From IMG/VR virus record IMGVR_UViG_3300045988_095676, positions 26,969 to 90,968 of that record: DNA of 64,000 nucleotides; one strand, written 5' to 3'. This DNA is from a virus. This document shows, piece after piece, positions 1-64,000 of the stretch. The position numbers and the translations under genes are program-made. Numbering within the stretch: the first letter of the stretch is position 1; the number at the start of each line of letters is the position of its first letter. The notes beneath the pieces were generated by a model. That model was not told the DNA's origin and searched no databases. It was given only the letters and a program-made list of their open reading frames with translations.

Positions 1-2
1 AA

Positions 3-428
3 GTTACAGGATTTGATGGCAAGAAAAGCCTCGATTATTCAGCTCAAAACAACTTTACTTATCAGAAGATTACTGAATATTCAAACAGGTTCAATGCTTC
101 TATTAAAGACATCAGAGCCGGTATAATGGCTAAATTAGGTTTAGGAGGAAATACTCAGCAAGAGCCGGTAGCTCCTCAGACTTATACCCAGCAGCCGGCC
201 GCGCCTCAACAGGTTCAACAACCCAAGTCTGTTCCGAGTGCTATTCCGTATCAGAATTACCAACAGCCTGCTCAACAGCCTGCTCAGTATCAGGCCCCGG
301 CTCAGCCGGCTGCACCTGCCCCGGCACCTACTACAAGGAGCACCAAGCCTCAGCATCAGACGCAGCCACAGCCGCAAGCACAGATGCCGAACTTCCCTCC
401 TATGGAAGAAGATGACCTTCCATTTTAA
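3..428 (+). CDS. ssb: single-stranded DNA-binding protein, 5' end outside window
   Basis: The frame is open from the window edge into the 126..428 ORF. It has a Gln/Pro/Ala-rich linker and a C-terminal acidic tip EEDDLPF typical of SSB tails. Confidence 0.6.
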   Translation, partial: VTGFDGKKSLDYSAQNNFTYQKITEYSNRFNASIKDIRAGIMAKLGLGGNTQQEPVAPQTYTQQPAAPQQVQQPKSVPSAIPYQNYQQPAQQPAQYQAPAQPAAPAPAPTTRSTKPQHQTQPQPQAQMPNFPPMEEDDLPF

Positions 429-438
429 TATAAACATC

Positions 439-469
439 AGCCCAGGAGAATAACATCTCTTGGGCTTTT
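439..469 (+). terminator. intrinsic terminator after ssb
   Basis: 9-bp stem agcccagga/tcttgggct (one G-T pair), 10-nt loop, then TTT. Confidence 0.5.
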
Positions 470-552
470 AAAGATTGTGTAGAATGATGGTAGAAATAGT
501 TACAAGATTTCCCCTTATTAAACTTCGTAGGAAAGTGACAGAAGAAAGGATT

Positions 553-732
553 ATGGCGAAGCATGGGGATAAATTATGTATGATCTACTCAGAAACCAGA
601 GAAAAATATAAGCAAGGAGATGAGTGGGTCGATGATCCTAATGATGCAGACATAAGTACTTTTCGTGAGTGTTATGAATCAACGAAGGATATAAAAAAAG
701 AAGGTATTGTTTATTGTACTATAAAAATATAA
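553..732 (+). CDS. hypothetical protein (59 aa from the ATG inside the 475..732 ORF)
   Basis: ORF track. The ATG at 553 follows the terminator. No recognisable motif. Confidence 0.4.
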   Translation: MAKHGDKLCMIYSETREKYKQGDEWVDDPNDADISTFRECYESTKDIKKEGIVYCTIKI

Positions 733-734
733 TT

Positions 735-1385
735 ATGGACAAGTTAGAAGATATTGAAAGACTTCTTTCTGAAAAAGAAGATAGCAAGAAGGATACTGTT
801 TCTGAAAAGAACAACAAACATAAAAAAGAAGATAAGGTTGTTAATAAAATACCTGAATCGTATTTGACTCCAGGTTATCAGAAGACTGTGCAGGTAGGTA
901 TTAAGAAGCTGTATCCCGATGTCGTGATACCTGAATACAAGCATGATGGTGATGCATGTTGTGATATTCGTGCATATAGAGTGGTGAAGATGGTGAATGA
1001 CATGGGAGTGGAAATAGATGTTCCTTCCGATTTTGAATCAATCACCTTATATCAAGGTTATTCTGTTAGAATCGGAACAGGATTCAAATTGAATATCCCA
1101 GAAGGATGGTGCGTGAATGTAGAAGGAAGATCAGGATTCTCTTTTGACGAGGGAGTGGTAGTTACTAACGCGCCCGGTAAATGCGAATTTACCTACAAAG
1201 GAGAGTATATGGTTAATCTTACTAAAATCAATAAAAAACCGACCGTAATCCATAAAAACGATCGAATAGCTCAGATGGAAATCGTTCCACAATACAAAAT
1301 GGTATTGGAAGAGGTGACAGATATTGAGGTAGAAGACGGAAATGAACGTGGAGAAAAAGGTCTTGGTAGTTCTGGAGTTAAGTAA
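735..1385 (+). CDS. dut: dUTPase with N-terminal Lys/Glu-rich extension
   Basis: Trimeric dUTPase motifs: GKCEFTYKGEYMVNL (motif 3-like) and C-terminal RGEKGLGSSG (motif 5). ATG at 735 lies within the 714..1385 ORF. Confidence 0.8.
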   Translation: MDKLEDIERLLSEKEDSKKDTVSEKNNKHKKEDKVVNKIPESYLTPGYQKTVQVGIKKLYPDVVIPEYKHDGDACCDIRAYRVVKMVNDMGVEIDVPSDFESITLYQGYSVRIGTGFKLNIPEGWCVNVEGRSGFSFDEGVVVTNAPGKCEFTYKGEYMVNLTKINKKPTVIHKNDRIAQMEIVPQYKMVLEEVTDIEVEDGNERGEKGLGSSGVK

Positions 1386-1403
1386 TGTTTAAATATTTTG
1401 AAA

Positions 1404-2138
1404 ATGAGCATGTTAGGTTTTACATTCATCACAGACAGCAAGCTGTCAATGTACAGGGAGAAAGCTATTAAATCCGAAAATCTTGCAAAAGAAATTGAGG
1501 AAATGCAGGATAAGGCTGATTTTTACAAGGAAAGGCTTTCCGAACTTAAGTCAGATATCGCTTCAAAGGATAAAGAGATTTTATCTATTGGCAAAGATCT
1601 TTCTGAGTCTAAGGAAAAGATTGACGCCTTGAAGGAAAATCAGAAAAAGCTGATAAAAAGCGTCAAGAAGAAAACGGAAGAACTTGATGCGGCCAAGGCT
1701 GATCTTGACAAAGCTAAGTCTGATCTTGATGAGGCTAATTACAAAATCAGTAACTTGGAAGAAAAGAAAAACAGTATATCATTTGAATTAAAAAAGAAAT
1801 CAAATGCATTGATTGAAGCCAGGATCAGAATCGGAGATTTGGAAAACGAGGTTTCGGTTGGGTCCAAAACAATACAAGAGTTAGAATCGAAGCTGAAATT
1901 AATGCAAGTAGAATTAAGAGGCTACCAGATAGGTATAATCGGTAAAGACAAAAACGATTCCGCTGAGCCGGAATTGGATAAAGATGAGGAGTCAGATAAG
2001 GATGTGGCTGAGTCGGAGAAGTCTGATGTTGTTCCTGAGATGGATGTGATTCAGGAAGAAGCCGGTGATATTGTGGAGCCCGAAAACGAAGCTGAACGAG
2101 TAAAAGACACTAAAAAGAAGAAGAAAAAAAAGAAGTAG
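1404..2138 (+). CDS. coiled-coil protein with acidic region and poly-Lys C-terminus
   Basis: ORF track. Heptad-like K/E/L-rich sequence, ends KKKKKKKK. Confidence 0.6.
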   Translation: MSMLGFTFITDSKLSMYREKAIKSENLAKEIEEMQDKADFYKERLSELKSDIASKDKEILSIGKDLSESKEKIDALKENQKKLIKSVKKKTEELDAAKADLDKAKSDLDEANYKISNLEEKKNSISFELKKKSNALIEARIRIGDLENEVSVGSKTIQELESKLKLMQVELRGYQIGIIGKDKNDSAEPELDKDEESDKDVAESEKSDVVPEMDVIQEEAGDIVEPENEAERVKDTKKKKKKKK

Positions 2139-2244
2139 GTATTTTAATCCTTTTTATATTTTAATGTTTGCCATATTATGGGTTAGTACTTAACTTTGCG
2201 TTGAGAGAGTTTTTAGGATAATTATTGGTTAATATTTAGCTGTT

Positions 2245-2276
2245 ATATGCAGGCGTCTGTTAAGGCTCCTGCATAT
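2245..2276 (+). promoter_or_regulatory. conserved-loop hairpin A (terminator-like, followed by TTTT)
   Basis: 9-bp stem atatgcagg/cctgcatat. The 14-nt loop cgtctgttaaggct shares the CTGYKAAGR core with hairpins B, D and F. Confidence 0.6.
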
Positions 2277-2282
2277 TTTTAA

Positions 2283-2355
2283 GGTCCTGTAGCTTAGTGG
2301 TGAAAGCAGGCGGCTCATAACCGCAAGATCGTGGGTTCAAATCCCTCTGGGACCA
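2283..2355 (+). tRNA. tRNA-Met (or Ile2), anticodon CAT
   Basis: Hand-folded cloverleaf: acceptor ggtcctg/tgggacc, anticodon loop ctCATaa, T-loop ttcaaat. No encoded CCA. Confidence 0.8.
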
Positions 2356-2356
2356 C

Positions 2357-2427
2357 TGTCCAATGGTGTAGTGGTAGCACAACAGATTTTGGTTCTGTTA
2401 GCGGAGGTTCGAATCCTCCTTGGATAA
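2357..2427 (+). tRNA. tRNA-Gln, anticodon TTG
   Basis: Acceptor tgtccaa/ttggata, anticodon stem acaga/tctgt with loop ttTTGgt, T-arm ggagg-ttcgaat-cctcc. No encoded CCA. Confidence 0.8.
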
Positions 2428-2497
2428 CGGTACATATTTTGTGTAAAGTGTTAATTATCTCGGTGTTTGCGGTGTGTGAACATAGCAAACATTAAAT

Positions 2498-2569
2498 AGC
2501 CTGGTAGTTAAACGGATATAACAAAAGTTTCCTAAACTTTAGTTCCGGGTTCGACTCCCGGTTGGGCTA
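2498..2569 (+). tRNA. tRNA-Arg, anticodon CCT
   Basis: Anticodon stem aaagt/acttt with loop ttCCTaa, T-arm ccggg-ttcgact-cccgg. The acceptor has several G-U pairs, so the ends are +/-1 nt. Confidence 0.7.
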
Positions 2570-2572
2570 CAT

Positions 2573-2644
2573 GGCTTGTTGGATGAGTGGTTTAGTCAGG
2601 GATCTGCAAAATCTCGTAGGGCGGTTCGATTCCGCCACAAGCCT
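2573..2644 (+). tRNA. tRNA-Cys, anticodon GCA
   Basis: Acceptor ggcttgt/acaagcc, anticodon loop ctGCAaa, T-arm ggcgg-ttcgatt-ccgcc. No encoded CCA. Confidence 0.8.
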
Positions 2645-2660
2645 CTAAAAAAGTAAGACA

Positions 2661-3353
2661 ATGAACTACCCAGAGCAACAAATGCTTAAGATCCTTAATA
2701 GGGATCTGCTAAGTAATCCGATGTATGTTATTAACAATCTCCATATATATGATTGGGAATCTGACTTCTTGGCCATAACAAGATCATTGTACGCTTATGA
2801 AGTAGAGGTCAAGATGTCTAAACAAGATTTCTTTAACGACTTCAAAAAGGATAAAAAACATAAGGTTCTTAAAGACGGCATTATTAAAGTAGGTGGTGTC
2901 ATAAGCTATCCTCCAAACTATTTCTACTACGCCTGTCCGCCTAATATGATTGACGTAAATGAAGTTCCGTCTTATGCCGGGCTGATTTATGTCGATGTTA
3001 GTAAAAATAGGAAGAACGTCGTTAAGGTCGCACCTTTAATTCATAGACAGAAGTTTGATGTAGTGGGTAGGAAACTGGTGGATAAGTTTTACTACAATAT
3101 GCTTACTTGGAAGAAAAGAGCTATTTCAAACGTGTATGCTGACCCAGCCAAGGAAAGAGAGAAAGGCGTGCGTGCCGGGGCTGAGGCTGTGAGGAAGTCG
3201 GCCTGGGATGCGTTCAGGGCGCAGTGCCCGCACATTGCTTTCCCCTATGGAAAAGAATTTCCGATGTGTGACGATCACGAACAAGATCATCCCATGAGAG
3301 ACTGCATACTTCAGTGTGAAAAAGGTGGAATATTTAAAAACAGATTGAAATGA
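2661..3353 (+). CDS. hypothetical protein, possible PD-(D/E)XK-fold nuclease (MmcB-like)
   Basis: ORF track. D...ExK-type pattern (ESDFLAIT...YAYEVEVK) near the N-terminus. The functional call is weak. Confidence 0.45.
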   Translation: MNYPEQQMLKILNRDLLSNPMYVINNLHIYDWESDFLAITRSLYAYEVEVKMSKQDFFNDFKKDKKHKVLKDGIIKVGGVISYPPNYFYYACPPNMIDVNEVPSYAGLIYVDVSKNRKNVVKVAPLIHRQKFDVVGRKLVDKFYYNMLTWKKRAISNVYADPAKEREKGVRAGAEAVRKSAWDAFRAQCPHIAFPYGKEFPMCDDHEQDHPMRDCILQCEKGGIFKNRLK

Positions 3354-3619
3354 GCACCCCACGTGAATTAAGTAGAATAGCTAATAGGATAGCCGGTAAG
3401 ATGACTGATGATGGATGGGTTAGCCCCGGTAGAAAGAATCTCGTTTCCGATAAGAAGGTTATGGAGTTAATAGATTCGATTTTTAATGAAATTTGGAGAG
3501 AATTAGATGACGGGAAAAGAGTCCATATCAGGAAACAGATGATTTTCAAAAAGATTTTTGTCAGTAGGCAAAAAGATAAATACTATATACAATGCATAGA
3601 AAAAAGGGACGCCAAATAG
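3350..3619 (+). CDS. hypothetical protein
   Basis: ORF track. ATGA start/stop overlap with the upstream gene. Confidence 0.6.
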   Translation: MSTPRELSRIANRIAGKMTDDGWVSPGRKNLVSDKKVMELIDSIFNEIWRELDDGKRVHIRKQMIFKKIFVSRQKDKYYIQCIEKRDAK

Positions 3620-3636
3620 ACGTCCCTTTTTGTTTT
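3601..3636. terminator. bidirectional terminator between convergent genes
   Basis: Perfect 10-bp stem aaaagggacg/cgtccctttt, 9-nt loop, A-run upstream and T-run downstream. Confidence 0.7.
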
Positions 3637-3666
3637 TTATAAGCAATACAGACGTGAATAATCACA

Positions 3667-4323
3667 TCACTTCATTACTGTCCTTACCAACTTAGAAACA
3701 GCTTGTGTGATAGTCCACCTGATGTTAGCATTAACATTGATAGTCTGAGGAGTACCGTTTGCATCCAAGTTGATTACCTCCTTGTCTATTTCCAAGAACG
3801 GATCACCTGCTGTCTGGGTAATAACCGTATTAGCTGTCTGACCACCGGCGGCCGTCACCTTAAGAGTATTTACCAGATCATTTACATCAGCGTTTTCTGG
3901 AATACCGGAGAATACGATACTGAAAGCAAATCCCCCTGTTGCACCAGGGTCGTCGGCAATAACAGCACCGTTATTGGTAGCCTTGCCTGCTGCCTGATAG
4001 GAGGCTGGTATTTCCAGCGTCAGAGGATGAGACTCGTCTGGAGTTAAGGAGAACGTTAATTTAGTTGAGTTACTTGTGCCGTTGATTGTTACAGTACCAC
4101 CTTCTTTCCCTACAGATGCAGTAGGATCTATTTTTACGAACTCAGCTACCGGAGCTTGGTTTATGGTAGCACTTTTCTTAACATCCCCGGATTCGGCACC
4201 AAATTCTACTTGTAACGTACGCTGTACACGACCTTCGTATTTTTCACCTGATACGGTAACTGCCTGATCACCGTCACCTGATCCCGGATTGAAGGTTACA
4301 AAACCTATTTTCATTTCTGCCAT
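3667..4323 (-). CDS. Ig-like (BACON/Big-like) repeat surface or virion-decoration protein
   Basis: Thr/Gly/Asn-rich beta-strand repeats (GDQAVTVSG, GGTVTINGTSN, GTPQTINVNANIRWTI) resemble Bacteroidetes BACON/Ig modules. It is the only - strand gene in the first 54 kb. Confidence 0.45.
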   Translation of the reverse strand: MAEMKIGFVTFNPGSGDGDQAVTVSGEKYEGRVQRTLQVEFGAESGDVKKSATINQAPVAEFVKIDPTASVGKEGGTVTINGTSNSTKLTFSLTPDESHPLTLEIPASYQAAGKATNNGAVIADDPGATGGFAFSIVFSGIPENADVNDLVNTLKVTAAGGQTANTVITQTAGDPFLEIDKEVINLDANGTPQTINVNANIRWTITQAVSKLVRTVMK

Positions 4324-4439
4324 GATATAAATGATTTTTTTAGTTAATTAATATCTTGACAAATATAGTTTTATTATACGGAAATCCTATTATTGATCTT
4401 CATAAATTAAAACTATCTTTATCCCAAAATAAGACAATT

Positions 4440-5554
4440 ATGAGAAGAAGATTTTTTAACAAAATAGGGGGGGGTATTTACCTACTGATAATTTTATAGT
4501 TTTTGATAAATCTGTATCAGATCCGGCTAATATAACAATAAGCGAAGACAGTGATTTTTTAAATAGGTTGATTACAAGTGGCTTTTATAGAGTTCTTTGC
4601 AAGAGCGCTATGGGAGGAGGAGAGGTTTTTGTATGTAGGTTGAAGGAAGACAACAGCAATTTGTATCTTGATGGTAGTCAGGCTAATCTTACCGGACCAG
4701 AAGGTGATGTGATGGTCGTTTTCTTAGAATTTTGGTATAAATGGTATAAGGTGGATGATAATAGATTTCTTTATCATTTTGCTGATCATGATATTGACGG
4801 CACTTACATCCATGTCCCGGAATCTCTTGTTGGAGCATATAAAGGATATGTATCTTTGAATGGATTATATAGCTGGAGTGGTGTTAGTCCTACAACTTCA
4901 AAATCATTCAACGATTTTGAAGGTTATGCGAAAGCGCGTGGTACCGGGTTTCAGATGATAGATTTTCAACAACATTGCGTGATTGCTATGATGTTGTATG
5001 CTAAGTACAAAACACGTAATATTCAATCTGTATTAGGATTAGGTGGCGCAAATAATAATCCGGCTACAACAACGGGAAGCAGCAACGCAACCGGCGGTGC
5101 GGATACCAAAAACGAAAGTTCAAAGTACGTTTGCGGCTTAGGTTTGGAAGGGGTTTTTGGTGGTATCTATGAATGGGTTGAAGGTGTAGAAATCAACAAC
5201 CGAGTTTGGAAAATCACCGACCCAGACGGATCGACTCGCAATGTGAACGCCGGAACTTCCAATGGCTGGATAACGAATATCGCAGCGGAAAACGGTCCGT
5301 TTTTCGATGTGGTGCCGACAAATGTTGGCGGTAACGATTCCATGCATTATTCAGATTACTATAGTCAGACATCGAGCAACTCCATTGTTTTGGCGCGCTC
5401 CTATAGCGGCTCGGATACGAGTAGTGGCGTGGCGTATGCGTATGCGTCTCGCAACGCGTTGAGCGCGAGTTCGTACTTCGGTTCGCGTCTTGCTTTCCGT
5501 GGAATCATATCCGAGGTGGCTCCAGAGCAGTTCAAAAAATTACCTGTATTATAA
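4440..5554 (+). CDS. fibre/receptor-binding-like protein with C-terminal FGE/C-type-lectin-like fold, interrupted at a G8 run (needs -1 shift)
   Basis: ATG 4440 encodes MRRRFFNKIGGG. The frame of ORF 4568..5554 is open back to 4460 through G8 at 4467-4474. GLGLEGVFGGIYEWVEG and the terminal ...GSRLAFRG resemble the GNVWEW / GFR motifs of FGE-type lectin folds. Confidence 0.5.
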
Positions 5555-5600
5555 TATCATATTTTAATTGTTTTTAAATTGTATTGTTTATATTATTGCG

Positions 5601-5608
5601 TATATTTG
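5601..5608 (+). promoter_or_regulatory. Bacteroidota-type -7 promoter box TATATTTG
   Basis: Matches TAnnTTTG, 26 nt upstream of ATG 5634. Confidence 0.45.
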
Positions 5609-5633
5609 CGATACAATTTAAAAACATTATATC

Positions 5634-6056
5634 ATGAAGATAAACTTTTTAAGCAGTAAAACCTATGTAGGTTCTAAGACAAAAGAAGCTAAAATCAGAA
5701 AGCTTTCTATTAGCAAAGATCGGATTATGACCATATCGGTGGACAATCTGAAATGGATGGGTATCGAAGATGCGGTTATTATTGGTATGGAAGAAGGAGC
5801 TGAGTTTAAAGGGGTGTTGGATTCTAATTTGTATATAGCTCCTTCTAAGGTAGAAGACGAGAGATCGTTTTTATTAAATAAACAAGGTGAGAAATATAGA
5901 CGTATTTACCTCCGTGATGTACTGTCTTCGTTAGGTTGGGATATCGGTGATAATCAGTATGCGGTTTATGATATTGTGAAGGTTAAGGACGAAGATGGTG
6001 TGTTCTGCCTGGTTCCGAGAGAGATTAAGAAAAGTAAGTTTGAGAAAGGAGAATGA
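5634..6056 (+). CDS. hypothetical protein
   Basis: ORF track. Promoter-like box upstream. Confidence 0.65.
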   Translation: MKINFLSSKTYVGSKTKEAKIRKLSISKDRIMTISVDNLKWMGIEDAVIIGMEEGAEFKGVLDSNLYIAPSKVEDERSFLLNKQGEKYRRIYLRDVLSSLGWDIGDNQYAVYDIVKVKDEDGVFCLVPREIKKSKFEKGE

Positions 6057-6057
6057 T

Positions 6058-6936
6058 ATGGTACAAGATATTGATATAAAATCCAAACGAATATTATTGT
6101 TTGATTTTGATGGAACGCTTATAGAAACCGCTTCTGGGAATACGTTCGCTACAGACTTGACAGATATGAGGATTAAGATGGATGTGGTGAATAAGGCTCT
6201 TGACCTCATGCAGGAGAACGGTGTTAAGGTATTTGCTATCGTAAGCAATCAAGGAGGAGTAGAAGCTGGGTTTGTTTCTGGAGCTGATATTGAAGCTAAG
6301 ATAGAATACGTACTGAGGTCCGTACATGATCTGGCGGTAAAGAGAGGTATAAGAGGCGTCCTATATGAAAAAAGGTTGTGTTATTCAAATGACGAACAAA
6401 ATCCGATGAGGAAGCCTAATACGGGCATGATTGATGATATTCTTATGAAGTGTAAAGACACGGTAATGCGCGGTATGAACTTCAGTCAACTTAAGGGATG
6501 TTCGTTGATGGTCGGGGACGCCAGTGGTCTGCCAGGGCAGTTCTCTGATTCGGATAAGGTATGTGCCTATAATTCCGGTATTAACTATATGGATATTACT
6601 ACATTTTTGGATAAAGATCTTGATTTAGAATATGTATTGTCCAAAGAACATACAAGTGAAGGAATAGTTATTCTAAACAACGATCATATATATATCCTTG
6701 AAAATCCATATGGGGTTGGTCTTAATATAAAAATCACTTTAAAAGATTTTTATAAGATTGAAACCGATGATGGAAAAACTGCAACCGTAGATGATGTGCT
6801 GAATATAAGGATTGATAAAGATCAGAATTTTAATTCATATAGTGATGTTATAAAAATAGAAACATTAAAAGACGGTAGTATCAAATATACAAGCTTATAT
6901 CATGAAAGTAAAGAAAACAGCGATAGTTTATCATAA
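6058..6936 (+). CDS. HAD-superfamily phosphatase (polynucleotide 3'-phosphatase / GmhB-like) with unknown C-terminal domain
   Basis: HAD motif I LLFDFDGTLIE, motif II VSNQGG, Lys motif MRKPNTGM, motif IV MVGDASG. ATG 6058 lies 1 nt after the upstream stop. No kinase P-loop. Confidence 0.7.
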   Translation: MVQDIDIKSKRILLFDFDGTLIETASGNTFATDLTDMRIKMDVVNKALDLMQENGVKVFAIVSNQGGVEAGFVSGADIEAKIEYVLRSVHDLAVKRGIRGVLYEKRLCYSNDEQNPMRKPNTGMIDDILMKCKDTVMRGMNFSQLKGCSLMVGDASGLPGQFSDSDKVCAYNSGINYMDITTFLDKDLDLEYVLSKEHTSEGIVILNNDHIYILENPYGVGLNIKITLKDFYKIETDDGKTATVDDVLNIRIDKDQNFNSYSDVIKIETLKDGSIKYTSLYHESKENSDSLS

Positions 6937-7858
6937 ATCGGATTTAGATGGCGTTGTATCGGCAGCCATCGCAACCATGTACGAAAACAGTAAAAACAAG
7001 GATGTTGTTTATATCCCGTATTCGTATGAAGATGATGTTAAGAAAGTTGTTGACCAAGTACGTGACTTAGATGTTGTTTATGTTCTTGACGTGTCTTTTG
7101 GAGCCGATTCTAAAACTGTTTTCAAAAAGTGGCTTGATGAAGGGAAGAGCCTGATGTGGATAGATCACCACAAGGGAATTATTGAGGACAGTAAGACATG
7201 GGGGTTCGTAGTTCCAGGGTTGAGGAGGGTCGGTGTCGGTGCGTGCGCTCTGGCTTCGGACCTGCTTATGGGGAAGGTGCCGGCGATCGTCCGATGCCTG
7301 TCAGACTACGATGTGTGGAATAAAGAATCTGGCTTAGGCTGGGATACGGTAGTAGCTGTCCAGTATGCCTTGAGATCAAAAATAAGACTCAATGTATTGA
7401 TTGCATTGTCGTATTTATATGATCACTTTAAAGAAAACATGAAAGACAATGAAATTGATCTTATTTTTTATGATCTTGCTAAAGAAGGACGTGCTATAAT
7501 TAATTACATGGCTTGTAAAAACGAAGATGAGGTAAGTAGGTACTCGTTCGAAGCTTACGTCGACGAGGTTAAGGTTATGGCTATGAATACCGCTGAATTT
7601 AGCTCTAAGGTATTTGATTCTCTTACACCGGACTGGTTAGACGGTAGAAAAATTAAAGCCCTGATGCCATTTTGTATCATGCCATGTGGAAAAGTTAGGT
7701 TCTCTCTTTACGAATGCGTAGAAGACAGCGTAGATTGCTGTGAGGTAAGTAAGAGATTCGGTGGTGGAGGACATGCTGGTGCTGCTGGATTCGTTATAGA
7801 CGTATCAAGTGACCAGTTTAAGGACTTCCTTGAAAGTAAAAAACTTTTATCGAAATGA
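6902..7858 (+). CDS. DHH/DHHA1-family phosphoesterase (NrnA/RecJ-like)
   Basis: Motifs HKSDLDGV, DVSF, WIDHHKG (DHH) and GGGGHAGAAGF (DHHA1 GGGH). Confidence 0.8.
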   Translation: MKVKKTAIVYHKSDLDGVVSAAIATMYENSKNKDVVYIPYSYEDDVKKVVDQVRDLDVVYVLDVSFGADSKTVFKKWLDEGKSLMWIDHHKGIIEDSKTWGFVVPGLRRVGVGACALASDLLMGKVPAIVRCLSDYDVWNKESGLGWDTVVAVQYALRSKIRLNVLIALSYLYDHFKENMKDNEIDLIFYDLAKEGRAIINYMACKNEDEVSRYSFEAYVDEVKVMAMNTAEFSSKVFDSLTPDWLDGRKIKALMPFCIMPCGKVRFSLYECVEDSVDCCEVSKRFGGGGHAGAAGFVIDVSSDQFKDFLESKKLLSK

Positions 7859-8226
7859 AGCGTGAATTATATCAGTTCTATCCGGAAGTCTATCCTTTTA
7901 ATCTGTGGATATACGTAGGAAAAGATGTATCTGGCATGGTAGAATGTTTCAATAACGATTTTAGTTACGTAGATAATAGCAAGGCTGTAACTGTATCCGT
8001 TCCATACGGAGGGTGTAAATTAAATCCTAATACGGGATTTTTGATATGGTTTCTTAATAAGAAAATAATTGATTTTGAAACAGTTTGCCATGAAGCATCC
8101 CATGTTTCTACTGAAGCTTTTAATTTCTTAGGAGAAGAAGTAAAAAACTTCAGAACCATTCTCGTATCTCAATGGATGGATAGGGAGAAAGTGCGAGGAA
8201 GTAAAGATCGGAATAGCCGAAGATAA
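7855..8226 (+). CDS. small protein with HExxH motif (possible minimal zinc metallopeptidase)
   Basis: CHEASHVSTEA contains HEASH. ATGA overlap with the DHH gene. The functional call is weak. Confidence 0.4.
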   Translation: MKRELYQFYPEVYPFNLWIYVGKDVSGMVECFNNDFSYVDNSKAVTVSVPYGGCKLNPNTGFLIWFLNKKIIDFETVCHEASHVSTEAFNFLGEEVKNFRTILVSQWMDREKVRGSKDRNSRR

Positions 8227-8267
8227 ACTAATATGGGAAAGTAAATAATTACCGTCGTAAAATAAGT

Positions 8268-8300
8268 ATGGGGAACTTTGGATAGGTTCCCCATATTTTT
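8268..8300 (+). terminator. intrinsic terminator
   Basis: 9-bp stem atggggaac/gttccccat, loop tttggatag, then ATTTTT. Confidence 0.7.
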
Positions 8301-8380
8301 ATGTGATGAGGGAGAGGAATGGTGAAATGTTTATGTGATGGGAGAGATATGAGAAAGAGGTTTATGTGATGGGAGAGAGG
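8299..8380 (+). repeat. three direct repeats TTATGTGATGrGrGAGAG (iteron-like)
   Basis: Copies at 8299-8317, 8331-8347 and 8362-8380, with period 31-32 bp. Confidence 0.8.
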
Positions 8381-8408
8381 GGGTACCTATCACGAACCTC
8401 CCGCCCCC

Positions 8409-8463
8409 GAAACGCGTTTTCTCCCCCGCACCCCCCTTCGCTGGAAAACCGGAAACGCGTTTT
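8409..8463. repeat. two copies of palindromic GAAACGCGTTTT embedded in C-runs
   Basis: Copies at 8409-8420 and 8452-8463. C-runs at 8400-02, 8404-08, 8423-27 and 8431-36. Confidence 0.8.
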
Positions 8464-8474
8464 ACCTCAAACCC

Positions 8475-8520
8475 ACAAACTCTCTGATTATCAATCACTT
8501 ATTTAAATTATTGATAATCA
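8475..8520. repeat. 11-bp perfect inverted repeat TGATTATCAAT / ATTGATAATCA
   Basis: Arms at 8475-8485 and 8510-8520. Related TGATWATCA copies near 8540 and 8623. Confidence 0.8.
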
Positions 8521-8705
8521 ATGTGTTATTATAACATATTGATTATAAGCCACTTAAATAAGCATATATCCTACATATTAATGTACGCGTATAACACTGC
8601 TCTCGTTCGTTTTATAACTTTCTGATAATCAGATAATATAATCGAAATTAATACAAATTAACAAAAAAAAGATATCATATATATTTGTAGTATTGATAAA
8701 TGTCG

Positions 8706-8713
8706 TATATTTG
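8706..8713 (+). promoter_or_regulatory. -7 promoter box TATATTTG (second copy at 8680-8687)
   Basis: Matches TAnnTTTG. It is followed by the hairpin cgtgatc-gagaga-gatcacg. Confidence 0.4.
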
Positions 8714-8858
8714 CGTCGTGATCGAGAGAGATCACGAGTTAACATAGTGAACCTATATAGTGTACCCGTTGGGCTAACTATATATGTATCTGTAATTGCC
8801 TGCGTTGTGGGTCATTAATTTGAATATCATTTGTTTAACAATTAAAATATATTGGGAT

Positions 8859-9398
8859 ATGATTACGAAAAAAAATGTAAACAAACTACAGAATGCCGTT
8901 ATCAAAGAAAATGCTGCAAATTTGGTAGGTGCTGTTAAACTGTACAACGCTCTATTTGCTAATGGAGCTGATCTAAAGGCTATTTGCAAGGCTTTGGAAA
9001 TACCGGCAGAATACGCCGTAAAGGTTGCAGCCCTCGCCAAGGATAAAAAACGCCTGGTAGCCGTGTGTAGCCAAATGTTACCGAAAGTTGATAATACCTT
9101 TGTTAAATTTGCTTTATACTCTAAAGTATATAAGGATACCAATGCGGACAAAGAAAAAGGAATTGAAGCTAAAACGGCTGATTGGTGCGCTGAGAATGTG
9201 GTTTACGGTAGCGAATATAAAGCATTTGGTTTTACTACTGCCGAATCATTGGAGAATAAAAAAAGTACTAAATGGTTGGTAAAAGAAACCGACGAGTACA
9301 AATCTACTTATGTGGCTGTTAAGATCAAATCTTATTCTATTCGCACTGTGGCAAAGTGTGTAAGTGAATACCTCGCACATGAAAGCAACCAGCAGTAA
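8859..9398 (+). CDS. hypothetical protein
   Basis: ATG 8859 inside ORF 8796..9398, preceded by the 19-nt element TGTTTAACAATTAAAATAT. Isolated between two long non-coding regions. Confidence 0.6.
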   Translation: MITKKNVNKLQNAVIKENAANLVGAVKLYNALFANGADLKAICKALEIPAEYAVKVAALAKDKKRLVAVCSQMLPKVDNTFVKFALYSKVYKDTNADKEKGIEAKTADWCAENVVYGSEYKAFGFTTAESLENKKSTKWLVKETDEYKSTYVAVKIKSYSIRTVAKCVSEYLAHESNQQ

Positions 9399-9960
9399 CA
9401 AGGCACGGAGAGCGCCGTTAAGCTCTCCAAAGGTTTGACGCGTACCGTTAAACGCGTCTGTACGCCGTTGTCAGTGGGTGCACGTCCCGCGTATGCTTTA
9501 GACTGAAGCTGACAAAACAGAGAGTTATTTTACATATTGGAGATAGATATACCGGTATCGAGGCCGTTGGCAATTAAAAATACGGTATTGCTGCATGAAC
9601 TGCACTAAATAAGTGTGGTTTATGTTAGGTATGTTAGTACAGTTTGGAAAACATACCGTTGTACGCGGTTTATCTCCAGACCGAAACGTGTCTTACTTGC
9701 CTACACGTAAAATAGGACAAGGCTGTAGATTAAATTACAGGGTATAAACATGTAGCCTACCATGTAGGAGCGTGATATATCAAAGCGCAAGGACACAATC
9801 GCCTTTATTTGTGGCTAAGTTGTGTAGCAGACGGAAAATATAATAACAACATAGTACGAGCCTGTACGCAAGAACTACGTACTAATTACGGGCTGTTGGT
9901 TGTAGCATAAAATCTCTATAGGATAGGAATGCGTGTCCGGTTCGATTCCGGAGCAACCTC
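9399..9960 (+). ncRNA. candidate large structured non-coding RNA ending in a tRNA/tmRNA-like T-arm
   Basis: No ORF. Many local hairpins, five CCGTTR motifs, an 8-bp long-range pairing (9538-45 with 9671-78) and a 3' end tccgg-ttcgatt-ccgga-gcaacc. Confidence 0.35.
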
Positions 9961-9983
9961 TAAATTATAAATAATATAATAGC

Positions 9984-10154
9984 ATGGAAAAGAAAGCAAT
10001 GATCAACGCTTTAATTGAAGCGTTCAATAAATCTAAAAACAGTTGCGTAAAAATAACATTGCGTAACTATATCGAGACGGTGGAAACATTGAGCGAAAGT
10101 GAGTACAAAGAGGCGGAAGGTTTCTATATCGAAGCACTTAACCGCTGGAGTTAA
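9984..10154 (+). CDS. hypothetical protein (56 aa, below the ORF-track cutoff)
   Basis: Hand-translated ATG..TAA ORF MEKKAMINALIEAF...NRWS. Confidence 0.45.
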   Translation: MEKKAMINALIEAFNKSKNSCVKITLRNYIETVETLSESEYKEAEGFYIEALNRWS

Positions 10155-10176
10155 TCATAATTAAAGCATAAAGAAA

Positions 10177-10383
10177 ATGGAAAGGAAATTTAAATCTTAT
10201 ATGGTAGACGTCCGCGGTCTGTCCAGGAAAGAAGCTAAAGAAAAGCGGAAAAGAGCGTATCGGGAATTTATGTTGTATCGTGATCTCAAAGAAGCGTATC
10301 ATGCCGATACAGGAAAGGACAAATGCAAACGTAAAGTCCATACATCACGAACATACGTGAAAGAAAACATAAACAGTATTTAA
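10177..10383 (+). CDS. small basic hypothetical protein
   Basis: ORF track, followed directly by a strong terminator. Confidence 0.55.
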   Translation: MERKFKSYMVDVRGLSRKEAKEKRKRAYREFMLYRDLKEAYHADTGKDKCKRKVHTSRTYVKENINSI

Positions 10384-10391
10384 ATAGGGAT

Positions 10392-10426
10392 AGGGTTGTT
10401 CCGAATATCGGAGCAGCCCTATTTTT
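10392..10426 (+). terminator. intrinsic terminator
   Basis: 12-bp stem agggttgttccg/cggagcagccct (two G-T pairs), 5-nt loop, then ATTTTT. Confidence 0.75.
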
Positions 10427-10488
10427 GTATCCTACTCTTTCTATTTACGGGTAGGATATTCTGAGAGTGAACGGCGGATGTAAGCTAT

Positions 10489-10581
10489 ATTGGTCTAAAA
10501 CGAAACTAAAATATGAGAGTTTGGATACAATGCCGGTATTTTGTCTATATCATGTCGTTGAAATTGGTCTAAAACGAAACT
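10489..10581 (+). repeat. 19-bp perfect direct repeat ATTGGTCTAAAACGAAACT, two copies
   Basis: Copies at 10489-10507 and 10563-10581 (74-bp period). Confidence 0.85.
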
Positions 10582-10583
10582 TT

Positions 10584-10629
10584 AGGCGGTTTTCTGACCC
10601 AAAATAGGGCGTCGGATGCCGCCTTTTTC
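10584..10629 (+). terminator. terminator-like hairpin with internal sub-hairpin
   Basis: aggcgg...ccgcct stem enclosing ccc-aaaata-ggg, followed by TTTTC. Confidence 0.5.
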
Positions 10630-10754
10630 GTCTCTATGGATTGAAAATTAGGCTTATTGTACTTTTCTTAAAAATAAGGTATGCTTGATTATCAATTAGT
10701 TAGGTTTTATGATACCCGTATTTTCGGACACACTTATTGTAAATTTTTTATTTT

Positions 10755-10922
10755 ATGTGGTGGTTTTTATTAGTAGCTGACCTGTATTTTTTATCGGTTG
10801 GAGTAAGGTCTATGTTGGAGTACGGACCGGATCAGTATAATATTGTAATGGTCTTTTGCTTTTCTTTATTGGCTTTGATTATAGGCTTAAATATCTATCT
10901 TGATAGGAGGAGCAGGCGGTAG
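10755..10922 (+). CDS. small membrane protein (55 aa, two hydrophobic helices)
   Basis: Hand-translated MWWFLLVADLYFL...LALIIGLNIYLDRRSRR, TAG stop. Below the ORF-track cutoff. Confidence 0.4.
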   Translation: MWWFLLVADLYFLSVGVRSMLEYGPDQYNIVMVFCFSLLALIIGLNIYLDRRSRR

Positions 10923-11110
10923 GGCGTGGGCTGAAGGCTCTCTATTCTCTCTATGGAATGATATTATCTCTAAATACCCCATACTTCATGCCAGAGTATA
11001 AGCTTGTAGCGCTCTCCGTATGCCGGTAGTGAGGCCGAGAGCGCAGGTTCTATGCGGAAAGCCGGAGGATTAGCCGGGGTTGGAGAGGGGGAGAGGGAGG
11101 GCACTCCCTA

Positions 11111-11250
11111 CCAACAAAATTCAATAGATAAGCGTTTTAAAACAGTGTTCTGTAGATCATTTCCACAAAATTCAATATGATAAGGGTTTAAAACAGCATT
11201 ATATAGGTTCCTTCCAACAGATTAAGGGTTGAGGACTGCATTATGTGAGT
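11111..11250 (+). repeat. three imperfect tandem repeats (core ATWAAGSGTTTAAAACAG..TAG), period about 52 then 42 bp
   Basis: Cores start at 11128, 11180 and 11222. The first two units also share ACAAAATTCAATA. Confidence 0.7.
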
Positions 11251-11285
11251 ATTTTTTTTTAAGCGGGATGTTTAACAATTAAAAT

Positions 11286-11555
11286 ATGGATGGTATGAAC
11301 GTATATGACTTTGCGCCTGACTTAGATTTGAGTAAGGAGGTAGAAGGTTCTATTTTCGGGGTAAAAGGAATAGAAGGCAGTGATGGAATAGTATATGCTA
11401 AGGTAGTTAGCTGTGTAGACGTTAAGGATTACAGTTGTGATAGGTGTATTTTTTATGATTGTTATAAGGATAAATGTTTATTATCGCGTAGTGATAGTTG
11501 TATAGATGGAGATTGGATTTGTAGGTACGAACAGGCTGCCATAGAGGGGGAGTAG
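11286..11555 (+). CDS. Cys-rich hypothetical protein
   Basis: ORF track, preceded by the same 19-nt element as the 8859 gene. Confidence 0.65.
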   Translation: MDGMNVYDFAPDLDLSKEVEGSIFGVKGIEGSDGIVYAKVVSCVDVKDYSCDRCIFYDCYKDKCLLSRSDSCIDGDWICRYEQAAIEGE

Positions 11556-11663
11556 GCGGCGCCTTGGGCTAAGGCCTGCGGTTGTAGGTGGAACGTAGGT
11601 CGGAGCAGAGCCGGAACAGTTTATTGTGGAACTAAAAAAAAATAAAAAGGAGGAGATAGCGAT

Positions 11664-11744
11664 ATGAAAAAGGCATTTAAGATATTTTCTATTATGTTTG
11701 TCATAGAAATAGTGCTGATAGCTATTTTAGATGCTATGGCGTAA
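11664..11744 (+). CDS. 26-aa hydrophobic peptide
   Basis: MKKAFKIFSIMFVIEIVLIAILDAMA, preceded by an unusually strong AAAGGAGGAG Shine-Dalgarno-like sequence. Confidence 0.4.
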   Translation: MKKAFKIFSIMFVIEIVLIAILDAMA

Positions 11745-11787
11745 GTGAGAAAAATTTCTTCATTAATTTTCTTATGCTTTAGACAGA

Positions 11788-11815
11788 ATGCTCCCATCTG
11801 CGAAGATCGGAGCAT
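11788..11815 (+). promoter_or_regulatory. conserved-loop hairpin B
   Basis: 7-bp stem atgctcc/ggagcat, 14-nt loop catctgcgaagatc. Confidence 0.6.
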
Positions 11816-11823
11816 TTGCTTTA

Positions 11824-11868
11824 TGGGATTCATGGTGCAGCAAGTCGGTTCGATTCCGGCGATCTCAC
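11824..11868 (+). ncRNA. tRNA-like acceptor/T-arm minihelix (not a full cloverleaf)
   Basis: Acceptor tgggatt/gatctca (7 bp including G3:U70), 13-nt linker, T-arm gtcgg-ttcgatt-ccggc. No D or anticodon arm. Confidence 0.4.
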
Positions 11869-11891
11869 ACAACATTAAAATAGGGAAGAAC

Positions 11892-12296
11892 ATGTTAAAA
11901 GAAGAATTTGAAGAACTGATTAAAAGGGAGGTAAACGAAAATCAGTATAAAAACATAGAAACGGCATACGAGGCTTTGCCGGAGTATATGGATAAGATGT
12001 ATTTAGCAAGTGCTATTTCAAATGATATTGGGAAAGCTATTAATGTCTTATCGTTTTTAGGATCGCATATAAGCGAGTTAATGGGTTCGATAATAATCGA
12101 AAGGCAAAAGGTGGAATCATGTGCCTATGATTTAATAAACAAATCGCATGAGGAGGATGACTTGAAAGCAAGAGAGATTGCCGTGCGATTAATAGGAGAG
12201 AGGGAAACAGTGGCATACACAGTAAAAGAAGGGCTGCCATTGTGGGAACAAGATAAAAAGTTTATAATAGAATTAATAAAGGAGGATAGAAAATGA
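11892..12296 (+). CDS. hypothetical protein
   Basis: ATG 11892 inside ORF 11745..12296. The upstream part of that ORF overlaps the RNA elements. Confidence 0.65.
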   Translation: MLKEEFEELIKREVNENQYKNIETAYEALPEYMDKMYLASAISNDIGKAINVLSFLGSHISELMGSIIIERQKVESCAYDLINKSHEEDDLKAREIAVRLIGERETVAYTVKEGLPLWEQDKKFIIELIKEDRK

Positions 12297-12622
12297 AAGA
12301 CGGTATTGTATTGCATCCAGAGCATGGGTTGAATCCATCCATAGAACTATGCATAGTATGCGGTGAAGAGATGGGGATTGCTTTATTAGGGAATAACATC
12401 AAAGGGCAGGCGCCGCATCATATATGCACGGGAGAAATATGTGACAATTGCAAAAAGATAATAGATGACGGAGGTTGTTTTATTATCGAAGTTGAGGATG
12501 GATCAGATCAAAAGAATCCGTATCGTACAGGGAGATATTGCGCGATAAAGAAAGAAGCAGCAAAGAAAATACTTGGACAGGAGCATAGTATTGTGTACAT
12601 GGAAAAGTCTGCGTACAGTTAA
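12293..12622 (+). CDS. zinc-ribbon hypothetical protein
   Basis: ORF track, CIVCG...CDNC cysteine pairs, ATGA overlap. Confidence 0.65.
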   Translation: MKDGIVLHPEHGLNPSIELCIVCGEEMGIALLGNNIKGQAPHHICTGEICDNCKKIIDDGGCFIIEVEDGSDQKNPYRTGRYCAIKKEAAKKILGQEHSIVYMEKSAYS

Positions 12623-12648
12623 ATAATACCACAAAAATAAAGAAAGAT

Positions 12649-12963
12649 ATGTTTGCAAAAGAAGAGCGATTATTCATATGGAAAAAGGTATATGAGATGA
12701 TTGATAGGTTAGAGGATGGGGAATACATATGTGTTGCGTTAAGAAATGTAGTGTTTATGTATTTCAAAACACATAAAAATATCTATGAGTTTCGTTCAGA
12801 CGAAATGGTGAGAATATATTTCCCGGAATTGGAAGAGAAGATAAGTATGGCCACAGAACCAGAGGAAACAAGAACGTTTTATGGGTGGTTTGGTTGTCTT
12901 AGTCCAGAAACGAAGGAGGTAAGGCTGAATATTGTGAAAGATATTATAAAAGAATTAGAATAG
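12649..12963 (+). CDS. hypothetical protein
   Basis: ORF track. Confidence 0.6.
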   Translation: MFAKEERLFIWKKVYEMIDRLEDGEYICVALRNVVFMYFKTHKNIYEFRSDEMVRIYFPELEEKISMATEPEETRTFYGWFGCLSPETKEVRLNIVKDIIKELE

Positions 12964-13009
12964 TATTTTTGTTAATCTATTTTATTCATCAAATTAAGTT
13001 TTGGGTTTT

Positions 13010-13039
13010 GGCATGTCGGTTCGTGAGGATAGGCATGCC
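13010..13039 (+). promoter_or_regulatory. conserved-loop hairpin C
   Basis: 6-bp stem ggcatg/catgcc. The 18-nt loop tcggttcgtgaggatagg matches the hairpin E loop at 14 of 18 positions. Confidence 0.6.
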
Positions 13040-13056
13040 TATTTCTGCATCATAGA

Positions 13057-13117
13057 GGGGATGACGCGGCGTGCCGGTGCGTATGTGCCGGTCCTGGTTC
13101 GATTCTGGGCATCTCAC
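13057..13117 (+). ncRNA. tRNA-like acceptor/T-arm element (not a full cloverleaf)
   Basis: ggggatg/catctca pairing (6 bp including G3:U70), 29-nt GC-rich linker with a gtgccggt direct repeat, T-arm cctgg-ttcgatt-ctggg. Confidence 0.35.
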
Positions 13118-13138
13118 AAACAATAAAACAAAAAAGTT

Positions 13139-13372
13139 ATGAGAATATATAAGAATGATATTATAAAGGCGTCAGCAATAAGCACCGGAGCCGACAGAGG
13201 CGTGTTGCTGTGTTCAATAACAGATTCAGGCTTTACGTCTATAGCGGGCGTAATATCGGCTGTTAAGGATAGGTTACCAAACGAAGATCACAAGAAGATG
13301 GTTTTTGAAATCTTGAATGATACGAAAAAAGAGTACGGAAGATATAATAATTGCGGAACAAAAGTATTGTAA
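13139..13372 (+). CDS. hypothetical protein
   Basis: ORF track. Confidence 0.6.
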   Translation: MRIYKNDIIKASAISTGADRGVLLCSITDSGFTSIAGVISAVKDRLPNEDHKKMVFEILNDTKKEYGRYNNCGTKVL

Positions 13373-13426
13373 TAAAGAGTAGAAAACAATATGTTTATGT
13401 AATATTAGTTTTTTCATTTTTATTGA

Positions 13427-13460
13427 AAGGAGCGCCGGCCTGTGAAGGTATGCGCTCTTT
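13427..13460 (+). promoter_or_regulatory. conserved-loop hairpin D
   Basis: 9-bp stem aaggagcgc/gcgctcttt (one G-T pair), 16-nt loop cggcctgtgaaggtat. Confidence 0.6.
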
Positions 13461-13491
13461 GTATTTGTATAATGCATAAAACAATAATAAT

Positions 13492-13746
13492 ATGACAGAG
13501 AATAGTATATACGTAAATATCGTACCTGTAAAGAATGGTATGAAACGTGTTGTGGTATCATATTACCATTATTCACGCAAGGAGAAAGATCGCATGAGTT
13601 CCCAAACGGATTACGTTTGGGAAACAAAGAATGAAGAAATGTTTAAATACTTTGAGGCCAGGAGGACAAAAGTATTTTATAGTCAGATTCGTGCCATGTG
13701 TAGATTCTATGGCAAGAAAAATGTACGTAAATACAAAAAGTTATGA
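13492..13746 (+). CDS. hypothetical protein
   Basis: ORF track. Confidence 0.6.
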   Translation: MTENSIYVNIVPVKNGMKRVVVSYYHYSRKEKDRMSSQTDYVWETKNEEMFKYFEARRTKVFYSQIRAMCRFYGKKNVRKYKKL

Positions 13747-14552
13747 TATTAAAAACGACAACCAACGAGTTTTGTTTCATTAACGTAAGTTTCTACGAAA
13801 CAATAGCAGATCCTCGTCATTTCTTTGAACAGGATTATGAAGAGATGCCAGAATATGAGGAGGAATCGGATTTTGATTTTGATTCTTATTACAATAAGTT
13901 TATTCCTTTTGTACAGGAATGGGCGAATGAGGTAAGTGAACGCCTTTACGGATATGGCGTGAATAGTATAAAGGTAACATCGGTCGGATATCCGAAAGAA
14001 TATAATTATGGTACTGATTGGATGAACGTAGAGGTAGAGTTTTGTGATGAATGGAGGCAAAAGATGTTATCTAACATTAGTAAGATTGTCAATGATGATA
14101 AATGCAAGAAGTATGCGGAGACTAATTACCGGTCGGTATCAGGATACATCTTTTTAGGACCTGAAGATTTAAAGGAATTTGAAAAGGAAATAATAGAAAG
14201 AAAGTCGGATTCCGGATATGATGTAACAATATTATTAAATATGTATCTAACTTTGGCTTTTGTAAAAGAATTTGGATTTAAAGCCGGAGAAGCATGGAGT
14301 GAAATAACAGAATATGCTTACGGATGTTTATCGTATTCCGATTTTGCAACAACAGAGATGCTTATACCGGAAGGTTCGGAGCATTTATTCAAAGACATTT
14401 ACACGGCAAAGGCCGACGAATTATATCATCATGTCCTGGATAAATTCGGATGGGCGTGGCGTGATCCGAAATATAAGTCAGAAACAGAATTATGCGCGAT
14501 GCTAAAGTGGGCAAAAGAAAAAGGCTTGACCATTGAAGAGTTAAGTATTTAA
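13743..14552 (+). CDS. acidic hypothetical protein
   Basis: ORF track, ATGA overlap. Confidence 0.7.
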   Translation: MILKTTTNEFCFINVSFYETIADPRHFFEQDYEEMPEYEEESDFDFDSYYNKFIPFVQEWANEVSERLYGYGVNSIKVTSVGYPKEYNYGTDWMNVEVEFCDEWRQKMLSNISKIVNDDKCKKYAETNYRSVSGYIFLGPEDLKEFEKEIIERKSDSGYDVTILLNMYLTLAFVKEFGFKAGEAWSEITEYAYGCLSYSDFATTEMLIPEGSEHLFKDIYTAKADELYHHVLDKFGWAWRDPKYKSETELCAMLKWAKEKGLTIEELSI

Positions 14553-14565
14553 TTGTTAAACATAA

Positions 14566-14597
14566 GGCAGTAGTGGTGCGTGAGTATAGGTGCTGCC
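14566..14597 (+). promoter_or_regulatory. conserved-loop hairpin E
   Basis: 7-bp stem ggcagta/tgctgcc, 18-nt loop gtggtgcgtgagtatagg. Confidence 0.6.
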
Positions 14598-14615
14598 GTT
14601 AAAATATTTTATAAG

Positions 14616-14864
14616 ATGAAAAAAGAAGAGATTCAAACTATTTTATACACAATCAAAGAAGGAGACAGTATTAAAATCAAAGTACAAGACAAAAGTGAAG
14701 AGATAAGACTGCGGGATCATGTAAGAAGAGTACAGAAATACGGATACAGGTTTTGTTTGTCTCATTTACATGATGGAATTTTCTATCTGGAGAAGTTGAA
14801 AGAAGGGGATAAGGATAAATACTATAGAGTAATAAACAGAGGAAATGGAAAGACCGGAGTATAA
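14616..14864 (+). CDS. hypothetical protein
   Basis: ATG 14616 inside ORF 14580..14864, downstream of hairpin E. Confidence 0.55.
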   Translation: MKKEEIQTILYTIKEGDSIKIKVQDKSEEIRLRDHVRRVQKYGYRFCLSHLHDGIFYLEKLKEGDKDKYYRVINRGNGKTGV

Positions 14865-15138
14865 TAAGCTACGCAAAATGGCTAAGACTACTCCAGGTCT
14901 GATAGTGGACGAGGTGCAAAACATGATGCGTGTATCGCTATACGATAATGGGGAACTTAAGAAGGTGGTAGTAGTAATGAAATGCGATTCTTTTTTACAG
15001 TCAAAAAGTAACATAGAAAAGATAATGTTATTATCATCTTCTATAGAAGATAGAAAAAACAAAGAAAAAAATAAAACAAAATCAGAAAATGAACAGAATA
15101 ACAAAAATAAGAGAAGAAATAGGAGGAAAACAGGTTGA
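14845..15138 (+). CDS. hypothetical protein with Lys/Asn/Arg-rich tail
   Basis: ORF track. Confidence 0.5.
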   Translation: MERPEYNKLRKMAKTTPGLIVDEVQNMMRVSLYDNGELKKVVVVMKCDSFLQSKSNIEKIMLLSSSIEDRKNKEKNKTKSENEQNNKNKRRNRRKTG

Positions 15139-15472
15139 TTTGACCTTTTACGGGCGCTTTTGCAGCCTTATCGAAGGTGATAGGAAGATAATACTAAGGG
15201 CAATAAAAAACGGTCGTAAAAAAGGCGTAATCGGGGCCATTCAGCCTGGGAGACATGACAGAATTTGGACCACATGGTCTATTGCTTTTGATGATCTGAG
15301 GGTAGGGGATACGGTAGAGTTCAGTACATCTGGAAAATACAATCCCGGATTTCATGCTACGGAAAAGTATGTAGGGTGTGTAGAATGGATAAGGGGATCG
15401 GAATGTGCGATAAAAACCGGCAATGGAATAGCAGTAGTATTAATTAAACATGTAGAAAGGGTGGTAAAATAA
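15089..15472 (+). CDS. hypothetical protein
   Basis: ORF track. Confidence 0.6.
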   Translation: MNRITKIREEIGGKQVDLTFYGRFCSLIEGDRKIILRAIKNGRKKGVIGAIQPGRHDRIWTTWSIAFDDLRVGDTVEFSTSGKYNPGFHATEKYVGCVEWIRGSECAIKTGNGIAVVLIKHVERVVK

Positions 15473-15753
15473 TGGATTTAAGGATGTTTATAGACCTATT
15501 TCAGGAGATTGAGGTAGAGAACTTGTTTAAAGCGTTAGATTTATGTATGGAATATGTAAGATTAGATTTACATGTGTTTAATGTAGGAGCTTATGTAACG
15601 TGTTCATACAGTAATGATCTTGAATCTCTTTCACAGGCAGAAGGTTGTAATGTGAATATGATAATAGAGGTACCCCACTTATTCGAAGCATTCATGGAAT
15701 ATGCTTCACCGGAAATGAAGTTGTATTATGAAAAACTAACAGAGATAGTATAA
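15472..15753 (+). CDS. hypothetical protein
   Basis: ORF track. Confidence 0.6.
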   Translation: MDLRMFIDLFQEIEVENLFKALDLCMEYVRLDLHVFNVGAYVTCSYSNDLESLSQAEGCNVNMIIEVPHLFEAFMEYASPEMKLYYEKLTEIV

Positions 15754-15754
15754 T

Positions 15755-16228
15755 ATGAAAGAAGAAGTAGAACGGATAAAGAAGTTGGTAGGCATAGATC
15801 ATAACAGATGGGAGCAACCTTGTACATGTGATAAATGCAAGAACATGTGTAAGGTTCCTTGTATTGGTACGCCAAAAGACATAGAGGCTATCATAGATGC
15901 CGGATACGCTGACAGGTTAAAAGAAACAATGTGGATGGTAGGGTATCTTGCAGTGAAAGAAAAACCAATAGCGATGATCCAGCCAACAGAGAAAGACGGG
16001 TGGTGCGCATTCCGCCGGCCGGACGGTCTATGCGAGCTGCATGACCGTGGACTAAAGCCGACTGAAGGAGTTCTGGCTTCTTGTAAGGTGGTTAAAGAAG
16101 ACAATGTCCCAACATATGAAACGTCTGTACTTAGAGCAGTAGCTCATGAGTGGGTTAAGGTAGAGAACTTCGCAACTATAATGAGGGTCGTTTTTAAATT
16201 TTTGCATGAAAATGAACGTAGAAAATAA
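15755..16228 (+). CDS. Cys-rich metal-binding protein (YkgJ/CxxCxxCC-like)
   Basis: CTCDKCKNMCKVPC plus DGWCAF...DGLCELH resemble the zinc/iron-chelating UPF0153 pattern. Confidence 0.45.
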   Translation: MKEEVERIKKLVGIDHNRWEQPCTCDKCKNMCKVPCIGTPKDIEAIIDAGYADRLKETMWMVGYLAVKEKPIAMIQPTEKDGWCAFRRPDGLCELHDRGLKPTEGVLASCKVVKEDNVPTYETSVLRAVAHEWVKVENFATIMRVVFKFLHENERRK

Positions 16229-16616
16229 ATTAGATAAAGTGGTTAATATCCTAAAAGAAAAAGGATTTGTAGTATATAGAAAGGGCGGGAAGGAGCCAGG
16301 TGTGTTTTACGCTAAAGAAGGTGACAGCCGGATAGGATTCGTTTATCCCAACAACGGATATATATATGATAGAATAAAAATGTGGTCTTTTTCAAGGATA
16401 TATAAACCACATAAGAAAACCGGGTCTTCGTGTTTAATGAGCGTCAGCGACGAATTTACGATAGAGAATGCGATTAAGAACATAGAGGATAGACTGTGGG
16501 TGAATTATATAAAAGATGGTAACAGAAAACGACCAGAAGAATATAAAAATATAAGAGAATTTGTTGGTAGCTTCACTAAATTCTACAGCTCTGTAGAATT
16601 AGTTGAGGTTAAGTAG
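16206..16616 (+). CDS. hypothetical protein
   Basis: ORF track. Confidence 0.6.
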   Translation: MKMNVENKLDKVVNILKEKGFVVYRKGGKEPGVFYAKEGDSRIGFVYPNNGYIYDRIKMWSFSRIYKPHKKTGSSCLMSVSDEFTIENAIKNIEDRLWVNYIKDGNRKRPEEYKNIREFVGSFTKFYSSVELVEVK

Positions 16617-16637
16617 TTTTCCATGTAAGTTAGTTAC

Positions 16638-16672
16638 CGGCACTGGTCTGCGAAGATAGGCGCCGTTTTTTT
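16638..16672 (+). terminator. conserved-loop hairpin F with T7 run (terminator)
   Basis: Stem cggc(a)c / g(c)gccg. The 14-nt loop ggtctgcgaagata shares TCTGCGAAGAT with hairpin B. Followed by TTTTTTT. Confidence 0.6.
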
Positions 16673-16693
16673 ATTCAAGGAAGGAGGACAAAG

Positions 16694-16945
16694 ATGGGAA
16701 AAAGAGACAAGGAGATACCTTATGAGGTAGTCATACAGGAAAGAAAAAGAGTGGATTTATATGGTAACGTAGTGTATTATATCTATTGGTTTGATAAATA
16801 TGGGTACAATATCACAAACGAATGGAAATTCTGGAGCAAGGGTCCGAAAAAGAAATACGATAGAGTTAATCGTTATCTAACGGATAGTTGGCTGAAGGAA
16901 TACTGTGGGAATAACAATTTAAAGATAAGGAGAATAAAGGAATGA
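16694..16945 (+). CDS. hypothetical protein
   Basis: ORF track. Confidence 0.6.
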   Translation: MGKRDKEIPYEVVIQERKRVDLYGNVVYYIYWFDKYGYNITNEWKFWSKGPKKKYDRVNRYLTDSWLKEYCGNNNLKIRRIKE

Positions 16946-17032
16946 AGCCGGGAAAGTATGTTATGGTAACAAACGAGTGCGGTGCTTTGGATATTATAAA
17001 AGAAAAATTTGACAATATAAATATAGTGGAAT

Positions 17033-17394
17033 ATGGATCTGAATGAATTGTACAAAGAAATAGAAAAAGCAGAGATTGATCTGAATGCAAAAAGATTAAA
17101 GTACATCAAAGAGGCATTAGTGGAGAATGGTGGAAGTATAAAGCTAAAATTTAAAAAATGGGGAGAAGATAATAATGCGTTTGACTTTGATGATCAGTTT
17201 CCGGTGATAATAGAAATTGCTGGGATTCCTATGTTTTTAACGGAGGTGTATGTCAAAAAAAAACGATTTTCGTATGGTTCTGCTGGACTATGATGATATG
17301 ACTTTAGGTGATTTTGATAATACAGGGGAAAATGAACAGGTTGCTTATTTTATTAACTATTGCTTAAATCAAGACAAAGATGGGAAAGAGTAGA
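17033..17394 (+). CDS. hypothetical acidic protein interrupted at an A9 run
   Basis: ORF 17033..17293 passes through A9 (17255-17263). With A8 the reading continues ...VKKNDFRMVLLDYDDMTLGDFDNTGENEQVAYFINYCLNQDKDGKE to the TAG at 17392-94. Confidence 0.4.
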
Positions 17395-17568
17395 AAAGAT
17401 TATGAGAAGTTTCTTAACTCCATATCTCCAGATAGAGACGATGAGGCATGGATCATTGGAGGAAAGAACAGGTATTGCGGTAGAGAGAATTATGGTACTA
17501 TGATCAAAAGGTATGATCCTATTGGTTTTAACGTAGGATACAGGGAGTGGGCAGAGCAGCCAGGGTAA
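17380..17568 (+). CDS. hypothetical protein
   Basis: ORF track. Confidence 0.5.
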   Translation: MGKSRKDYEKFLNSISPDRDDEAWIIGGKNRYCGRENYGTMIKRYDPIGFNVGYREWAEQPG

Positions 17569-17813
17569 GGAGGCGCCCGTCCTGCCATGAGGCCAGCCTG
17601 GCTGTTCGTGGCCAGGGCCATACATTAATCAGATAGTGAACGGCGAAAACAATACATAAAATGGGAAACGAATTAAAACTTAACAGCGCAGAAGAAGCAG
17701 AAGTAATTTTAAGAAATGGTGGCTGATTATAAAGGTCGCATATATGAATATTACGAGTTCAAGAGAGAGGTCATTGATAAGATAAGATAATTATATACCT
17801 AAAATAATAGTTT

Positions 17814-18128
17814 ATGACATTCAAAGAATTTATGAAAGAAGTGGGCTATAACCTACTGACTACCTTTTGGGAAGATTTTAGTATAGCCGACAAGTATGGT
17901 ATAGTAGGTGTCAAAGATACCTACAGACGTGCGTTCAATGAATGGAAAGACGATTATAAGTTCTTCACGGAATTAACGCTCGTATTGAATCATAAAATCT
18001 GGCAGCATTATGAAAGCAATCGTGAACTGGCTGCATTGTATGACCGGTTGTGGCGAGAAGCTGACGAGTATGCCATGAGCAACTTTAAGGGAGAAGAACT
18101 TGATTATTATTACAGAATAACCGATTAG
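17814..18128 (+). CDS. hypothetical protein
   Basis: ORF track. Confidence 0.65.
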   Translation: MTFKEFMKEVGYNLLTTFWEDFSIADKYGIVGVKDTYRRAFNEWKDDYKFFTELTLVLNHKIWQHYESNRELAALYDRLWREADEYAMSNFKGEELDYYYRITD

Positions 18129-18130
18129 CT

Positions 18131-18307
18131 ATGTTATACCCGTTTTCATTGACGCTTGACTTATATATACAAGCCGAATCGTTTGAAGAAGCCAAGAAAT
18201 TAGCAGAAGCATACGTACAAGATGCTTCGTTAGATACAACTGACTATCCGGAAATAGTACAGGATGTGTTGGAAGTGGCAGAGTATGGAATAATTGATGT
18301 AGAATAA
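18131..18307 (+). CDS. acidic hypothetical protein (58 aa)
   Basis: Hand-translated ATG..TAA ORF MLYPFSLTLDLYIQAESFEEAKK..., below the ORF-track cutoff. Confidence 0.45.
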   Translation: MLYPFSLTLDLYIQAESFEEAKKLAEAYVQDASLDTTDYPEIVQDVLEVAEYGIIDVE

Positions 18308-18319
18308 TAAATTAATATT

Positions 18320-18595
18320 ATGACAGCAGCAGAAAAATTGCGTATGGAAATAGCGCAAGAAGCACCATTTAGTAAGGACGAATTTATTAGTAAAATCTCT
18401 CGTCTAATTAAGGCGTATGGATATGCAAGTTTTATTTGCGACAAGCATATTCGAGAAACCGATGTATCGCCTAACGGTAACACGATTCGTATGGTACATG
18501 AACAGATAGCAATTGATTTTGCTCGTTATGAGGGTTTCTTAGTATCATACAAACATAACAGTTATGGTGTTAGATATATAGTATTCACTCTTTGA
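18320..18595 (+). CDS. hypothetical protein
   Basis: ORF track. Confidence 0.6.
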   Translation: MTAAEKLRMEIAQEAPFSKDEFISKISRLIKAYGYASFICDKHIRETDVSPNGNTIRMVHEQIAIDFARYEGFLVSYKHNSYGVRYIVFTL

Positions 18596-18781
18596 CATAC
18601 TCCCATAGCTAAAGCAAACGGGATTAAAAGAATGTAGCAGGGAAGAGGCATTTGACATCATTCAAGGGTGGGCTAAAGAGTTTGCAGAGGAATATGGGAA
18701 TTGTGATTTTGATGGATCATACTATGATGAAATAGATGCATTTATCGAAGAAAAATTAAGAACTATTTAAAATATAAAGAC

Positions 18782-19591
18782 ATGGAAGACGATCTTATTA
18801 CAACAAAAGAAGTAGGCGATTATCGCATTAAAGTGTATTATTGCCGTGATTCAGAATGTCCTATAACTAATTGGGGTTTGTTTGGGTCATTCTTTTTTGA
18901 ATACTCAGATACACATCGATTACATGATGAATGCAATTGGAAAACTTTCTTCTACGATAACAAGCATGATCTTAGAGATGTTATTGATGCTATTGTAATG
19001 AAGCATATAGAACAGAAAGACATTGTAAAATATTTAAAGAAAGGGGAAGCGAATGGGATCTCATTCACATACAACAGAGGTGGCAATGTATGGGAGTTGA
19101 AACATAAGACAAGTCTATATATAGGTCAAGAGTTTTCACCAGGTGATTTGAAGGACTTTGATTGCAGAGGAGAATTAATAGAGGATCTGGATGATGAAGA
19201 CCTGTTAGATATCATATCCAAATATGGAAAAGATGTGGTAGCTATAGAGTGGTCGACAAGGGGTTATAATCAAGGTGATTATATAAAAGGGATAGCATAC
19301 GTTACAAAAGAAAAATATGATAATGAAGTCTGCAACAAAGAAGGAGACTGGAAAGAAGATTGTGCCAAAATTATAGATAATGAAGTAAAGTCCATAGGTA
19401 TGTGGATGTGGGGAGATGTAAAAGGGTACGTTCTTGAAAAGAAGGTAGCATTTACCAAGAAATACAAAGACGAATCAAGAGAGGATGAAGATTGCGAAGA
19501 ATGGGAAGAGGTTGATTCTTGCTGGGGATGTTACGAGGAGACAGATGAATTGATAAAGGAAGTCATGATAGAGAATGGCTTAGAAGAATAG
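18782..19591 (+). CDS. acidic hypothetical protein
   Basis: ORF track. Confidence 0.7.
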   Translation: MEDDLITTKEVGDYRIKVYYCRDSECPITNWGLFGSFFFEYSDTHRLHDECNWKTFFYDNKHDLRDVIDAIVMKHIEQKDIVKYLKKGEANGISFTYNRGGNVWELKHKTSLYIGQEFSPGDLKDFDCRGELIEDLDDEDLLDIISKYGKDVVAIEWSTRGYNQGDYIKGIAYVTKEKYDNEVCNKEGDWKEDCAKIIDNEVKSIGMWMWGDVKGYVLEKKVAFTKKYKDESREDEDCEEWEEVDSCWGCYEETDELIKEVMIENGLEE

Positions 19592-19735
19592 GTTGTAATG
19601 GCTGATAGTGACGGACGCCGCAGGAGACAGGTGGGTAAAGCGCGAAGAGTTCCGGTTCAGAGGAGACGCGGCCTGCTCTGCGTGGCGTAATGCTACAGTA
19701 GATGAAATTGTTGAACATTTTAAAAACAGATAATT

Positions 19736-20149
19736 ATGGGATATATATGTACAAGATGTGGTGGAACAAATGTTGCCTGTGAAGCCATAGTAAATCCGAA
19801 TACCGGAAAAATAATAGATTATTTTGATGGATCTTTCATGCATGCTATTTGCTCGAATTGTGAAAACGAGGTGATAATATCCAACATTGAAGAAGTCAAA
19901 CATGAAATTGATTTAAGATTTCATGAATTTGTAGAAAGAACAGGGAAGGAGCCTGAATACGTAGAATGTCAGATTGTACGGAAAGAGACAGGAGATGAAC
20001 AAAGAAAGACAATAAAACTATCATTGAGCATCAACGATGATGACAATGATGATGTTTTTTGTGATTGCAATGGGATAGAATCGTTTAAGCAACTTGCTGA
20101 ATACGGAGTGGGAGGATTTATCGTAACATTTTGTTGGAGTTTCTTTTAA
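19736..20149 (+). CDS. zinc-ribbon hypothetical protein
   Basis: ORF track, CTRCG...CSNC pairs. Confidence 0.65.
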   Translation: MGYICTRCGGTNVACEAIVNPNTGKIIDYFDGSFMHAICSNCENEVIISNIEEVKHEIDLRFHEFVERTGKEPEYVECQIVRKETGDEQRKTIKLSLSINDDDNDDVFCDCNGIESFKQLAEYGVGGFIVTFCWSFF

Positions 20150-20162
20150 AACCTATACAGAT

Positions 20163-20528
20163 ATGAAAATAATAAAAATTCCTATTACAGAGCAAAACAG
20201 AGAAGTCTATTGGTCTAGAAACAAAGATAAGAAGGCTTGGGAGAAGTTAATGAGTGAGTGCCCATCCATGACATCAAAAGAGTTTTGGAATAATGAATGG
20301 GAAGAATTTGATAAAGAAGAGATTTCGACGCATTGGTATTTCATTGTTGGCAAACCGGAATCGATAATAGATGAGTTGATTAATTTGGAGATAGGGGACA
20401 CAAACGTATTCTATCCACATATAAAGGAGAATAGACCTTGGGATATTGAAGAAATGGACTGGTATGATCTTAGAGAACATGCCAATACCATGAGTGATTT
20501 TATTCAGAAGTTATATAACTACATTTAA
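20163..20528 (+). CDS. hypothetical protein
   Basis: ORF track. Confidence 0.65.
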   Translation: MKIIKIPITEQNREVYWSRNKDKKAWEKLMSECPSMTSKEFWNNEWEEFDKEEISTHWYFIVGKPESIIDELINLEIGDTNVFYPHIKENRPWDIEEMDWYDLREHANTMSDFIQKLYNYI

Positions 20529-20538
20529 AAAATGCTTT

Positions 20539-21012
20539 ATGAATGGAATAATATTTGAATTAGAAGAAAAGTCGAAATATACAGGGAGATACATGGATGG
20601 GGAAATCTCCTATAATAACACATCTATAGATTACACGAAAGAAATACGAGAATGTGACAGAAAGAGTGAGATCAAGGATTTATTAAATGACCCTTGTCTT
20701 GGTAAAATATTTGAAAAGGGGGAAGTTGATGATGAAATTATATATAATGGTAATATAGAAGATGTAAAAGAGGAATGGATGCGTGCTATACAAAATGGGG
20801 TAGATAAAATGAATGTTAACAAAGATATGAATGGGCATAATCTTATTTATGTAATAAAATATGGGATTTGCAGATACGCGTATCGTATTTGCATTGATTC
20901 ATATCCGGGATATGTTGTAAAAGATCCAATAACACTAATAGAATGGGTTCAAGGTTTAAAGCCTGGAACCGTCATTAAAATAAGAGGAATATTCATTTAT
21001 CATTTTTTATAA
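20539..21012 (+). CDS. hypothetical protein
   Basis: ATG 20539 inside ORF 20494..21012, after the upstream stop. Confidence 0.6.
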   Translation: MNGIIFELEEKSKYTGRYMDGEISYNNTSIDYTKEIRECDRKSEIKDLLNDPCLGKIFEKGEVDDEIIYNGNIEDVKEEWMRAIQNGVDKMNVNKDMNGHNLIYVIKYGICRYAYRICIDSYPGYVVKDPITLIEWVQGLKPGTVIKIRGIFIYHFL

Positions 21013-21020
21013 CATATTTT

Positions 21021-21413
21021 ATGAAAACACAAGAAGAATACGCACTTGAAATTGACGAAATTGTTCGCCGGGATGTGGAGAGTTGCCAGAATGACTGGTT
21101 TAGGATTGACAGGGAGATATTTATGCAACCGGAAAACAGGAATAAGATATTTATTCTTGGAACCCGGAAGACCGGATGTGATTTAATAATACTGGGTGGC
21201 ACTAATTGTAATGAAGGCAGTATGGATTGGCTTTTTGGGAGTCTTGGCAATGAAAATTTCTATGTATGTCAGCCGTTATCTTTCCAAAAATCATCGCAGG
21301 AAATCGAGAAAGTGAATCCCTTGTACGCTTTTAAGTTAGCTACTGCTTATTTCAGGGGACAGGGTATGGTTCCGGTATTTGAAGATTGTCATTGCAGACT
21401 GGTGAAACTATGA
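21021..21413 (+). CDS. hypothetical protein
   Basis: ORF track. Confidence 0.65.
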   Translation: MKTQEEYALEIDEIVRRDVESCQNDWFRIDREIFMQPENRNKIFILGTRKTGCDLIILGGTNCNEGSMDWLFGSLGNENFYVCQPLSFQKSSQEIEKVNPLYAFKLATAYFRGQGMVPVFEDCHCRLVKL

Positions 21414-21646
21414 GTGTAGAAGTGATAAGATATAGGCTTCCGGTTTATTGGGCTTGCGCTCTGATAAATGATGATTATACCGGACTGGAAGATAAAGAAT
21501 GCGAGAAAATAAAACGCTTCTTAGAAATAGCAGAAGGTTATCCGGTAGATGTAGATTGGGAAACACAAGGGTTTTACCATTGTAATGACGCAGGAACACT
21601 TCCCGGAGAGTGTGCAGATTTTATTTTTCATAAGTGTAATGATTAA
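21410..21646 (+). CDS. hypothetical protein
   Basis: ATGA overlap at 21410 inside ORF 21386..21646. Confidence 0.6.
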   Translation: MSVEVIRYRLPVYWACALINDDYTGLEDKECEKIKRFLEIAEGYPVDVDWETQGFYHCNDAGTLPGECADFIFHKCND

Positions 21647-21657
21647 ACTAAAATAAT

Positions 21658-22554
21658 ATGGAAACTACAAACAAACTGTTTTATTCAGGTACAAAATTCT
21701 TTACAGAAAATGAAGAAGATTATAGAATAACAGTTAGAATCTCTTTGGATGATGACTGCAAAAATAACATATGCGACTGGAGCATAACAGCCGACGTTGA
21801 CTGGAAAAACAAGCATGGAAAATATGAGGATTACTTAGGAGGCTGCTGCCATGATGAAGTTGCAAAACATTTTCCGGAATTGGCAAAATTCATATCGTTG
21901 CATCTTTGTAACCATTATGGTGCTCCTATGTATCCGGTGGAAAATGGCATATATCACGTTAGAAGAAGCGGTATGTCTGTGGCAATGGAGTATTTGCGTA
22001 TATCAGAACAAGAATGCGTAGAATTATATAAAGCCTCTGAGGATAAGTTGTATTTCAGGTATATGCTTTTCAATCTGGGGATCGTGGATAGATGGAAAAG
22101 AGAATCAGAAGAACTTATTGCGGAACTTGAAAAATTGTGTGGAAAGAAGTGGGTTAATCCATATAAGCCGGAAGAAGAAAGATTTGTTTTAACACTAACG
22201 GACGAGGAACGATCTCTTATTGAAGAGCGTATTAAAGCCGGGCATTATTCCTCAGAAAATATAGAGAAACGCAGAGTGGAAGCCCATAAAGCAAAGATGG
22301 CGGCAAAACGTGCTGAAATTTGTGAGCGATACGATAAAAAAATCAGACAAGCAGAAGCAGAAAAGAAGATAATACTCTGTGTGTTTGATTATGGATTGCC
22401 AATTAATAATGTTATATATTATCCTCACACGAACACTTTATCTTTCAACTGGAACGATTATGGAGGAAAAATCACACAGGAAGAGTTTGATGATTTTGTG
22501 AATAACGTAGACCGCTCTCAGTTGCCGGAAGGCATCAAGTTTGAACTTAAATAA
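21658..22554 (+). CDS. hypothetical protein
   Basis: ORF track. Confidence 0.7.
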   Translation: METTNKLFYSGTKFFTENEEDYRITVRISLDDDCKNNICDWSITADVDWKNKHGKYEDYLGGCCHDEVAKHFPELAKFISLHLCNHYGAPMYPVENGIYHVRRSGMSVAMEYLRISEQECVELYKASEDKLYFRYMLFNLGIVDRWKRESEELIAELEKLCGKKWVNPYKPEEERFVLTLTDEERSLIEERIKAGHYSSENIEKRRVEAHKAKMAAKRAEICERYDKKIRQAEAEKKIILCVFDYGLPINNVIYYPHTNTLSFNWNDYGGKITQEEFDDFVNNVDRSQLPEGIKFELK

Positions 22555-22562
22555 TACAGGAT

Positions 22563-22853
22563 ATGGAAAGGTTGGATTTTGAAACGTTACTTCGTGTCGT
22601 AATATGGGATTACAACCGTTGTTTTAAAGATGAATCGTTGGACAAGGATTTGTTCATAGAAAAATACGGGAAAGTTATGGGAGAACATTATTACAATAAG
22701 TTTGTCCATGAGTTTAACGGGAATATCCTGAAGATGATCGGTTACTTCAGAGGTTCCGAAAAAGATGGGCAAGTCTTCTGCGATATGATAATCGAACGTA
22801 TTGAAAAATACGAAAAAAGAATGTCATATGATAAAGGTAAGTTAAACAATTAA
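22563..22853 (+). CDS. hypothetical protein
   Basis: ORF track. Confidence 0.65.
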   Translation: MERLDFETLLRVVIWDYNRCFKDESLDKDLFIEKYGKVMGEHYYNKFVHEFNGNILKMIGYFRGSEKDGQVFCDMIIERIEKYEKRMSYDKGKLNN

Positions 22854-22865
22854 AAAGATATTTAT

Positions 22866-23930
22866 ATGAACAATTCAATGGTCGCTCACTTGTGGGCAAA
22901 CGAAAAGCAAGAATCTGCAAATGGTAGTAATTTCTATTTTGAAGGTGAAAGTATTTACTCCTATGGAAGACATTTTGAGGTCGGAAGAATCGTGCGAAAC
23001 AAGCGTGGAGAAAAGGCGTATTTGATTAATGATACATACTATTCTTCTACTACAAGCAAGCATCAATATTATGTTCGTGAAGCAATACCAACTGGCTCAA
23101 AGGTGTTCTATGTTGAATGTAATATATCATATTGTATCGGTAACATGCTCTTTGTTACCAATATGTTGGAATGTATTAAAGATGCTATTGAAAAATACAA
23201 GAAAGCCAGAACCGAATTGTCTTATCGGGATGTTTGGGGGAATTTTAAAAATCTGATGGATTATATTGAGTTCTTCGATATGGGGACTCCCCGGCGTCTT
23301 CTTAAAAAGAGCGCAAACGAATGGCTTGGAACTAACCATGAATTATCATGGAAATCAGATAAGATTAAACGTGAACATGTCCGTGAGTTGAAACGTGTTT
23401 TCCAGATATTATTGAATCATCAAGCACTGGAAGTCCTTGGAACCGTTATTGTGATTGTAGATGAAGTTTGTGGTGAAGGAACTTGGTTGAAATATCGGGA
23501 AAGAGTTGAAAAATATAGAATAAATATAGAAGCAAAACAGGAAAAAAAGCGAAGGGCAAGGGAAGAAGAATTAGACAAATTTCGTAAGGATTTTTATGAA
23601 AAATTAGAAAAATGGAAGTCGGGAGAACTTAATTTCTTGCATTCATATTATTTTATTGATTGTGCTGACGTAAATGCTTGGATGCGCATAAAAGGGGGAA
23701 TTATTGAAACGAGCAAACAAATAAAAATCGGGATAGAAGAAGCCAGAAGGATGTGGCAGATGGTGTCACTGTTGCACCGGGGAGGCCAGTTCCGGCATGG
23801 CCTGGTAGAGGACGTGGGTGGCAATAAGTGGAGCATAAACCGGTATGAAAACGATATACTGACAGCCGGATGTCATCGTATTGCGTATAGTGAGATGGAA
23901 AGTATTGCAAAGCAACTGGGATGGGCGTAA
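22866..23930 (+). CDS. hypothetical protein
   Basis: ORF track (354 aa). Confidence 0.7.
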   Translation: MNNSMVAHLWANEKQESANGSNFYFEGESIYSYGRHFEVGRIVRNKRGEKAYLINDTYYSSTTSKHQYYVREAIPTGSKVFYVECNISYCIGNMLFVTNMLECIKDAIEKYKKARTELSYRDVWGNFKNLMDYIEFFDMGTPRRLLKKSANEWLGTNHELSWKSDKIKREHVRELKRVFQILLNHQALEVLGTVIVIVDEVCGEGTWLKYRERVEKYRINIEAKQEKKRRAREEELDKFRKDFYEKLEKWKSGELNFLHSYYFIDCADVNAWMRIKGGIIETSKQIKIGIEEARRMWQMVSLLHRGGQFRHGLVEDVGGNKWSINRYENDILTAGCHRIAYSEMESIAKQLGWA

Positions 23931-23971
23931 GTAACCCATCTTATTTTATAACAACTAAAAACAAGAAAAAT

Positions 23972-24712
23972 ATGGAAAATGCAATTATTATTCCGTTTGA
24001 TTTAAATACGGCGAGAAAAATTAAAAGCGGAGAAATAGAAGGTTCGGTATTAATTGATAATATTGAAATAGAATTTGTATATGAGTCGAAAGACTGTGCA
24101 GGTCCTTATAATTTGCTTTTTGTAAAAAAAGATGGATATGGGATAAGTGCTATATATGCCAACACGGAAGGTTGTATTATTGGCGGCACCACTCTGGAAT
24201 TGAGGGTAGAGGCTGGAGCGTATTTTAAGAAAGGAGATGTATTAACAAGCACTAAAGGATGTCAATTTATATATGATGGACTTATTACCAAAGGGGTAAT
24301 GGGAAGTATATGTGGAATGGTAACATCTGGAGATATTAAGTTTGATCATAGCGGATTATGGACTGATGTGTATGATGAAGATAAAAAACGGCATGTAAGA
24401 AAGGCTATAGAAGAAGAGAAGAAATTTTTAGCAGAAAAGATTATAAAAGCCGAAGACAGTAGAAAAATAGATATAATAAAACGATATTTAAGTGAATATG
24501 AGTATCTATTAGATGAGATGCCGAAACGTGACTTCAAACCATTTGAACGAGTGCTGGTGAGAAGAACTAACCAAGAGAGGTGGAAATTGCATCTATTTTC
24601 CAGAGAATCAGTAGGAGATAATAAATACGAATGCTTAGGAGGGGTAGGATTTAGTCAGTGTATCCCATACGAAGGGAACGAACATCTTTTAGGAACCAAT
24701 AAAAACAAATAA
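23972..24712 (+). CDS. hypothetical protein, paralog 1 of a tandem pair
   Basis: ATG 23972 inside ORF 23921..24712. Shares IPFDL..A.KI and FKPF..VL...W...KYECL.G...CIP.EGNE.LLGT with the next gene. Confidence 0.7.
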   Translation: MENAIIIPFDLNTARKIKSGEIEGSVLIDNIEIEFVYESKDCAGPYNLLFVKKDGYGISAIYANTEGCIIGGTTLELRVEAGAYFKKGDVLTSTKGCQFIYDGLITKGVMGSICGMVTSGDIKFDHSGLWTDVYDEDKKRHVRKAIEEEKKFLAEKIIKAEDSRKIDIIKRYLSEYEYLLDEMPKRDFKPFERVLVRRTNQERWKLHLFSRESVGDNKYECLGGVGFSQCIPYEGNEHLLGTNKNK

Positions 24713-24716
24713 GATT

Positions 24717-25451
24717 ATGGAATATAAAATGGTAACAATCCCGTTTGATTTAGAAACGGCGAAAAAAATAAACATAGGGGAAAGAGTAGGTCAGATTGTG
24801 ACAGAGAAAGGACGAAATAGAGCAGAAATAGTATATGAAGACAATTCGTCAATTTGTCCGTTATTGGTTGTAATTCATTCTATTTCTGTATCGGCAGATT
24901 GGTTTTCTGCTACAGGAAAAGCATTTAGCAGCGAAAATCGCCTCCTTCTTGAAGTCCCGGAATATACTACATTTAAAGATGGAGATGTGTTAAGCAGCAA
25001 AGATGGAAGTTATATTTTTATTTTAAATACGCATGGGAAATATTTAACATCTTTTTATGCGAGTCTTGCAGCGGGAAAAAGTCTTAATATATCGGATAAT
25101 TTGGCTGCACACGAAAACCACATAGAATGTTATAGACTTGCAACAGATTCGGAAAAACAGAAGATGATTAAAGCGTTAAAGAAAAGCAAAAATCCTAAAG
25201 CAAAAGAATATCTAAAACGCTTCTTCGGAATTGAAGAAAGGACGAAATATGAGTTTAAGCCGTTTGACAAAGTGTTAGCAAAATATTATGAGGACGATAA
25301 TTGGGAGGCCAGTTTATTCATAAGAACAATTACAGACGATCAGGATGGGGAGATTAAATATGAATGCTTGAATGGAACAGTGTATGTTTATTGCATTCCT
25401 TTTGAGGGCAATGAATATCTTTTAGGAACTGCTGAAAATCCAGAAAAATGA
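24717..25451 (+). CDS. hypothetical protein, paralog 2 of a tandem pair
   Basis: ORF track. See paralog 1. Confidence 0.7.
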   Translation: MEYKMVTIPFDLETAKKINIGERVGQIVTEKGRNRAEIVYEDNSSICPLLVVIHSISVSADWFSATGKAFSSENRLLLEVPEYTTFKDGDVLSSKDGSYIFILNTHGKYLTSFYASLAAGKSLNISDNLAAHENHIECYRLATDSEKQKMIKALKKSKNPKAKEYLKRFFGIEERTKYEFKPFDKVLAKYYEDDNWEASLFIRTITDDQDGEIKYECLNGTVYVYCIPFEGNEYLLGTAENPEK

Positions 25452-25642
25452 AAACGGTAAAATTATCTGATTTTTCTCCTTATGACAGAAACAAAGGAGG
25501 AATACAAGAATTGCATCATAAAATTGAGCCTAAAACACTTCAGTATTGGGGCGAAGATAGTGGTATTCTGATCGGCATCACTCCGATATATAAGAGACAT
25601 TTGTGGGGCGAAGAAGTAAATGTTATAAATGATAAACAATAA
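25448..25642 (+). CDS. hypothetical protein
   Basis: ORF track, ATGA overlap. Confidence 0.55.
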   Translation: MKTVKLSDFSPYDRNKGGIQELHHKIEPKTLQYWGEDSGILIGITPIYKRHLWGEEVNVINDKQ

Positions 25643-25644
25643 AT

Positions 25645-25944
25645 ATGAAAACAAGAACATACGAAGGGGTGCAGCATGGAGACTGGGTGAGATGTACTCA
25701 ATGTGGAGTACAAATGCTTCTTCCACGTGGAGCTGACCAATGTCCAGAATGTTATGGATACGACACGTTGGTGTGGGTAGATGAAGATAGGCAAGAAATG
25801 GACACTAAGCATCTGGATTGCCTTGCTCCAATGCGCAAATTGGAGCTACAAGAATATTTGTCTCAAGATGTTTTGGCGATAGAGCATAGCGAATATTATA
25901 AACAATTGATAGGGGAGGATGAATGGTGTGAAGAAGAAATATAA
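25645..25944 (+). CDS. zinc-ribbon hypothetical protein
   Basis: ORF track, CTQCG...CPEC. Confidence 0.6.
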   Translation: MKTRTYEGVQHGDWVRCTQCGVQMLLPRGADQCPECYGYDTLVWVDEDRQEMDTKHLDCLAPMRKLELQEYLSQDVLAIEHSEYYKQLIGEDEWCEEEI

Positions 25945-25978
25945 TAAAGAGTATCATTATTAAAACAATAGAGAAATT

Positions 25979-26233
25979 ATGAACGAGGATATTTTAAGCA
26001 ATATGTTTGGGTGTGATACATATTGCATATGTGACAGTTCTTCAAATAGGTACTGTTTTATTGGGCCTATTGAATGTAACGGGAAGTTAATAGAAGAGTT
26101 TAGGAAGGGAATAATAGTAAAATTGAAACATGTGGAAAAGAGGGTTCTGGATACATTCAAAGAAAATGGGGTTGATCTGGATAACTATACCCACTGTGTT
26201 ATAGTAAAGCGGAATTTTTATCTCGCTTGGTGA
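25979..26233 (+). CDS. hypothetical protein
   Basis: ORF track. Confidence 0.55.
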   Translation: MNEDILSNMFGCDTYCICDSSSNRYCFIGPIECNGKLIEEFRKGIIVKLKHVEKRVLDTFKENGVDLDNYTHCVIVKRNFYLAW

Positions 26234-26251
26234 CAGTAAAATACAAACAAT

Positions 26252-26863
26252 ATGAACAATTTTATAATAGATACTCCAGATAATTTCTGGCAAATAAGAT
26301 GGCTTGACAAATATATGGAAGGTCACAAGGGGTTCATAGCTGGTGGATGTTTTAAGAATATCCTTTCCGGAGAAAAAGTAAAAGATATTGATATTTTCTT
26401 TGAAAGCGAAGACGATTTTCAGGAAGCTGTTGATTTGTTCAATGATGAAAAACATCAGAAAGAAGGATGGAAATTTAAGTACAGGAATGAGAAGGTATGT
26501 GCGTTCCATAAAGAGGGAGAAAGGGTATGGATAGAGTTCATAGAGTCAGAGTTCGGAAAGCCTGAAGAGATTCTCAGGAGCTTCGACTTTACTGTGGCAA
26601 AAATGGCTTACTACAAGGAGCCTAAATACGAAGAAGAGGAAGATGATTATTTTCCATTCTCATCTGCAAGTATAGTAGCATACGAGTACAAACTACTCTA
26701 CCATGAGAAATTCTTTGAACATCTTCATATGAAGAGGCTGGTCATTGATGAAAATATTCCTTTTCCAGTAAGCACATGGGAACGCTCATATCGGTATAAA
26801 GGATATGGTTACAATATGTGCCGGGAGACAAAGAAAAACTTCTACAGGCTCTTAAAGGTGTAA
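26252..26863 (+). CDS. Pol-beta superfamily nucleotidyltransferase, CCA-adding/poly(A)-polymerase head-domain-like
   Basis: IAGGCFKNILSGEKVKDIDIFF fits the GG-x-x-[RK]-[DN]-x-L-x-G...DxD signature of tRNA nucleotidyltransferase/PolyA_pol heads. At 203 aa it is only a minimal enzyme. Confidence 0.55.
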   Translation: MNNFIIDTPDNFWQIRWLDKYMEGHKGFIAGGCFKNILSGEKVKDIDIFFESEDDFQEAVDLFNDEKHQKEGWKFKYRNEKVCAFHKEGERVWIEFIESEFGKPEEILRSFDFTVAKMAYYKEPKYEEEEDDYFPFSSASIVAYEYKLLYHEKFFEHLHMKRLVIDENIPFPVSTWERSYRYKGYGYNMCRETKKNFYRLLKV

Positions 26864-26903
26864 ATGTAGAGGAGGAAGATGTTTCTTTGTATGCTACTGG
26901 AGG

Positions 26904-27371
26904 ATGGGATTAACCTATAAAACAAAATTGCTTATGAAAACATTAGAACAACTTAAAGAATTAACATCAAAATGTTTAGACGGTAGAGATTTTAACAGAC
27001 TGGCTAAATTTGTTCCATATAGCATGATAAAGGATTTCGGTATGGAGCCGAATGAAGAATATGACAACGAGGAAAAGTGGAACAGTACTGTAGTTGAATT
27101 TACCAGAGAAAATGTCCTGAAACAGCTTGAAGAAGACGTAAGATTCGGTTTTGAAAAGGCATTAAATCAGAGAGGAATATCAGCCAGTTTGATGTTTGAA
27201 TGTGTGATGATGTGGAACTACATTCTGGAAGAAGGTCTTGAAGGCTGGGGTGAGGATGATTATGCATTTTATGGACTCCCTCTATTTAAAGCTACGGCTG
27301 TAAAATATGGATGGGACAATCCGATAGGGGAAGACAGCGGGAGAGAAAGAAAATATGATTCACAATATTAA
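26904..27371 (+). CDS. hypothetical protein
   Basis: ORF track. An alternative ATG at 26934 is possible. Confidence 0.6.
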   Translation: MGLTYKTKLLMKTLEQLKELTSKCLDGRDFNRLAKFVPYSMIKDFGMEPNEEYDNEEKWNSTVVEFTRENVLKQLEEDVRFGFEKALNQRGISASLMFECVMMWNYILEEGLEGWGEDDYAFYGLPLFKATAVKYGWDNPIGEDSGRERKYDSQY

Positions 27372-27382
27372 ATCGGTATATT

Positions 27383-28237
27383 ATGAGCACAAGTAAAGAA
27401 TACAAGGCAGTAAGGAACTATATATTAAATGAACTTCACCTTACCAAAGAAGATATAATCAAAAACATAGAGCTGTTATTAGAGAAACACGTAAAACGGT
27501 ACATGGTTAATACATATGGAGGTGACAACCAGATAGAAAACTGGATCAGATGCATGGTGAATGATGAACTCAAACAAAGAGATCATGATTTTGTAAGAAG
27601 AGCATGCGAGAGCGTCATCAGGGATCATGTATTAAATGAGTTGAATATAATCGTAAGATCCAAAAGTGAGAAATGTACATGTGAAAACAGAGTACCATCC
27701 GAAGAGGATAAGAAAGAGTCAACTGACGGACTGTATATAATCTACAAAGATGGACATGCAGAGCCGTTTACCGGCGATAACTCCAAAGATTGTGTACGAT
27801 ACATTGGGTTGAAGCACAGATACATGTCATTTGCAATCTCACTGACGGAACATGATATCGTACAATTGCTTGACGATGATAGCCGTGAAGAATCCGGAAG
27901 TGGGACATATTACGAACGTGAATGTGATGCGCTGTTTGACATTGACGGACGCGGCAATACGGAACGCCTTGTAGCCAGAAATCCAAAATTGAGAAATCTG
28001 CTGGAAGATGGCGAGTATATACCATCTCTTGGTCAATTAAATTTAATGGCCCATTATATGGACGAACTAAACAAAGCATTCACTTATGTTTCGGCATCTC
28101 CCCTCTCCTCGACGTGGTATTGGTCCAGCACTGAGAGCAGCCAGGCCGTCGCGTGGTACGTGGTCTTCTCCAGTGGCCTCACGGGCACCGGCAACAAGCA
28201 CATCGGAGACATGGTTCGGACGGTAATTGATTTTTAA
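27383..28237 (+). CDS. DUF1566 (Lcl C-terminal-like) domain protein
   Basis: C-terminal IPSLGQLNLM...YWSSTESSQAVAWYVVFSSG...VRTV matches the DUF1566 pattern. The last ~125 nt are strikingly GC-rich. Confidence 0.6.
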   Translation: MSTSKEYKAVRNYILNELHLTKEDIIKNIELLLEKHVKRYMVNTYGGDNQIENWIRCMVNDELKQRDHDFVRRACESVIRDHVLNELNIIVRSKSEKCTCENRVPSEEDKKESTDGLYIIYKDGHAEPFTGDNSKDCVRYIGLKHRYMSFAISLTEHDIVQLLDDDSREESGSGTYYERECDALFDIDGRGNTERLVARNPKLRNLLEDGEYIPSLGQLNLMAHYMDELNKAFTYVSASPLSSTWYWSSTESSQAVAWYVVFSSGLTGTGNKHIGDMVRTVIDF

Positions 28238-28248
28238 AAAGGATTACA

Positions 28249-29046
28249 ATGATAACATCAGTAAAAATAAAAGACAATACAAAAACTCCATTTGAATATG
28301 TTTCGGATATAGAAGCATTTGAAAATGGCAGAGAATTTATTTTCAAGTCAGGAGTGAATGTAATTATAGGTAAAAACGGTAGTGGAAAGTCAACTTTGCT
28401 TAACATCATATCAATGTATATGTTATGCGAGAAATCCATGTGCTCTGAAATGCCGACCGAGGCACTGGATTTTCCACCTATATTTGATGACGATGATAAG
28501 GTTTTTGATGGGATTGACATATCATCCGATTATGCAGGGAAAGTATTCCGTTTATTGCCATCGGCGGAGATGAATCGAGATAGCGTATTGAAAAACATCA
28601 GCAATTTCGATTTGTATGTGAATAATATTCGAAGATCTTATGGAGAGAAAGTGGTGTTATCATTGGAATCACTCTTCAATTTAATGTTCGGTCAAAAGGA
28701 TTATACATTTCCAATACAAGATCTTGTAGAATACAAGAAAAAATCAAATGCGTTTTGGATTAAAAGAATTGATAACCTGTTGAAGTATTATGGAAGAAAC
28801 CGCATAACATTAACAGAAAGCAGTTTTGAATACACGGTTCTCATGGATGAGCCAGATAGGAATCTTGACATTGACAACGTAATGCAAATTTATAATGTAT
28901 TGTCATTCCATAAACCACAAACGCAAATTATAGCCATAGTACACAATCCGGCATTGATTTACAAGTTAAGCAAATTAGATTGTGTGAATTTCATAGAGAT
29001 GACAGAAGGATATCTAAACAAAATTAGCATATTTGCATCTAATTAA
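28249..29046 (+). CDS. stand-alone ABC/SMC-type ATPase
   Basis: Walker A GKNGSGKST, signature-like SYGEK, Walker B VLMDEPDRNLD, H-loop IAIVHN. Confidence 0.7.
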   Translation: MITSVKIKDNTKTPFEYVSDIEAFENGREFIFKSGVNVIIGKNGSGKSTLLNIISMYMLCEKSMCSEMPTEALDFPPIFDDDDKVFDGIDISSDYAGKVFRLLPSAEMNRDSVLKNISNFDLYVNNIRRSYGEKVVLSLESLFNLMFGQKDYTFPIQDLVEYKKKSNAFWIKRIDNLLKYYGRNRITLTESSFEYTVLMDEPDRNLDIDNVMQIYNVLSFHKPQTQIIAIVHNPALIYKLSKLDCVNFIEMTEGYLNKISIFASN

Positions 29047-29087
29047 TTGAAGTAATTATATACCATTTTTTTTATAAACTTATCACA

Positions 29088-29471
29088 ATGAGCTATTTTA
29101 TATTAATGGGAAGAAGAATCCCCAAGCAAGCCATAACAGGCTTCAAATTTCAAAATGAAACAGATAACATTCGTCCTTTCTTGTCAATCAGGATAAGGGG
29201 AAAGGACGAAATTATACCTTTCAAAGATAAAAAGGAGATACAGTCTGTAAAAGCGCATCTGTGTTCTATCTTTTCTGGGTTTGTAAAAATAGGTGACTGG
29301 TATCTCAAGATGTCGGAAGTTAAGGAATATAAGCCGGTGACTGCCGAAGACATGAATCCTTACATCTTATTCAAGACATCTAAGTTCGGAAACATAAAAG
29401 TTCGTTTTCCGAAAGATGAAGATATGGATGCCGAATTATTGGTGTTAGATCAGCTTTTTGATGTAGAATAA
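29088..29471 (+). CDS. hypothetical protein
   Basis: ORF track. Confidence 0.6.
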   Translation: MSYFILMGRRIPKQAITGFKFQNETDNIRPFLSIRIRGKDEIIPFKDKKEIQSVKAHLCSIFSGFVKIGDWYLKMSEVKEYKPVTAEDMNPYILFKTSKFGNIKVRFPKDEDMDAELLVLDQLFDVE

Positions 29472-29495
29472 ACTATTAATCATCTTTTGAAAATC

Positions 29496-29747
29496 ATGAC
29501 TTGGAAAGAATTGAAAGACAAAATATCTCTTATGACAGAAGAAGAGCAACGACAAGAAGTTGCAGTATGGGGAGAAAATATGAATCTAATGAAAGATTGT
29601 TCCTTGGAAAAAACAAACGAGGATATGTACTACAACTCTGAATGGGATTATACTCTTGAAGAGAGCGAATTGGAACCGGAAGACAAGAATGACCCTGATG
29701 TACATAAGGTATATGAAGCAGGAATGCATTATATTTATTCGAATTGA
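29496..29747 (+). CDS. acidic hypothetical protein
   Basis: ATG 29496 inside ORF 29487..29747. Confidence 0.6.
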   Translation: MTWKELKDKISLMTEEEQRQEVAVWGENMNLMKDCSLEKTNEDMYYNSEWDYTLEESELEPEDKNDPDVHKVYEAGMHYIYSN

Positions 29748-29767
29748 TATTAAAACAAACTAAAGAT

Positions 29768-30079
29768 ATGAAACCGATATTAAACATAGAAGACATCCAC
29801 AAATTGAAGATGGATGAAAAGTTAATTGAATGTATAGCAGGGAAAGTGAATTATTACAGATTCTTGTGTTTTCATCCGAGAAATTCCAATTTTGTGATTT
29901 TACTAAATCATTGTGAAGAACCTGTACGGTTTTATTATAATAGCCTGATAGACAGATTTTTTACGGATTATACGCAACGTGATATTATCACCTATCGTAA
30001 GGAATACGCCTTAAAGGAAATAAAGGAATTTGAACAAGTATTATCTGAATTAGAAGGTAAGGATAATTTAGAAGATTAA
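29768..30079 (+). CDS. hypothetical protein
   Basis: ATG 29768 inside ORF 29744..30079. Confidence 0.6.
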   Translation: MKPILNIEDIHKLKMDEKLIECIAGKVNYYRFLCFHPRNSNFVILLNHCEEPVRFYYNSLIDRFFTDYTQRDIITYRKEYALKEIKEFEQVLSELEGKDNLED

Positions 30080-30103
30080 ATAACAACTAAAAAGAACTAA
30101 GTC

Positions 30104-30304
30104 ATGGATAACGAGTATGTCTACTACAATAAACTAATACCTAAAGAGCCTATTTTTGTGGATGAAATAGAAGCCAGCCTCCCGATGTGGGAAAATAGAC
30201 CGCCAGCATGTAAAGGTTCTTCTTGCAAATCCGGAAGAAGCGAAAAACAGATCAAGAAAGATCGTAAGAAGAAGAAAATGAATAAACGTAATCGTAAAAA
30301 ATAA
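30104..30304 (+). CDS. small protein with highly basic tail
   Basis: ORF track. Confidence 0.55.
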   Translation: MDNEYVYYNKLIPKEPIFVDEIEASLPMWENRPPACKGSSCKSGRSEKQIKKDRKKKKMNKRNRKK

Positions 30305-30756
30305 GTGAGCTATGACAGCCGAGAAGTTTAAATCTATTTGCAAAGAGAAAAGAGAAAGGAATAACTTGGAATGATCTTGTCCGCATTAGGGTTATCAAAC
30401 CAAAGAAATTTCTCGGATTCTTTAGGCAATTAACAGGTATAACAATCGAAGGTGCATTCAATAGATGTTCTGCTTGTGTTGAAATAATGACTGATGATGA
30501 CAACGGTGTTTCAATGATGCACTATATTGATTACGAAAATATTATAGGAGTTGAATTAATTAAAAATTAAAAATAATTGAGTGAACAGTTTGCAAAAATC
30601 AGTACGAATGCGTTGTTAGGATTATCAACATCCGCCACATAAGAACCATCTAATCCCGTAAATATCGTGATGCGTTGGTAGTATGTGTACAGATAGCAAG
30701 CAGGCGTTGGGATAAAGCATTTGGCAAACATTCACTCTAAATAAGAAATAGTAGAT

Positions 30757-31212
30757 ATGAATACAGAATTTGAAAACATGGCTTTGCTGAATATAGAAGA
30801 CTACAATGAGCTTAAAGCTAAAGCCGAAGCAACAGATGAGCAGATAAAGAAACAAGCCGAAGAAATGGCTAAGCCTGAAGTTGTCACATTGAAAGTGTGC
30901 TTTGACACATATGGATTATTATACAGGCCAAATACTTGTGTTGATGTTGAAATACCATTCTATGATGATGAAAAAATCAGAGATATGCTTAACAAAGCAA
31001 GTGCTGATATAATGAAATGGTGCGACAAAAATATGGTAAAATACAACAAAGAACTCAAAGAATCCAAATCTACAAAAAAACATTGCGAAGGACTAAGAAA
31101 GCATATCGCAAATCTCGAAAGGCGCCTCTTAAAGCATGCATTGGCAAACGTTATTTTATCTATTATATCAGTTGCGGCTATAATTGCTCTTTTCACATTA
31201 ATTCAAAACTAA
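30757..31212 (+). CDS. tail-anchored membrane protein, coiled-coil
   Basis: ORF track. C-terminal hydrophobic helix VILSIISVAAIIALFTLI. Confidence 0.6.
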   Translation: MNTEFENMALLNIEDYNELKAKAEATDEQIKKQAEEMAKPEVVTLKVCFDTYGLLYRPNTCVDVEIPFYDDEKIRDMLNKASADIMKWCDKNMVKYNKELKESKSTKKHCEGLRKHIANLERRLLKHALANVILSIISVAAIIALFTLIQN

Positions 31213-31218
31213 ATAGAC

Positions 31219-31479
31219 ATGGAACAAGAATATGCTATTCCTCTTTTTAAAGCTGGTGCAGAGTGGCGCATTAACAGCGTGTGGCATTCTATAACAGTAA
31301 TTCCAGATTGCCACCGTTTTATTGTGTTTCTCCCTAAGAAATCAACAATAGGATCAAAGAATCCAATTATGGGTATATTGGAAGAGAACAAAACTTTTAT
31401 ATCCAGCCGTCCAGGATGTATTTTATGCAGATTAGATGAAATGGAATCATGGGCTTATTTGGATGATCTATTACCTTAG
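31219..31479 (+). CDS. hypothetical protein
   Basis: ORF track. Confidence 0.6.
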   Translation: MEQEYAIPLFKAGAEWRINSVWHSITVIPDCHRFIVFLPKKSTIGSKNPIMGILEENKTFISSRPGCILCRLDEMESWAYLDDLLP

Positions 31480-31512
31480 GTAATTATATACTCAATTTTA
31501 AAAGTTAGAATT

Positions 31513-31761
31513 ATGAAAAAATATTTAACAGACAAAGAAAAAGAGGAAAGAATGAATTACCTTACCATTCATAAATGTAAAAACGAGGATGAACGTAAAG
31601 AGTTAAAAGAATTATGTGATTGGTATTTTAAGGATACTCCTGTGTTAACTATGTCTTTTTCTTTAACAGAAGAAGATCTTCGGGTAACAATGGAAAGGGA
31701 CGTGGAGTTGTCGGCGGTAGCCGGAGCGGTAAAGAATCAACACCATAAGAAGAAAATTTGA
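31513..31761 (+). CDS. hypothetical protein
   Basis: ORF track. Confidence 0.6.
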   Translation: MKKYLTDKEKEERMNYLTIHKCKNEDERKELKELCDWYFKDTPVLTMSFSLTEEDLRVTMERDVELSAVAGAVKNQHHKKKI

Positions 31762-31767
31762 AAGGTT

Positions 31768-31983
31768 ATGACCGACAGAGAACTTCTTGAAGAAAACAAT
31801 AAGATGTTAAAGGAAATTCTAAGTTTTGTGAGAAAAGTTGATTCTGCTGAATACAGGGATCATCAAGACTTTATGGAATTTCTTAGAAATGTAGCAGCCG
31901 ATATATGGGTGGAATATACGGAGCCCGAACAAAGAGGTAGATTGTTTAATTTAATGAATAAAAGAAATGAAAACAGTTTTTGA
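31768..31983 (+). CDS. hypothetical protein
   Basis: ORF track. Confidence 0.55.
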   Translation: MTDRELLEENNKMLKEILSFVRKVDSAEYRDHQDFMEFLRNVAADIWVEYTEPEQRGRLFNLMNKRNENSF

Positions 31984-32635
31984 TTTAAGCAGAGATGAGA
32001 TTGTGGCATTGACAGACGAAGAGATAAGTCTGTATATAGACAAAGAGCTTGCTGGTAAGGGTATTCCAATTGAAGCTAAAAATTGGAATATAAAGAACGA
32101 AAAGGAAGTTGTGTACCCGGATTGCGGGGTTCCGATATTTGTTATTAAAGACATAGGTGTAGGATTTAGAAAGATAGAGGACGCTACAGAGGTGGTGAAT
32201 TTACTGGTCAGGTCCAGGGCTTTTAAGGTGGGTTCAAAGTATTTAAACCGATCTTATGAGAGGTTAAACGTCATAAACGAGGGCGTCGTGCCGGCAGTAG
32301 AGGGTTGCGTAGGATACACCAATGAAGAATTTGAAAGAGTTAACAAAGAAAACAATGATCCTGAATCAGCAAAAATAGGATCATTTAATAAGACAGTAGA
32401 GGAAGCCAACAACATAAGAAGCCGAGTGTTGAAATACGTGGACAAGATAAAACAGGAGCGTGCGTACAACATCGACCTTTGCATGACTTTCGAGAGATAT
32501 ATTGAGATAGCAGATAAAGATGCGGAGCGGGCTATGGCTTTCTTGAAAGAAGCCTACCCGTTTAATGAAGAAACAGAAGTCTTTATCAGGAAAAGATACA
32601 ATATGTCTATCGATGTTAACCCAGAAGAAAATTAA
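31967..32635 (+). CDS. hypothetical protein
   Basis: ORF track. Confidence 0.65.
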   Translation: MKTVFDLSRDEIVALTDEEISLYIDKELAGKGIPIEAKNWNIKNEKEVVYPDCGVPIFVIKDIGVGFRKIEDATEVVNLLVRSRAFKVGSKYLNRSYERLNVINEGVVPAVEGCVGYTNEEFERVNKENNDPESAKIGSFNKTVEEANNIRSRVLKYVDKIKQERAYNIDLCMTFERYIEIADKDAERAMAFLKEAYPFNEETEVFIRKRYNMSIDVNPEEN

Positions 32636-32703
32636 TTTATATTAAATCATTTTGTTTCTTATTAAGCAACAAAAGACATATCTTTGTCCGAAAAATAAGA
32701 AAC

Positions 32704-32964
32704 ATGAAAGAGGAAGAAGAAAAGATTAAAGAGGCTATGACTGAAGCCCTGATACATTTAGAAGGTTGCAAATATTTTGTGGCCACGATAGTAAACGAAG
32801 AAGAATGTAGGTTTGATATGAGTCAGCGTATGTCTCCTCGTCAACTGGCTTTGGTTATAAAAGGTGTATTATCAAATAATAATATGATGATGATGGATGT
32901 ACTACAATGGTGCTCAGCCAGGCTTCAAACAGAAATAGAAAAAGGAAAGAAATCAACTAATTAA
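32704..32964 (+). CDS. hypothetical protein
   Basis: ORF track. Confidence 0.6.
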   Translation: MKEEEEKIKEAMTEALIHLEGCKYFVATIVNEEECRFDMSQRMSPRQLALVIKGVLSNNNMMMMDVLQWCSARLQTEIEKGKKSTN

Positions 32965-32975
32965 ATATTAATACA

Positions 32976-33446
32976 ATGAATCGCTGGTTTGAAATTACGG
33001 TAAAAGCCGAGATTGATAATATCGAGAACGGCAAAAAAAAGAAAGTAACTGAAAAGTATTTAGTGGATGCCTTGTCTTACACAGAGGCAGAATCAAGATC
33101 GTTGGAGATCTTCAAGGATTTGTACAATTCTTTCGAGGTTGTAAAAATTAATCCTATTAAAGTGTCGGAAATCTTCTTCAACGGAGAAGCTGAGTACTGG
33201 TATAAGTGTAAGGTGAATTACATTACACTGGATGAAAAGAAAGGTAAAGAAAAGAAAACTCCATGCTATATGTATATCCAGGCCGGAAATCCTAAGGATG
33301 CCGAAGCTGTGTTGACTAAAGGTATGCAGGGTACGTTAGGAGACTGGAATTGCGAGTCTATTGTGGAAACGAAAATCATTGAAGTGTTTAAATACGATCT
33401 TCAGAAGGGAGCTGAAAAATTAGGCGAGAAGAAGAGTGAAGAGTAA
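32976..33446 (+). CDS. hypothetical protein
   Basis: ORF track. Confidence 0.65.
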   Translation: MNRWFEITVKAEIDNIENGKKKKVTEKYLVDALSYTEAESRSLEIFKDLYNSFEVVKINPIKVSEIFFNGEAEYWYKCKVNYITLDEKKGKEKKTPCYMYIQAGNPKDAEAVLTKGMQGTLGDWNCESIVETKIIEVFKYDLQKGAEKLGEKKSEE

Positions 33447-33675
33447 GGCTGATGTAGTTTCCAACATAGCGCTTGTTGTGGCGATAATATCATTGCTTTC
33501 AGCAGGCGCTTTCCTTCTGATAGTGATTAAGACAGACGAGGTATCTAAATTATTAATGAACGTACCTTATCTACTGGCTTCAGCGGGATTGTTCTTTTCA
33601 ATAATATCATTATTATTCGAATGGAAAGCAAGGAAAAGAAGCTATACGTCTGCGAACGATGTGGACGAAAAGTGA
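33436..33675 (+). CDS. small membrane protein (two TM helices)
   Basis: ORF track (GTG start). Hydrophobic segments IALVVAIISLLSAGAFLLIVI and LLASAGLFFSIISLLF. Confidence 0.5.
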   Translation: MKSKADVVSNIALVVAIISLLSAGAFLLIVIKTDEVSKLLMNVPYLLASAGLFFSIISLLFEWKARKRSYTSANDVDEK

Positions 33676-34145
33676 TGATAAGAAGTCATGGCTTATGCCA
33701 GGCTTGCAGGAGCAAAGAGTTGACTCCGAAGAAAAAAAACAGAATTACATCCATTAAAAACAGCAGCAAGAAGAAAAAGTTAGAGAACCCGGATTTATCC
33801 GGGTTTTTTCGTCTTATGTTGGAGGAGTTGAGTACTATTCGAATGTCTATGACTGGTAAAGCTATTCATTTTCCTACAGTATGTAACGTCTGTCACATAC
33901 TTCCGAAAAGGTTATATAAGTCGGTTGCCACTTGCAGGGATAATATAGTTTTCCTTCATGAATCAGAGCATACGGTATTCGACATGTATCTTGACCGGAT
34001 GGAATTTGATAAACTTGAAACAGAATTTCCTTTTGTGTGGAAGTATGCGGTAAAGAAGGTGCTGGATATGGAAAGCAGGGGAATGATTAAAGAAAGAGGT
34101 AGATTAATTATTGAAATAATTGACAGATATGAGAAAACTTTATAA
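33621..34145 (+). CDS. zinc-ribbon protein, possible HNH/NinG-like nuclease
   Basis: CERCG...CQAC ribbon plus CNVCHILPKR...N...EH pattern. The functional call is weak. Confidence 0.4.
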   Translation: MESKEKKLYVCERCGRKVMIRSHGLCQACRSKELTPKKKNRITSIKNSSKKKKLENPDLSGFFRLMLEELSTIRMSMTGKAIHFPTVCNVCHILPKRLYKSVATCRDNIVFLHESEHTVFDMYLDRMEFDKLETEFPFVWKYAVKKVLDMESRGMIKERGRLIIEIIDRYEKTL

Positions 34146-34305
34146 AATAAGAATAGAAGCTGACGATGAAACTATCTTTTATGCTCACATACAGAGAGAA
34201 AGTTATGGTAAGGATATAGCTATCGCAGTGAAAGATAGAGATAAAGATGAAGTGGAAACAGTGTTACATTGTATTAAAGAAGAATTGATTAGAGGAAGAT
34301 CATGA
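34120..34305 (+). CDS. hypothetical protein
   Basis: ORF track. Confidence 0.5.
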   Translation: MTDMRKLYKIRIEADDETIFYAHIQRESYGKDIAIAVKDRDKDEVETVLHCIKEELIRGRS

Positions 34306-35618
34306 AAGAGAAAATAAAAATATTGACAGATTTAGGATTTGTCCCTATGGTGGAAGGAGAAGGAAATACGTTGTTTAGAATGAACGATGTTGTGATGTCG
34401 GTGTCAGATCCTAACCAAACACCAGAGCAGTTGAAGAAGGAGGTTATGTCTTTAATAAAGAACAGAGACATAGCAGAAAGAGGCGGACAGGTTCCAGTAG
34501 TTGAAGAGCCGGCGCCTGAGACAGAGCAGGCCCAGAAGGAGGAACCGGAAGCTCCGGCGGAGGAAGCCGCTCCTAACCCTGGAGAAGAGGATTCGAATCC
34601 GTTTACAGAAAATCAGGAAACGTTAGAACCGTTTTATATCTGTGATGAGTTAAAGAAGATTGAGACTCCCAAATTCGTAAGATTGACATTAGACGACAAT
34701 CGTTTTTATGTAAGGAAGATGGATGATGGAACGGCCAAGATATATGCTTCGGTAACAACTTTAATCAAAGATGGGTATGTAGATGATAAGACCGCACTTC
34801 AGGAATGGAAGCAAGAGATGAAGATGCTTGGTCGCAATCCGGAAGAGGTGGCACAGTATGAAGCCGACAGGGGAACGATCATGCACTATCTGTACGGATT
34901 GTACCTAACAGGTAGAGATATGGTCTTAAATCGAAGCTTTGTAGTTAAGACAGTGCAAGAAGGCAAGCTGAAAATATCTAAGAAAAATCTTGATCGGTTT
35001 TTTAACAGTATTGATGATCTTGATGATATGATTGTCAGAATTATGAAGTTTGCCAAATTTTGTTCAGAGTATAAGGTTAAGCCGATGATGATTGAAAGAA
35101 TATTGTCATTAGAAGACTATTTAGTAGCTACGCCGATAGATGCGATGGTTAAAATGACATTCAAATACAAAGAAGAAGGTTATTTTGGAGCCGTGTATCA
35201 AAGGGCTACAGGGCAGTTTAAAAAAGGTGATCCGAAGAAGGAGGTAAGAGACGTGGAGAAGGAAGAAGTGGTTATTCTCGACTTTAAATCAGGGGGAATA
35301 TGGGAATCATACGCATTTCAATTAGAAGCTGAAAGAAGAATGGTTAAAGCATGGTATGGGATTGATGCACGTATTATGAACTTTTCTCCAAAAAGCACGA
35401 GCAGCAAAGGATATACGTTGAAAGAATGGACAGAAGACAGTATAGCACTTGAAAAGGCGGACTGCGTGTTCCAACAAGGTATGTTGAATCACCTTAGAAA
35501 AGATAAGAAGTTCAAAGTGAGAAAAGGAGTGCTGAATATCAATAAGCCGTACAATGAAGAGGATCATACGGTCGTGTATGATATTGCAGAGGAAATGTCT
35601 AAAAGATTCATAATATGA
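34302..35618 (+). CDS. hypothetical protein, possible PD-(D/E)XK exonuclease
   Basis: ATPIDAMVKM...VVILDFKSGG resembles a D...(D/E)xK nuclease core (compare VIDWKSG in the 45520 nuclease). Acidic Pro/Glu linker near the N-terminus. Confidence 0.4.
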   Translation: MKEKIKILTDLGFVPMVEGEGNTLFRMNDVVMSVSDPNQTPEQLKKEVMSLIKNRDIAERGGQVPVVEEPAPETEQAQKEEPEAPAEEAAPNPGEEDSNPFTENQETLEPFYICDELKKIETPKFVRLTLDDNRFYVRKMDDGTAKIYASVTTLIKDGYVDDKTALQEWKQEMKMLGRNPEEVAQYEADRGTIMHYLYGLYLTGRDMVLNRSFVVKTVQEGKLKISKKNLDRFFNSIDDLDDMIVRIMKFAKFCSEYKVKPMMIERILSLEDYLVATPIDAMVKMTFKYKEEGYFGAVYQRATGQFKKGDPKKEVRDVEKEEVVILDFKSGGIWESYAFQLEAERRMVKAWYGIDARIMNFSPKSTSSKGYTLKEWTEDSIALEKADCVFQQGMLNHLRKDKKFKVRKGVLNINKPYNEEDHTVVYDIAEEMSKRFII

Positions 35619-35848
35619 ACGATATTGTTATTCCTGAAGGAGATTATATAGAAATCGTAAAACCGATATGCATCAATCCTTTTGGTGGTTATTTTATTAA
35701 CATCAAAAGGGGTTCGAGATTAAGATTATCGAAAGATTTGAAAATAGGAGATAAATATGCAATATGTGTACTTGCATCTCATAAGAAATATGGCAAGACC
35801 ATCGAAATAATAATGCCTATATTGGTCAGAAATACAAGAAGAGTATGA
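35615..35848 (+). CDS. hypothetical protein
   Basis: ORF track, ATGA overlap. Confidence 0.6.
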   Translation: MNDIVIPEGDYIEIVKPICINPFGGYFINIKRGSRLRLSKDLKIGDKYAICVLASHKKYGKTIEIIMPILVRNTRRV

Positions 35849-36195
35849 AAAGAAAAATTAGAAGAACAGGAGAGATAATAGACGTAATCACTTTCAGTAG
35901 CTCAACTACAAGAAGCGACCATGACAGAATACAGTTCTATGGTGATAATGGGAATGTGATAAGTGAGAGTTTAAATTTTTATCTCGATACCCTTCCTGTA
36001 AATGACGAAAACAAAGATGTAGACTGGGAGCAACGTAGATTCGATCTTATCAAGGCTTATTCTATTGAGTTTGTTAAAGCACAAAATAGAAAAGGTGAAA
36101 TAGATTGCGGAGTATATGTACCAGATGTGGTGTCATGGTCTATAACTATAGCAGATAGAATCATAGAGGCGATGAGAGGAGTTAAAAATGCTTGA
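35845..36195 (+). CDS. hypothetical protein
   Basis: ORF track, ATGA overlap. Confidence 0.6.
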   Translation: MKRKIRRTGEIIDVITFSSSTTRSDHDRIQFYGDNGNVISESLNFYLDTLPVNDENKDVDWEQRRFDLIKAYSIEFVKAQNRKGEIDCGVYVPDVVSWSITIADRIIEAMRGVKNA

Positions 36196-37201
36196 TTTTA
36201 GAAAATACGAAAACGTACCTCGGTTTCAACTTGACCGCAGGCCGGGCAGGAGCCGACTGAAGCTAACCTGCCCAGCTTGCGGGAAAAGCCGGTGCCTCAC
36301 TCCTTATATTGATGTGGCAACAGGTCAGGTTGTTGGCAACGAGTTCGGAAGATGCGATCATGAACGGACTTGCGGTTACGATAAACGACCTACCGGCAAG
36401 GATGTAGGTGACAAAGATCTTTGGATTTCGGGAAACAAGTGTATAAGAGCTTATCGTCCTCCTGTAAATCCTGACGTTGTAAATTACATACCTTTTAGCG
36501 AGTTTGAGAGGACTGTGGTTCCAGACGATAGAAACACCGTATTTAGATTTTTATCGTCTCTATGGGGAAAAGAAAGGGTATCTGATGTGTTCAGAAGGTA
36601 TCATGTCGGAACAATGGACTTATGGGGATGGAAAGGGTGTTGTATATTCTGGCAGATAGACAAAGATTTTGTATGCAGAACCGGCAAGATCATGGACTTT
36701 TGTATAAAGACCGACAGCCAGGGGAATGAGATTGATGTAAAAAGAGTGAAAGAAAAAGACGGTGACAATGAGCGGCCTCATGTTATGTTTTATCACTCGT
36801 TGCATGCAAGGGACTTCTTGTTTAGACAATGCCTGTTCGGGGAGCATCTTCTAAGCCAGTATCCGGATAAGGTGGTTAATCTGGTGGAATCAGAAAAGAC
36901 GGCTATTATATGCGCTGTGAATAAACCGGATGAGTTATTTGTAGCTACCGGTGGGTTGCAGAATCTAAGACCGGAAGTGATAGATGTTTTAAAAGATAGA
37001 AAGACTGTAGCTTTTCCGGACAAAGGACAAGCATTTGAGACATGGAGTAAAAAGATAGATGGGATGATGATGAAGTCAAGGATAAAAGTATCAGACTATC
37101 TTCAAAATGTTGAAAATGTAGGAGACGGAGATGATGTGGCAGATTTGATAATTAGTAACAAAGTAAAAGAGAAATATTATGAGCCTGGACGTTTATATTA
37201 A
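36188..37201 (+). CDS. putative DNA primase (zinc finger + Toprim-like domain)
   Basis: N-terminal CPACG...CDHERTCGY zinc-binding element. C-terminal VNLVESEKTAI...VATGG...AFPDKG resembles the Toprim Glu and DxD-region. Sits next to the replicative helicase. Confidence 0.5.
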   Translation: MLDFRKYENVPRFQLDRRPGRSRLKLTCPACGKSRCLTPYIDVATGQVVGNEFGRCDHERTCGYDKRPTGKDVGDKDLWISGNKCIRAYRPPVNPDVVNYIPFSEFERTVVPDDRNTVFRFLSSLWGKERVSDVFRRYHVGTMDLWGWKGCCIFWQIDKDFVCRTGKIMDFCIKTDSQGNEIDVKRVKEKDGDNERPHVMFYHSLHARDFLFRQCLFGEHLLSQYPDKVVNLVESEKTAIICAVNKPDELFVATGGLQNLRPEVIDVLKDRKTVAFPDKGQAFETWSKKIDGMMMKSRIKVSDYLQNVENVGDGDDVADLIISNKVKEKYYEPGRLY

Positions 37202-37532
37202 GAGCAAGAAGAAAGAAGAGGATCGTAAATGGGTTGCAAACATCACCCACAACATGAACAAGATGGCACAAAAAATATTCGTATCAGAAAACAAAGAAAC
37301 ACTATACGATTATGTTTGGAGACCGGAAGAATTGGGCAGGGAAATAGATACTAAGGAGATGGTGAAGATACTCACAAAAGGTATATATATTATGATCTCC
37401 AAGAGAAAGAGTCTTTTGAGATACGAACCAGAAAACGGATGGGGGTCTTATGATTCATTTCTTAAGTTTCTTATCAAATACAAAGAGGCGTGTGAAGATC
37501 ATCCGGGTTATATAATTGAAGCAAGTAGATAA
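37179..37532 (+). CDS. hypothetical protein
   Basis: ORF track. Confidence 0.6.
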   Translation: MSLDVYIKSKKKEEDRKWVANITHNMNKMAQKIFVSENKETLYDYVWRPEELGREIDTKEMVKILTKGIYIMISKRKSLLRYEPENGWGSYDSFLKFLIKYKEACEDHPGYIIEASR

Positions 37533-37536
37533 CAAC

Positions 37537-37794
37537 ATGGAAAATTATAAAAATACTTTAAATGAGGTAGTGGTGATCGAATCGTCACCAGAAACGTATT
37601 TTGTTTACGCTATTCGTAATGCTATTCGTATCTCTAAATGTGCGTATCCGACAGCCAAGAAAGTAATTTTCAAAAGAGAGGACGTAGAGGTAGAGATCTC
37701 AGAAATGGAAACTGAAAGCAGTTTGTATGAAAAGTTTAAAGAAAAACAAAAGAATAGGGTATGGAACTTAATGAGCGCCAACAACGGGTTTTAA
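37537..37794 (+). CDS. hypothetical protein
   Basis: ATG 37537 inside ORF 37516..37794. Confidence 0.55.
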   Translation: MENYKNTLNEVVVIESSPETYFVYAIRNAIRISKCAYPTAKKVIFKREDVEVEISEMETESSLYEKFKEKQKNRVWNLMSANNGF

Positions 37795-38327
37795 GAGGCG
37801 AAATTTGTCCTTATTGCGGAAGAGAAACTGAGCTGGTAAATGCCGATAAAATATATAGCAGAAAAGGCTTAGGGATGGTTATGATGTGCAAACCATGCAA
37901 CGCTTATGTCGGTGTTCATGAATCAGGGCCGAATAAGGGAAAAGCTAAAGGCCGGCTTGCGGGGCCATCACTGAGGTCTCTTAAGATAAGAGTCCATGCC
38001 GAACTTGACAGATTATGGTCTACGCCGGAGGAACGGGAAAGGATGTATAAAGATTTATCTGAATTTCTATCTATACCGGAAGAGTACACACATATAGGTA
38101 TGTTTGGCGAGAAGACGATGGGAAAAGTCTTTCAGTTCTGTCATGTAAACAAAGAACGATCAGGTTCGAGAATAGAATGGCATAAGCCTGGAGATAAGTG
38201 CCCTAATAAGAACAATCAAATAGTGTCAGGAAGTAGCGCATGTAGAGGATGTCCTGAGTATCTCCATGATGAGAAAGATGGGTATGTCTGGTGTGATCCT
38301 GATATGAGCTACGGCAGGTTGAAATAG
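37761..38327 (+). CDS. zinc-ribbon protein (DUF3268-like)
   Basis: CPYCGRE...CKPCNAYVGVH pattern. Confidence 0.45.
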   Translation: MELNERQQRVLRGEICPYCGRETELVNADKIYSRKGLGMVMMCKPCNAYVGVHESGPNKGKAKGRLAGPSLRSLKIRVHAELDRLWSTPEERERMYKDLSEFLSIPEEYTHIGMFGEKTMGKVFQFCHVNKERSGSRIEWHKPGDKCPNKNNQIVSGSSACRGCPEYLHDEKDGYVWCDPDMSYGRLK

Positions 38328-38379
38328 GGCGCGAATTGCCTATCTTTGTGCTATTATTAATCAAAAAAAATATAAGCAC

Positions 38380-38658
38380 ATGGGCAGATCAACAGAGTAC
38401 TACAGGACTCATCCAGAAGCCAGGAAGAAAAAGGCTAAAAAGGACAAGGAGATAAATGCCAGACCGGAACAGAAAGCCAAACGCCGGGAGCTTGGTCGTA
38501 AAAACTACGAAACGGACAAGAAGAAGGGCAAGGGCTGGAGGAAAGGCAAGGATTGTTCTCATACCAAGAACGGTCTTAGGTATAAATCAGTAAAAGCTAA
38601 TAGGGGATCCAAGTCGGATACGAAAGGTGACAAAAATGCAAGAGGAGATAGCAAATAG
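38380..38658 (+). CDS. highly basic Lys/Arg-rich protein
   Basis: ORF track. About one residue in three is K or R. Confidence 0.55.
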   Translation: MGRSTEYYRTHPEARKKKAKKDKEINARPEQKAKRRELGRKNYETDKKKGKGWRKGKDCSHTKNGLRYKSVKANRGSKSDTKGDKNARGDSK

Positions 38659-39736
38659 GATAGATATAAGAAGGATATTCAAGACCTCTAAACAAGTTAT
38701 GGAAGAGGCGTATGAGAATATCTTGAAATACAGGCGGGGAGAGCTTATCCCCGCTAAAACCGGATACGATTATATTGATGAGGCTTTGCTTGGAGGTATT
38801 TTCCCTCAGCATGCTATTGCCATAGGAGCCCGGCCATCTGTAGGTAAATCGTATGTGGCCCAAAAGATATTGGAAAATGTGATGAATCCGATGATCAACC
38901 CGCAAGCAGAAGATTATTTTCTTGTTAATTGCGAGTTCGAAATGAATCCTCAAGATCTTCTTCTTCGTAGAATGAGCCAGGATATGAAAAAGCGGGCTCC
39001 TGAAATATTAAGAAGGCAAGATTCTAATACAGTAGAAGAGATGAGGATGTTTGAAATCCTTCAAGGTGAAATCAGAAATAATATAATATACATCGATGCT
39101 CCGTGTACGGTAAAAGAGTTTGAGGCGGCTGTGTATCATATAGCTACCAAACATAAAGACAAACGTCTTATAATATTTAAAGTCGATCATATTGCTTTGA
39201 TAAAAAGAATGGGATTAGATCCTAAGTCGGCTATAGATGATTTGGTGGCGGTTATGAATGAGGCTAAATTAGTATATAAAAACATATTTTTCCTCATCAT
39301 ATCCCAATTCAACAGAGAGATAGAAGGAAGGATAAAAAGTCCACAAGAGCAGCCTCCGCGTCTTTCTGATTTTTACCAATCTGATACACTGGGTCAGTTA
39401 TGTACGTTAATGATAGGTTTGCATAATCCTCGTCGGTACGGGCTGGATAAGTATATGATATTTGGGAAAGACTGGTATCAGACTCTTGATCGGTTTAAAA
39501 CTGAAAACAAAACATCATTCAGAACAGCCGGACTGGTGTTTCATCATATACTGAAAGTAAGGCAGGTTAGCATGGAAGAGCTTACTAACACAATCCACCC
39601 AGAGATTCTGCCAGGACATGGATGGATGTACGGGGAGGGCGGGACGAAGTTCGTGAATCCCAACCAGCCGCCGACGCCGCCCAAGCTCTATACTGTGGAA
39701 GACGTTACGGATAATCAAGAACAGTCAGTATATTAA
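38627..39736 (+). CDS. DnaB-like replicative helicase (RecA-like C-terminal domain only)
   Basis: Walker A GARPSVGKS, Walker B-like IFKVDHIALI, SQFNREIE. No DnaB N-terminal domain. Confidence 0.75.
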   Translation: MTKMQEEIANRIDIRRIFKTSKQVMEEAYENILKYRRGELIPAKTGYDYIDEALLGGIFPQHAIAIGARPSVGKSYVAQKILENVMNPMINPQAEDYFLVNCEFEMNPQDLLLRRMSQDMKKRAPEILRRQDSNTVEEMRMFEILQGEIRNNIIYIDAPCTVKEFEAAVYHIATKHKDKRLIIFKVDHIALIKRMGLDPKSAIDDLVAVMNEAKLVYKNIFFLIISQFNREIEGRIKSPQEQPPRLSDFYQSDTLGQLCTLMIGLHNPRRYGLDKYMIFGKDWYQTLDRFKTENKTSFRTAGLVFHHILKVRQVSMEELTNTIHPEILPGHGWMYGEGGTKFVNPNQPPTPPKLYTVEDVTDNQEQSVY

Positions 39737-39742
39737 AAAGGT

Positions 39743-41008
39743 AATAAAATTGAAATTTCAAATAGTAAAATTGATTGATGAGATTGGTTGAAAAACATAT
39801 TATTAAAGATAACAGATTTGAAGATATTTGCCTCAAATCAGGATTGCTATATAATTATGTCTTGTATAATGCGCGTAAAGGTATCTTCAATAAAGAATAT
39901 CTGAATGAATATGAATTTTCAACCAAACTTTGTAGAGAAAATCAATTTGATTTCAGGAATTTGCCCACTTCTGTTTCTCAACAAGTAGTTGGCCAAGTTT
40001 TTAAAAATATAAAATCATGGATTAGACTCAAGAAGGATTTTGAAAACAATCCTTCCAAATACGATAATTGTTGTCCTCATCTACCTTCGTACAAGAAAGG
40101 CAAGAAACAGAACATGGTTGTGTTCACAACTTCTGCTTGTAGGCTAAAGAAGGATGGTTGTATTCATTTTGTTAAAAATATAATTCAACCAATTAAAACT
40201 GAAATAGGAGATAGTAAATTATGTCAGGTTAGAATCATTCCACAATCTACATGCTATGTGGTTGAAGTAATTTATGAAAAGAAAGAACATAATCTAAGTC
40301 TTGATAAGGATAATGTTCTTTCGATTGATTTAGGATTGAATAATTTATGTTCATGTATCAGCAATGCCGGATTGGTTCCTTTCATTGTAAACGGGCGGAT
40401 TATGAAATCTTTTAATCAGTGGTACAATAAGAGGAAAGCTAAGTTAATGTCTTATGTTGGAGGTAAGGGTACTTCTGAAAGACTTAGACAGCTAAATAAT
40501 TATAGGAATTTTTGGATAGAAGACTACATCCACAAGGTTAGTCGATATATTGTCAATTATTGTATTACTAACAACATTGGTAGTATCGTAATAGGTTTAA
40601 ATAAAGGATGGAAACAAAAGATTAATCTTGGAAAGAAGATTAATCAAAAGTTTGTTGAAATACCTTTTTCAAGACTTATAGACAAAATATCCTATAAATG
40701 TAAGTTGGTAGGTATCAGCTTTCAAATTAATGAAGAATCCTATACATCAAAGGTTGATCATTTAGCTTTTGAGAAATTAGGGAAGCATGATGTTTACTTA
40801 GGCAAAAGAAAGAAACGTGGATTATTCCAAAGCTCAGTTGGAAAGTTGTTAAATGCGGATATCAATGGAGCTATTGGGATAGGTAGAAAAGTATTCGGTG
40901 ATTCATTTGTAAACATGATAATCGATAGTGGGTTTGCGTTTAACCCGATTAGAGTAAACATTTTGTAATATAGATGTGAATTTAATGAATAAAATTTAAA
41001 ATTTTAAT
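39743..41008 (+). mobile_element. solo tnpB insertion (IS200/IS605-family remnant without tnpA)
   Basis: The tnpB gene is bracketed by imperfect AT-rich direct repeats AATAAAATTgAAAtTT (39743-39763) and AATAAAATTtAAAaTT (40988-41008). It is lower in GC than its neighbours, and there is a palindrome ttgaaatttcaa at the left edge. Confidence 0.5.
39778..40968 (+). CDS. tnpB: TnpB-like RNA-guided-nuclease family protein (OrfB), RuvC triad present, zinc finger absent
   Basis: RuvC-I SIDLGLNN, RuvC-II EESYTSK, RuvC-III NADINGAIGI. There are no CxxC pairs between II and III. Confidence 0.8.
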   Translation: MRLVEKHIIKDNRFEDICLKSGLLYNYVLYNARKGIFNKEYLNEYEFSTKLCRENQFDFRNLPTSVSQQVVGQVFKNIKSWIRLKKDFENNPSKYDNCCPHLPSYKKGKKQNMVVFTTSACRLKKDGCIHFVKNIIQPIKTEIGDSKLCQVRIIPQSTCYVVEVIYEKKEHNLSLDKDNVLSIDLGLNNLCSCISNAGLVPFIVNGRIMKSFNQWYNKRKAKLMSYVGGKGTSERLRQLNNYRNFWIEDYIHKVSRYIVNYCITNNIGSIVIGLNKGWKQKINLGKKINQKFVEIPFSRLIDKISYKCKLVGISFQINEESYTSKVDHLAFEKLGKHDVYLGKRKKRGLFQSSVGKLLNADINGAIGIGRKVFGDSFVNMIIDSGFAFNPIRVNIL

Positions 41009-41011
41009 AAC

Positions 41012-41614
41012 GTGAGACTTACAGTAGAAGAAAACGAATACCTGATAAGTAAGTTCCTTTTGGTTCTTACTGAGTTTGCAGGGGATGAAAGAGAGATGTT
41101 TTTAATCAACTCCATACATGATAAGGCGGTGGCGGATATGAATTATCGTCTTCCGTCTTTAATAAGCAGAGAACGTAAAAGACGAGTTATTGAACTCCTT
41201 AAAGAAGGAACCAGAATAATCAAGGACTTTTCCGGCTATGCAGGTGATATGGGTATGATTAACGAATACGATCGCCTAAAGAAAGAAATAGGAACCGTCC
41301 AAGATCAGCTTGGCGACGTAGAAGGTCAACTTCGGGCAGCAGGAGAAGTCATAAAAAAAGAACTTGATATGATTGCTGACCGAATCAAAGAAGATCTTCT
41401 TGACCGAGAGCTGGCTAAGAGTAATGCCGAGGCCGAAAGAAAAGCCAAAGTAGATCCGAGATATGAAGTAGCTTTAGGTGATTACAAGGAGATGCTGGAA
41501 GTGATTTTTACAACCAGAAACAAGTATTCTACGGTAGATTCTGTACATGACGATCTTCGACAGTCGGTATCTACCGGTAGAAATTCGATTATCAAAGAAG
41601 GGTACAACAGTTAA
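41012..41614 (+). CDS. coiled-coil hypothetical protein
   Basis: ORF track (GTG start). Confidence 0.6.
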   Translation: MRLTVEENEYLISKFLLVLTEFAGDEREMFLINSIHDKAVADMNYRLPSLISRERKRRVIELLKEGTRIIKDFSGYAGDMGMINEYDRLKKEIGTVQDQLGDVEGQLRAAGEVIKKELDMIADRIKEDLLDRELAKSNAEAERKAKVDPRYEVALGDYKEMLEVIFTTRNKYSTVDSVHDDLRQSVSTGRNSIIKEGYNS

Positions 41615-41629
41615 AAACAAGGAGGAAAT

Positions 41630-41839
41630 ATGGAAAAGAAGGAATTTAAAGTAGGAGAAGTGTTTGATGCCGGACTTGTGAGATTAAAATGTGTGGATGC
41701 TCCAGAGCCAGACTTAGGATGTGAAGGATGTATATTTAATGACCACATTACATGCGGGTCGGTAGATGTAGTCGCAGGCCCGTGTAATCACGTAGAGAGG
41801 GAGGATGGTAAGGATGTTATTTTTATTAAAGCTGATTAG
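41630..41839 (+). CDS. small Cys-containing hypothetical protein
   Basis: ORF track, GGAGG-like SD upstream. Confidence 0.6.
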   Translation: MEKKEFKVGEVFDAGLVRLKCVDAPEPDLGCEGCIFNDHITCGSVDVVAGPCNHVEREDGKDVIFIKAD

Positions 41840-41841
41840 GC

Positions 41842-42555
41842 ATGTACATCAATTTCAGACAACTTGCAGCATCAGACATGACTCCTAATGATCTGGCTAA
41901 TCTTCTTGCTATAAGACAGAAGGATACGGTTATGATCGAAGCCATGCTGGAAAAAGATGCTGGGAGGTATATAGAGCTTGGCCTGGTTGAGAAATTAAAA
42001 TCAGGCGTGATGAGATTGACCAACAAAGGAACGTCTTTTGTGAATTATATAGAGACACCGGAGATGACAGACGAGGTTCTGGAAACGTTGAAGATTATGA
42101 TAGGAATGTACGAATCGTATTCAAAAGACATAGGTGTCAGCAGAAAAGAAGCGGAATCCAGGTTGTGTTGGTTTATGGGTAACACCTCATTCAAGAAAGA
42201 GGTCATACTTCAGGTAACGGAATCTTATATAGCAGAGTCAGGAGATTATACAATGAGCTTATGTAACTTCATATGGAAACCGCCTTCTCAGGCCTTTTCG
42301 GTCCATATGAACCTTAAAAATTCAAAGCTCTTTGACTTAATAGCTGAAAAATTTAAGATCGCTACCGAGCCTTATTTGGAGTCTAAGAAGAATAAGGAAA
42401 TGGATTGGTTGTTTGCCGTATCTAAATTGCCTACGCCGCCGGCTAAAGGCAATCCGGATTATTTGTTTACCGGAAGTTCTGAAACAGACAAAGAGCGATT
42501 GAAAAACATAAAAACGTATTTATTTAACAAAATTAGAAAGCAATGGAAAAAGTAA
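41842..42555 (+). CDS. hypothetical protein
   Basis: ORF track. Confidence 0.65.
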   Translation: MYINFRQLAASDMTPNDLANLLAIRQKDTVMIEAMLEKDAGRYIELGLVEKLKSGVMRLTNKGTSFVNYIETPEMTDEVLETLKIMIGMYESYSKDIGVSRKEAESRLCWFMGNTSFKKEVILQVTESYIAESGDYTMSLCNFIWKPPSQAFSVHMNLKNSKLFDLIAEKFKIATEPYLESKKNKEMDWLFAVSKLPTPPAKGNPDYLFTGSSETDKERLKNIKTYLFNKIRKQWKK

Positions 42556-42794
42556 GAATCAGAAAGATAATAGAGGATATAATTATTACTCAGTTTCTTA
42601 ATTCGGAAATAGATATAGTTCATGAAGAAGATGTGACGTTTAAAGAACTTGGATTAGATTCTATCGATCAAATTGAACTGGAAGTGATGGTGGAACAAAA
42701 ATTCAATATTGTTATTAATGATTATGATATGGAGACCATCAAAGATATGACTGATCTTGTTTACAAAATAATAACAGAAGGATATGGGAAGTGA
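42543..42794 (+). CDS. acyl carrier protein-like
   Basis: 83 aa, acidic. LGLDSIDQIEL matches the phosphopantetheine attachment DSL/DSI motif. Confidence 0.6.
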   Translation: MEKVRIRKIIEDIIITQFLNSEIDIVHEEDVTFKELGLDSIDQIELEVMVEQKFNIVINDYDMETIKDMTDLVYKIITEGYGK

Positions 42795-43278
42795 CATAAT
42801 TTTATGCATGGCTTTAATAGCGTCATTTGCTTTTGTTATACAGTTTTTGTTGTCGATATTAGGATCTGATCTGGATACGGATATTGATATTGATGATGCT
42901 TCTGATTTAAGTATGTCTTTGTCGGACATCATATCATTCAAGGGCATAACACATTTTATTCTTGGATATAGCTGGACTACCTACTTTTCGGGTTCCCATT
43001 TAGTAGGGGTTGTGATAGGGTCGTTTTTCTTTATCGTTTTGTTTTACGTATATAAGTTACTTCTTAAGTTAAAGCAAGAAATGGTGTACGAATGTCCGGA
43101 AGATTTAAATGGCAGAGAGGTGGAGATAGTGTTTAGATCAGGGAAGAATCATTATATGGTAAATATTTCGAAAAATGGAAGACAGGAGCAAATGAGAGTA
43201 AGATGCTTGTCTGGAAAAACTTACAAAAACGGTGACAAGGTGAATATAAAATACGAAGAAGGAGAATTAATTATCTAA
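42784..43278 (+). CDS. NfeD-like membrane protein
   Basis: N-terminal TM helices plus a C-terminal beta-rich soluble domain. It sits immediately upstream of an SPFH gene, as in bacterial nfeD-SPFH operons. Confidence 0.55.
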   Translation: MGSDIILCMALIASFAFVIQFLLSILGSDLDTDIDIDDASDLSMSLSDIISFKGITHFILGYSWTTYFSGSHLVGVVIGSFFFIVLFYVYKLLLKLKQEMVYECPEDLNGREVEIVFRSGKNHYMVNISKNGRQEQMRVRCLSGKTYKNGDKVNIKYEEGELII

Positions 43279-43309
43279 TTTTTTTATCAACAATTAAATT
43301 TTAAAAGTT

Positions 43310-45010
43310 ATGACAACAATTATGTACGTGTCAGCCATCTTAGCTGTAGTGATTATTTTGACAATCATCGGAGTCTTATCAAGGTATCGTAGATGTAAGC
43401 CTAATCAGGTCTTGGTCGTTTACGGTAAGACAGGTGGGGAAAAGAAGTCGGCAAAATTATATCATGGTGGAGCGGCATTTGTCTTGCCTATTATTCAAAG
43501 CTATGATGTTTTGTCTATGGAGCCTATGCAAATAGATTGTAGGCTTACCGGTGCTTTGTCATCTCAGAATATTAGAGTAGATGTGCCTACAACTATTACA
43601 GTAGCTATCAGTACAAATCCTGAAATCATGCAAAATGCAGCAGAAAGACTTTTGGGGATGGATACCGAATCTACTGAAAATCTTATTACAGACATCGTTT
43701 ACGGTCAGATGCGTTTGATTATTGCCGAAATGACAATCGAAAAACTTAATTCTGATAGGGATGAGTTTTTGGATAAGGCAAGAAAAAACATTGATAACGA
43801 ACTTAATAAATTGGGTCTTTATCTTTTGAACATTAACATCAGTGACATCAGAGATGAAGCCGGCTACATCATGAATCTTGGTAAAGAGGCTGAAAGCAAG
43901 GCTCTGAACGAAGCACAGGCTAATATCGAAGAACAGGAAAAGCTGGGTGCTATTAAGATTGCTGTACAACAGAAGGAAAAAGAAACGGCTGTAGCTAATA
44001 CCCAAAAAGAGCAAGAGATTCAAATTGCCTATACTGAAAAAGAAAAAGAAACGGTAGTAGCTGAAACAAAGAAAGAAAAAGAAGTAGCTTTGGCTTTAAC
44101 CGATAAAGAAAAACAGATCGGTGTAGCTCAAGCCGATAGAGATAGGGCTGCGGCTATAGCAAAGACTTTGGCTGACAAGGAATCAGCGATTGCAAGATCT
44201 AAGGCGGAACTTGAAGTAAACAAAGCTGAAGCCGAAAGAATGGAAGAAGTTGGAAAGAATAAAGCTGAAGCTGACAAACAAGCAGCTATAGCAATACAAG
44301 ACTCTGAAGCTCAGATTAAGAAAGCTGAGGCTGAGAAAAATGCTTCTGTAGGCTACAACAATGCCCAGAAAGAGGTTGCTGTATCAGAATCAGAATTGCA
44401 GGTTATCAAAGCTCAATCAGAAAAGAAAGCCGGAGAAGAGAAAGTTAAATCGGAAGCGGCTGTGAAAACGGCAAAAGAGCTTGCTGATAAAGAAGTGGAA
44501 GAAGCTAAAGCTAAGAAGGTTCAAGCTGCGCTTAAAGCTGAAAAGATTGTGCCGGCTGAAATTCAGAAGCAGGAGGCTATGTTGCAAGCTGATGCCGAGG
44601 CCGAGAAGATCAAACGCCGGGCCGATGCTGAAGCAGCAGCACATTTGGCAAAAGCAGAGGCGGAAGCAAAAGCTATTCAGATGAAGCTGGAAGCGGAAGC
44701 CGAAGGTAAGAAAAAGTCGTTGATGGCAGAAGCCGACGGATTTAAGGCTATGGTGGAAGCAGCAGAATCCAATCCTCAGATCGCCATCCAGTACAAGATG
44801 GTTAATCAGTGGAAAGAAATTGCCGGAGAACAGGTTAAGGCATTTGAGCACATTAACCTCGGAAATATCACGGTATTTGACGGCGGTCAGAACAGTACCG
44901 GTAATTTCCTTAACAATGTTGTTAAGACCGTCGCTCCGGCATTGGGAGTCATTGATCAGCTTCCGATTGCAGATACTTTAAAGAAGCTAAAAGGAGATGA
45001 CAAAAAATAA
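43310..45010 (+). CDS. flotillin/YqiK-like SPFH (band 7) domain protein
   Basis: N-terminal TM helix, SPFH-like core (VVYGKTGG...AAFVLPIIQSYDVLSMEP), then a ~250-aa Ala/Glu/Lys-rich coiled coil typical of flotillins. Confidence 0.75.
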   Translation: MTTIMYVSAILAVVIILTIIGVLSRYRRCKPNQVLVVYGKTGGEKKSAKLYHGGAAFVLPIIQSYDVLSMEPMQIDCRLTGALSSQNIRVDVPTTITVAISTNPEIMQNAAERLLGMDTESTENLITDIVYGQMRLIIAEMTIEKLNSDRDEFLDKARKNIDNELNKLGLYLLNINISDIRDEAGYIMNLGKEAESKALNEAQANIEEQEKLGAIKIAVQQKEKETAVANTQKEQEIQIAYTEKEKETVVAETKKEKEVALALTDKEKQIGVAQADRDRAAAIAKTLADKESAIARSKAELEVNKAEAERMEEVGKNKAEADKQAAIAIQDSEAQIKKAEAEKNASVGYNNAQKEVAVSESELQVIKAQSEKKAGEEKVKSEAAVKTAKELADKEVEEAKAKKVQAALKAEKIVPAEIQKQEAMLQADAEAEKIKRRADAEAAAHLAKAEAEAKAIQMKLEAEAEGKKKSLMAEADGFKAMVEAAESNPQIAIQYKMVNQWKEIAGEQVKAFEHINLGNITVFDGGQNSTGNFLNNVVKTVAPALGVIDQLPIADTLKKLKGDDKK

Positions 45011-45117
45011 ATACAATGGCCCAGGGTTACACTTGGGCCTAATTGAAGAAATAAAAGCAGCATTCATAGATTTCCTGCCGGCAGGAACAGTGCTTTACTA
45101 ATTACGATATTTTTAAC

Positions 45118-45225
45118 ATGGATTTTGGACAAGATTTAGAACCAGAAGAACTGACCAAGCATTATGATCAGTATTATGGAATTGATTTTGAAACAGAAGA
45201 AGAGGAGGATGAAGAGTATGACTGA
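45118..45225 (+). CDS. 35-aa acidic peptide
   Basis: Hand-translated MDFGQDLEPEELTKHYDQYYGIDFETEEEEDEEYD. Confidence 0.35.
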   Translation: MDFGQDLEPEELTKHYDQYYGIDFETEEEEDEEYD

Positions 45226-45523
45226 CGAGGAATTTGTATTGGATAATAAGAAAAGGGTTGTTGTAAGAAAAAGAATATCTTATTTAAGCAAAGGGGATAA
45301 AGTGTGGATTGTGTCTTCCGACGGGTATCTGCTACACACGGACGTGGTTAGAGCCGACCGCGGCCGATCTTATGTGGATATAGACGGTATCCTGTATTGG
45401 AAACGAGGATTGGATGGCAAGCATCGTAATCGTAATAACTACATGCAGTTTGCCATGACACCAGAAGACGGTAAGAAGTATGTCGTATATTACCCGGAAG
45501 GATTTAAAGACAATGACTTATGA
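45218..45523 (+). CDS. hypothetical protein
   Basis: ATG 45218 inside ORF 45164..45523. Confidence 0.55.
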   Translation: MTDEEFVLDNKKRVVVRKRISYLSKGDKVWIVSSDGYLLHTDVVRADRGRSYVDIDGILYWKRGLDGKHRNRNNYMQFAMTPEDGKKYVVYYPEGFKDNDL

Positions 45524-46539
45524 TGGTCCCGGAAACGCATTTGCTATATAAGGAGTTTAATGGTGTGAAACGTCTTGCCATATCTTATTCCCAGATAGAT
45601 ACGTTTCTTACTTGTCCAATGAAATGGTATAAAACTTACGTGGAGGGCAAAAGGTCTACGGAAAAACAAGAAGCTACGTCTTATGGTACGGTTATTCATA
45701 AGACACTGGAATACTTCTTCAAGAACGGAAGACAGCCTTCTGGCAAAGACCTGGGGGAAGCTATAAGTTACTATGCTTACCAAGAAGACATACCTTGGCA
45801 ATCACCGGAAAATATGATGATAGCCATGAAGCAATCTGGAGAGCTTCTTGCTTGGATTGTGGATCTGTTCAAAAAAGACGGCAATAGGTTTATGATAGCT
45901 GATAGTGATCTTAATCCCTGCGAGAAACTTATCAGACACGGCGCTATAGTTGGAGTCGAAGAAGATTTTGTGCTGCCGTACCGTCTTCCTAAGCCTGTTA
46001 ACATAAATGGAGTAATTCATACTCATGTGTACATAGTAGGATCGGTAGACCTTCATCTGGCTATAAAAAGCAAGAACGTAGTTCACCATTATGTCATAGA
46101 TTGGAAATCAGGTAATAAGGTTTTTGATTCTAAGAAGTTGGAAACGAATTTACAGCATCCTATATATTCGTTTTACATCTATAGAAAATATGGTGGAGTT
46201 CTGCCAGATATGAACATCTATTTCTTTACCAGGACCAGACAATACCAAAAGGTTAAGGTGGATGAGGAACGTAAAACAAAATCTATAGAGATGCTAAATG
46301 ACACTTTGTCTAAAATGTATGATTTTGAAGATAATAGTGTAAAAACATTTCAGGCATACATCCAGGGAGCAGAAGGAGCCAGGTATAGCAAGCGGCGTGC
46401 CACCCTAAGCCAGCCTGTTCCGCAAAACAAGCTACCCTGCCCGTCAGCACTGTGTTACTATTGTGACTTTGGATTACATAACAAAAACGAATGCCCTTTC
46501 TCTTCGGATTGGGATCCGTCTAAAAAGATAAAACGATGA
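45520..46539 (+). CDS. Cas4/RecB-like PD-(D/E)XK nuclease with Fe-S cysteines
   Basis: N-terminal Cys (FLTCPMKWY), core GSVDLHL...VIDWKSG, and a C-terminal CPSALCYYC...C cluster. Confidence 0.7.
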   Translation: MMVPETHLLYKEFNGVKRLAISYSQIDTFLTCPMKWYKTYVEGKRSTEKQEATSYGTVIHKTLEYFFKNGRQPSGKDLGEAISYYAYQEDIPWQSPENMMIAMKQSGELLAWIVDLFKKDGNRFMIADSDLNPCEKLIRHGAIVGVEEDFVLPYRLPKPVNINGVIHTHVYIVGSVDLHLAIKSKNVVHHYVIDWKSGNKVFDSKKLETNLQHPIYSFYIYRKYGGVLPDMNIYFFTRTRQYQKVKVDEERKTKSIEMLNDTLSKMYDFEDNSVKTFQAYIQGAEGARYSKRRATLSQPVPQNKLPCPSALCYYCDFGLHNKNECPFSSDWDPSKKIKR

Positions 46540-46709
46540 AATACGAGGACGTTCAAAAGTTAAGAACAAAATACCGGCAAGATCCGGAAGTTATAAACGT
46601 AGAATACATGAGAGACGTTGCTGTAAGATGTGGGAATTTCAAGAAAGCATTTGAACTTCAGGAGAAGCTGGAGGATATATGGTTTAACTACTTAAAGGGA
46701 GTCCAATGA
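46536..46709 (+). CDS. hypothetical protein (57 aa)
   Basis: Hand-translated ORF with ATGA overlaps at both ends. Confidence 0.45.
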   Translation: MKYEDVQKLRTKYRQDPEVINVEYMRDVAVRCGNFKKAFELQEKLEDIWFNYLKGVQ

Positions 46710-47035
46710 AAGAAGATCTAATATGTGGAGTAGCGATCCTTTTGTATTTAGTTTTATTATACTTGCTCACGACAGCTTTCATAAAAACAGGTAGAGCAGT
46801 AGATCGTTATAAGATGAAGAAGAAAACTGACAAAATCAAAGTAGGTCAAAGATACGAACATAAGAACTACTTTGAGGATCCATTTGAAAGAGGCAAGCAT
46901 GTGATTAAGATATTAGACATAAAAGAAGGGTACGTTCTATATGAGTACGAAGAAAAACCATATATACGTTCTTCTGTGAGTCTTGAAGATATTGTTAAAA
47001 AATACATTTTAATTACTGATGTTAAACACAAGTAA
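46706..47035 (+). CDS. membrane-anchored hypothetical protein
   Basis: ORF track, N-terminal hydrophobic helix. Confidence 0.6.
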   Translation: MKEDLICGVAILLYLVLLYLLTTAFIKTGRAVDRYKMKKKTDKIKVGQRYEHKNYFEDPFERGKHVIKILDIKEGYVLYEYEEKPYIRSSVSLEDIVKKYILITDVKHK

Positions 47036-47038
47036 GTC

Positions 47039-47416
47039 ATGAAAAAAGAAGTCACAATCAAGGAAGATATGGCTGTGTTTTATAAAAATACAGGAAAAGA
47101 ACTATGGATTTATAACGGACTTTTCAGAAACAAGGTGTTGTCTATAAAAAAAGATAAAGCCATTATCATGTGTGAAACTGATGCTGAATATGCTGTACTG
47201 ATAGAAGATAATCAGTTTATTGCCGTAGCAAAAAACATGGATTATGATTACTGCTGCGCATTCACATTAGGTAATGCCGAGGCTTATGGGGATCGTATGG
47301 GCATATCGTGCAGTGTATGCTTGCTTGAAGATAACGAAGATAAAGCAAGGGAGATGTTGAAAGAGGCGATAATAGAACTTTCAAAAAACAGTAAAATAGA
47401 TTGCGATGGGCTTTGA
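47039..47416 (+). CDS. hypothetical protein
   Basis: ORF track. Confidence 0.6.
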   Translation: MKKEVTIKEDMAVFYKNTGKELWIYNGLFRNKVLSIKKDKAIIMCETDAEYAVLIEDNQFIAVAKNMDYDYCCAFTLGNAEAYGDRMGISCSVCLLEDNEDKAREMLKEAIIELSKNSKIDCDGL

Positions 47417-48827
47417 ACTTAGACCTTACCAAAAAGAGGCAGTAGATGCCGGGCTTAAGTTCCTTACAGGAAGATCTAAGAAGCCTGGCATAGAAGTCTT
47501 GCCGTGTGCAGCGGGGAAGTCTTTGATAATTAGCAAGATAGCTCATGAATTAAAAAGACCTATCCTTGTATTACAGCCATCTAAAGAGATTCTGGAGCAG
47601 AATTATGCGAAGGCTGTATCATTCGGTTCTAAACCTACCATATATTCTGCTTCATGTAAAAAAAAAGAGTTATCGGCTATGACTTATGCTACACTTAAAA
47701 GCATAAAGAAAGACGTAGCAAGGTTGAAAGATATAGGGATAGACACATTATTGATAGATGAGGTGCATAGCGGGTATTCTCCTGAAGAAGGTTCTGAATT
47801 TATGGAGTTTATGAACAGGTTCCCAGAGGCGAAGGTGCTGGGCTTCACCGCCACGCCCTGCCGCCTCCGGACCTACAGCTCCATGCTGGAAGGAAACTAC
47901 AGCAAACTTAATATGCTGACGAAAGACGAGCATAATTTCTTTAAGAAGATAGTTCATGTGACTCAAATACAAGAGCTAACTTCTCAGGGATTTTGGTGCC
48001 CTCTTAAGTACGAACGATGGTCGTTTGATGAATCGGCTCTGATATTAAACAGTACCGGAGCCGAATATACCAACGAATCTATTAAAGAAAGCATCGTACG
48101 AAACGGCTTAAACAACTCTATCTACAAGCGCCTTCTTCAACTTATGAACGAGCGTAAAGCTATTTTGGTTTGCATGGATTCTATCGAATCATGTAATAGA
48201 ATATCAGAGTTCATGAATGCCAGGATGGGAGCCATAACCGGTGTCGTAACATCGCTAACAACCAAAAAGAAAAGAGAGCAAATCATATCCGATTTCAAAG
48301 AAGGTAAGTTGAAGGTGGTTTTTAATTATTCAACGCTTGCTACCGGATTTGATTTTCCCGAACTTGATTGTGTGATGTTTGGACGACCAACATTCTCATA
48401 TTCAACATATTACCAGGTGCTCGGCAGGTGCGTCCGCATCCATCCTGACAAGAAAGAGGCGCTGATAGTTGACTGCTGCGACAACATGAGGCGCTTTGGT
48501 CGGATAGAAGACCTGACAATCGAGCAATTCCCTTCTAAGGGCTGGTGTATGTTTGCCGGCGATCAACTTCTGTCTAATATAAGGATGGGTGATATTATTA
48601 CCAAAGACGAGATCCTTCGTCGGGCAGCCTCGATTAAATCTGTGAATGGAGATGGTAGGAGAGAAGACGATCTTGACAGTATAATAATGTGGTTTGGAAA
48701 ATATGAAGGAATTAGATTCAAGGACATACCGGTGTCGTATTTTAGGTTCTTGGCTGAGAATATGGCGGTAAAACCGGGAGATAGGAAAGAAAAGATTATC
48801 GAATATTATAATAGGATAAAAGCATGA
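47406..48827 (+). CDS. SF2 DEAD/DEAH-type helicase with C-terminal DUF3820-like tail
   Basis: RPYQKEAV, Walker A AAGKS, DEVH box, motif III GFTATP, motif VI QVLGRCVR. C-terminal WFGKYEGIRFKDIP..YFRFL. Confidence 0.8.
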   Translation: MGFELRPYQKEAVDAGLKFLTGRSKKPGIEVLPCAAGKSLIISKIAHELKRPILVLQPSKEILEQNYAKAVSFGSKPTIYSASCKKKELSAMTYATLKSIKKDVARLKDIGIDTLLIDEVHSGYSPEEGSEFMEFMNRFPEAKVLGFTATPCRLRTYSSMLEGNYSKLNMLTKDEHNFFKKIVHVTQIQELTSQGFWCPLKYERWSFDESALILNSTGAEYTNESIKESIVRNGLNNSIYKRLLQLMNERKAILVCMDSIESCNRISEFMNARMGAITGVVTSLTTKKKREQIISDFKEGKLKVVFNYSTLATGFDFPELDCVMFGRPTFSYSTYYQVLGRCVRIHPDKKEALIVDCCDNMRRFGRIEDLTIEQFPSKGWCMFAGDQLLSNIRMGDIITKDEILRRAASIKSVNGDGRREDDLDSIIMWFGKYEGIRFKDIPVSYFRFLAENMAVKPGDRKEKIIEYYNRIKA

Positions 48828-49186
48828 ACAGCAAAAGACGTAAGAAAATAGAGGATATTATTTCCAATTTGGAAAAGCATAAAACAGATCTTGAGTTTAT
48901 CAAATCAAAGCTGTTAGAGGTCAGGCATAATTTGGATTCAGCCAAGGATGATGTTGATATGATTTTAGACGAGGAGACAGAAGCAAGAGACAATATGCCG
49001 GAGTCATTACAAGATACAGAAAGATATTATCAATCAGATGAGGCTGTAGCTAATATGGAGGCGGTTGTTGATGATATGGAAAGTATTGTAGGGGATTTAG
49101 AGAATGCGGTTTCAACCATTGATGATAAAATCGATGACATAGAAACTGGTATTATAGGGAATTTAGAGGCAGCGATAGGCGCATAG
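48824..49186 (+). CDS. acidic coiled-coil protein
   Basis: ORF track, ATGA overlap. Confidence 0.6.
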   Translation: MNSKRRKKIEDIISNLEKHKTDLEFIKSKLLEVRHNLDSAKDDVDMILDEETEARDNMPESLQDTERYYQSDEAVANMEAVVDDMESIVGDLENAVSTIDDKIDDIETGIIGNLEAAIGA

Positions 49187-49218
49187 TATAAAAAATACAA
49201 TAATAAAATTTAACACAG

Positions 49219-49226
49219 TATATTTG
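49219..49226 (+). promoter_or_regulatory. -7 promoter box TATATTTG followed by a 9-bp leader hairpin
   Basis: Matches TAnnTTTG. The hairpin atacgatac...gtatcgtat lies downstream. Confidence 0.45.
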
Positions 49227-49284
49227 TATAAGTATAATACGATACATATTTTTGTATCGTATTATTTTTTATGTGTTATATTTT

Positions 49285-50019
49285 ATGAAAACAAATGTTA
49301 CAATGGTATCAAAAGACCGAGAATTATTTGGCGTAATAATTAAGCAGGACACTAAAACTTCGTTTATGTCCTTAACAGACCTTCAGGAAGCCTATACGAA
49401 GAAGAGGGTTGAGATGGGGTGGAATGAAAAGAGAATAGAGAATATCCTATCTAATAAGGAGAGTGCGGAACGTGTTTACTATATCCTTGAAAAACAAGGA
49501 TATAAGATAGAATCAGGATTTCCTGGTTTTATACAATCTGTTGAAAAAGAGTCACTTATAAAAGTGATGAAAAAAATGGGAGCTTATAAGACAATGGGTA
49601 GAGGAGAGAATAGGAGAACTATGTGTAATCCATATATATGGGTGCTTGTAGCTATGGAACTAAACCCTATGTTGTATGCTGAGGTTGTTACGTGGTTAAC
49701 AGATAAGCTTATCTTAAACCGAATAGAGGCAGGTGATAAATACAATGTCCTATCAAGAGCTATATCAAGATTTCCGGATGCCGATTACTCCAAGATGGCT
49801 AAAGGCTTAAATTGGATTGTATTTAATGAGCATGAAAGCATGATAAGAAATAGGGCTACACAGGAGCAGTTGAAAGAACTTGAAACCCTACAGTCTAATC
49901 TTGCATTCTGCATAGAGATGGGAACCATCTCTTCTTTCTCTAATTTAATGAACATGATGAGATCTATATATGTAAAGAAATGGGGAGAAGAGGCTGTAAC
50001 TTCTAAAAACGTAAAATAA
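49285..50019 (+). CDS. hypothetical protein, possible KilA-N-like DNA-binding domain
   Basis: ATG 49285 inside ORF 49252..50019. The N-terminal region loosely resembles KilA-N, so the call is weak. Confidence 0.4.
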   Translation: MKTNVTMVSKDRELFGVIIKQDTKTSFMSLTDLQEAYTKKRVEMGWNEKRIENILSNKESAERVYYILEKQGYKIESGFPGFIQSVEKESLIKVMKKMGAYKTMGRGENRRTMCNPYIWVLVAMELNPMLYAEVVTWLTDKLILNRIEAGDKYNVLSRAISRFPDADYSKMAKGLNWIVFNEHESMIRNRATQEQLKELETLQSNLAFCIEMGTISSFSNLMNMMRSIYVKKWGEEAVTSKNVK

Positions 50020-50020
50020 T

Positions 50021-50308
50021 ATGGGAGTAAAAGAAATAAGAGAACTACTTAGACTCTACAATCTCGAACATAGTGTCGTCCAGAACAAAAACTCTGGGCG
50101 GTATTCTATTATTCTCCATAACAACATCATAGGAACGAACGTAGATGGAGAGAAGGTAGTTGTGTTCAGAACCATTCCGGATGGAAGCAATACGTTCTCT
50201 ATGGAGCGAAATAGATTCTATGAGGGGTTTGTAGAGGCTTTTGATGACGATAAGGCGATTGAAGCCGTAAAACAGTATTTTGAGAAAAACAGAAATGATA
50301 GGGTATAA
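50021..50308 (+). CDS. hypothetical protein
   Basis: ORF track. Confidence 0.6.
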   Translation: MGVKEIRELLRLYNLEHSVVQNKNSGRYSIILHNNIIGTNVDGEKVVVFRTIPDGSNTFSMERNRFYEGFVEAFDDDKAIEAVKQYFEKNRNDRV

Positions 50309-50360
50309 GACGAAGATGGATTATATTGCTATCGAAATGAGGTAAAACAACGATAAAGCA

Positions 50361-50918
50361 ATGGAAAAGATGGATGATAATACTAAAAATATCCTTTATC
50401 CAAAAGGATCTATTTTTCGCATATTAAAAGATGATATAATCAGTGCCGAATTTAAAATCGTCAAAGGAGCTATAGCGGAGGCAGTATCAGACATAGAAGT
50501 AAATGATAAATATGCTGAGGTTTGTTGCAATGGGGAGACGTTCGTCATAGAAACGGATATTATGGATATTATTCTTACCAAAGACCCCATAGAAAACAAA
50601 TCGGTGAAAAATGACATCATTGACGACAAACTACGATGGGATTTGCTTCCAATGAAAGAGATTGAGGATATTGTAAGAGTCTATCATGCTGGTGCAAAGA
50701 AGTACGGACCCAATAAATGGCAGAACCTTGACAACGGGTTTGAACGGTATCGTGCTGCGGCTGCCAGACACCTAATGGAATACATGAAAGGGGAAAGAGT
50801 GGATTCCGATACAGGATGTTTTCATCTTGCACAATGTGCATGGAACTGTATAGCTATGCTGTGGTATGATAAGCATGGAAAAGGGTTGATACCATTAAAC
50901 AAGGAGGAAAAGAAATGA
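50361..50918 (+). CDS. possible dATP/dGTP diphosphohydrolase-like (DUF5664-like) protein
   Basis: The C-terminal half LRWDLLP...VYHAGAKKYGPNKW...HLAQCAWN resembles the phage dNTP pyrophosphohydrolase N-domain from memory. Not verified. Confidence 0.4.
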   Translation: MEKMDDNTKNILYPKGSIFRILKDDIISAEFKIVKGAIAEAVSDIEVNDKYAEVCCNGETFVIETDIMDIILTKDPIENKSVKNDIIDDKLRWDLLPMKEIEDIVRVYHAGAKKYGPNKWQNLDNGFERYRAAAARHLMEYMKGERVDSDTGCFHLAQCAWNCIAMLWYDKHGKGLIPLNKEEKK

Positions 50919-51223
50919 CAATAGAACAACTAAATTATTTATTAAGAAACGAGCTTTATGCTATAAAAAATCATAAAGACAATATTGATAGAATCAAAAA
51001 AGAATACTTTGATTCCAATTATGGGTTAAAAGAAGGAGATAAGATCCGTATTTTACACGAAACAGGAGATGAAATGATAGGCTTCTTGAAAAAAGTTGAA
51101 GTATGTGAAGACGGAGATCTGTACTTGACAATCCAAAAACAAAACGAAAAAGGTGACAGAGGCAGAGGAAAATGGAATATGTATCTATCATCAAAATCAA
51201 TTAAAATTGAAAAATGTGTATAA
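50915..51223 (+). CDS. hypothetical protein
   Basis: ORF track. Confidence 0.6.
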   Translation: MTIEQLNYLLRNELYAIKNHKDNIDRIKKEYFDSNYGLKEGDKIRILHETGDEMIGFLKKVEVCEDGDLYLTIQKQNEKGDRGRGKWNMYLSSKSIKIEKCV

Positions 51224-51227
51224 TGCC

Positions 51228-52304
51228 ATGAGAGTGTTAAGTTTATTTGACGGAATGTCATGTGGTCAAATAGCGCTAAAAGAAATAGGGATCACACCTG
51301 AAGTATATTATGCTTCCGAGATAGACAAGTTTGCTATTAAACAAACTCAACTAAATTTCCCGAATACAATACAGGTGGGAGATGTTAGGAAAGTAAATGT
51401 ATTGGATTTACAACCCATTGATTTATTAATAGGAGGGTCGCCATGTACCAACCTATCTTCCATAGGGTCAAGAAAAGGTCTTTGCACAAAAGAAAATATT
51501 GAAATCCTATCGCTCGATCAATACATTGAACTAAAAGAACAAGGCTTTGAATTTGAAGGGCAATCCTATTTATTTTGGGAGTACATGAGAATACTTACAG
51601 AAATAAGAGAATACAACCCCAATATATTGTTTCTATTGGAAAATGTAGAAATGGGAAAGAAATGGGAGTCTGTTTTTAATAAAGCCATTGGAACGCAAGG
51701 AATCCATATTAATTCATCTCTTGTATCTGCTCAAAGCAGGAAAAGGATATATTGGACGAACATAAATGGCGGAAACATTCCGCAACCTAAAGATGAAGGA
51801 TTGTTTTTAAGAGATATATTGGAAGATGAAGTGGATGAACACTTCTTTCTTTCTGAAAAGGCTCTTAAAGGGATCGAACTTCACAAAGAAAGAAACAAAG
51901 AAAAGAAAAACGGGTTCGGTGCAGACATAAGAAAACCTTCTGACAAATTCCAAACCATACGAGTAGGTGGAAAAGGCGTATATGATTTGGTAAGTATTCC
52001 TTCAAGAAAAGTAATCCAGTTGAACAAAACAAATGAATTTGGGAAACAACCAAGACAACAGAACAGGATATATGATCCACAAGGAATATCCCCTGCGGTT
52101 TTGGCAAACATGAGTTGCGGAAGCCATGCTATATTAGATAATTTCCGCATACGAAGACTTACTCCTACTGAATGTGCAAAATTGCAAACCATTCCTGAGT
52201 GGTACAAATGGCAATGCAGCAACACTCAACAGTACAAGATGTTGGGAAACGGGTGGACTATTAAAGTGATTGAACATATACTTAAAAGAATAAAAGAATC
52301 ATGA
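51228..52304 (+). CDS. DNA (cytosine-5)-methyltransferase, orphan
   Basis: Motif I SLFDGMSCG, motif IV GGSPCT, motif VI LLENV, motif VIII QSRKRIYW, motif X GNGWTI. ATG 51228 inside ORF 51153..52304. No restriction partner is evident. Confidence 0.85.
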   Translation: MRVLSLFDGMSCGQIALKEIGITPEVYYASEIDKFAIKQTQLNFPNTIQVGDVRKVNVLDLQPIDLLIGGSPCTNLSSIGSRKGLCTKENIEILSLDQYIELKEQGFEFEGQSYLFWEYMRILTEIREYNPNILFLLENVEMGKKWESVFNKAIGTQGIHINSSLVSAQSRKRIYWTNINGGNIPQPKDEGLFLRDILEDEVDEHFFLSEKALKGIELHKERNKEKKNGFGADIRKPSDKFQTIRVGGKGVYDLVSIPSRKVIQLNKTNEFGKQPRQQNRIYDPQGISPAVLANMSCGSHAILDNFRIRRLTPTECAKLQTIPEWYKWQCSNTQQYKMLGNGWTIKVIEHILKRIKES

Positions 52305-52843
52305 TTAAAGCAAGATTTTACATTAAAAAATCCGATTGCGGTAACGACTACCGTCCAGTCAAATGGCCTATAAAATATCCATATTGGTGTAGTGGTGAAT
52401 CCGATGATTCATTCATACTTGTAGTGTATGCCGAAGACGAAGACAGCATAAAAGAGCTGTGGCCGGAAGCATACGATATTAATGTCTTAGAAAAAGATAC
52501 TGAGGTTAAATTCACATTAAGATTTCCTAAGCCTAAATGGTATGAATTGCAAGAAGAGAGATTAGAAGAGTATGATAAATTATATGGTAAATTCGTATGG
52601 GTTACGGACATGTGTCTAAAAGATGGGAAAATAAGAAAGGTAAAAGCCAGAATAGAAGATTGTGGTGGTCTTTTATTAGCCGACACTCCTGGTCGTTACA
52701 CCCCTTATCAGATAGGGGATTGTGCTTTTGAAAGCAAGGAAGAGGCTTTAAAACATGCAGAGGAACAGAGAACGGATTTAATTAAGTCTCTTAGGTTACA
52801 AATACTCGAACTTGAAAATCTAAAATTTGAATGCGATGATTAA
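52301..52843 (+). CDS. hypothetical protein
   Basis: ORF track, ATGA overlap. Confidence 0.65.
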   Translation: MIKARFYIKKSDCGNDYRPVKWPIKYPYWCSGESDDSFILVVYAEDEDSIKELWPEAYDINVLEKDTEVKFTLRFPKPKWYELQEERLEEYDKLYGKFVWVTDMCLKDGKIRKVKARIEDCGGLLLADTPGRYTPYQIGDCAFESKEEALKHAEEQRTDLIKSLRLQILELENLKFECDD

Positions 52844-53549
52844 TTACGCGGCAAAAGCCAGAAAAGCTTATTTGATAAACAATTTCGATAAGATTCTTAA
52901 CAGTCTTAACACGCTTCATTCAACGGTTGAGACCATGACGTTGTTCGTAAACGACCAGGCTTATAATTACATTCTTAAGCTAAAGGAAGTAATTAAAACC
53001 AGTCCTATGTATAAGCACAATATCAAGCGTCTTTTAAATGACATGGACAAAGAGATAAAGAGGTACAATGCTTCTATCTACTACATAAATAAAGAGCGTA
53101 GTGAGGTTATAGCTGATATAACACAAGCGATGGAGGATTGCCTCATGCCATACATAGACGACCTGGCCGGCGCTATAAGGGCAGCCGTGTGGTCGAGGGG
53201 TGTGTCCGAGGAGCGGACGGAAGCGGCGGTACTGTCCCTAATCGTATCCTCCTTGGCCACGACATCAGGCAGACTTATCTCAGGTGGATATCAGATCATG
53301 AAAGAAATGGGTGGTGGCTGGGGTGGTAATCCATTTACGTTTATGAGCATTGATAAGATAAGACACTTATCTACATCATTATCTGATGCTATTACCGGTG
53401 GGGAAATAGCTCTTGAAGAAAAAGAAGCCAATGATATAACTAAGGCAATGGATGTTTTTATTGAGAAAATGTCTGATTCGGATATTGTCGATAAGGTAAT
53501 TAGCATACTCGAAGAGGCAGAATCTAAAAATAAGGAGGAACGATCATGA
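52827..53549 (+). CDS. hypothetical protein
   Basis: ORF track. Confidence 0.65.
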   Translation: MNAMINYAAKARKAYLINNFDKILNSLNTLHSTVETMTLFVNDQAYNYILKLKEVIKTSPMYKHNIKRLLNDMDKEIKRYNASIYYINKERSEVIADITQAMEDCLMPYIDDLAGAIRAAVWSRGVSEERTEAAVLSLIVSSLATTSGRLISGGYQIMKEMGGGWGGNPFTFMSIDKIRHLSTSLSDAITGGEIALEEKEANDITKAMDVFIEKMSDSDIVDKVISILEEAESKNKEERS

Positions 53550-53737
53550 ATTACTTAGATGGGTACGTAGAAGAGGTTCTTTCCGAGCCGTACTATGATG
53601 ATTACGGTTCTGGTATTTTTAGGTGGTGGGTGAAAGTGTCTTACATTTGCGAAGGCATAGGAGCTGTCACTACCTTAATGTTTGATACGAGAGAAGAAGC
53701 AGAGGCAGTAAAACCAGGTTACAAATTTTTATGTTGA
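53546..53737 (+). CDS. hypothetical protein
   Basis: ORF track, ATGA overlap. Confidence 0.55.
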   Translation: MNYLDGYVEEVLSEPYYDDYGSGIFRWWVKVSYICEGIGAVTTLMFDTREEAEAVKPGYKFLC

Positions 53738-53744
53738 AAATAAT

Positions 53745-53978
53745 ATGAAGTATTTTATTTTATTGATGACATTAGTATTATCATCATGTTCAAATAATCA
53801 TCAGGTTAATGACGGATGGGTTATATATGATCTACGTCCTTTACAGGGTGGACGTGTGATGTATTATGCTGAAGACGAAAGAATTTCAATATTTAAACAT
53901 AATAGAATCATAAAATTCGTTGGATACCAAGGAGAATACAATATCGGAGATTCTATTAAGATCGTAAAAGTTAAATAA
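53745..53978 (+). CDS. small lipoprotein
   Basis: Signal peptide plus lipobox MKYFILLMTLVLSSC. Confidence 0.55.
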   Translation: MKYFILLMTLVLSSCSNNHQVNDGWVIYDLRPLQGGRVMYYAEDERISIFKHNRIIKFVGYQGEYNIGDSIKIVKVK

Positions 53979-53979
53979 T

Positions 53980-54468
53980 ATGGAAAAGAATTTAAAACTC
54001 ATATGTCCAAAATGTGGCACCCCTCACCAGCCTCATTCTCCGCACACGATGGATGCAGATGGATTTGAAAGGAGTGAGATAAGAACTGTCATGGAAGACA
54101 GGGGATGGTGCTACGAATGCTCTTTTTGGCAAAACTTGTACGACAAGCACAAAGACGATCCTGGATGGGTTAGGATAGACGGTGTAAGCTGGGTGCTTAA
54201 GCCTATGGTGGAAAACGTACCGAGCGGATGGAACAGCCTTGGATGTGGTGGAAGAAAAATGTATATCAATATCGAAGGGAAAGGCATTGTTACATCAAAT
54301 AACTGCTGGTGTCAAGGTGATGTTTCGGGCGCATTCAAGGATCTTATGCCTGATAATGCTACTTGGGCTACGAAGGAGGAATTTGACAAAGCTCCTGTAG
54401 TAGGACATATCATAGAAGGTATTGGTTTAGTTTTCACAGATAGGGGAGGTCATGAAGTTAATGCTTAG
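53980..54468 (+). CDS. zinc-ribbon hypothetical protein
   Basis: ORF track, CPKCG...CYEC. Confidence 0.65.
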   Translation: MEKNLKLICPKCGTPHQPHSPHTMDADGFERSEIRTVMEDRGWCYECSFWQNLYDKHKDDPGWVRIDGVSWVLKPMVENVPSGWNSLGCGGRKMYINIEGKGIVTSNNCWCQGDVSGAFKDLMPDNATWATKEEFDKAPVVGHIIEGIGLVFTDRGGHEVNA

Positions 54469-54511
54469 AAACTTATTTCATGTTCTGCTTATACAAGAAA
54501 AGATGGTAACT

Positions 54512-54558
54512 ACAACAATCCCCAACCATACAATAGGCGTACGGTTGGGGATTGTTGT
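54512..54558. terminator. bidirectional terminator at the convergence of + and - strand blocks
   Basis: Perfect 16-bp stem acaacaatccccaacc/ggttggggattgttgt with a 15-nt loop. Confidence 0.75.
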
Positions 54559-55293
54559 CATATCGTAAAATTAAGTGTTTTTTCTAATATCAGATATTCA
54601 GTATGAACTTTACTTCCGCCATCATTTATCAAGTCCAAATTAATATAAGCTGTATATGATACATGATGATCACCAGGAGCAAGACGTTTCATATCTGATA
54701 AGAACATAGAATTTAAACCTTGGCCAGACCATGATTCTGGATATGGCAAAGGTTTAAAGTCGGCGTCTGTACATCTTACAACCCAAGTAAGATTAGGATC
54801 TGCCCTAACTATTCTATCATGAGGTCCATCAATTACAAGATCTGGCATCTCATATTGGTAACTATCATAATTAAGGACAATAGGATCACCAAAGTTTACA
54901 CCGTATATAGCAGCAGGTGGAGTAAAGCTTGTTATTAAAAAGGTTCTATTAATCCTATTGGTTGTTCTTAGCGTAAACTCATCAGGTGCTATCACACTTA
55001 CTCTAAATCCATAATAAGGAGAGGTTGTTAAAGCAATAGCAAGAACCACCGAATCCTGTTCAAGCAATTCCTCTGTCGTATCAACCTGACTATCGATCTC
55101 TTGCCTATCTTCCATTGGAACACCGCCTTGGACACTTATGGAATCCAGCCGTTCTTTTTTAGACAGAAAGATAAATTGCCCGCCCTGTGGAATGGTGCCT
55201 ACTTTCTTTCCTTCTACGATTACCCCCCCCTATACAATCGCTAACTATCTTATACTCATATAGTTTAGCATTATTTTCAAATCTTCTTCTCAT
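54558..55293 (-). CDS. MRRRF-family fibre-like protein interrupted at a G8 run (needs +1 shift)
   Basis: ATG at 55293 encodes MRRRFENNAKLYEYKIVSDCIGGG. The coding-strand G8 is plus-strand C8 at 55223-55230. The frame of ORF 54558..55115 is open up to 55229. Confidence 0.5.
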
Positions 55294-55297
55294 AATT

Positions 55298-55916
55298 TCA
55301 TAAAATTAATTCGGTAAAGGGGCGGACATAACGTGGATTACTCCTTGTACTTGTATCCAAATGATCTCCTTGGATGTTTATATCATAATACCACGAATAG
55401 GTAAATTGTGTAGATTGAGTGGATGTCCACATTTTATTACTCATTATCGTACCTCCTACCATTAAAAGGCATTCGTTTATTTCATTCGCATACAATGATA
55501 TCAAAAAAAAACTCTCCGGCGCCACCTACATATCCATTTTGACCATTTTTAAATAAATAGCTATTAGCTTTATTAAAAGCGTAATTTTCATTACTGGTAT
55601 CATATTCAAGATACGCATTCTGATTTTCACGCCCCCAATAATCCTTTTTAACGGTCTTCATATAAGAACTATTTTGTGCAAATACATTGTCTACTCTTCC
55701 ATCCTTACCCCAACTAAATGTGCCAATATATTCGGTGGCTATAACAAAACACACTTTATCTACAAGAGCTATTCCATTGCATAGATCATTGGAATATCCT
55801 TTATTAGACCAATTTTCTTTTGTATATAATCCTCCATCTACATGTTGGATGTATATGCCTTTATTGATTATAAGCGAGGGATTTACCCCCATCCCTATTT
55901 GAAATCTTCGTCTCAT
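55298..55916 (-). CDS. MRRRF-family fibre-like protein with C-terminal DUF1566 domain, interrupted at a T9 run (needs +1 shift)
   Basis: ATG at 55916 encodes MRRRFQIGMGV. ORFs 55482..56003 and 55298..55525 join across plus-strand A9 at 55503-55511 to give ...GAGEFFLISLYANEINECL...MWTSTQSTQ...YVRPF, a contiguous DUF1566 pattern. Confidence 0.5.
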
Positions 55917-56130
55917 GATTTTTGTTTGCAAGATAGCAATAATTGACAACATAAAAGAAACCGGTTCTCTATCATCTCTGACTGAGAACCGGTAAGAAAA
56001 CAATTTCAGAAAAAATTAAACCTACATAATCTTTCAAGTAAGAACAAAAAAACGTACAATCTACTCTTTGACGATGCTAATATAACATATTGGAATCATA
56101 CAAAAACAATGCAAGTCCGATATTCTTCGT

Positions 56131-59100
56131 CTATTTGTAACTAACGTCATCGTCTCCTTCCGAATCAGGAGTAGCGCCGATGAAGAACATCATTGACTTG
56201 TTGTTCGTCTGCTGCCACCAATTATAGGCGCGCGCTACGTCTTCCGGCGTCTTGATATTATACCATTGTTTGATAAACGTCTGTTTGGCGAGTTGCCTAA
56301 ATAACTTAGACTCTCCCTTGTATGTACCGGATGTTACTTTATCAAGTGAATAATTCCTAAGATCGGTAAGATCCTTCAGTTTTCGCCCCATAACAAACGG
56401 ATCGTTAATGATATCTACCACGTTAAGCTCCATAATAAACGGCATCTGTGAAGCTATTTCGTTTATGGTTCTGAATCCGACATAGGATCCAAATTGAGTA
56501 AGCCAACTTTCTTCGTTTTCATCATCATCACGCCATCCGGCAAGAAGCATAGATACGGCCTGCATGATAAGGAACGTGCCGGCATAGACACTGAGGCGTT
56601 TGAGATTAGTTTTTTCTACCTCATTCATATTGTCTTTATTTTCGTTCCAGGCATCTATGATGTTTTTCATACCAGACTCGGAAGCCAGGCTAAATGTTTT
56701 GGCTATCATATTCTTTAACGTAATTGACAACCCTTCCTCTTCTTGCATTGTCTGGAAATTGAAGCCACGTCTTTTCCACAGACGTTGAGCTGCCAGCACC
56801 AGCCAGCCTCGGTGGGCGGTCATGAACCTGGCTATCCAGTTGCGCGATGCGGCAGTTCGGTTTTCTTCATTCAAAGATCCGTTACATATCTGCGACAAGC
56901 TACGGACTTGATTCCTGGTTATAGCCATCTGGGTTTCAACTTCCTCAACAGTAACACCCGATCCCGGCTTTACAACCACCTTTCCATCCACGACGTCTAC
57001 CATACTCCATAAAGTACGATCTTTTAATGCGTTCCATTCTCTTTTTATGGTACTCTGTTCTTTATTGCGTTCTTTTTCCATCTTGAAATCTTGGAACGTG
57101 TAGAACCGGCCTTTGTAATAACGAACATTGTCCATAGTAGCAATCATAACCTGCGGATCAAGAGGGTAGTTCAGGATTTCCATAAAAGCATACATAGGCG
57201 AACGCATTAAGGTCCTGGCCGCTCTATTGTATCCGGCACCATACATACGATTTCGGATATTGAATATCCCCATTCTCTCACCTATGACATATAATTTGCT
57301 TTTCCTATCTATGTCTCCGGTTTCTGCTATACAAGATGGCGCAAGACGGGAAAACTCAGCCGATGCGTATTTAAGGGAATCTTTGCTTATATACTGTCCT
57401 ACGGCTGATTCCATGATGAGGTTGATATGGCCTGTCAGGGCGCCGGTAGCTGCCACAAACGGAGACAGTGCCAAGTTCATAACCGACATAAATCTTTCAA
57501 CAGCCATCATAATTCTTGTAAGGTCTACCGTATATCCTCCGATGTTCACCGTAAGTTTTTTGGTGTTCATCCTAATGCCATAATAATGATCGTTGAAGAA
57601 GTCCCTGAACATCTGATATGCTTGGGTTGCTTCAGCCTTTTTACCACCTTCAAATTGTTTATTTAGTAACATCTGCTCCAGTCCTTGGGCAAGCTCTATA
57701 GACTTCTGCTTTTCGTTGTATAACGATGATTGCATCATAAGCATCGAATAAGAGTAGCCAAAATCGTGAGATACATCATCTTGGTTCTCCAATTCATATA
57801 TGTAGTATTTAGGTATAGACCTAAGCCTGTCTTCTGGATCATACACTTCTCCTTGCCTGGTCTTACCATATAGAGAATCGTCTACTCTGTCCAGGCACAG
57901 ATCTGATACAAAATTACGAACCGTATTTTTGAAGTTAATACCCAATCCTTCTACACGTTCTATATCTTGTTTGGATATCTGTGGAATAGCATACAGGTTC
58001 GGGCTCTGCTCTTTGTATAGATCAAGGGATTGTCTTTTTATTTCCTTGAGTTTTTGAATCATATTCCACTGCTCTACGTTTTTAGTAGCAACCTCATTAC
58101 CGTCAGCATCATACTTGATACCAAAGTCATTGAAATACGATTCGTCACGATACAGGCTTTTCTTAGGCATTCGATGACCATACCCATGATCTTTTACATA
58201 ATCAGGATTACGACCGCTATTTTCGGCTTCAGATTCAGCCACCCATGCCCTTGCAGGGTCGAAAGACAAGTACGATATGTCCATGCCATAATCTTGGGTG
58301 GATGTACCGTTTTGTACGTCCTTAACCATTTGCGCCACATCTATCTCACCTCGACCGATTTTGTCGATCATAGCTGCATATCCGGTAGGCGCCATGCGTT
58401 TATAGTACGAAAAAACCTGGCTTCTGGCAAATTCATTAACAATAGCATTAGCTTCTTCTACGCCCTCTTCTCTTGTATTATTTAAAAATAAGCTGGCCAT
58501 CTTAGCATTAACAGCATTCCTGAAATCTCTACCGTCTAATTCTTTGCTTATACCAAGCTTTTCTGACAGGTAGTTGGTTTCAGATACGGTAAACAGATAT
58601 CGGTTATCAGCAGCCTTAAACAGCTTATCCCTTAAAGCCTGAATCCTTTTTGCTTTCTTCGCCGTAGTATGACGTTGTACGAACTTCCATTCCACTTCCT
58701 TGGAGTCAGCAAGAGCATTTAAATAAGACTGATTTACTTCGTTTTCAGCCTTACTGCTTTTAGTAAGGTACTTATCAATATCTTCAAGACCCACCATCTT
58801 AGCATAATCTATCAAAATAGCGTAATCGGCTTCAATAGCTTCAGATGCGGCCCTAAAAGCATCTCTTTCGGATGAGGTAAATGTCGCTTCGTTAATTTCT
58901 CCGATATCAGCCACATCGCGATTGTTTCCGATTATTTCCTTGATAATAGCCTTATTTTTTTCTATATCTTTCACAATAGAATCCACGTCAGTCGCATCTC
59001 TATCACTTGTCGTAGAACTAATGATATCATGCGCCATTTTAAGATACGAAGCCTTGTTATTTGATTCGGTACGTGCCGACTGTTCTGATTCTACATCATT

Positions 59101-62100
59101 CCAAAACCGATCGTTGAATGACAGGTGACCTCCCAACATAAGTGTCTTCAGCGCAGCTTCTCCTCCAGACTCGCTCTGAATCGTTCTTAATTTTTGCAAA
59201 AACGATTCTGATACGGCATTAGTGGCATTATTTGATTCCTTTCTCCAAACTTCATTTATAGCTTGTATTTCTTTGGCCATCTTAAGTTGGTCGCCGGTTT
59301 TTTCCACTCTCCTGGTTCCTACATATATGTATTCTGAAGCTGCTTCCTTACGTTGTTTACGAAGCAGTCCTTCTTCTTCGTAATTGCTGCTTTTAAAATA
59401 GGCAACCTCATCAAAATTACCACCGCTATCAATAAAAGGCTGCCTCAATATCCGTTTTTGCCGGGATAGGGCATTAAGATATTCTTTGGTTGTTTGAGAA
59501 ACCGGATACCCTAATTCTTCTTCAGCCTTTTTGTATATGGATTCCATTCTTGTGGCATAACTTTCGCTAAATTCCAATTCCGAATTTTCAGCATCCCACT
59601 TTTCCATCTGCTCTGTATAGATCTTTTCCTGCTCGATGGTAAAAATATCGGTATTAACCCTATCAGACGATGGTTTGAATTTAGCGTTTTCAGTAACCGT
59701 ATTTCCATCCTTGTCAACTACTTCTCTTTTAAATACGTAATTACGGTTATTGTCAACCACATCACCAATTTCTTCTTCTGATATCTCTATGTTCATGGCA
59801 GTCGCAAACGCTCGCATCTGCGCCAGCTTCTTATTACGATCGTATTTAGCCATATCAAGAGCACTACGAAGGTAATTAGAAGTTTTGCCGTCTACTTTCT
59901 GAAGCAGTTTTTCAAATTCAGATTTGTTAAAACCATGCTTTTTCGCATATGCCAGGAAATCGGATATGGCGGGCTGGGCATTCACCATCGCATTGTAATT
60001 GTCTTTGGCAATCATAGCTCCAAGAGCGTTATTGAACGGACTGGAAGAATGCTCTAATATACCGAACCACCTACTTATCCAAGAAACATCGTGTTGAACC
60101 TTGTCGAAAAATTCTTTTACTCTCTTTACCTTATCTGCCGGCACATGAAGTTCGTTCATTAACTTATCAAGCAACGTACTTTCATCAAGGTCTTGTACTG
60201 ATTTAATATCAGACTGAATACCATTGATGTCGGCAATGACGGTATTGATCCTATTTGTATAATCCTGCTTTTCACGTTCATCAAATTCGGTACTTCTGTT
60301 ACGGATATATCCTCGAAGATCGTTCATGATCGGAAGAACCTGATTGTTGATAATATCTACGTTCTTTCGATCATTGGTATTGAAGTGAAGCTTACCGTCT
60401 TTGGTATCACCATGAAGGATGGTGTTCACCACATTGCTTAAGTATCTGACCTGAGCTTCGGCTGTAGAGATCATGCTGTTCATGGCAGCCGCCATCTCAT
60501 TCTTGTCTATTTCGGTCTCTACCTTATTTATCTTATCTTCTATGGTCTTAAGCTGAGCAAGGGTCATAGACGTAGTTACAGCCCTATCAGAGCTTATCTG
60601 ACGTAAGTCTCTTAATGTTTTCCTTAATGCCAGGATCTTAGACTCAAGAAACTTGTTCTTGTTCATAGAAGAAAGGGAGTATAATGTAAAGTCATTATCC
60701 TTTAACAGAGAGGTGTCAAATCCTTTATCTATGTCAGTAATGGCAAGATCACGAATGTTTTTAATAACGTTATTCAAATCTTGTCTTTGGGTTGATAAAG
60801 CTGATTTAAGCCAGCTTACGATTCCAGAGAAAAGCTGCCGGACGCGCCCCAGGAAGGAGGTGGGCTCTACCGGCGCCTGTGCTGTGCCGGTCTGCATCTC
60901 CCTGGCGAGGATCTTTCCAAGAATTTCTCTCCTAACAGCATTATCAAGCTCAGCTCCTTCATATACTTTACCGTATGTATTATAATACTGACCTGCATAT
61001 TGGTTCCACTCTTCCGTACCTTCCACATCTTGCAGAACAGCCTCAACAGCATTCTGATCTCTGTATGCCTCTACAAGGAAGTGGGCTGTTTCTTCTACTA
61101 AATCAGATAAAGTAGCATCTTCACCAACTGCTATTACGTTATTGGCAATATCCGCCAATGCCTTAGCAGAAGGTTCGTGCCCGTATTTGGTTTGGTACTT
61201 CTCTATATAATCGGTCATACCTATGACACTAACGCCAAGAGTTTTCAGTATCTCGACAATAGAATTTCGTTGGTCACGTTCCTGCCTGCTATAATCTGAT
61301 ACGATCTTAGCTTTAGTATCAGCATAAAGATCGTTGTCTTCTAATATGAATGAAACTACAAGCGCATCAAAATGATCGTACTTGGCGTCCAATTCATTGT
61401 ATCTTCCTGACTTGAGATCGTTCTTTATCTGTTCCCTACTAATCCTTTCCGTTCCTCCGGTGGCGAGTCTCATAGTTACCTTACTGTTATCCAACGAGCT
61501 TATGGTTATCATACCTTGGTCGTTCATGGAAACATCGGAACCAAAATGATTACGGAGCTCGGTGTAGGATAAGGCTGAATTGAAAAGTCTAATTTGTCCT
61601 GTATGACCTTCTCCTGTAAGATAATAGCTTCTTGTTTCAGGATCGAATATCTTAGATCCGGACAAAAGACCTTTCTTTATAAGGTAGTTAATTATACCAC
61701 CTTTTGTTGATAAAGAAGTAGAAGCAGAAGCGGTCATGACCGGTATAAAAGATTTGGGATTATTAAGAACATACTTTCCAGCCTTGTAAGTAATGTCTGC
61801 CACGCCATCCACGGCAGATTCTTGAACGGTGCCGGATAAGAATCCTATTCTAATATCATTCCCGCCAGAGCGAAGAGCTTCTCCGTAATCTTCAAATAAT
61901 TGATTACGATCATTCATGAAAAACAAACGAGGCTCTCCGGTCTGATACGTTACACCCACAGGATTAGAATCTGTCTGTGGTAACTCCTCTGGGCTAAATA
62001 TCTTAAGACCGTCTTTTATAACCATATAATTAACACCCTTATCCTGTACCATAGATACGGGAGTAAAGTCCGAAGATATAGCATCTTGTAGATACTGCCC

Positions 62101-62553
62101 GGCGTCTATTCCCGGTCCTTCCGGTACGGAAATACTTGACGGGACCATAGCATCTACCAACATAATATTATCACCCAGATCTTGGCTGTAGAATCCAAAG
62201 CCTGATTCTTGGATTTCATAAGGTGCATCTGATTTTGACACAAGAACAGGGTTACTCATCTTAGAAGCCTTATCCAGCACCCTTTCTCTATAGGCTTCCG
62301 GAATAAGATCGATGTTGGATTTCACCTTATTGTAGGCCGGTTTATTAACAGGTACATTCCTTCTCCAGTCGCCAAAAGCCTTCAAGAACTTATTAGAAAA
62401 TACGGTTTTAAAAACAGTAGTAGCCCGTTCCCTGTTCTCCATAAGAGGAATAGATGCTATCTTATCAAACAACATAGACCTGTCCCCTGATCTGGTAGAG
62501 ACAGAAACAACTTTCTTTTTATTATCTCTTTTAATAATACACGTTGATGTCAT
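56131..62553 (-). CDS. giant (2140 aa) virion-associated protein of unknown function
   Basis: Single uninterrupted ORF. Long coiled-coil-like central part, hydrophobic segments near the C-terminus (ALSPFVAATGALTG, TFLIMQAVSMLLAG). Located in the structural block next to fibre-like genes. Confidence 0.75.
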   Translation of the reverse strand: MTSTCIIKRDNKKKVVSVSTRSGDRSMLFDKIASIPLMENRERATTVFKTVFSNKFLKAFGDWRRNVPVNKPAYNKVKSNIDLIPEAYRERVLDKASKMSNPVLVSKSDAPYEIQESGFGFYSQDLGDNIMLVDAMVPSSISVPEGPGIDAGQYLQDAISSDFTPVSMVQDKGVNYMVIKDGLKIFSPEELPQTDSNPVGVTYQTGEPRLFFMNDRNQLFEDYGEALRSGGNDIRIGFLSGTVQESAVDGVADITYKAGKYVLNNPKSFIPVMTASASTSLSTKGGIINYLIKKGLLSGSKIFDPETRSYYLTGEGHTGQIRLFNSALSYTELRNHFGSDVSMNDQGMITISSLDNSKVTMRLATGGTERISREQIKNDLKSGRYNELDAKYDHFDALVVSFILEDNDLYADTKAKIVSDYSRQERDQRNSIVEILKTLGVSVIGMTDYIEKYQTKYGHEPSAKALADIANNVIAVGEDATLSDLVEETAHFLVEAYRDQNAVEAVLQDVEGTEEWNQYAGQYYNTYGKVYEGAELDNAVRREILGKILAREMQTGTAQAPVEPTSFLGRVRQLFSGIVSWLKSALSTQRQDLNNVIKNIRDLAITDIDKGFDTSLLKDNDFTLYSLSSMNKNKFLESKILALRKTLRDLRQISSDRAVTTSMTLAQLKTIEDKINKVETEIDKNEMAAAMNSMISTAEAQVRYLSNVVNTILHGDTKDGKLHFNTNDRKNVDIINNQVLPIMNDLRGYIRNRSTEFDEREKQDYTNRINTVIADINGIQSDIKSVQDLDESTLLDKLMNELHVPADKVKRVKEFFDKVQHDVSWISRWFGILEHSSSPFNNALGAMIAKDNYNAMVNAQPAISDFLAYAKKHGFNKSEFEKLLQKVDGKTSNYLRSALDMAKYDRNKKLAQMRAFATAMNIEISEEEIGDVVDNNRNYVFKREVVDKDGNTVTENAKFKPSSDRVNTDIFTIEQEKIYTEQMEKWDAENSELEFSESYATRMESIYKKAEEELGYPVSQTTKEYLNALSRQKRILRQPFIDSGGNFDEVAYFKSSNYEEEGLLRKQRKEAASEYIYVGTRRVEKTGDQLKMAKEIQAINEVWRKESNNATNAVSESFLQKLRTIQSESGGEAALKTLMLGGHLSFNDRFWNDVESEQSARTESNNKASYLKMAHDIISSTTSDRDATDVDSIVKDIEKNKAIIKEIIGNNRDVADIGEINEATFTSSERDAFRAASEAIEADYAILIDYAKMVGLEDIDKYLTKSSKAENEVNQSYLNALADSKEVEWKFVQRHTTAKKAKRIQALRDKLFKAADNRYLFTVSETNYLSEKLGISKELDGRDFRNAVNAKMASLFLNNTREEGVEEANAIVNEFARSQVFSYYKRMAPTGYAAMIDKIGRGEIDVAQMVKDVQNGTSTQDYGMDISYLSFDPARAWVAESEAENSGRNPDYVKDHGYGHRMPKKSLYRDESYFNDFGIKYDADGNEVATKNVEQWNMIQKLKEIKRQSLDLYKEQSPNLYAIPQISKQDIERVEGLGINFKNTVRNFVSDLCLDRVDDSLYGKTRQGEVYDPEDRLRSIPKYYIYELENQDDVSHDFGYSYSMLMMQSSLYNEKQKSIELAQGLEQMLLNKQFEGGKKAEATQAYQMFRDFFNDHYYGIRMNTKKLTVNIGGYTVDLTRIMMAVERFMSVMNLALSPFVAATGALTGHINLIMESAVGQYISKDSLKYASAEFSRLAPSCIAETGDIDRKSKLYVIGERMGIFNIRNRMYGAGYNRAARTLMRSPMYAFMEILNYPLDPQVMIATMDNVRYYKGRFYTFQDFKMEKERNKEQSTIKREWNALKDRTLWSMVDVVDGKVVVKPGSGVTVEEVETQMAITRNQVRSLSQICNGSLNEENRTAASRNWIARFMTAHRGWLVLAAQRLWKRRGFNFQTMQEEEGLSITLKNMIAKTFSLASESGMKNIIDAWNENKDNMNEVEKTNLKRLSVYAGTFLIMQAVSMLLAGWRDDDENEESWLTQFGSYVGFRTINEIASQMPFIMELNVVDIINDPFVMGRKLKDLTDLRNYSLDKVTSGTYKGESKLFRQLAKQTFIKQWYNIKTPEDVARAYNWWQQTNNKSMMFFIGATPDSEGDDDVSYK

Positions 62554-62576
62554 AGTAAAACATTTTTGTTATGAGA

Positions 62577-62584
62577 CAAAGGTA
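62577..62584 (-). promoter_or_regulatory. -7 promoter box TACCTTTG upstream of the giant gene
   Basis: The reverse complement of caaaggta matches TAnnTTTG, about 25 nt upstream of the ATG at 62553. Confidence 0.4.
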
Positions 62585-62613
62585 GTTAAAAATCAAGCAT
62601 ATCATAGAAAATA

Positions 62614-62643
62614 AAGCCATCTAACTTCTCAGTCTGATGGCTT
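62614..62643 (-). terminator. intrinsic terminator after the 62696..63019 gene
   Basis: 8-bp stem aagccatc/gatggctt, with a T-rich tract following on the - strand. Confidence 0.55.
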
Positions 62644-62695
62644 AAAAATAATATGAAAAAAAATTATAATCTGACGAAAAATCGTCAAGTTCAGC

Positions 62696-63019
62696 TTATA
62701 TGTAATGCATGTACCCATCTCGGTGTATAAACCTTCCCGATTCAAAGCGCTCAATATCTTCAGGGCAAATAGAGCCTGAATCTTCTCTCCTGGCTTCAAA
62801 CCAAAGCCCTGGCTTGCGAAGTCGGCAAGTTATGATATAATTGAAGCAATTGTGCGTAAAATGGAAAACAGATCCTACAGGGAAATACCTATCAGCTTGA
62901 AATACGATTCTTTTTCGTTTAGTATCAAACGTGATATCCCCTACTATCTTAGCCACGTAATAGCTTCTGCCATTTAACGTTTCATCTGTTTGTGGTATCC
63001 AATAATAACCTCTTGCCAT
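62696..63019 (-). CDS. hypothetical protein
   Basis: ATG at 63019 (MARGYYW...) inside ORF 62696..63088. The longer ORF would run through a terminator and promoter. Confidence 0.6.
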   Translation of the reverse strand: MARGYYWIPQTDETLNGRSYYVAKIVGDITFDTKRKRIVFQADRYFPVGSVFHFTHNCFNYIITCRLRKPGLWFEARREDSGSICPEDIERFESGRFIHRDGYMHYI

Positions 63020-63023
63020 GCCA

Positions 63024-63031
63024 CAAATATA
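63024..63031 (-). promoter_or_regulatory. -7 promoter box TATATTTG only 5 nt upstream of the ATG (near-leaderless)
   Basis: The reverse complement of caaatata matches TAnnTTTG. Confidence 0.4.
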
Positions 63032-63032
63032 T

Positions 63033-63070
63033 AAAAAAAAGTCGGACAAGATACATGTCCGACTTTTTTT
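63033..63070. terminator. bidirectional terminator
   Basis: 8-bp stem gtcggaca/tgtccgac flanked by A8 and T7. Confidence 0.7.
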
Positions 63071-63239
63071 ACTTTGATTCGTTTTCAAACCGCTTTATAA
63101 GAGAAGCAATATCATCACCACAAACAAACATCATTCGACGTTCTTCTTTTGGTTTATGAGACACTGGGATGGTTTTGTTTATCTTAATCTGATTCGCCAG
63201 ACCTCTGCCTAAACGAATATCAACTTTTTTACCTTTCAT
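63069..63239 (-). CDS. hypothetical protein (56 aa)
   Basis: Hand-translated MKGKKVDIRLGRGLANQIK...FENESK. The start overlaps the upstream gene's stop. Confidence 0.45.
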   Translation of the reverse strand: MKGKKVDIRLGRGLANQIKINKTIPVSHKPKEERRMMFVCGDDIASLIKRFENESK

Positions 63240-63546
63240 GAATTATTTGTTTAAAAAGACCAATTCCATCTATTATAATATGACCGCTTTGCATACGACC
63301 ATTATTAGGATTGTGTAGAAAATTGAAACCACTTTCTTTTTCCTGTCTTTCAAAAGAACTGATATCCTTTCCTCTACGGGCTCTTTCAAAAGCTTTCTTG
63401 AACAACTTGCCTCTAAAGGTCTTGACGAGGATCTTGGTAGCGTTATTGCCGACTCTTACTATTGCTTTCCTTGCCTGGTCCTCCGAGACAAAACTGCTTC
63501 GGAAAATATACGATGCTGCTGCTTGTATATCTTGTTTAGTAATCAT
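63229..63546 (-). CDS. hypothetical protein
   Basis: ORF track. Confidence 0.6.
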   Translation of the reverse strand: MITKQDIQAAASYIFRSSFVSEDQARKAIVRVGNNATKILVKTFRGKLFKKAFERARRGKDISSFERQEKESGFNFLHNPNNGRMQSGHIIIDGIGLFKQIIHER

Positions 63547-63893
63547 ATGACAAACATTTCTTTCAAGATACTATTTTGTATGCTATATATCAATTTCATC
63601 CCATCTCTATCATATACGTCAAAAAAGGATTCACTTAAGTTCTTTGGATTTACATTCAGTTGAATTATGCAATTACCGGTATAAACCTTAATTCCGTAAT
63701 TATCAGAGTATATATCTTGCATAGTCTCAAATGTCTCAATTAAATTTTCAACAAGGACTCTGTTAAATGAAAAAGGTTCTTTACCATTACCTTTAAATGT
63801 GATATGATCTAAATTTATGTTGTCAAATTCATACTCTAACTGATTGCCGTCCATCATATTATAAATGATTGACTTTCTGATTATAAATCCCAT
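63543..63893 (-). CDS. hypothetical protein
   Basis: ORF track, ATGA-type overlap. Confidence 0.6.
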   Translation of the reverse strand: MGFIIRKSIIYNMMDGNQLEYEFDNINLDHITFKGNGKEPFSFNRVLVENLIETFETMQDIYSDNYGIKVYTGNCIIQLNVNPKNLSESFFDVYDRDGMKLIYSIQNSILKEMFVI

Positions 63894-63910
63894 ATTGTTT
63901 TATTTTTTAG

Positions 63911-64000
63911 TTAATACAAATCTTCTGAATACAACTGTTCTCTAATGGCATTCCTATCTACCACCATCTCCTGATTATTGTTTCTAACAAGTTCAGACGC
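63911..64000 (-). CDS. 3' end of a gene whose start lies beyond the window
   Basis: Frame open from the window edge to a TAA (plus-strand tta at 63911-13). Confidence 0.4.
   Translation of the reverse strand, partial: ASELVRNNNQEMVVDRNAIREQLYSEDLY

Follow-up and report, generated by a model that had tools for sequence, protein, structure and literature searches.

A two-armed, repeat-built non-coding element, putatively a control region, in epsilon crAss-like phages

The question raised by this locus is what a phage does with about 400 bp of non-coding DNA into which several kinds of repeat are packed, and whether such a stretch is an origin of replication. The window, meaning the whole 64,000-nucleotide stretch of DNA analyzed here, is assigned by its sequence to an epsilon crAss-like phage, and it is collinear at 88-94% identity with crAssE-Sib (OR575929; 151,256 bp), from the human gut. 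The flagged stretch lies in an intergenic gap of 632 bp between a 123-aa ORF that ends at 8226 and a 179-aa ORF that starts at 8859. The original prediction named four kinds of repeat in about 400 bp, and direct reading found every class of them, beyond chance and with one coordinate slip of 10 nt. To answer the question, the repeat-dense stretch is the left arm, which we call E1, of a two-armed, single-copy, strongly conserved non-coding control region, one peculiar to epsilon crAss-like phages and phages related to them. The observations behind this are the anatomy of the region, its conservation and single copy, the mirror symmetry of its arms, the conservation of its promoter, and its position at a strand switch in two distant lineages.

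The + strand upstream of E1 carries tRNAs, a polynucleotide kinase (PNK), a DHH phosphoesterase, and the 123-aa ORF. The terminator-like hairpin that closes this group (Table 1) is kept in crAssE-Sib, and a sub-lineage without the 123-aa gene has another hairpin followed by T9 at the same position. Downstream come the 179-aa orphan ORF, about 25 kb of small ORFs, and then primase, a DnaB-like helicase, and other replication genes. The replication genes had been described as co-directional and downstream, which is right for primase and the helicases, at a distance of 26-40 kb, but not for the clamp and SSB, which are encoded upstream. The terminase genes are about 18-20 kb from the element.

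Table 1. Features of the element and its surroundings, in window coordinates (strand "." where no orientation applies)
Position	Strand	Feature	Remarks
8264..8298	+	Terminator-like hairpin GGGGAAC...GTTCCCC, then T-run	Inverted repeat; closes the upstream PNK-DHH-123aa gene group
8297..8382	+	Array 1, 3 units of 31-32 nt, core TTTATGTGATGGGAGAGA	Hypervariable minisatellite, nearly C-free on the + strand
8378..8402	+	Junction GGGGG-TACCTATC-ACGAA-CCTCC	G-run and C-run on either side of ACCTAYC
8400..8436	-	Four C-runs (+ strand), a G4-type motif on the - strand	Around the central GAAACGCGTTTT box
8452..8463	.	Second GAAACGCGTTTT box	In the window, L161, L167, and L169 lineages
8485..8544	.	Two adjacent palindromes of ~28 bp, centers near 8502 and 8530	Inverted repeats
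8580..8594	.	Conserved motif TAATGTACGCGTATA, containing palindrome TACGCGTA	Kept in close relatives
8623..8631	.	Further TGATAATCA copy	Inside the AT-rich stretch
8684..8713	+	Predicted Bacteroidetes-type promoter of the 179-aa gene	TTTG 8684-8687, 18-nt spacer, -7 box TATATTTG 8706-8713
8717..8736	+	Inverted repeat CGTGATC-GAGAGA-GATCACG	At the predicted start of transcription; read directly
8859..9398	+	179-aa orphan gene	Always linked to E1
10686..10702	+	Isolated TGATTATCAATTAGTTA, putative IHF-consensus site	98.8% conserved; 220 nt from the terminus position at ~10465
11076..11101	+	E2 G-run block GGGGTTGGAGAGGGGGAGAGGGAGGG	Mirror partner of the C-run block; conserved
11102..11248	+	Array 2, tandem 51-nt units (21-nt in relatives)	Just upstream of ATG 11286

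E1 begins, after the terminator, with array 1. The sequence TTATGTGATGrGrGAGA occurs three times, with starts at 8299, 8331, and 8362 spaced by 32 and 31 nt, and the repeat taken with up to 3 mismatches has 4 matches in the 64 kb, a number that none of 100 shuffles got to. Regular direct repeats, as an iteron origin has them, are thus present in the window as three units at 31-32 nt spacing and in relatives as 2-15 units. About 150 loci from close relatives were compared, giving 65 distinct complete arrays, 48-432 nt in total length, with units of 27-35 nt and with C making up 0.9% of the + strand; crAssE-Sib has four units. The 3' end of the array is always TTATGTGATGGGAGAGAGGGG, joined to the invariant block that follows. 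The core is kept in distant lineages as TTTRYGTGA, the rest of the unit being lineage-specific and G-rich. The three direct repeats and their spacing had been predicted correctly, but their interpretation as iterons does not hold up well when the number of copies runs from 2 to 15 among near-identical phages. That range is odd for cooperative iterons and is an observation against an origin in its own right.

The arrays also leave a mark on the assemblies. A contig end cuts 84 of the loci, and in 37 of these it falls inside array 1; one contig (117453, 149.8 kb) has both its ends there. We considered whether these might be physical genome termini and rejected it, as the ends fall in tandem arrays and one contig even starts and stops in the same array; because they lie inside a tandem repeat, the breaks are an assembly effect.

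The block that follows array 1 is the most constant part. Invariance was measured over 97 distinct close relatives, and positions 8383-8462, covering the junction, the C-runs, and both GAAACGCGTTTT boxes, are 97-99.6% invariant, which makes them more conserved than the flanking genes; the adjoining 179-aa coding sequence is mostly at 0.84-0.94 per 20-nt block (range 0.79-0.96), with its variation at third codon positions. Positions 8563-8682 are mostly very well conserved in close relatives too. The 151-kb relative has a single copy of the repeats and of the C-run motif. Read on the - strand, 8400-8436 is G6-N3-G5-N14-G5-N1-G3, and by the strict definition of a G4-type motif the window holds 1 where 0.01 are expected, the C-run block being the only one in 64 kb; it is also unique in the 151-kb relative. 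The original prediction had proposed a quadruplex of the - strand here, and the motif is indeed present and conserved as G4-type, with all four runs kept, in 8 of 10 distant lineages. With its tracts conserved and its loops varying, the block has the makings of a G4-forming motif as judged from the letters.

The GAAACGCGTTTT boxes at 8409 and 8452 are exact copies, as had been noted, but their palindromic character is not conserved in distant lineages. What the distant relatives keep is the pattern CCCC-RAAACG-N2-3-TTTT-CCCC, and not the palindromic ACGCGT core; the second box is not found in the L165 and L170-172 lineages. In L169, the identical G-to-A change is present in both boxes, which argues for sequence recognition or gene conversion and against pairing of one box with the other. 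The ACCTAYC of the junction is kept with small variations in most of the 9 lineages aligned.

Next comes a set of inverted repeats. The 11-bp inverted repeat is perfect, with arms TGATTATCAAT at 8485-8495 and ATTGATAATCA at 8510-8520, although the left arm had been placed 10 nt away, at 8475-85. TGATWATCA is exact at 8485, 8512, and 8623; of the additional copies that had been put at about 8540 and 8623, the latter is exact, but the one at 8540 is the degenerate TGATTATAA. Four perfect matches to WATCAANNNNTTR, the consensus for an IHF site, fall within the 56 bp from 8489 to 8544, out of 12 in the whole 64 kb; they make up the two adjacent palindromes of ~28 bp, and the TGATWATCA copies are best described as putative IHF-consensus sites. 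In 9 of 10 distant lineages, one to three WATCAANNNNTTR sites come after the C-runs; L165 and L170-172 have single IHF-consensus sites with A-tracts before them. The TAATGTACGCGTATA motif is also present in distant lineages, with its orientation reversed in L165 and L172. The AT-rich stretch at 8500-8700 has 27% G+C, includes an A8 run (8663-8670), and adjoins the GC block. Of the unwinding stretch and the host-factor sites (IHF, DnaA) looked for in an iteron origin, this stretch and the four predicted IHF sites are present; by eye, we saw neither DnaA boxes nor a cluster of them in the region.

The arm ends in a predicted promoter. The primary sigma factor of Bacteroidetes uses promoters with TTTG at -33 and TAnnTTTG at -7, the usual spacer being 19-21 nt. 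The 2 TATATTTG boxes start at 8680 and 8706, the second just past position 8700 where the stretch had been taken to end. The first supplies the upstream TTTG and the second the -7 box, so 8684-8713 has the parts of such a promoter as predicted from the sequence, with the difference that its 18-nt spacer is one nucleotide below the usual range; the start of transcription is likewise a prediction. That these two boxes are promoter elements, as first suggested, agrees with their being real and conserved: the second is invariant in close relatives, the first is mutated in crAssE-Sib, and TAnnTTTG followed by G/C-rich sequence (usually CGTGA) precedes the homologous gene in every one of the 10 distant lineages, the -7 box being kept in all. 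The CGTGA of the inverted repeat at the expected start is kept in most lineages.

The gene downstream of this promoter has a 179-aa product whose family is small, counting 38 representatives in 1.8 billion clusters. The structure model is confident (pLDDT 90), and fold and profile searches with it found no structural or sequence relative and no known fold; there is also no P-loop motif. The protein was considered as a Rep-like initiator and rejected for want of any fold or profile match.

Ten distant lineages were recovered, in which the linked family proteins share only 24-53% identity among themselves. Even so, all 10 have a non-coding stretch upstream of the gene, about 470-1,300 nt long, with the same order of parts: G-rich tandem units, a G-run, ACCTAYC, CCTCC with C-runs around RAAACG-N2-3-TTTT, one to three WATCAANNNNTTR sites, an AT-rich stretch, TAnnTTTG (usually then CGTGA), and the gene. 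E1 reads from left to right as terminator, minisatellite of short units that resemble protein sites, G-run/ACCTAYC/C-run junction, block made up of four C-runs, between one and four IHF-type sites, AT-rich stretch, and host-type promoter for the linked orphan gene. The repeats are thus kept in relatives, as they should be if the prediction was on the right track. A scan of IMG/VR with the single protein for distant relatives gave no match. A search of bacterial genomes for prophage or host copies of the E1 core gave 62 matches, mostly in GC-rich genomes, which were judged to be chance after inspection of 12. Our literature search found no iterons or comparable element described in crAss-like phages.

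In OR575929 a CDS of 55 aa is annotated across the C-runs, and ORFs of 46-55 aa resembling its product, WOZ57220.1, can be drawn there, but we rejected this reading because the frame is not kept in relatives: crAssE-Sib has -1 and +1 indels 33 nt apart in the ORF, and L167 reads the conserved box in another frame by hand translation. The description of the stretch as a non-coding, cis-acting region built of repeats is borne out. A different thought is that the GC-rich block is a structured RNA and the arrays belong to a repeat-containing RNA, and within an AT-rich genome a block that is GC-rich and ultra-conserved invites it, as do the long intergenic regions near the early genes of the crAss-like phage phi14:2, which are very highly transcribed. 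Those phi14:2 regions have neither the G-run nor the array features, and we rejected them as instances of the same element. Rfam gives 0 matches at E <= 1 and one chance match at E = 2.7. RNAalifold on nine lineages finds the junction as the sole consensus hairpin, a weak one at -5.9 kcal/mol with a covariation term of -0.02, which is essentially none, and the single-sequence folds are unremarkable, with z-scores of -1.2 and -2.7, the latter coming largely from the terminator. It is the composition of the runs that is conserved and not base pairing, and one conserved motif reverses its orientation between lineages. A structured RNA is accordingly rejected, and a gene for a non-coding RNA of any kind is very improbable.

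What the original prediction took for a whole element proves to be half of a mirrored pair, the partner arm having been missed. The clues to the second array were a second class of contig ends and many Logan contigs of 2.75 kb that carry the 179-aa gene. The second arm, E2, at 11076-11248, consists of G-runs and a second minisatellite and is 2.7 kb downstream of E1, so that the arms bracket a conserved island with three genes, of 179, 56, and 68 aa. Going outward from the island, both arms have the same order: G-runs, a short G/C junction, and a tandem array. The window has just two G4-type motifs, the C-runs of E1 and the G-run block of E2, which are on opposite strands. Many IMG/VR contigs end within array 2, and right after it the ATG at 11286 opens the first gene of a long run of small genes; in relatives the distance from G-block to gene is anywhere between 168 and 479 nt. 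The non-coding DNA at 10400-11100, which separates the 68-aa gene from E2, is 91-99% conserved. An equivalent of E2 is found 1.6-2.1 kb downstream of the gene at 7 distant loci representing 6 lineages. The mirror symmetry does not extend to the letters of the arrays. We asked if, lineage by lineage, array 2 varies along with array 1 as its reverse complement, and rejected it on Smith-Waterman scores no better than those of cross-genome controls; the two arrays are unrelated in sequence. That their sequences differ is a further observation that goes against an origin.

The island also contains a predicted genome end. The PhageTerm start reported for crAssE-Sib has p = 1.5e-22 (PMC11054128), and it maps to about 10465 in the window, inside the island, the distances being 0.6 kb to E2 and 2.1 kb to E1. 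A predicted terminus inside the island of a relative means that a role in packaging competes with an origin. By that account, E1 and E2 would flank a terminase cut site or border a terminal repeat, and the IHF-type sites might aid terminase assembly, compare lambda cos. The element is single copy as a packaging site would be, and an IHF-type site lies 220 nt from the predicted terminus. IHF paralogues are encoded in the structural and packaging gene block of crAss-like phages (PMC7886860). The terminase genes themselves are some 18-20 kb off, the type of terminus is not stated for crAssE-Sib (PMC11054128), and the tandem arrays themselves explain why contig ends cluster. Known terminase sites are within a few hundred bp of the cut, and the 2.1 kb from E1 to the predicted terminus is well outside that.

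Packaging signals of other viruses nevertheless offer some analogy. The herpesvirus a-sequence has pac1 and pac2 together with the DR2 and DR4 arrays, and lambda cosB has an IHF site. An A/T-rich core between C or G runs, beside arrays that vary between strains, recalls the herpesvirus pac signals, and IHF-assisted assembly of terminase with a predicted terminus nearby could be a likeness to lambda. These are unrelated viruses, and here the predicted terminus is 0.6 and 2.1 kb away, not tens of bp. Altogether, we hold a packaging or terminus element to be unlikely.

The prediction of an origin came with the expectation of a GC-skew inflection at E1, which is not what we find. In the window and in the whole of crAssE-Sib, the extremes of cumulative GC skew are at two strand switches (17.7 and 110.7 kb of the record), about 15 kb and 43 kb from E1, and E1 is 15 kb inside a co-directional block. 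There is a small step in skew at E1, which does not agree with a bidirectional model across the remaining genome, and a two-component skew model centered on E1 was rejected for its misfit over the structural-gene block. In two distant lineages, L238 and L239, viewed with 10-kb flanks, E1 is at a divergent strand switch, and the cumulative GC-skew minimum is 230-320 nt from the C-runs, a coincidence confounded by the switch of gene orientation at the same place. As skew follows gene orientation in these phages, neither result is decisive. The other thing one would look for is an initiator. No cognate initiator of the Rep, winged-helix, or O-like type is recognizable beside the repeats, and a protein annotated as a 'DNA replication factor' was rejected for this role since it is exonuclease-like, with no PDB relative. 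The proposal of a classical origin, partition, or regulatory architecture is thus borne out in part, and an origin stays a candidate function.

If not replication, then transcription might be the whole purpose, with E1 and E2 serving as upstream regulatory or insulating modules for the outward operons and for the island promoter alike, the palindromes as operators for a phage regulator, the IHF sites as places where DNA bends, and the arrays as clusters of binding sites. The host-type promoter is kept in all lineages, two adjacent palindromes of 28 bp are typical of operators, and TGATWATCAAT is found elsewhere in the genome too. Six lineages have leftward-running genes to the left of E1, and in L170 a leftward TATATTTG box stands between array 1 and the first leftward gene; E2, for its part, directly precedes the gene that opens the long run of small genes. 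The difficulty is that 170-220 nt separate the palindromes from the -7 box downstream of them, a long way for a repressor. In the lineage of the window, moreover, E1 comes after a terminator and has no leftward consensus promoter, although no other part of the region is as conserved, and a strand-asymmetric minisatellite with a G4 motif is not explained by simple operator logic. Purely transcriptional control is hence somewhat doubtful.

Variable arrays on both sides of a three-gene island could also bring to mind parC1-parAB-parC2 or sopC, and with them a plasmid-type partition centromere, in which a small DNA-binding protein would hold on to the arrays around a small operon and let the phage be inherited as an episome, or phage-plasmid. 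An episomal lifestyle has been suggested both for epsilon crAss-like phages and for crAssphage (PMC11054128; PMC10983915). The proteins in or near the island include no NTPase of the ParA, ParM, or TubZ type that a partition locus should have, and as noted the 179-aa protein is without a P-loop. Tandem-repeat centromeres are represented by F sopC, R1 parC, and pB171 parC1/parC2. They resemble our element in having variable-number arrays, which in some cases flank a small operon, along with a promoter; the dissimilarities are the missing partition NTPase, the two arrays that are unlike each other, and the extra C-run/G-run block and IHF sites. We think a centromere is quite improbable.

That leads to the reading we place first, if tentatively, which is that the element combines an origin with an early promoter in one control region, a function suggested by its sequence. 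It is ranked first because its list of parts comes closest to that of origins with iterons, IHF sites, and AT-rich and GC-rich segments, because the phage has to enlist the replication machinery of its host, and because other lineages have the element at a strand switch. The epsilon group encodes no DNA polymerase and only a minimal replication set (PMC7886860), so an origin that recruits the host machinery is needed. In operation, a phage protein would bind the tandem units, the candidates being the 179-aa protein or small basic proteins of the island, and proteins of the IHF/HU type would bend the DNA at the WATCAANNNNTTR sites. With the GC-rich block clamping one side of the AT-rich 8500-8700, that stretch might open and let the phage helicase and primase load along with host polymerase. 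The mirrored, strand-asymmetric arms would then mark the point from which forks, transcription, or both depart in the two directions.

How far this combined origin and promoter resembles known systems can be spelled out. The iteron theta origins include RK2 oriV, pSC101 ori, P1 oriR with incC-repA-incA, and F oriS. Shared with them are direct repeats, one or more IHF sites, an AT-rich stretch beside a GC segment, a gene with its promoter directly downstream, a second repeat cluster past that gene (as in P1 incA), and one copy per replicon. They differ from the present element in that it has no recognizable Rep or winged-helix initiator and no DnaA boxes that we could see, its unit number changes from 2 to 15 among near-identical genomes, its two arrays are unrelated, and its repeats are distal to the promoter where theirs overlap it. 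Iteron origins, in turn, lack the C-free strand asymmetry and the G4 motif found here. The control region of polyomaviruses, which serves both replication and divergent transcription, has origin palindromes, an AT tract, G-rich 21-bp repeats, and tandem enhancer repeats, and in being a single compact non-coding region with palindromes, an AT tract, G-runs capable of forming G4, and variable repeats, it is similar. That is an analogy only, for hosts and proteins differ and the genes flanking the element in the lineage of the window are not divergent.

We know of no described origin, pac site, or centromere that has mirrored modules of G4 motif plus minisatellite. One may go further and suppose, though we would not lean on it, that E1 and E2 make up a previously undescribed bipartite phage element of mirror-image modules bracketing the 2.7-kb island. 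Each module would be a G4-forming tract, a short G/C junction, and a strand-asymmetric hypervariable minisatellite, with the predicted terminus, the host-type promoter, and the orphan genes held in the island. The structure of the DNA, as G4 or i-motif or through single-strand exposure, might then set polarity for forks, transcription, or DNA ends in crAss-like phages that have no polymerase, and the minisatellites would evolve fast enough to mark strains. The two minisatellites account for assemblies breaking at the same two places, and they offer natural markers for strain typing.

In viromes of the human gut, 13-18% of the crAss-like reads come from epsilon phages (PMC7886860). The group is thus abundant in the gut, and it has no cultured gut representative and no DNA polymerase of its own. 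No non-coding element that we found, other than the region described here, is at once single-copy, deeply conserved, and built of repeats, and as such this region is the obvious candidate for the cis-acting functions of starting replication, packaging, and persistence in these phages.

The island lying between the flagged repeat-dense hub and E2, its mirror partner 2.7 kb downstream, contains a 700-nt stretch (window 10400-11100) with conservation of 0.91-0.99, which is above that of the neighboring genes. This stretch is mostly non-coding, the largest possible ORF being 55 aa, and the short motifs and terminator-like hairpins that it holds are collected in the table. The GenBank record of the collinear phage crAssE-Sib starts at the equivalent of window ~10465, a position set by the record's authors with PhageTerm (p = 1.5e-22), and a few further public contig ends are found in the vicinity, at ~9858, ~10165, and ~10326. 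The ends of many public contigs also fall within the tandem array of E2, and the gene directly downstream of E2 is the first of a long run of small genes.

Coordinates of non-coding and related features in the window and in distant lineages (L numbers)
Feature	Position	Remark
TTAACAATTAAAA	window 8835-8847	2-12 nt upstream of start codon, 179-aa gene
TTAACAATTAAAA	window 11272-11284	2-12 nt upstream of start codon, gene at 11286
TTGGTCTAAAACGAAACT, two copies	window ~10489 and ~10564	within conserved stretch
Terminator-like hairpins	window 10395-10427 and 10606-10630	at or within conserved stretch
TGATTATCAAT	window 10686	within conserved stretch
E2	window 11076-11248	G-run block, then variable tandem array; mirrors hub
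46-55-aa ORF over C-runs	window 8366-8506 (+); OR575929 1938-2105	GenBank: hypothetical protein WOZ57220.1
GGTTCGCCGCG-N8-12-CGTATAG(R)TTCC	L165 1850-1900; L170 2040-2100; L171 1490-1530 and 1640-1680; L172 2030-2070	
Conserved leader	L165 2550-3000; L171 2190-2640; L172 2550-3000; L167 2330-2990	

Upstream, the hub is adjoined by a 123-aa ORF (window 7855-8226) that is missing in a large sub-lineage of close relatives, where the DHH gene is followed by a different terminator and then the array. The annotated ORF across the C-runs of the hub is very probably not a gene; across relatives the conserved DNA there falls in differing reading frames. Farther along, within the replication gene block, a gene for a TnpB/IS605 OrfB-type RNA-guided nuclease (window 39775-40968) directly follows the DnaB-like helicase gene.

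A tRNA-like T-arm, TCCGGTTCGATTCCGGA, is present at window 9936-9952, about 30 nt upstream of the 56-aa gene and inside a 580-nt non-coding stretch; neither ARAGORN nor Rfam made a call there. The marine crAss-like phage phi14:2 has a similar arm, GGTTCGAATCC, between gp004 and gp005 (L237, ~1828-1845, intergenic), and the g004-g005 junction is among the very highly transcribed regions of that phage, in a published gene numbering that may differ from that of the L237 record.

Distant lineages with homologs of the orphan 179-aa gene have a further conserved motif left of array 1, the hub minisatellite, namely the GGTTCGCCGCG composite in the table, which is absent from the window. Several of them also have a conserved leader of 450-700 nt between promoter and gene, containing AAACGGATCGGATCAAC and GGTCAAACACGCG..AAACGTCTGTAT, whereas the window leader is only 140 nt; for the longer leader, a structured 5' UTR and a small RNA are both possible readings. 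The homologous genes of L161, L167, and L169 are likewise preceded by TTAACAATTAAAA, which is found upstream of phi14:2 gp005 as well (L237 ~1952-1964), and this motif possibly serves as a conserved signal for translation initiation or processing.

Follow-up and report, generated by a model that had tools for sequence, protein, structure and literature searches.

Gene neighborhood and distribution

Between the genes for a 179-aa protein and a 68-aa basic protein, the window (the whole 64,000-nucleotide stretch of DNA under analysis) contains an interval that we predict to encode a large non-coding RNA, the elements of which are collected in Table 1. No conserved ORF was found in positions 9399-9983, where the largest frame has 44 aa, and relatives have longest ORFs of anywhere between 33 and 123 aa that switch strand and frame. 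Variability is 0.051/0.061/0.047 over the three phases of the RNA, as compared with 0.054/0.014/0.219 over the codon positions of the adjacent gene; the RNA is on average less variable than that gene and shows neither codon periodicity nor a third-position excess, which leaves little room for the short-ORF explanation that the first-pass annotation had set against its own proposal of a large structured RNA. The sequence features listed in that annotation are all present in the letters of the window, including the 7-bp hairpins GGAGAGC/GCTCTCC (9407-9413:9422-9428, loop GCCGTTAA) and GACGCGT/ACGCGTC (9437-9443:9452-9458, loop ACCGTTAA) and copies of CCGTTG at 9465, 9564 and 9656. The more general motif CCGTTR occurs five times on one strand within 250 nt, where ~0.06 copies would be expected, the whole 64-kb window holding 32 on both strands.

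Table 1. Genes and predicted RNA elements at the locus (window coordinates)
Feature	Position	Strand	Remarks
179-aa protein gene	8859..9398	+	Always immediately 5' of the RNA; possibly associated
P0, optional 7-bp hairpin	9407..9428	+	Loop GCCGUUAA; directly after stop codon of upstream gene
H1, 7-bp 5' hairpin	9437..9458	+	Loop ACCGUUAA; 95% of cells paired, 2 both-side pairs (main clade)
5' pseudoknot domain	9460..9514	+	H2 9460-65:9489-94; PK1 9469-74:9509-14
h2a, small hairpin	9476-78:9486-88	+	7-nt loop UNCNCGY
Conserved linker	9498-9505	+	U(A/U)GACU(A/G)A; within 5' pseudoknot domain
Conserved single-stranded block	9523..9537	+	GUUAUUUUACAUAUU; UUUAACAUAG in other lineages; kept in all, including L147 and L156
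P3 domain	9538..9678	+	11-bp long-range helix 9538-48:9668-78 around three arms
P3 arms	P3a 9549-9588; P3b 9592-9627; P3c 9629-9656	+	P3c loop conserved, RAGUANNGUYNNGAAA
H4 and PK2	9686..9721	+	H4 9686-91:9703-08; PK2 = H4 loop 9696-9702 with 9715-9721
H5 hairpin	9723-28:9735-40	+	100% paired, 3 both-side pairs; recovered by RNAalifold
H6 composite arm	9742-46:9776-80, 9748-53:9770-75, 9756-60:9764-68	+	90% paired, 5 both-side pairs; recovered by RNAalifold
Most conserved core	9781..9839	+	Invariant UCAAARCGCAAGGA, H7, invariant AGCAGACGGNAAAU
H7	9793-99:9819-25; inner stem 9801-03:9813-15	+	Between the invariant blocks 9781-9792 and 9826-9839
PK3, H-type pseudoknot	9854..9893	+	Helix a 9854-58:9878-82, GUACG/CGUAC; helix b 9860-66:9887-93, GCCUGUA/UACGGGC; invariant block 9871-9879
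tRNA-like module	9897..9959	+	63 nt; without anticodon arm or encoded CCA
Acceptor stem, 7 bp	9897-9903:9953-59	+	Followed by one-nucleotide linker
D-stem, 4 bp	9905-08:9929-32	+	Loop with variable hairpin 9912-15:9921-24 and conserved GG 9926-27
T-arm	9936-40:9948-52	+	Loop UUCGAUU; preceded by three-nucleotide linker GUG
68-aa basic protein gene	10177..10383	+	VDVRGLSRKEAKEKR...; syntenic with the RNA, possibly associated

Both flanking genes travel with the RNA. Distant homologues of the 179-aa protein, reached via a 50%-representative protein search, are 24-45% identical to it, and each is followed by a gene-free gap of 630-780 nt holding the RNA. The protein belongs to no Pfam or PHROG family, and its AF2 model (pLDDT 91) has no fold match in the PDB. 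In L148, L150, L155, L167, L220, L222, L223 and L205 the RNA is followed on its 3' side, at a distance of 30-330 nt, by a homologue of the 68-aa protein (tblastn), for which no Pfam family was found either. Further upstream of the RNA, at 1.5-7 kb, are genes for a polynucleotide kinase/3'-phosphatase and a DHH phosphoesterase and a tRNA cluster, the four-tRNA cluster being 6.8 kb away.

The RNA was found on more than 120 IMG/VR contigs as well as on Logan and ENA metagenome contigs. Its carriers are a clade of ~150-kb human-gut phages that is common in the gut: clusters of the adjacent 179-aa protein reach 2,680 member sequences, and the phage is present in many human-gut datasets. The phage genes have no Shine-Dalgarno sequences, which suggests a Bacteroidota host. 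A phage database search yielded a single relative, csAssE-Sib, under which name we found no literature; the distant proteins P0126 and P0131, used as single queries, gave no matches in viral contigs, and one candidate homologue from a metagenome scan (L218) proved to be a chance match in a coding region.

Comparative analysis of the predicted fold

On the + strand of the window the predicted RNA is ~530 nt long (9437-9959, ~523 nt; from 9403 when the optional hairpin is counted), and over the lineages it measures 530-650 nt. From 5' to 3' it would consist of H1, H2 with PK1, P3 enclosing three arms, PK2, H5-H7 with invariant single strands, PK3 and the tRNA-like module. About 140 base pairs covary across at least six phage lineages, which differ almost wholly in the letters of their helices and in which the flanking protein is only 24-45% identical, so that the structured RNA proposed from the letters alone is borne out by comparative pairing. 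In three domains, 97.5%, 91.6% and 98.3% of cells are paired, against 24-50% when the partners are slid by 1-3 columns, and both sides have changed at 27/32, 16/45 and 13/66 pairs; of these alignments only that of the 3' domain had been fitted to the model structure, so that its pairing is somewhat inflated, the central and 5' ones being free of such fitting. With MAFFT over all lineages, neither the tRNA-like module nor the 5' domain was aligned correctly, and a covariance-model alignment and scripted helix checks were used for them. Exchanges of C-G for U-G are frequent, as fits an RNA read off the + strand. By its folding energy the single sequence stands out only modestly (z = -1.72; 1 of 100 shuffles does as well), and it is the comparative evidence, not this energy, that is decisive for the predicted structure.

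At the 5' end, P0 is an indel that is missing from 25 of the 57 main-clade sequences; where it is present, pairs 9411:9424 and 9412:9423 covary. The position of H1 is occupied by a hairpin of unrelated sequence in L148, L150, L220, L155, L149, L156 and L147. In the main clade H2 and PK1 are 100% paired, with changes on both sides at 3/6 pairs of PK1, and over greater distances the helix letters of this domain turn over fully while pairing is kept, from UGUCAG/CUGACA to UGGUAG/CUACCA (L205), GUGCAA/UUGCAC (L150, L220) and UUAGCA/UGCUAA (L148); the equivalents in L149, L155 and L156 were read directly off the sequences. The codons TAT GCT TTA GAC TGA, in which the first-pass annotation had faintly recognized the end of a YAL-type peptide tag, are present at 9492-9506, one base from where they had been placed, but they sit inside helix H2 and the conserved linker, and no tag frame is conserved.

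No pairing partner was found for the single-stranded block at 9523..9537. The helix beyond it, P3, is 99.4% paired and extends to 11 bp a long-range pairing that had been noticed between TGGAGATA (9538-45) and TATCTCCA (9671-78); it is swapped for UUUAUAGG/CUUAUAAA in L150 and for UUAUAUAUC/GAUAUAUAA in L148. Among the enclosed arms, P3b has four pairs changed on both sides (e.g. CG 24 / UA 23), and the hairpin at P3c, earlier drawn as 9629-35:9650-56, does pair, in the slightly shorter form 9629-34:9651-56. P3a is partly re-registered in the window variant.

The central domain was analyzed in a MAFFT alignment (A6) of 18 sequences representing the main clade and three distant lineages. Changes on both sides affect 3/6 pairs of H4, a helix found independently by RNAalifold, and 4/7 pairs of PK2, while the blocks flanking H7 are invariant in all 18 sequences. 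The register of H6 is one nucleotide off in the L148 and L150 lineages, and in the main clade the H7 pair 9797:9821 is AU in 33 sequences and UA in 24. After the most conserved core block, ~130 nt are inserted in L148, L150 and L220. RNAalifold also suggests a candidate closing stem, CGC/G-CG, by the core, which is invariant in sequence.

PK3 is present in each lineage that reaches that far, including L147 (GUCACG/CGUGAC; UCUAUAUC/GAUAUAGG) and L149, where helix a was found by script and helix b (GCAUGGU/AUCGUGC) by eye. Its loop, AAGAACUNCG, is conserved, and its helices are 99.1% (a) and 99.4% (b) paired, with changes on both sides at 3/5 and 6/7 pairs, respectively.

Several other pairings were considered and rejected. 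Early RNAalifold proposals, namely ACAAC (9846-50) with GUUGU (9899-9903), a GCUUUA/UGAAGC hairpin (9495-9509) and a long-range pairing of 9483-92 with 9785-9834, were dropped in favor of covarying alternatives; L148 gives no support to pairing of GUUAUU (9525-30) with AAUAAC (9842-47). Palindromic H5 loops, conceivable as kissing sites, are widespread among the lineages without being universal, and palindromes often arise by chance in loops rich in AT.

The tRNA-like module and its possible roles

The 3' end had been described as a 61-nt tRNA-like domain lacking an anticodon arm. The missing arm is confirmed and the other arms covary, although the module measures 63 nt: besides the T-arm TCCGG-TTCGATT-CCGGA (9936-9952), the acceptor strand GCAACC(T) pairs with (T)GGTTGT at 9897-9903, and the segment 9905-9932, previously left without a role, folds into a D-arm, GCAT/ATGC, inside which lie a further hairpin of 4 bp and a GG that is conserved. 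Both sides have changed at 7/7 acceptor, 4/4 D-stem and 4/5 T-stem pairs. In the window, as in most genomes of the main clade, a U·U mismatch stands at pair 1:72, leaving six standard acceptor pairs. The three arms also form when the module is folded alone, as seen for the window, for L148 (z = -4.0) and for L155 (z = -5.1). It thus has the 7-bp acceptor, the D-arm with GG and the T-arm with a UUCRANY loop of a tRNA, and a 7 + 5 bp acceptor/T stack, but in the main clade, L148, L150, L220 and L155 only 3 nt (GUG, UAU, GCR) separate the D-stem from the T-stem. Neither RF00005 nor ARAGORN called it a tRNA in the window, and ARAGORN did not do so in nine homologous loci. A short single strand of 3-7 nt always separates PK3 from the acceptor.

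We propose that this tail serves as a signal for host tRNA-processing enzymes, which would set the 3' end of the RNA just past PK3. The RNA is probably co-transcribed with the upstream 179-aa gene, or transcribed just after it, because the distant lineages leave no room for a promoter. Host RNase P would cut at the 5' edge of the mimic (~9896/9897), and RNase Z or exonucleases, together with the CCA-adding enzyme, would act at its 3' edge. Out of the polycistronic transcript would thereby come a body of ~460 nt that ends 3-7 nt past PK3, which would shield the new 3' end, and the downstream mRNA would be split off in the same event. By analogy with what is thought of ROOL and GOLLD, the body with its invariant single-stranded blocks might then act as an RNA-only or RNA-protein particle. 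The predicted fold provides the prerequisites of an RNase P/RNase Z substrate, namely 12 bp of coaxially stacked acceptor and T stem flanked by a single-stranded leader (5') and trailer (3'), and there is precedent in the bacterial Y RNA YrlA of M. smegmatis, the tRNA-like domain of which has a 7-bp acceptor and is both cleaved by RNase P and supplied with CCA in vivo (PMC4201824). The module also appears to be dispensable for the body, as it is missing in L149, which keeps PK3 and ends in plain hairpins, and is followed in L147 by a terminator-like hairpin and U run; this fits an exchangeable device for 3'-end formation. On the other hand, scans of the locus for promoters and terminators stayed at chance level, and the U·U at 1:72 of the main clade could shift or weaken RNase P cleavage. 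Taken jointly, a new family of large ornate multi-pseudoknot RNA and its processing by the tRNA-like tail form our best explanation of the locus, and we give this whole an even chance of being right.

A D-arm with GG and hence a full elbow is hardly needed by a mere cleavage signal, which hints that the mimic may work while attached. The module would then be the business end of the RNA, docking it, much like the ends of tmRNA, Y RNAs and plant viruses, on host factors that bind tRNA, for instance the CCA-adding enzyme, EF-Tu (once the RNA is charged), elbow-binding sites of the ribosome, tRNA-modifying enzymes or a tRNA-sensing defence protein. In keeping with this, the elbow (D-loop GG and T-loop UUCGAUU) is conserved beyond the needs of RNase P, the anticodon-less form is kept under clear purifying selection in four lineages, and the kinase/phosphatase, phosphoesterase and tRNA genes lie upstream. 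However, a free leader of 3-7 nt before a 7-bp acceptor is a standard RNase P substrate, so that detachment is expected (PMC4201824), and two lineages, L149 and L156, do without the module altogether. The acceptor, moreover, is not conserved between lineages (G2-C71/G3-C70 versus G2-C71/C3-G70), so that they share no aminoacylation identity. We consider lasting attachment unlikely. More speculative, and somewhat less probable, is a self-assembling or catalytic class of phage RNA, possibly acting with the syntenic 179-aa and 68-aa proteins, the permanently attached mimic of which would plug into the ribosome, EF-Tu, the CCA enzyme or a tRNA-sensing defence system; if true, it would be a phage counterpart of tmRNA and Y-RNA logic whose 460-nt core is unrelated to theirs and has three pseudoknots.

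The region might instead be a long cis-acting untranslated element, either the 3' UTR of the 179-aa gene or a leader for the small genes downstream, and no RNA in its own right. In favor of this, the RNA of distant lineages starts 1-40 nt past the upstream stop codon and stops 20-55 nt short of the next start codon, its synteny with the two flanking genes is kept, and no promoter or terminator signal exceeds chance. Yet 530-650 nt with three pseudoknots, invariant single strands and a tRNA-like terminus far exceed known bacterial and phage leaders, and the nearest downstream gene varies (a 56-aa ORF in the window, 96-aa in L148, 102-aa in L155), which makes this explanation, in our judgment, improbable.

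Descent from a known family is much less probable still. The putative RNA is absent from Rfam 15 and previously uncatalogued: among 4227 families, searched at gathering thresholds and then to E = 10 with the window and six distant loci, the RNA matched nothing beyond noise, and membership in ROOL, GOLLD, group I introns or RNase P, all of which the first-pass annotation had wished to see checked, finds no support there. A divergent true homologue of ROOL or GOLLD would share with the present RNA its phage origin, a length of ~500-650 nt, several pseudoknots and the association with tRNAs or tRNA-like elements; we nevertheless think it very improbable, since neither model matched any of seven divergent representatives at E up to 10, no shared motif was seen, and the Rfam hosts are mainly Firmicutes, Actinobacteria or marine, as opposed to a gut phage with a suggested Bacteroidota host.

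Another rival is a divergent phage tmRNA, or another RNA of trans-translation, the 3' end having reminded the first-pass annotation of tmRNAs. Like tmRNA, the RNA has a canonical T-loop arm by the 3' acceptor strand, no anticodon arm, pseudoknots elsewhere (here upstream of the module) and a UAGGAAU-like stretch 5' of the T-arm, a succession of UAGGAAU, T-arm and acceptor that we take to resemble the 3' end of E. coli tmRNA. The acceptor of tmRNA is formed by both RNA termini, however, whereas here the 5' strand precedes its partner by 50 nt instead of standing at the RNA 5' end, and closes a self-contained 3' unit with 7/7 covarying pairs. Pair 3:70 is G-C in the main clade or C-G in L148, L150 and L220, never the G·U that marks alanine identity; the D-stem is a true one of 4 bp, the place of the anticodon arm is not taken by a P2 helix, and there is no tag ORF or other conserved reading frame. 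ARAGORN reported no tmRNA in the window or nine homologous loci, nor did Rfam even at E = 10. An alternative 5' partner for the acceptor, GGUU at 9432-35, gives only 4 bp, does not covary and is absent from L150, and an AGCAUAC repeat of L148 that might close the whole RNA 5' to 3' is not kept in L150 and was treated as chance. These tests already refute membership in tmRNA, and we regard any such relationship as extremely improbable.

Phage attP sites often hold the T-arm and 3' acceptor part of a tRNA gene, and an ORF-free, hairpin-dense region could accordingly be a DNA-level feature: an attP with the 3' half of a host tRNA, a hairpin-rich origin of replication or packaging, or a decaying tRNA pseudogene beside a spacer. 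Among 185,579 representative genomes, however, the 20-nt 3' end GGTTCGATTCCGGAGCAACC has a single match, which lies in an unrelated Thermoleophilaceae MAG at a site where no tRNA was called; no integrase gene is found among the neighbors, both acceptor strands are present and covary, and long-range or pseudoknotted pairs with strand-specific, G·U-tolerant substitutions fit RNA, not DNA; we find this reading barely credible. Equally hard to credit is protein coding through short ORFs or an alternative genetic code, for although the homologous region of OR575929.1 (csAssE-Sib) bears the annotation of a hypothetical 96-aa CDS (WOZ57218.1), most relatives and the window itself have this frame broken, the longest ORFs shift as described above with no third-position excess, and helix substitutions are compensatory; the spurious CDS should be corrected in the database.

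Comparison with known RNAs

Few RNAs of bacteria and phages combine a length of more than 400 nt with a complex structure that is conserved, among them rRNAs, RNase P, tmRNA, group I and II introns, OLE, GOLLD, ROOL, HEARO and raiA, and every new large structured RNA has brought new biochemistry or, lately, surprising RNA-only assemblies. The architecture predicted here, in which three covarying pseudoknots and invariant single strands are joined to a fused tRNA 'top half' minus the anticodon arm, is without earlier description, and the putative RNA offers a fresh target for cryo-EM and ribozyme screening.

The arrangement that we favor, with a large RNA released by processing of its tRNA-like tail, has parallels elsewhere. 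In MALAT1-mascRNA and MEN-beta, and where tRNAs punctuate polycistronic transcripts, a tRNA-like structure follows a structured 3' element, and RNase P makes the 3' end of the large RNA together with a small by-product; the likeness is one of analogy only, as those eukaryotic nuclear RNAs use a triple helix where an H-type pseudoknot is predicted here. The 3' ends of plant viruses (TMV, BMV) consist of a series of pseudoknots followed by a tRNA mimic, the acceptor of which is itself a pseudoknot and can be aminoacylated. Those are genomes of RNA viruses, whereas the present module has a plain-stem acceptor in the putative transcript of a DNA phage, and the only match to a plant-virus family in Rfam was noise (E = 9.7, minus strand). 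Among phage RNAs, RNAC and RNAD of T4 have tRNA-like termini and, compared by description, are much shorter (~120-140 nt) and not ornate. They are stable RNAs of unclear role that are co-transcribed and processed with tRNAs (PMC3014915).

Y RNAs of the YrlA type are likewise non-coding and have a tRNA-like domain of acceptor-like, D and T arms, and the way that M. smegmatis YrlA is cut by RNase P and given CCA (PMC4201824) is, by analogy, the behavior that we propose here. YrlA differs in being ~100-150 nt long, with a Ro60/Rsr-binding stem and a position next to rsr, as against a 460-nt body with three pseudoknots. Neither TROVE/Ro60 nor RtcB was found among 30 window ORFs scanned against Pfam, no Rfam Y-RNA matched, and GACCGAAACG at 9679-88, which varies among lineages (GAUCGAA, GUUCGGGA), does not fit the Rsr motif GNCGAAN0-1G.

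The RNA is also like ROOL (RF03087) and GOLLD (RF01998), and the loose analogy to large ornate phage RNAs beside tRNAs that the first-pass annotation had drawn is apt. Both are encoded by phages or prophages, measure 500-800 nt and have an elaborate fold with several pseudoknots and no known protein partner or function; both are neighbors of tRNA islands, and GOLLD sometimes has tRNAs attached to it covalently (10.1101/2024.12.08.627333). Assembly into a homo-oligomeric RNA nanocage is a further mark of the two families. The present RNA differs in matching neither covariance model, in belonging to another phage clade (the ~150-kb human-gut phages) and in having, instead of a functional linked tRNA, a 3'-fused mimic without an anticodon arm. 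Recruitment of tRNA-processing enzymes is a suspected, unproven reason for ROOL and GOLLD adjoining tRNAs, and the putative RNA could constitute a compact natural test of such recruitment in the maturation of large phage RNAs. Known so far from its sequence, it resembles ROOL and GOLLD in being large, multi-pseudoknot, phage-encoded and tRNA-associated.

Conservation of the region in relatives

The region downstream of the 179-aa gene almost certainly encodes a conserved structured RNA, as judged from its sequence and that of its relatives. Folded as a single sequence it only mildly beats shuffles (z = -1.72), so that the case for the RNA depends on how it compares with its relatives. Only one relative, csAssE-Sib from human gut (OR575929.1, 151 kb; 86% identity over the region), is in the annotated phage collection. 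Exact-pattern and protein-anchored scans retrieved the region on more than 120 IMG/VR contigs of 80-250 kb at 87-100% identity, here termed the main clade; its sub-clades lie at 79% and 83%. Distant homologues were reached by searching the 179-aa protein against 50%-identity representatives and fetching the encoding contigs; on these the protein is 24-45% identical, and a gene-free gap of 630-780 nt lies 3' of its gene, except in L156 (310 nt). A pattern built to leave out the main clade identified further members in metagenomes, one labelled human gut. The lineages compared were the main clade (including L205 and L179), L148, L220/L223, the L150 group, L155, L149, L147 and L156.

The first-pass annotation had described the interval as ORF-free and rich in hairpins, and this description holds: the longest ORF within 9399-9983 is 44 aa, and all listed sequence features were found, displaced by one base at most. 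The longest ORF varies from 33 to 123 aa among main-clade sequences, and in distant lineages it lies on differing strands and in differing frames. Site variability in the RNA is without three-base periodicity (0.051/0.061/0.047 by phase), compared with 0.054/0.014/0.219 by codon position in the adjacent gene, and its mean is lower (0.053 versus 0.095). For csAssE-Sib, GenBank lists WOZ57218.1, a hypothetical protein of 96 aa, within the homologous region (OR575929.1 556-843; 3294-3581 in our locus L001). In the window and most relatives its frame is broken, a protein-coding reading was rejected, and by this comparison the annotated CDS is probably an artefact. Read on the + strand, many substitutions turn C-G into U-G or are fully compensatory, which favours a + strand transcript over DNA hairpins.

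CCGTTR occurs five times on one strand within 250 nt, against about 0.06 expected (32 on both strands of the 64-kb window). The copies, strongly clustered at 9415-9661 on the + strand, lie in the P0 loop, the H1 loop, the H2/PK1 junction, the P3a tip and the 3' end of P3c, each a stem end or loop; among them are the two adjacent 7-bp hairpins with CCGTTAA in their loops (9407-28 and 9437-58) and the CCGTTG copies at 9465, 9564 and 9656 already seen in the first pass. These sites are mostly kept in the main clade and are not at the same positions in distant lineages. A complement of CCGUU, GACGG, lies within the invariant AGCAGACGG.

Architecture of the RNA

In the 5' half, aligned over 47 main-clade sequences, 98.3% of cells are paired versus 28-50% when partners are slid, with both-side changes in 13 of 66 pairs. 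Within H2 lie the 5' strand of PK1 and h2a, a hairpin of 3 bp with the 7-nt loop UNCNCGY. The pairing TGGAGATA/TATCTCCA, first read as 8 bp, proved to be a real, co-varying helix of 11 bp (P3), and the hairpin 9629/9656 is likewise present in the sequence. The H1/H2/PK1/h2a/P3 layout is kept with unrelated sequences in L205, L148, L220 and L150 (scripted checks), and equivalents in L149, L155 and L156 were read by eye; L147 is without the H2/PK1 domain. The P0 hairpin is an indel polymorphism that 32 of 57 main-clade sequences carry and the other 25 lack, and therefore lies outside the conserved core.

A plain MAFFT alignment of the central domain (18 sequences, main clade and three distant lineages) gave 91.6% paired cells versus 24-43% when slid and both-side changes in 16 of 45 pairs; H4-H7 were recovered independently by RNAalifold. 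H7 is bordered by UCAAARCGCAAGGA and AGCAGACGGNAAAU, which show the highest conservation in the molecule and are apparently unpaired. In the L148, L150 and L220 lineages, and not in the main clade, an insertion of about 130 nt lies 3' of the second block (GCAGACGGNAAAU); it appears structured itself (e.g. AUAUACCGUUACGGGUAUAG).

Coordinates of the RNA, its elements and genes of the window (window positions unless a locus is named; helices and pseudoknots numbered 5' to 3')
Feature	Position	Strand	Basis or remark
RNA	9437-9959 (from 9403 with P0)	+	
P0, optional hairpin	9403-9431		
H1; H2; PK1; P3 (11-bp long-range helix); enclosed arms P3a-P3c			5' half
H4 hairpin and PK2	H4 loop with 9715-21	+	MAFFT alignment
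H5 hairpin; H6 composite arm; H7 helix			MAFFT alignment
Insertion domain, ~130 nt	L148 2190-2330; L150 about 3950-4085; L220		
PK3, H-type pseudoknot	helix a 9854-58:9878-82; helix b 9860-66:9887-93	+	co-variation
tRNA-like module	9897-9959		
Four-tRNA cluster	2283-2645	+	
179-aa gene	8859-9398	+	
68-aa highly basic protein (…VDVRGLSRKEAKEKRKRAYREF…)	10177-10383	+	homologues in L148, L150, L155, L167, L220, L222, L223
DnaB-like helicase	38627-39736		
TnpB-like protein	39775-40968	+	
SPFH/Band-7 protein	43310-45010	+	

The tRNA-like 3' end

A covariance model of the 3' domain (window 9851-9962, 25 main-clade sequences) finds and aligns the segment in L148, L150, L155, L167, L196, L217, L220, L222 and L223 with E values of 1e-7 to 1e-12. 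In a 22-sequence alignment, which was fitted to the model and so favours the structure somewhat, 97.5% of cells are paired versus 36-45% with partners slid by 1-3 columns, and 27 of 32 pairs have both-side changes. Full turnover of helix sequence, e.g. GGUUGU/GCAACC versus AGCAUAC/GUAUGCU, cannot come from alignment fitting. PK3 was verified by script in L147; in L149, helix a was verified by script, and helix b was read by eye.

A 63-nt module of acceptor stem, D-arm and T-arm lies directly 3' of PK3 in all lineages that carry the module, with both-side changes in 7/7, 4/4 (D-stem) and 4/5 (T-stem) pairs, respectively. The first-pass annotation had recognized the terminal T-arm, the pairing of the acceptor strand with GGTTGT (9898-9903) and the missing anticodon arm; the last is borne out by a join of only three nucleotides between D-stem and T-stem. 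In most main-clade genomes, the window included, pair 1:72 is U·U, leaving their acceptor stem with six standard pairs. The D-loop comprises a hairpin that varies and is dispensable, and, immediately 5' of the 3' D-stem strand, a conserved GG. The T-loop reads UUCGAUU, and CCA is not encoded. Taken alone, the module folds into the same shape in the window, L148 (z = -4.0) and L155 (z = -5.1). We consider it very likely that the 3' end of the RNA mimics the top half of a tRNA.

A 7-bp acceptor stacked on a 5-bp T-stem after 3-7 nt of single strand corresponds to the canonical bacterial RNase P substrate. A bacterial Y RNA with a 7-bp acceptor mimic is cleaved by RNase P and has CCA added to it in vivo (PMC4201824). 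L149 is missing the module; it retains PK3 and has plain hairpins at its end. In L147 a terminator-like hairpin with a U run follows the module. This variation, together with the substrate form, the Y RNA case and the placement after PK3, led us to read the module as an exchangeable 3'-end-forming and punctuation device. The chances that the mimic works as an RNase P/Z processing signal seem to us evenly balanced; the module would then release the ~460-nt body from a transcript that also carries the 179-aa gene and the small genes downstream. We consider it less likely that the mimic functions while still attached to the RNA, a reading favoured by the full elbow (D-loop GG plus T-loop) that it retains. 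An attP fragment or pseudogene was rejected: among 185,579 representative genomes the 20-nt 3' end has a single match, to an unrelated actinobacterial MAG where no tRNA was called at the match, both acceptor strands co-vary, and the anticodon-less form is kept in four lineages. Assignment as a tmRNA fails on the local acceptor closure, the lack of G3:U70 and of a tag frame, and the presence of a D-stem.

Gene neighbourhood and known RNA families

Upstream of the RNA are a dUTPase-like gene, four tRNAs, a polynucleotide kinase/3'-phosphatase and a DHH phosphoesterase. The tRNA genes (Met-CAU, Gln-UUG, Arg-CCU, Cys-GCA) are tightly clustered, and none encodes CCA, making the phage dependent on a CCA-adding enzyme. 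The 179-aa protein yielded a confident AF2 model with no fold match and no family. The gene for the 68-aa protein, a candidate RNA-binding partner with no Pfam family, lies 30-330 nt 3' of the RNA in all lineages that were checked. Both proteins keep their synteny with the RNA across lineages and so may form a complex with it. Promoter and terminator scans around the RNA were uninformative. The phage genes are without Shine-Dalgarno sequences and, in our own reading, a TTTG...TATATTGG motif lies 5' of the 179-aa gene, which weakly suggests a Bacteroidota host.

A second nearly ORF-free stretch (8227-8858) lies 5' of the 179-aa gene, where a patch at ~8375-8463 shows 76-86% DNA-level conservation in the distant L148, L150, L167, L222 and L223; many IMG/VR contigs stop at ~8220-8350, and a 123-aa ORF (7855-8226) is missing from most relatives. 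Downstream, 10384-11285 comprises ~900 nt with only 30-55-aa ORFs, 92-96% conserved in the main clade and with no DNA similarity in distant lineages; L150 and L151 have a ~1-kb gene-free stretch slightly further downstream, and several contigs stop near 11150, where identity falls to 82%. Within the replication module, the TnpB-like gene (Pfam OrfB_IS605 and Cas12f1-like TNB; PHROG 506 transposase) adjoins that of the helicase and might be followed directly 3' by a guide (omega) RNA. The 566-aa SPFH/Band-7 and flotillin-domain protein is unusual in a phage.

On the window, ARAGORN and Rfam 15 at gathering thresholds called the same four tRNAs only, and neither at the RNA nor at its counterparts in nine homologous loci did ARAGORN make a call. 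The Rfam comparison proposed in the first pass, run at E up to 10, returned two noise matches on 9300-10050 and no match within the RNA in six distant homologous loci; the RNA matches 0 of 4227 Rfam families. Fragments of it may be among the 10,006 short candidate structured RNAs catalogued from IMG/VR (PMC10690425). ROOL and GOLLD are located at tRNA islands, GOLLD sometimes with covalently linked tRNAs (10.1101/2024.12.08.627333). They are the closest analogues, tRNA association being common to all, and we rate the RNA as belonging among the large ornate tRNA-associated phage RNAs, set apart by its fused anticodon-less tRNA mimic.

Follow-up and report, generated by a model that had tools for sequence, protein, structure and literature searches.

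Organisation of the region

The stretch of DNA analysed here, in the following called the window, comprises 64,000 nt of an epsilon crAss-like phage of the human gut which is uncultured and shows 87–93% identity to crAssE-Sib (OR575929). Between the terminator of a 68-aa gene and the start codon of the next gene at 11286 it contains 855 bases which are made up of four conserved modules and are not a single element. The initial annotation had described this part as the second of two non-coding hubs (hub 2; the other, further upstream, is hub 1). All features listed there were confirmed at their positions, and their interpretation was supported in part: a small RNA is plausible and the term regulatory island is reasonable, but the idea of a discrete cassette failed. 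Beyond that annotation, it was observed that the 55-aa ORF is a real gene, that the repeats are hypervariable and break assemblies, and that a predicted genome terminus lies inside the region.

10384–10428, + strand: T1, a long hairpin ending in a T-run, which serves the preceding 68-aa gene (10177–10383) as intrinsic terminator; left edge of the region
10430–10629, + strand: candidate unit for a small non-coding RNA, about 200 nt long, between T1 and T2 (from folding, layout, no ORF judged coding)
10430–10456, + strand: small predicted hairpin TCCTACTC...GGGTAGGA, then the invariant ATATTCTGAGAGTGAAC
10465/10466, no strand: position matching the start/end of the crAssE-Sib GenBank record (in the alignment base 1 falls on 10465, the last base, 151256, on 10466)
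10489–10507, + strand: 19-nt box copy 1, ATTGGTCTAAAACGAAACT (exact match)
10563–10581, + strand: 19-nt box copy 2, ATTGGTCTAAAACGAAACT (exact match), directly 5' of T2
10584–10629, + strand: T2, compound-hairpin intrinsic terminator with invariant T-run (terminator-like in the scan)
10640–10754, + strand: conserved AT-rich upstream region of the small gene (repeat families D13 and D4/I7; promoter scan)
10755–10922, + strand: gene whose 55-aa product has two hydrophobic segments and a basic C-terminal end (frame conservation)
10923–11075, + strand: GC-rich spacer with local hairpins, e.g. GCGCTCTC...GAGAGCGC at 11010–11045 (variation, folding)
11076–11109, + strand: purine/G tract of the (GGGAGA)n type with a G-quadruplex (G4) motif and the terminal hairpin AGGGAG-GGCA-CTCCCT
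11111–11260, + strand: nested variable-number tandem repeat array on CCAACAAAATTCAA (repeat family D1)
11269–11287, + strand: TGTTTAACAATTAAAATAT, which runs into the start codon of the following gene (repeat family D9)

Conservation in two clades

The relatives were picked by a protein, so that the set carries no bias towards the region. Among them the non-coding DNA from 10430 to 11100 is as conserved as the flanking genes, and the part 10430–10754 is conserved at least as well as coding sequence in both clades. All 30 relatives that had been selected via a flanking gene and possess enough downstream sequence (30/30) carry hub 2. The proposal that 8.2–11.3 kb forms a discrete cassette did not withstand this synteny check: gene order is kept in the distant clade as well, and only single small genes within or beside this unit vary in presence. 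The region is accordingly not a mobile cassette.

The second clade (clade II) has the same module order and the same gene order as the first, although nhmmer profiles of the clade I sub-regions found no significant matches in it and the 19-mers are absent from it. Its matching non-coding stretch is 89–95% conserved vs 80–87% for the flanking genes. Since the order of the modules recurs where nucleotide similarity is no longer detectable, the region is a conserved core feature. The modules exist, the arrays vary in copy number, and the architecture is kept in two clades.

Terminators and the candidate small RNA unit

T1 folds with −29.8 kcal/mol (z = −8.0), and its stem is preserved in relatives by compensatory changes such as CCG/CGG to CTG/CAG and GGG..CCC to TGG..CCA. 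The compound hairpin with T-run noted earlier at 10584–10629 was recovered as terminator-like by the scan; its fold energy is about −23 kcal/mol. T2 has the properties of a Rho-independent terminator, namely a stable GC-rich hairpin and a U-run, with a stem kept by compensatory changes: at pair 10597/10612 most variants have A-U, several haplotypes have switched to G-C, and intermediates with G-U occur. Every one of 38 sequence variants (38/38) still folds, at −13 to −27 kcal/mol, with CTTTTTC directly after the hairpin. Both terminator hairpins are evolutionarily maintained. Lying 200 nt apart, the two terminators could merely provide redundant insulation.

The unit 10430–10629 folds better than its shuffles on the + strand (z = −3.2; − strand, z = −0.6). 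Its sole ORF, 10467–10607, is disrupted by a 13-nt replacement indel in about 19 relatives, and the unit is therefore non-coding. The sequence flanking the hairpin at 10430–10456 is near-invariant among 77 distinct variants, and the stem pairs themselves show mixed variation with some wobble changes and some breaks. Clade II repeats the layout of T1, about 190 nt and T2, where an analogous T2 hairpin is followed by TTTT; its unit folds with z = −4.7 on the + strand and z = −1.8 on the − strand. Since the long clade II hairpin retains a fair stability on the − strand too (z = −2.6), it could be an inverted repeat at the DNA level. Regarding covariation, 98.6% of the cells in the clade II alignment are paired, which does not exceed the shuffle control (152/500). 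RNAalifold and pair counts revealed no covariation in the clade of the window, because that alignment is too shallow to show any.

The 19-bp perfect direct repeat described at the outset is exact and occurs only twice in the window even when up to three mismatches are allowed, with 0.01 expected by chance. The spacing from copy 1 to copy 2 is 74 nt in all 84 distinct contexts examined. Copy 2 is the better conserved one; copy 1 varies more in relatives, by up to four substitutions, and is bordered by hypervariable segments on both sides. A small-RNA gene with a duplicated module, as first suggested, is plausible in that the unit is non-coding, lies between conserved terminators and recurs as a layout in the second clade. 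However, the stretch bearing the 19-mers does not fold significantly (z = −1.05) and the two copies diverge independently of one another. The predicted long hairpin of lowest free energy around copy 1 is contradicted by the variation among relatives, where 29 alleles break pairs and only 10 preserve them.

A role of the 19-mer as a seed was rejected: it finds at most a 10-nt complement on the + strand of the window, which is the chance level. A CRISPR mini-array would have repeats of about 28–37 nt or more and spacers of about 30–40 nt that turn over, whereas here two 19-nt repeats enclose a conserved interval with a fixed length of 55 nt. Both the 19-mers and the array motifs are putative binding sites.

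With the Rfam covariance models no family matches the candidate RNA unit; at the gathering threshold only tRNAs were returned, and at E values up to 10 there was no credible match in 8200–12000. ARAGORN found no tRNAs beyond the four at 2283–2645. The sole promoter candidate for the RNA, a TAnnTTTG-like box at 10420–10427, is weak and not conserved, with TATTTTCG in many relatives, and no promoter for the proposed RNA was established. From folding and layout we infer that the unit 10430–10629 is transcribed as its own RNA.

The predicted genome terminus

The start of the crAssE-Sib record, which corresponds to 10465/10466, was set by PhageTerm with p = 1.5e-22 from a TruSeq-type library (PMC11054128). 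This predicted terminus falls inside the second module, and the DNA there may therefore double as a packaging start. It is surrounded only by small genes of unknown function. The terminase genes of crAssE-Sib are situated within the region from 17 to 35 kb of the record (PMC11054128); as base 1 is the terminus site, at least 17 kb separate the two. The site is consequently neither in nor beside the terminase genes, which is the usual though not the universal location of pac.

From the mapped terminus we infer a possible link of the region to packaging. As a rival to the small-RNA reading, the left part, 10430–10640, would be a DNA-level pac-type site where the terminase recognises the inverted repeat and the two 19-bp repeats and cuts at 10465/10466. 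Such a site is possible, though unlikely. The predicted start maps exactly onto this position, the flank of the cut, GGGTAGGATATTCTGAG|AGTGAAC, is near-invariant, and packaging of both the DTR type and the pac type has been reported among crAss-like phages. Furthermore, repeats flanking the cleavage site are typical of pac sites, e.g. those of SPP1 and P1, and the spacing of the two boxes, which never varies, corresponds to about seven helical turns (74 bp), so that both would present themselves on the same face of the helix. However, the placement comes from a single in-silico prediction for one sample, the terminase genes are far away, and clade II lacks the 19-mers. The strand bias of the T-run of T2 and its G-U-tolerant changes indicate a function at the RNA level for that hairpin at least. 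In addition, no truncated metagenomic contig ends at 10465, an observation of little weight given that genomes with permuted or redundant ends are assembled into circles. Locus ends from a pattern scan (e.g. 10543/10544) were considered as termini as well and proved to be boundaries of storage chunks, not contig ends.

The gene of a probable small membrane protein and its upstream region

The two-TM ORF of 55 aa reported at 10755–10922 exists, and its two hydrophobic stretches are visible in the sequence. Of 93 distinct variants, 92 keep the frame intact, its variable sites are distributed over the three codon positions as 13/4/28, and the substitutions are conservative; 10755–10922 is a genuine coding gene. 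The protein, which has no match in Pfam, PHROGs and NCBIfam, is probably inserted into the membrane. Its positional counterpart in clade II encodes 63 aa with variable sites of 12/7/26.

The upstream region contains two CTTATTGTA boxes (at 10653 and 10733), the palindrome TTGATTATCAA at 10685–10695, which in its exact form is confined to the two hubs, and a predicted sigma-70-like site, TTGATT-17-TATGAT, within 10640–10754. At the corresponding place in clade II ACTTATTGTAnATTTTT occurs twice, with one copy directly 5' of the start codon. As genome-wide signals CTTATTGTA and GGGAGAG were discarded, given that neither is enriched across the window.

The whole of 10430–10754 might be read as the 5' leader of this gene, with T2 as a regulated attenuator and the boxes either as antiterminator sites in the manner of nut or RAT or as parts of a structure competing with T2. 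T2 lies 125 nt 5' of the ORF with conserved sequence in between, the small gene and its upstream layout are retained in both clades, and copy 2, which abuts T2, can form a 7-bp hairpin (GUCUAAA/UUUAGGC) overlapping the 5' arm of T2. Against this stand the weakness of the alternative hairpin (−10.3 vs −24.6 kcal/mol for T2), an antiterminator structure without covariation support, and the separate promoter-like site between T2 and the ORF. The 19-mer was also rejected as a direct antiterminator partner of T2, its duplex with T2 being no better than that of shuffles, 10% of which reach the score. Attenuation of this kind is improbable.

Spacer, G tract and repeat array

Outside the repeats, variation in the region is highest in the spacer 10923–11075, where 45% of the sites vary, close to the 50% at third codon positions; the spacer shows no excess of folding (z = +0.11).

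The four G-runs recognised before at 11076–11101, GGGGTTGGAGAGGGGGAGAGGGAGGG, form the sole canonical G4 motif (four runs of at least three G with loops of 1–7 nt) on either strand of the window, where shuffles give 0.12. Among 89 variants the tract expands and contracts; about half of them keep loops of at most 7 nt, and most others have a first loop of 9 nt. In crAssE-Sib GGA replaces the third G-run. The clade II counterpart, GGGAGGGGACACCTCC, contains 37% G and 17% C.

The array was first read as three degenerate tandem repeats. It consists of two 51-nt units (11114–11164 and 11165–11215) which are 71% identical, a degenerate and truncated third unit reaching to about 11250, which is recognisable via the arrays of relatives, and a T9 run that was located at 11251–11259, as had been noted, and is missing in some relatives. 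At its own thresholds TRF missed the array. In relatives, sub-units of 51, 21 and 22 nt have expanded independently; the CCAACAAAATTCAA core is present in every unit type, in 2–9 copies, and arrays that were assembled through measure 207–518 nt. Clade II has in its place a 10–11-nt repeat, CAAGGnAAAy, in 1–23 copies. All array variants have an unchanged TGTTTAACAATTAAAATAT motif at their 3' end; its second exact copy, the only other one in the window, lies at 8832–8850 before the gene next to hub 1 on its downstream side.

Metagenome assemblies of the phage break mainly at this array and at another located 2.9 kb upstream. When contig ranges alone are counted, leaving out locus ends of the pattern scan, 18 of 47 truncated contigs end in 11111–11260. 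The two arrays account for the fragmentation of assemblies at fixed places and for the appearance of the unit between them as a separate orphan contig of about 2.75 kb in thousands of metagenomes. This piece was found once in a Veillonella genome bin; a scan of bacterial genome contigs yielded no relative except this mis-binned contig of the same phage.

Hub 1 and a possible role of both hubs in DNA processing

The G-runs of hub 2 had been said to mirror C-runs of hub 1 on the opposite strand. These C-runs are real (8400–8445), and the compositional asymmetry is conserved in both clades, but the two hubs show no sequence match, and the C-runs miss the canonical loop limit of a G4 because of a central gap of 14 nt. 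In hub 1 repeats are followed by a block of 58% GC and then by 250 nt of 20–29% GC with palindromes.

This order of elements would suit a replication origin or a related DNA-processing signal formed by the right part of hub 2 (G tract and array), perhaps together with hub 1, with the repeats acting as iterons and the G-rich non-template strand favouring an R-loop or G4 primer. The independent expansion of different sub-units, each containing CCAACAAAATTCAA, speaks for this reading. So does the fact that both clades, despite their differing sequences, retain a tract with strand asymmetry, which in hub 2 is rich in G and in hub 1 rich in C. A repeat array with a conserved core is present as in iteron-type origins, but an adjacent initiator gene and a switch in GC skew are not: the skew keeps its sign at both hubs and no initiator gene is recognisable nearby. 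The 179-aa protein encoded between the hubs has no match in Pfam, PHROGs, NCBIfam and the PDB sequences, and its AlphaFold model (pLDDT 61) gave no Foldseek match at E ≤ 0.001. Moreover, clade II has a purine-rich microsatellite with a 10-nt unit, which is atypical for an iteron, and neutral slippage explains the variation in copy number equally well. An origin at this place thus has a low probability.

A wider version would regard the hubs (hub 1 C-rich and hub 2 G-rich on the + strand) as a conserved pair of strand-asymmetric DNA-processing signals bracketing a unit of 2.5–2.9 kb with the genome terminus, in which the terminator-bounded RNA and the 19-nt boxes would belong to the same machinery. 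This too seems rather improbable.

A proposed composite control region

The reading preferred here, held tentatively and at somewhat less than even confidence, is that this intergenic DNA of the epsilon crAss-like phage is a conserved control region of composite build. At or next to the packaging start it would combine a small-RNA transcription unit with the gene of a small membrane protein and, for the next gene block, an upstream region rich in repeats. At the left edge T1 would end transcription of the preceding gene. The following unit of about 200 nt would be a small non-coding RNA gene with a + strand transcript ending at T2, and the 19-nt boxes, situated in a largely unstructured stretch of this RNA, may act as recognition modules for a protein or a target RNA. 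A promoter-like AT-rich region would then precede the gene of the 55-aa, probably membrane-inserted protein. Finally, the purine/G tract with its hairpin and the slippage-prone CCAACAAAATTCAA array would immediately precede the next small-gene block.

That everything except the terminators and the small gene is a neutral by-product (the 19-mer a duplication, the low-complexity DNA prone to slippage and the G tract due to chance) agrees with the independent divergence of the 19-mer copies, the strong length polymorphism of arrays and G tract and the near-neutral rate of variation in 10923–11105, but is very unlikely in view of the conservation of 10430–10754 at or above the coding level in two clades, the retention of module order where sequences are unalignable and the invariant spacing of the boxes.

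Epsilon crAss-like phages are common in human guts and have never been cultured. No other non-coding landmarks of the genome are as distinctive as the region and its upstream twin, both with an architecture conserved across two proposed genera, and one of the two hubs holds the only predicted genome end. The candidate RNA and the small membrane protein offer concrete targets for mining metatranscriptomes.

Comparison with known systems

Small RNA genes of phages and bacteria can be bounded by terminators, as exemplified by the oop RNA of lambda. Likewise, the unit described here is short, non-coding and intergenic and ends in a conserved Rho-independent terminator; unlike them, the candidate RNA has no established promoter, no Rfam family and no above-chance target complementarity in the window.

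In the packaging sites of SPP1 (pacL/pacC/pacR) and P1, repeats lie on both sides of the cleavage point. The predicted cleavage position likewise adjoins an inverted repeat and helically phased direct repeats, but it is away from the terminase genes, and the cleavage comes from one PhageTerm run on a relative.

Tandem-repeat binding arrays are known from plasmid iterons and from sopC of the F plasmid, and repeat arrays are also found beside the terminal repeat of T7. The array on CCAACAAAATTCAA shares with them head-to-tail copies of a core motif in non-coding DNA and a copy number that differs between isolates, whereas its unit length varies by genome (21, 22 and 51 nt; 10–11 nt in clade II).

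G-rich elements forming R-loops or G-quadruplexes occur at replication primers, as in RNA II of ColE1 and in mitochondrial CSB II. Here as well the non-template strand is G-rich downstream of a transcription unit, and no terminator intervenes; in contrast to these elements the tract is polymorphic in length, with only about half of the relatives keeping all loops at 7 nt or less.

Among crAss-like phages, phi14:2 offers a precedent for the candidate RNA: two long intergenic regions around one gene near its genome end give rise early to abundant non-coding RNAs without an assigned function (bioRxiv 10.1101/2020.03.07.982082). For that phage neither repeat arrays nor a G tract nor a small gene for a membrane protein is described, a sequence relationship does not exist, and transcription was shown for phi14:2 but is putative in the present phage. 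However, both phages are crAss-like, and each has a single gene with long non-coding DNA on either side where the early, rightward-transcribed block begins.

Conservation and genomic setting

csAssE-Sib/crAssE-Sib (OR575929.1; 151,256 bp; human gut) is the one GenBank phage that matches the 3.4 kb around hub 2, the region under study (about 10430–11285), with an identity of 87–93 %. It is placed among the epsilon crAss-like phages, in the proposed genus Epsilonunovirus (PMC11054128). The + strand carries all genes of the window from 1 to about 55 kb, and the GC skew is strongly positive. Dozens of small genes without assigned function follow 3' of hub 2, and then the replication genes. The phage genes include a CCA-adding/poly(A) polymerase-like enzyme, a polynucleotide kinase and an NrnA-like phosphoesterase.

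Near relatives (clade I) were gathered from IMG/VR by scans with a 19-mer repeated in hub 2 and with two flanking proteins, which gave over 250 loci belonging to the same group of phages (80–100 % identity). Distant relatives (clade II), consisting of MT836733.1 and 80 IMG/VR contigs of 80–187 kb, were reached via a 179-aa protein (32 % identity) encoded between hub 2 and hub 1, an upstream non-coding region whose repeat array lies about 2.9 kb from that of hub 2. Although no nucleotide similarity between the clades was detected by nhmmer in the hub 2 region, the order of its modules is identical in both:

Homologous gene, about 670 nt of non-coding DNA, 68-aa ORF, terminator
10384–10428, + strand: this terminator in the window (T1), a strong terminator of the upstream 68-aa gene (z = −8.0) that marks the region's left boundary
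About 330 nt of conserved non-coding DNA, then a small ORF encoding two hydrophobic segments (10755–10922, + strand)
G-rich tract (11076–11109 in the window) with a terminal GGGAGGG...CCTCC hairpin, tandem array (11111–11260), next genes

The modules are real and conserved, and all features listed for hub 2 in the initial annotation are present. In clade II the non-coding stretch is more conserved (89–95 %) than the neighbouring genes (80–87 %); in clade I, judged on relatives picked without use of the 19-mer, both are equally conserved. A discrete cassette at 8.2–11.3 kb had also been suggested. Since hub 2 is carried by all 30 relatives chosen through a flanking gene and with sufficient downstream sequence, and synteny is kept in clade II, this unit counts as core, not as an accessory cassette. 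Presence or absence among close relatives is limited to single small genes in or beside it (7855–8226, 9984–10154 and 11880–12275), the first of which encodes 123 aa and is confined to about 16 of some 90 relatives.

The unit between the terminators

The 19-mer occurs exactly twice (copy 1, 10489–10507; copy 2, 10563–10581), compared with 0.01 occurrences expected by chance, and is followed by a terminator-like hairpin with T-run (T2, 10584–10629), as described initially. Compensatory variants of T1 exist among the relatives; T2 is retained in 38 of 38 sequence variants, with one pair going from A-U to G-C via G-U. The unit at 10430–10629 is non-coding, since about 19 relatives carry a 13-nt replacement indel that destroys its only ORF. 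It folds better than shuffled sequences on the + strand (z = −3.2) but not on the − strand (z = −0.6); the clade II values are −4.7 and −1.8, respectively. In clade I this excess stems from the terminal hairpins. The proposed small-RNA gene with a duplicated module is plausible, the unit being non-coding with terminators on both sides. Against it, the 19-mer-bearing stretch reaches only z = −1.05, and the two copies, always spaced 74 nt apart, diverge independently. Copy 1 is the more variable one, with hypervariable segments on either side. No complement of the 19-mer above chance level was found in the window, and its pairing with T2 is not significant.

A long hairpin predicted around copy 1 in clade I is contradicted by the variation (29 breaking versus 10 preserving alleles). 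Clade II has a long hairpin at the matching position, 98.6 % paired over 63 distinct sequences with almost entirely wobble-compatible variation; its pair counts lie within the shuffle control (152/500), and the − strand fold is fairly stable as well (z = −2.6). In one clade II relative (IMGVR_UViG_3300045988_060425, 6480–6840 of that locus) the long hairpin and the T2 hairpin are tandemly duplicated as a whole (about 171 nt), and therefore this unit acts as a module.

The left part of the region may instead be a packaging site acting at the DNA level, as the predicted terminus of crAssE-Sib falls in the same sequence. Start and end of its GenBank record map to window 10465/10466, and the start was set by the authors via PhageTerm (p = 1.5e-22, TruSeq-type library; PMC11054128). 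This position, 9 nt 3' of a small inverted repeat and 23 nt 5' of copy 1, is surrounded by sequence with almost no variation among relatives. For other crAss-like phages, short terminal repeats of 576 bp (crAss001) and pac-type headful packaging (crAss002) are reported. The left part may also be an attenuator leader.

The small gene and its upstream boxes

The 55-aa ORF noted at 10755–10922 exists and is open in 92 of 93 distinct variants, with conservative replacements and variable sites of 13/4/28 by codon position. Its 63-aa clade II counterpart behaves in the same way (12/7/26). Neither protein has a family match in Pfam, PHROGs or NCBIfam. Two conserved boxes, CTTATTGTA, lie upstream of the gene; clade II has a pair of counterpart boxes, one of them immediately 5' of the start codon. 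The palindrome TTGATTATCAA (TTGATnATCAA), whose exact copies in the window are confined to the two hubs (8484–8521, 10685–10695) and which recurs in hub 1 of clade II (5806–5816 of locus L195), resembles the operator of a dimeric regulator. A repressor and antirepressors are encoded in the published crAssE-Sib genome (PMC11054128). In L195 a perfect 14-bp palindrome, GTTCCACGTGGAAC (8045–8058), kept across clade II, lies immediately 3' of the stop codon of the gene for the small putative membrane protein. A 26-aa hydrophobic ORF at 11665–11745 (MKKAFKIFSIMFVIEIVLIAILDAMA), with AGGAGG 5' and a hairpin 3', may encode a further small membrane peptide.

G tract, arrays and contig breaks

The G-runs at 11076–11101 form the sole canonical G4 motif on either strand of the 64 kb (0.12 expected), and between relatives the purine tract varies in length by expansion and contraction. 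The tandem repeats comprise two 51-nt units, 71 % identical, and a degenerate third recognisable by comparison with relatives. Nested repeats of variable number make up the array; its expanded sub-unit measures 51, 21 or 22 nt depending on the genome and always contains CCAACAAAATTCAA, giving 2–9 copies; in clade II a 10–11-nt unit (CAAGGnAAAy) is present in 1–23 copies. The T9 run is not conserved. A 19-mer at the 3' edge of the array, TGTTTAACAATTAAAATAT (11269–11287), is invariant in relatives and has one other exact copy in the 64 kb, just 5' of the first gene after hub 1 (8832–8850); it may be a common promoter or translation-start signal.

In public assemblies, contigs of this phage group break chiefly at the arrays of hub 1 (8295–8380) and hub 2 (11111–11260). 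Of 47 contigs truncated downstream of the flanking gene, the hub 1 array is the end point of about 22 and the hub 2 array of 18, and clade II contigs likewise break at the arrays. The piece in between (roughly 2.75 kb long, in clade II roughly 2.5 kb) is a separate contig in thousands of public Logan/ENA assemblies and was once mis-binned in a Veillonella MAG (NZ_DXLG01000138.1). These contig ends are repeat-caused assembly breaks and no evidence of DNA ends. Two further motifs were observed: a perfect palindrome, AAACGCGTTT, is found at two sites 43 nt apart in the C-rich block of hub 1 (8409–8418, 8452–8461), and a tRNA T-arm-like motif, GGTTCGATTCCGG, with an acceptor-like tail lies at the 3' end of a non-coding stretch of 560 nt, 9400–9983 (9937–9949), and 5' of the gene at 11892 (11847–11859), with no call by ARAGORN or Rfam at either site.

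The right part may be an origin-like element, but the GC skew does not point to an origin and the 179-aa protein, the only sizeable one between the hubs, matches no family or fold (Pfam, PHROGs, NCBIfam, PDB sequences, Foldseek).

Proposed organisation

We favour a reading in which hub 2 would combine a small RNA bounded by terminators, the gene of a small membrane protein and a repeat-rich region upstream of the gene block that follows; these functions are inferred. A precedent is phage phi14:2, whose long intergenic regions give rise to a pair of abundant early non-coding RNAs (bioRxiv 10.1101/2020.03.07.982082).
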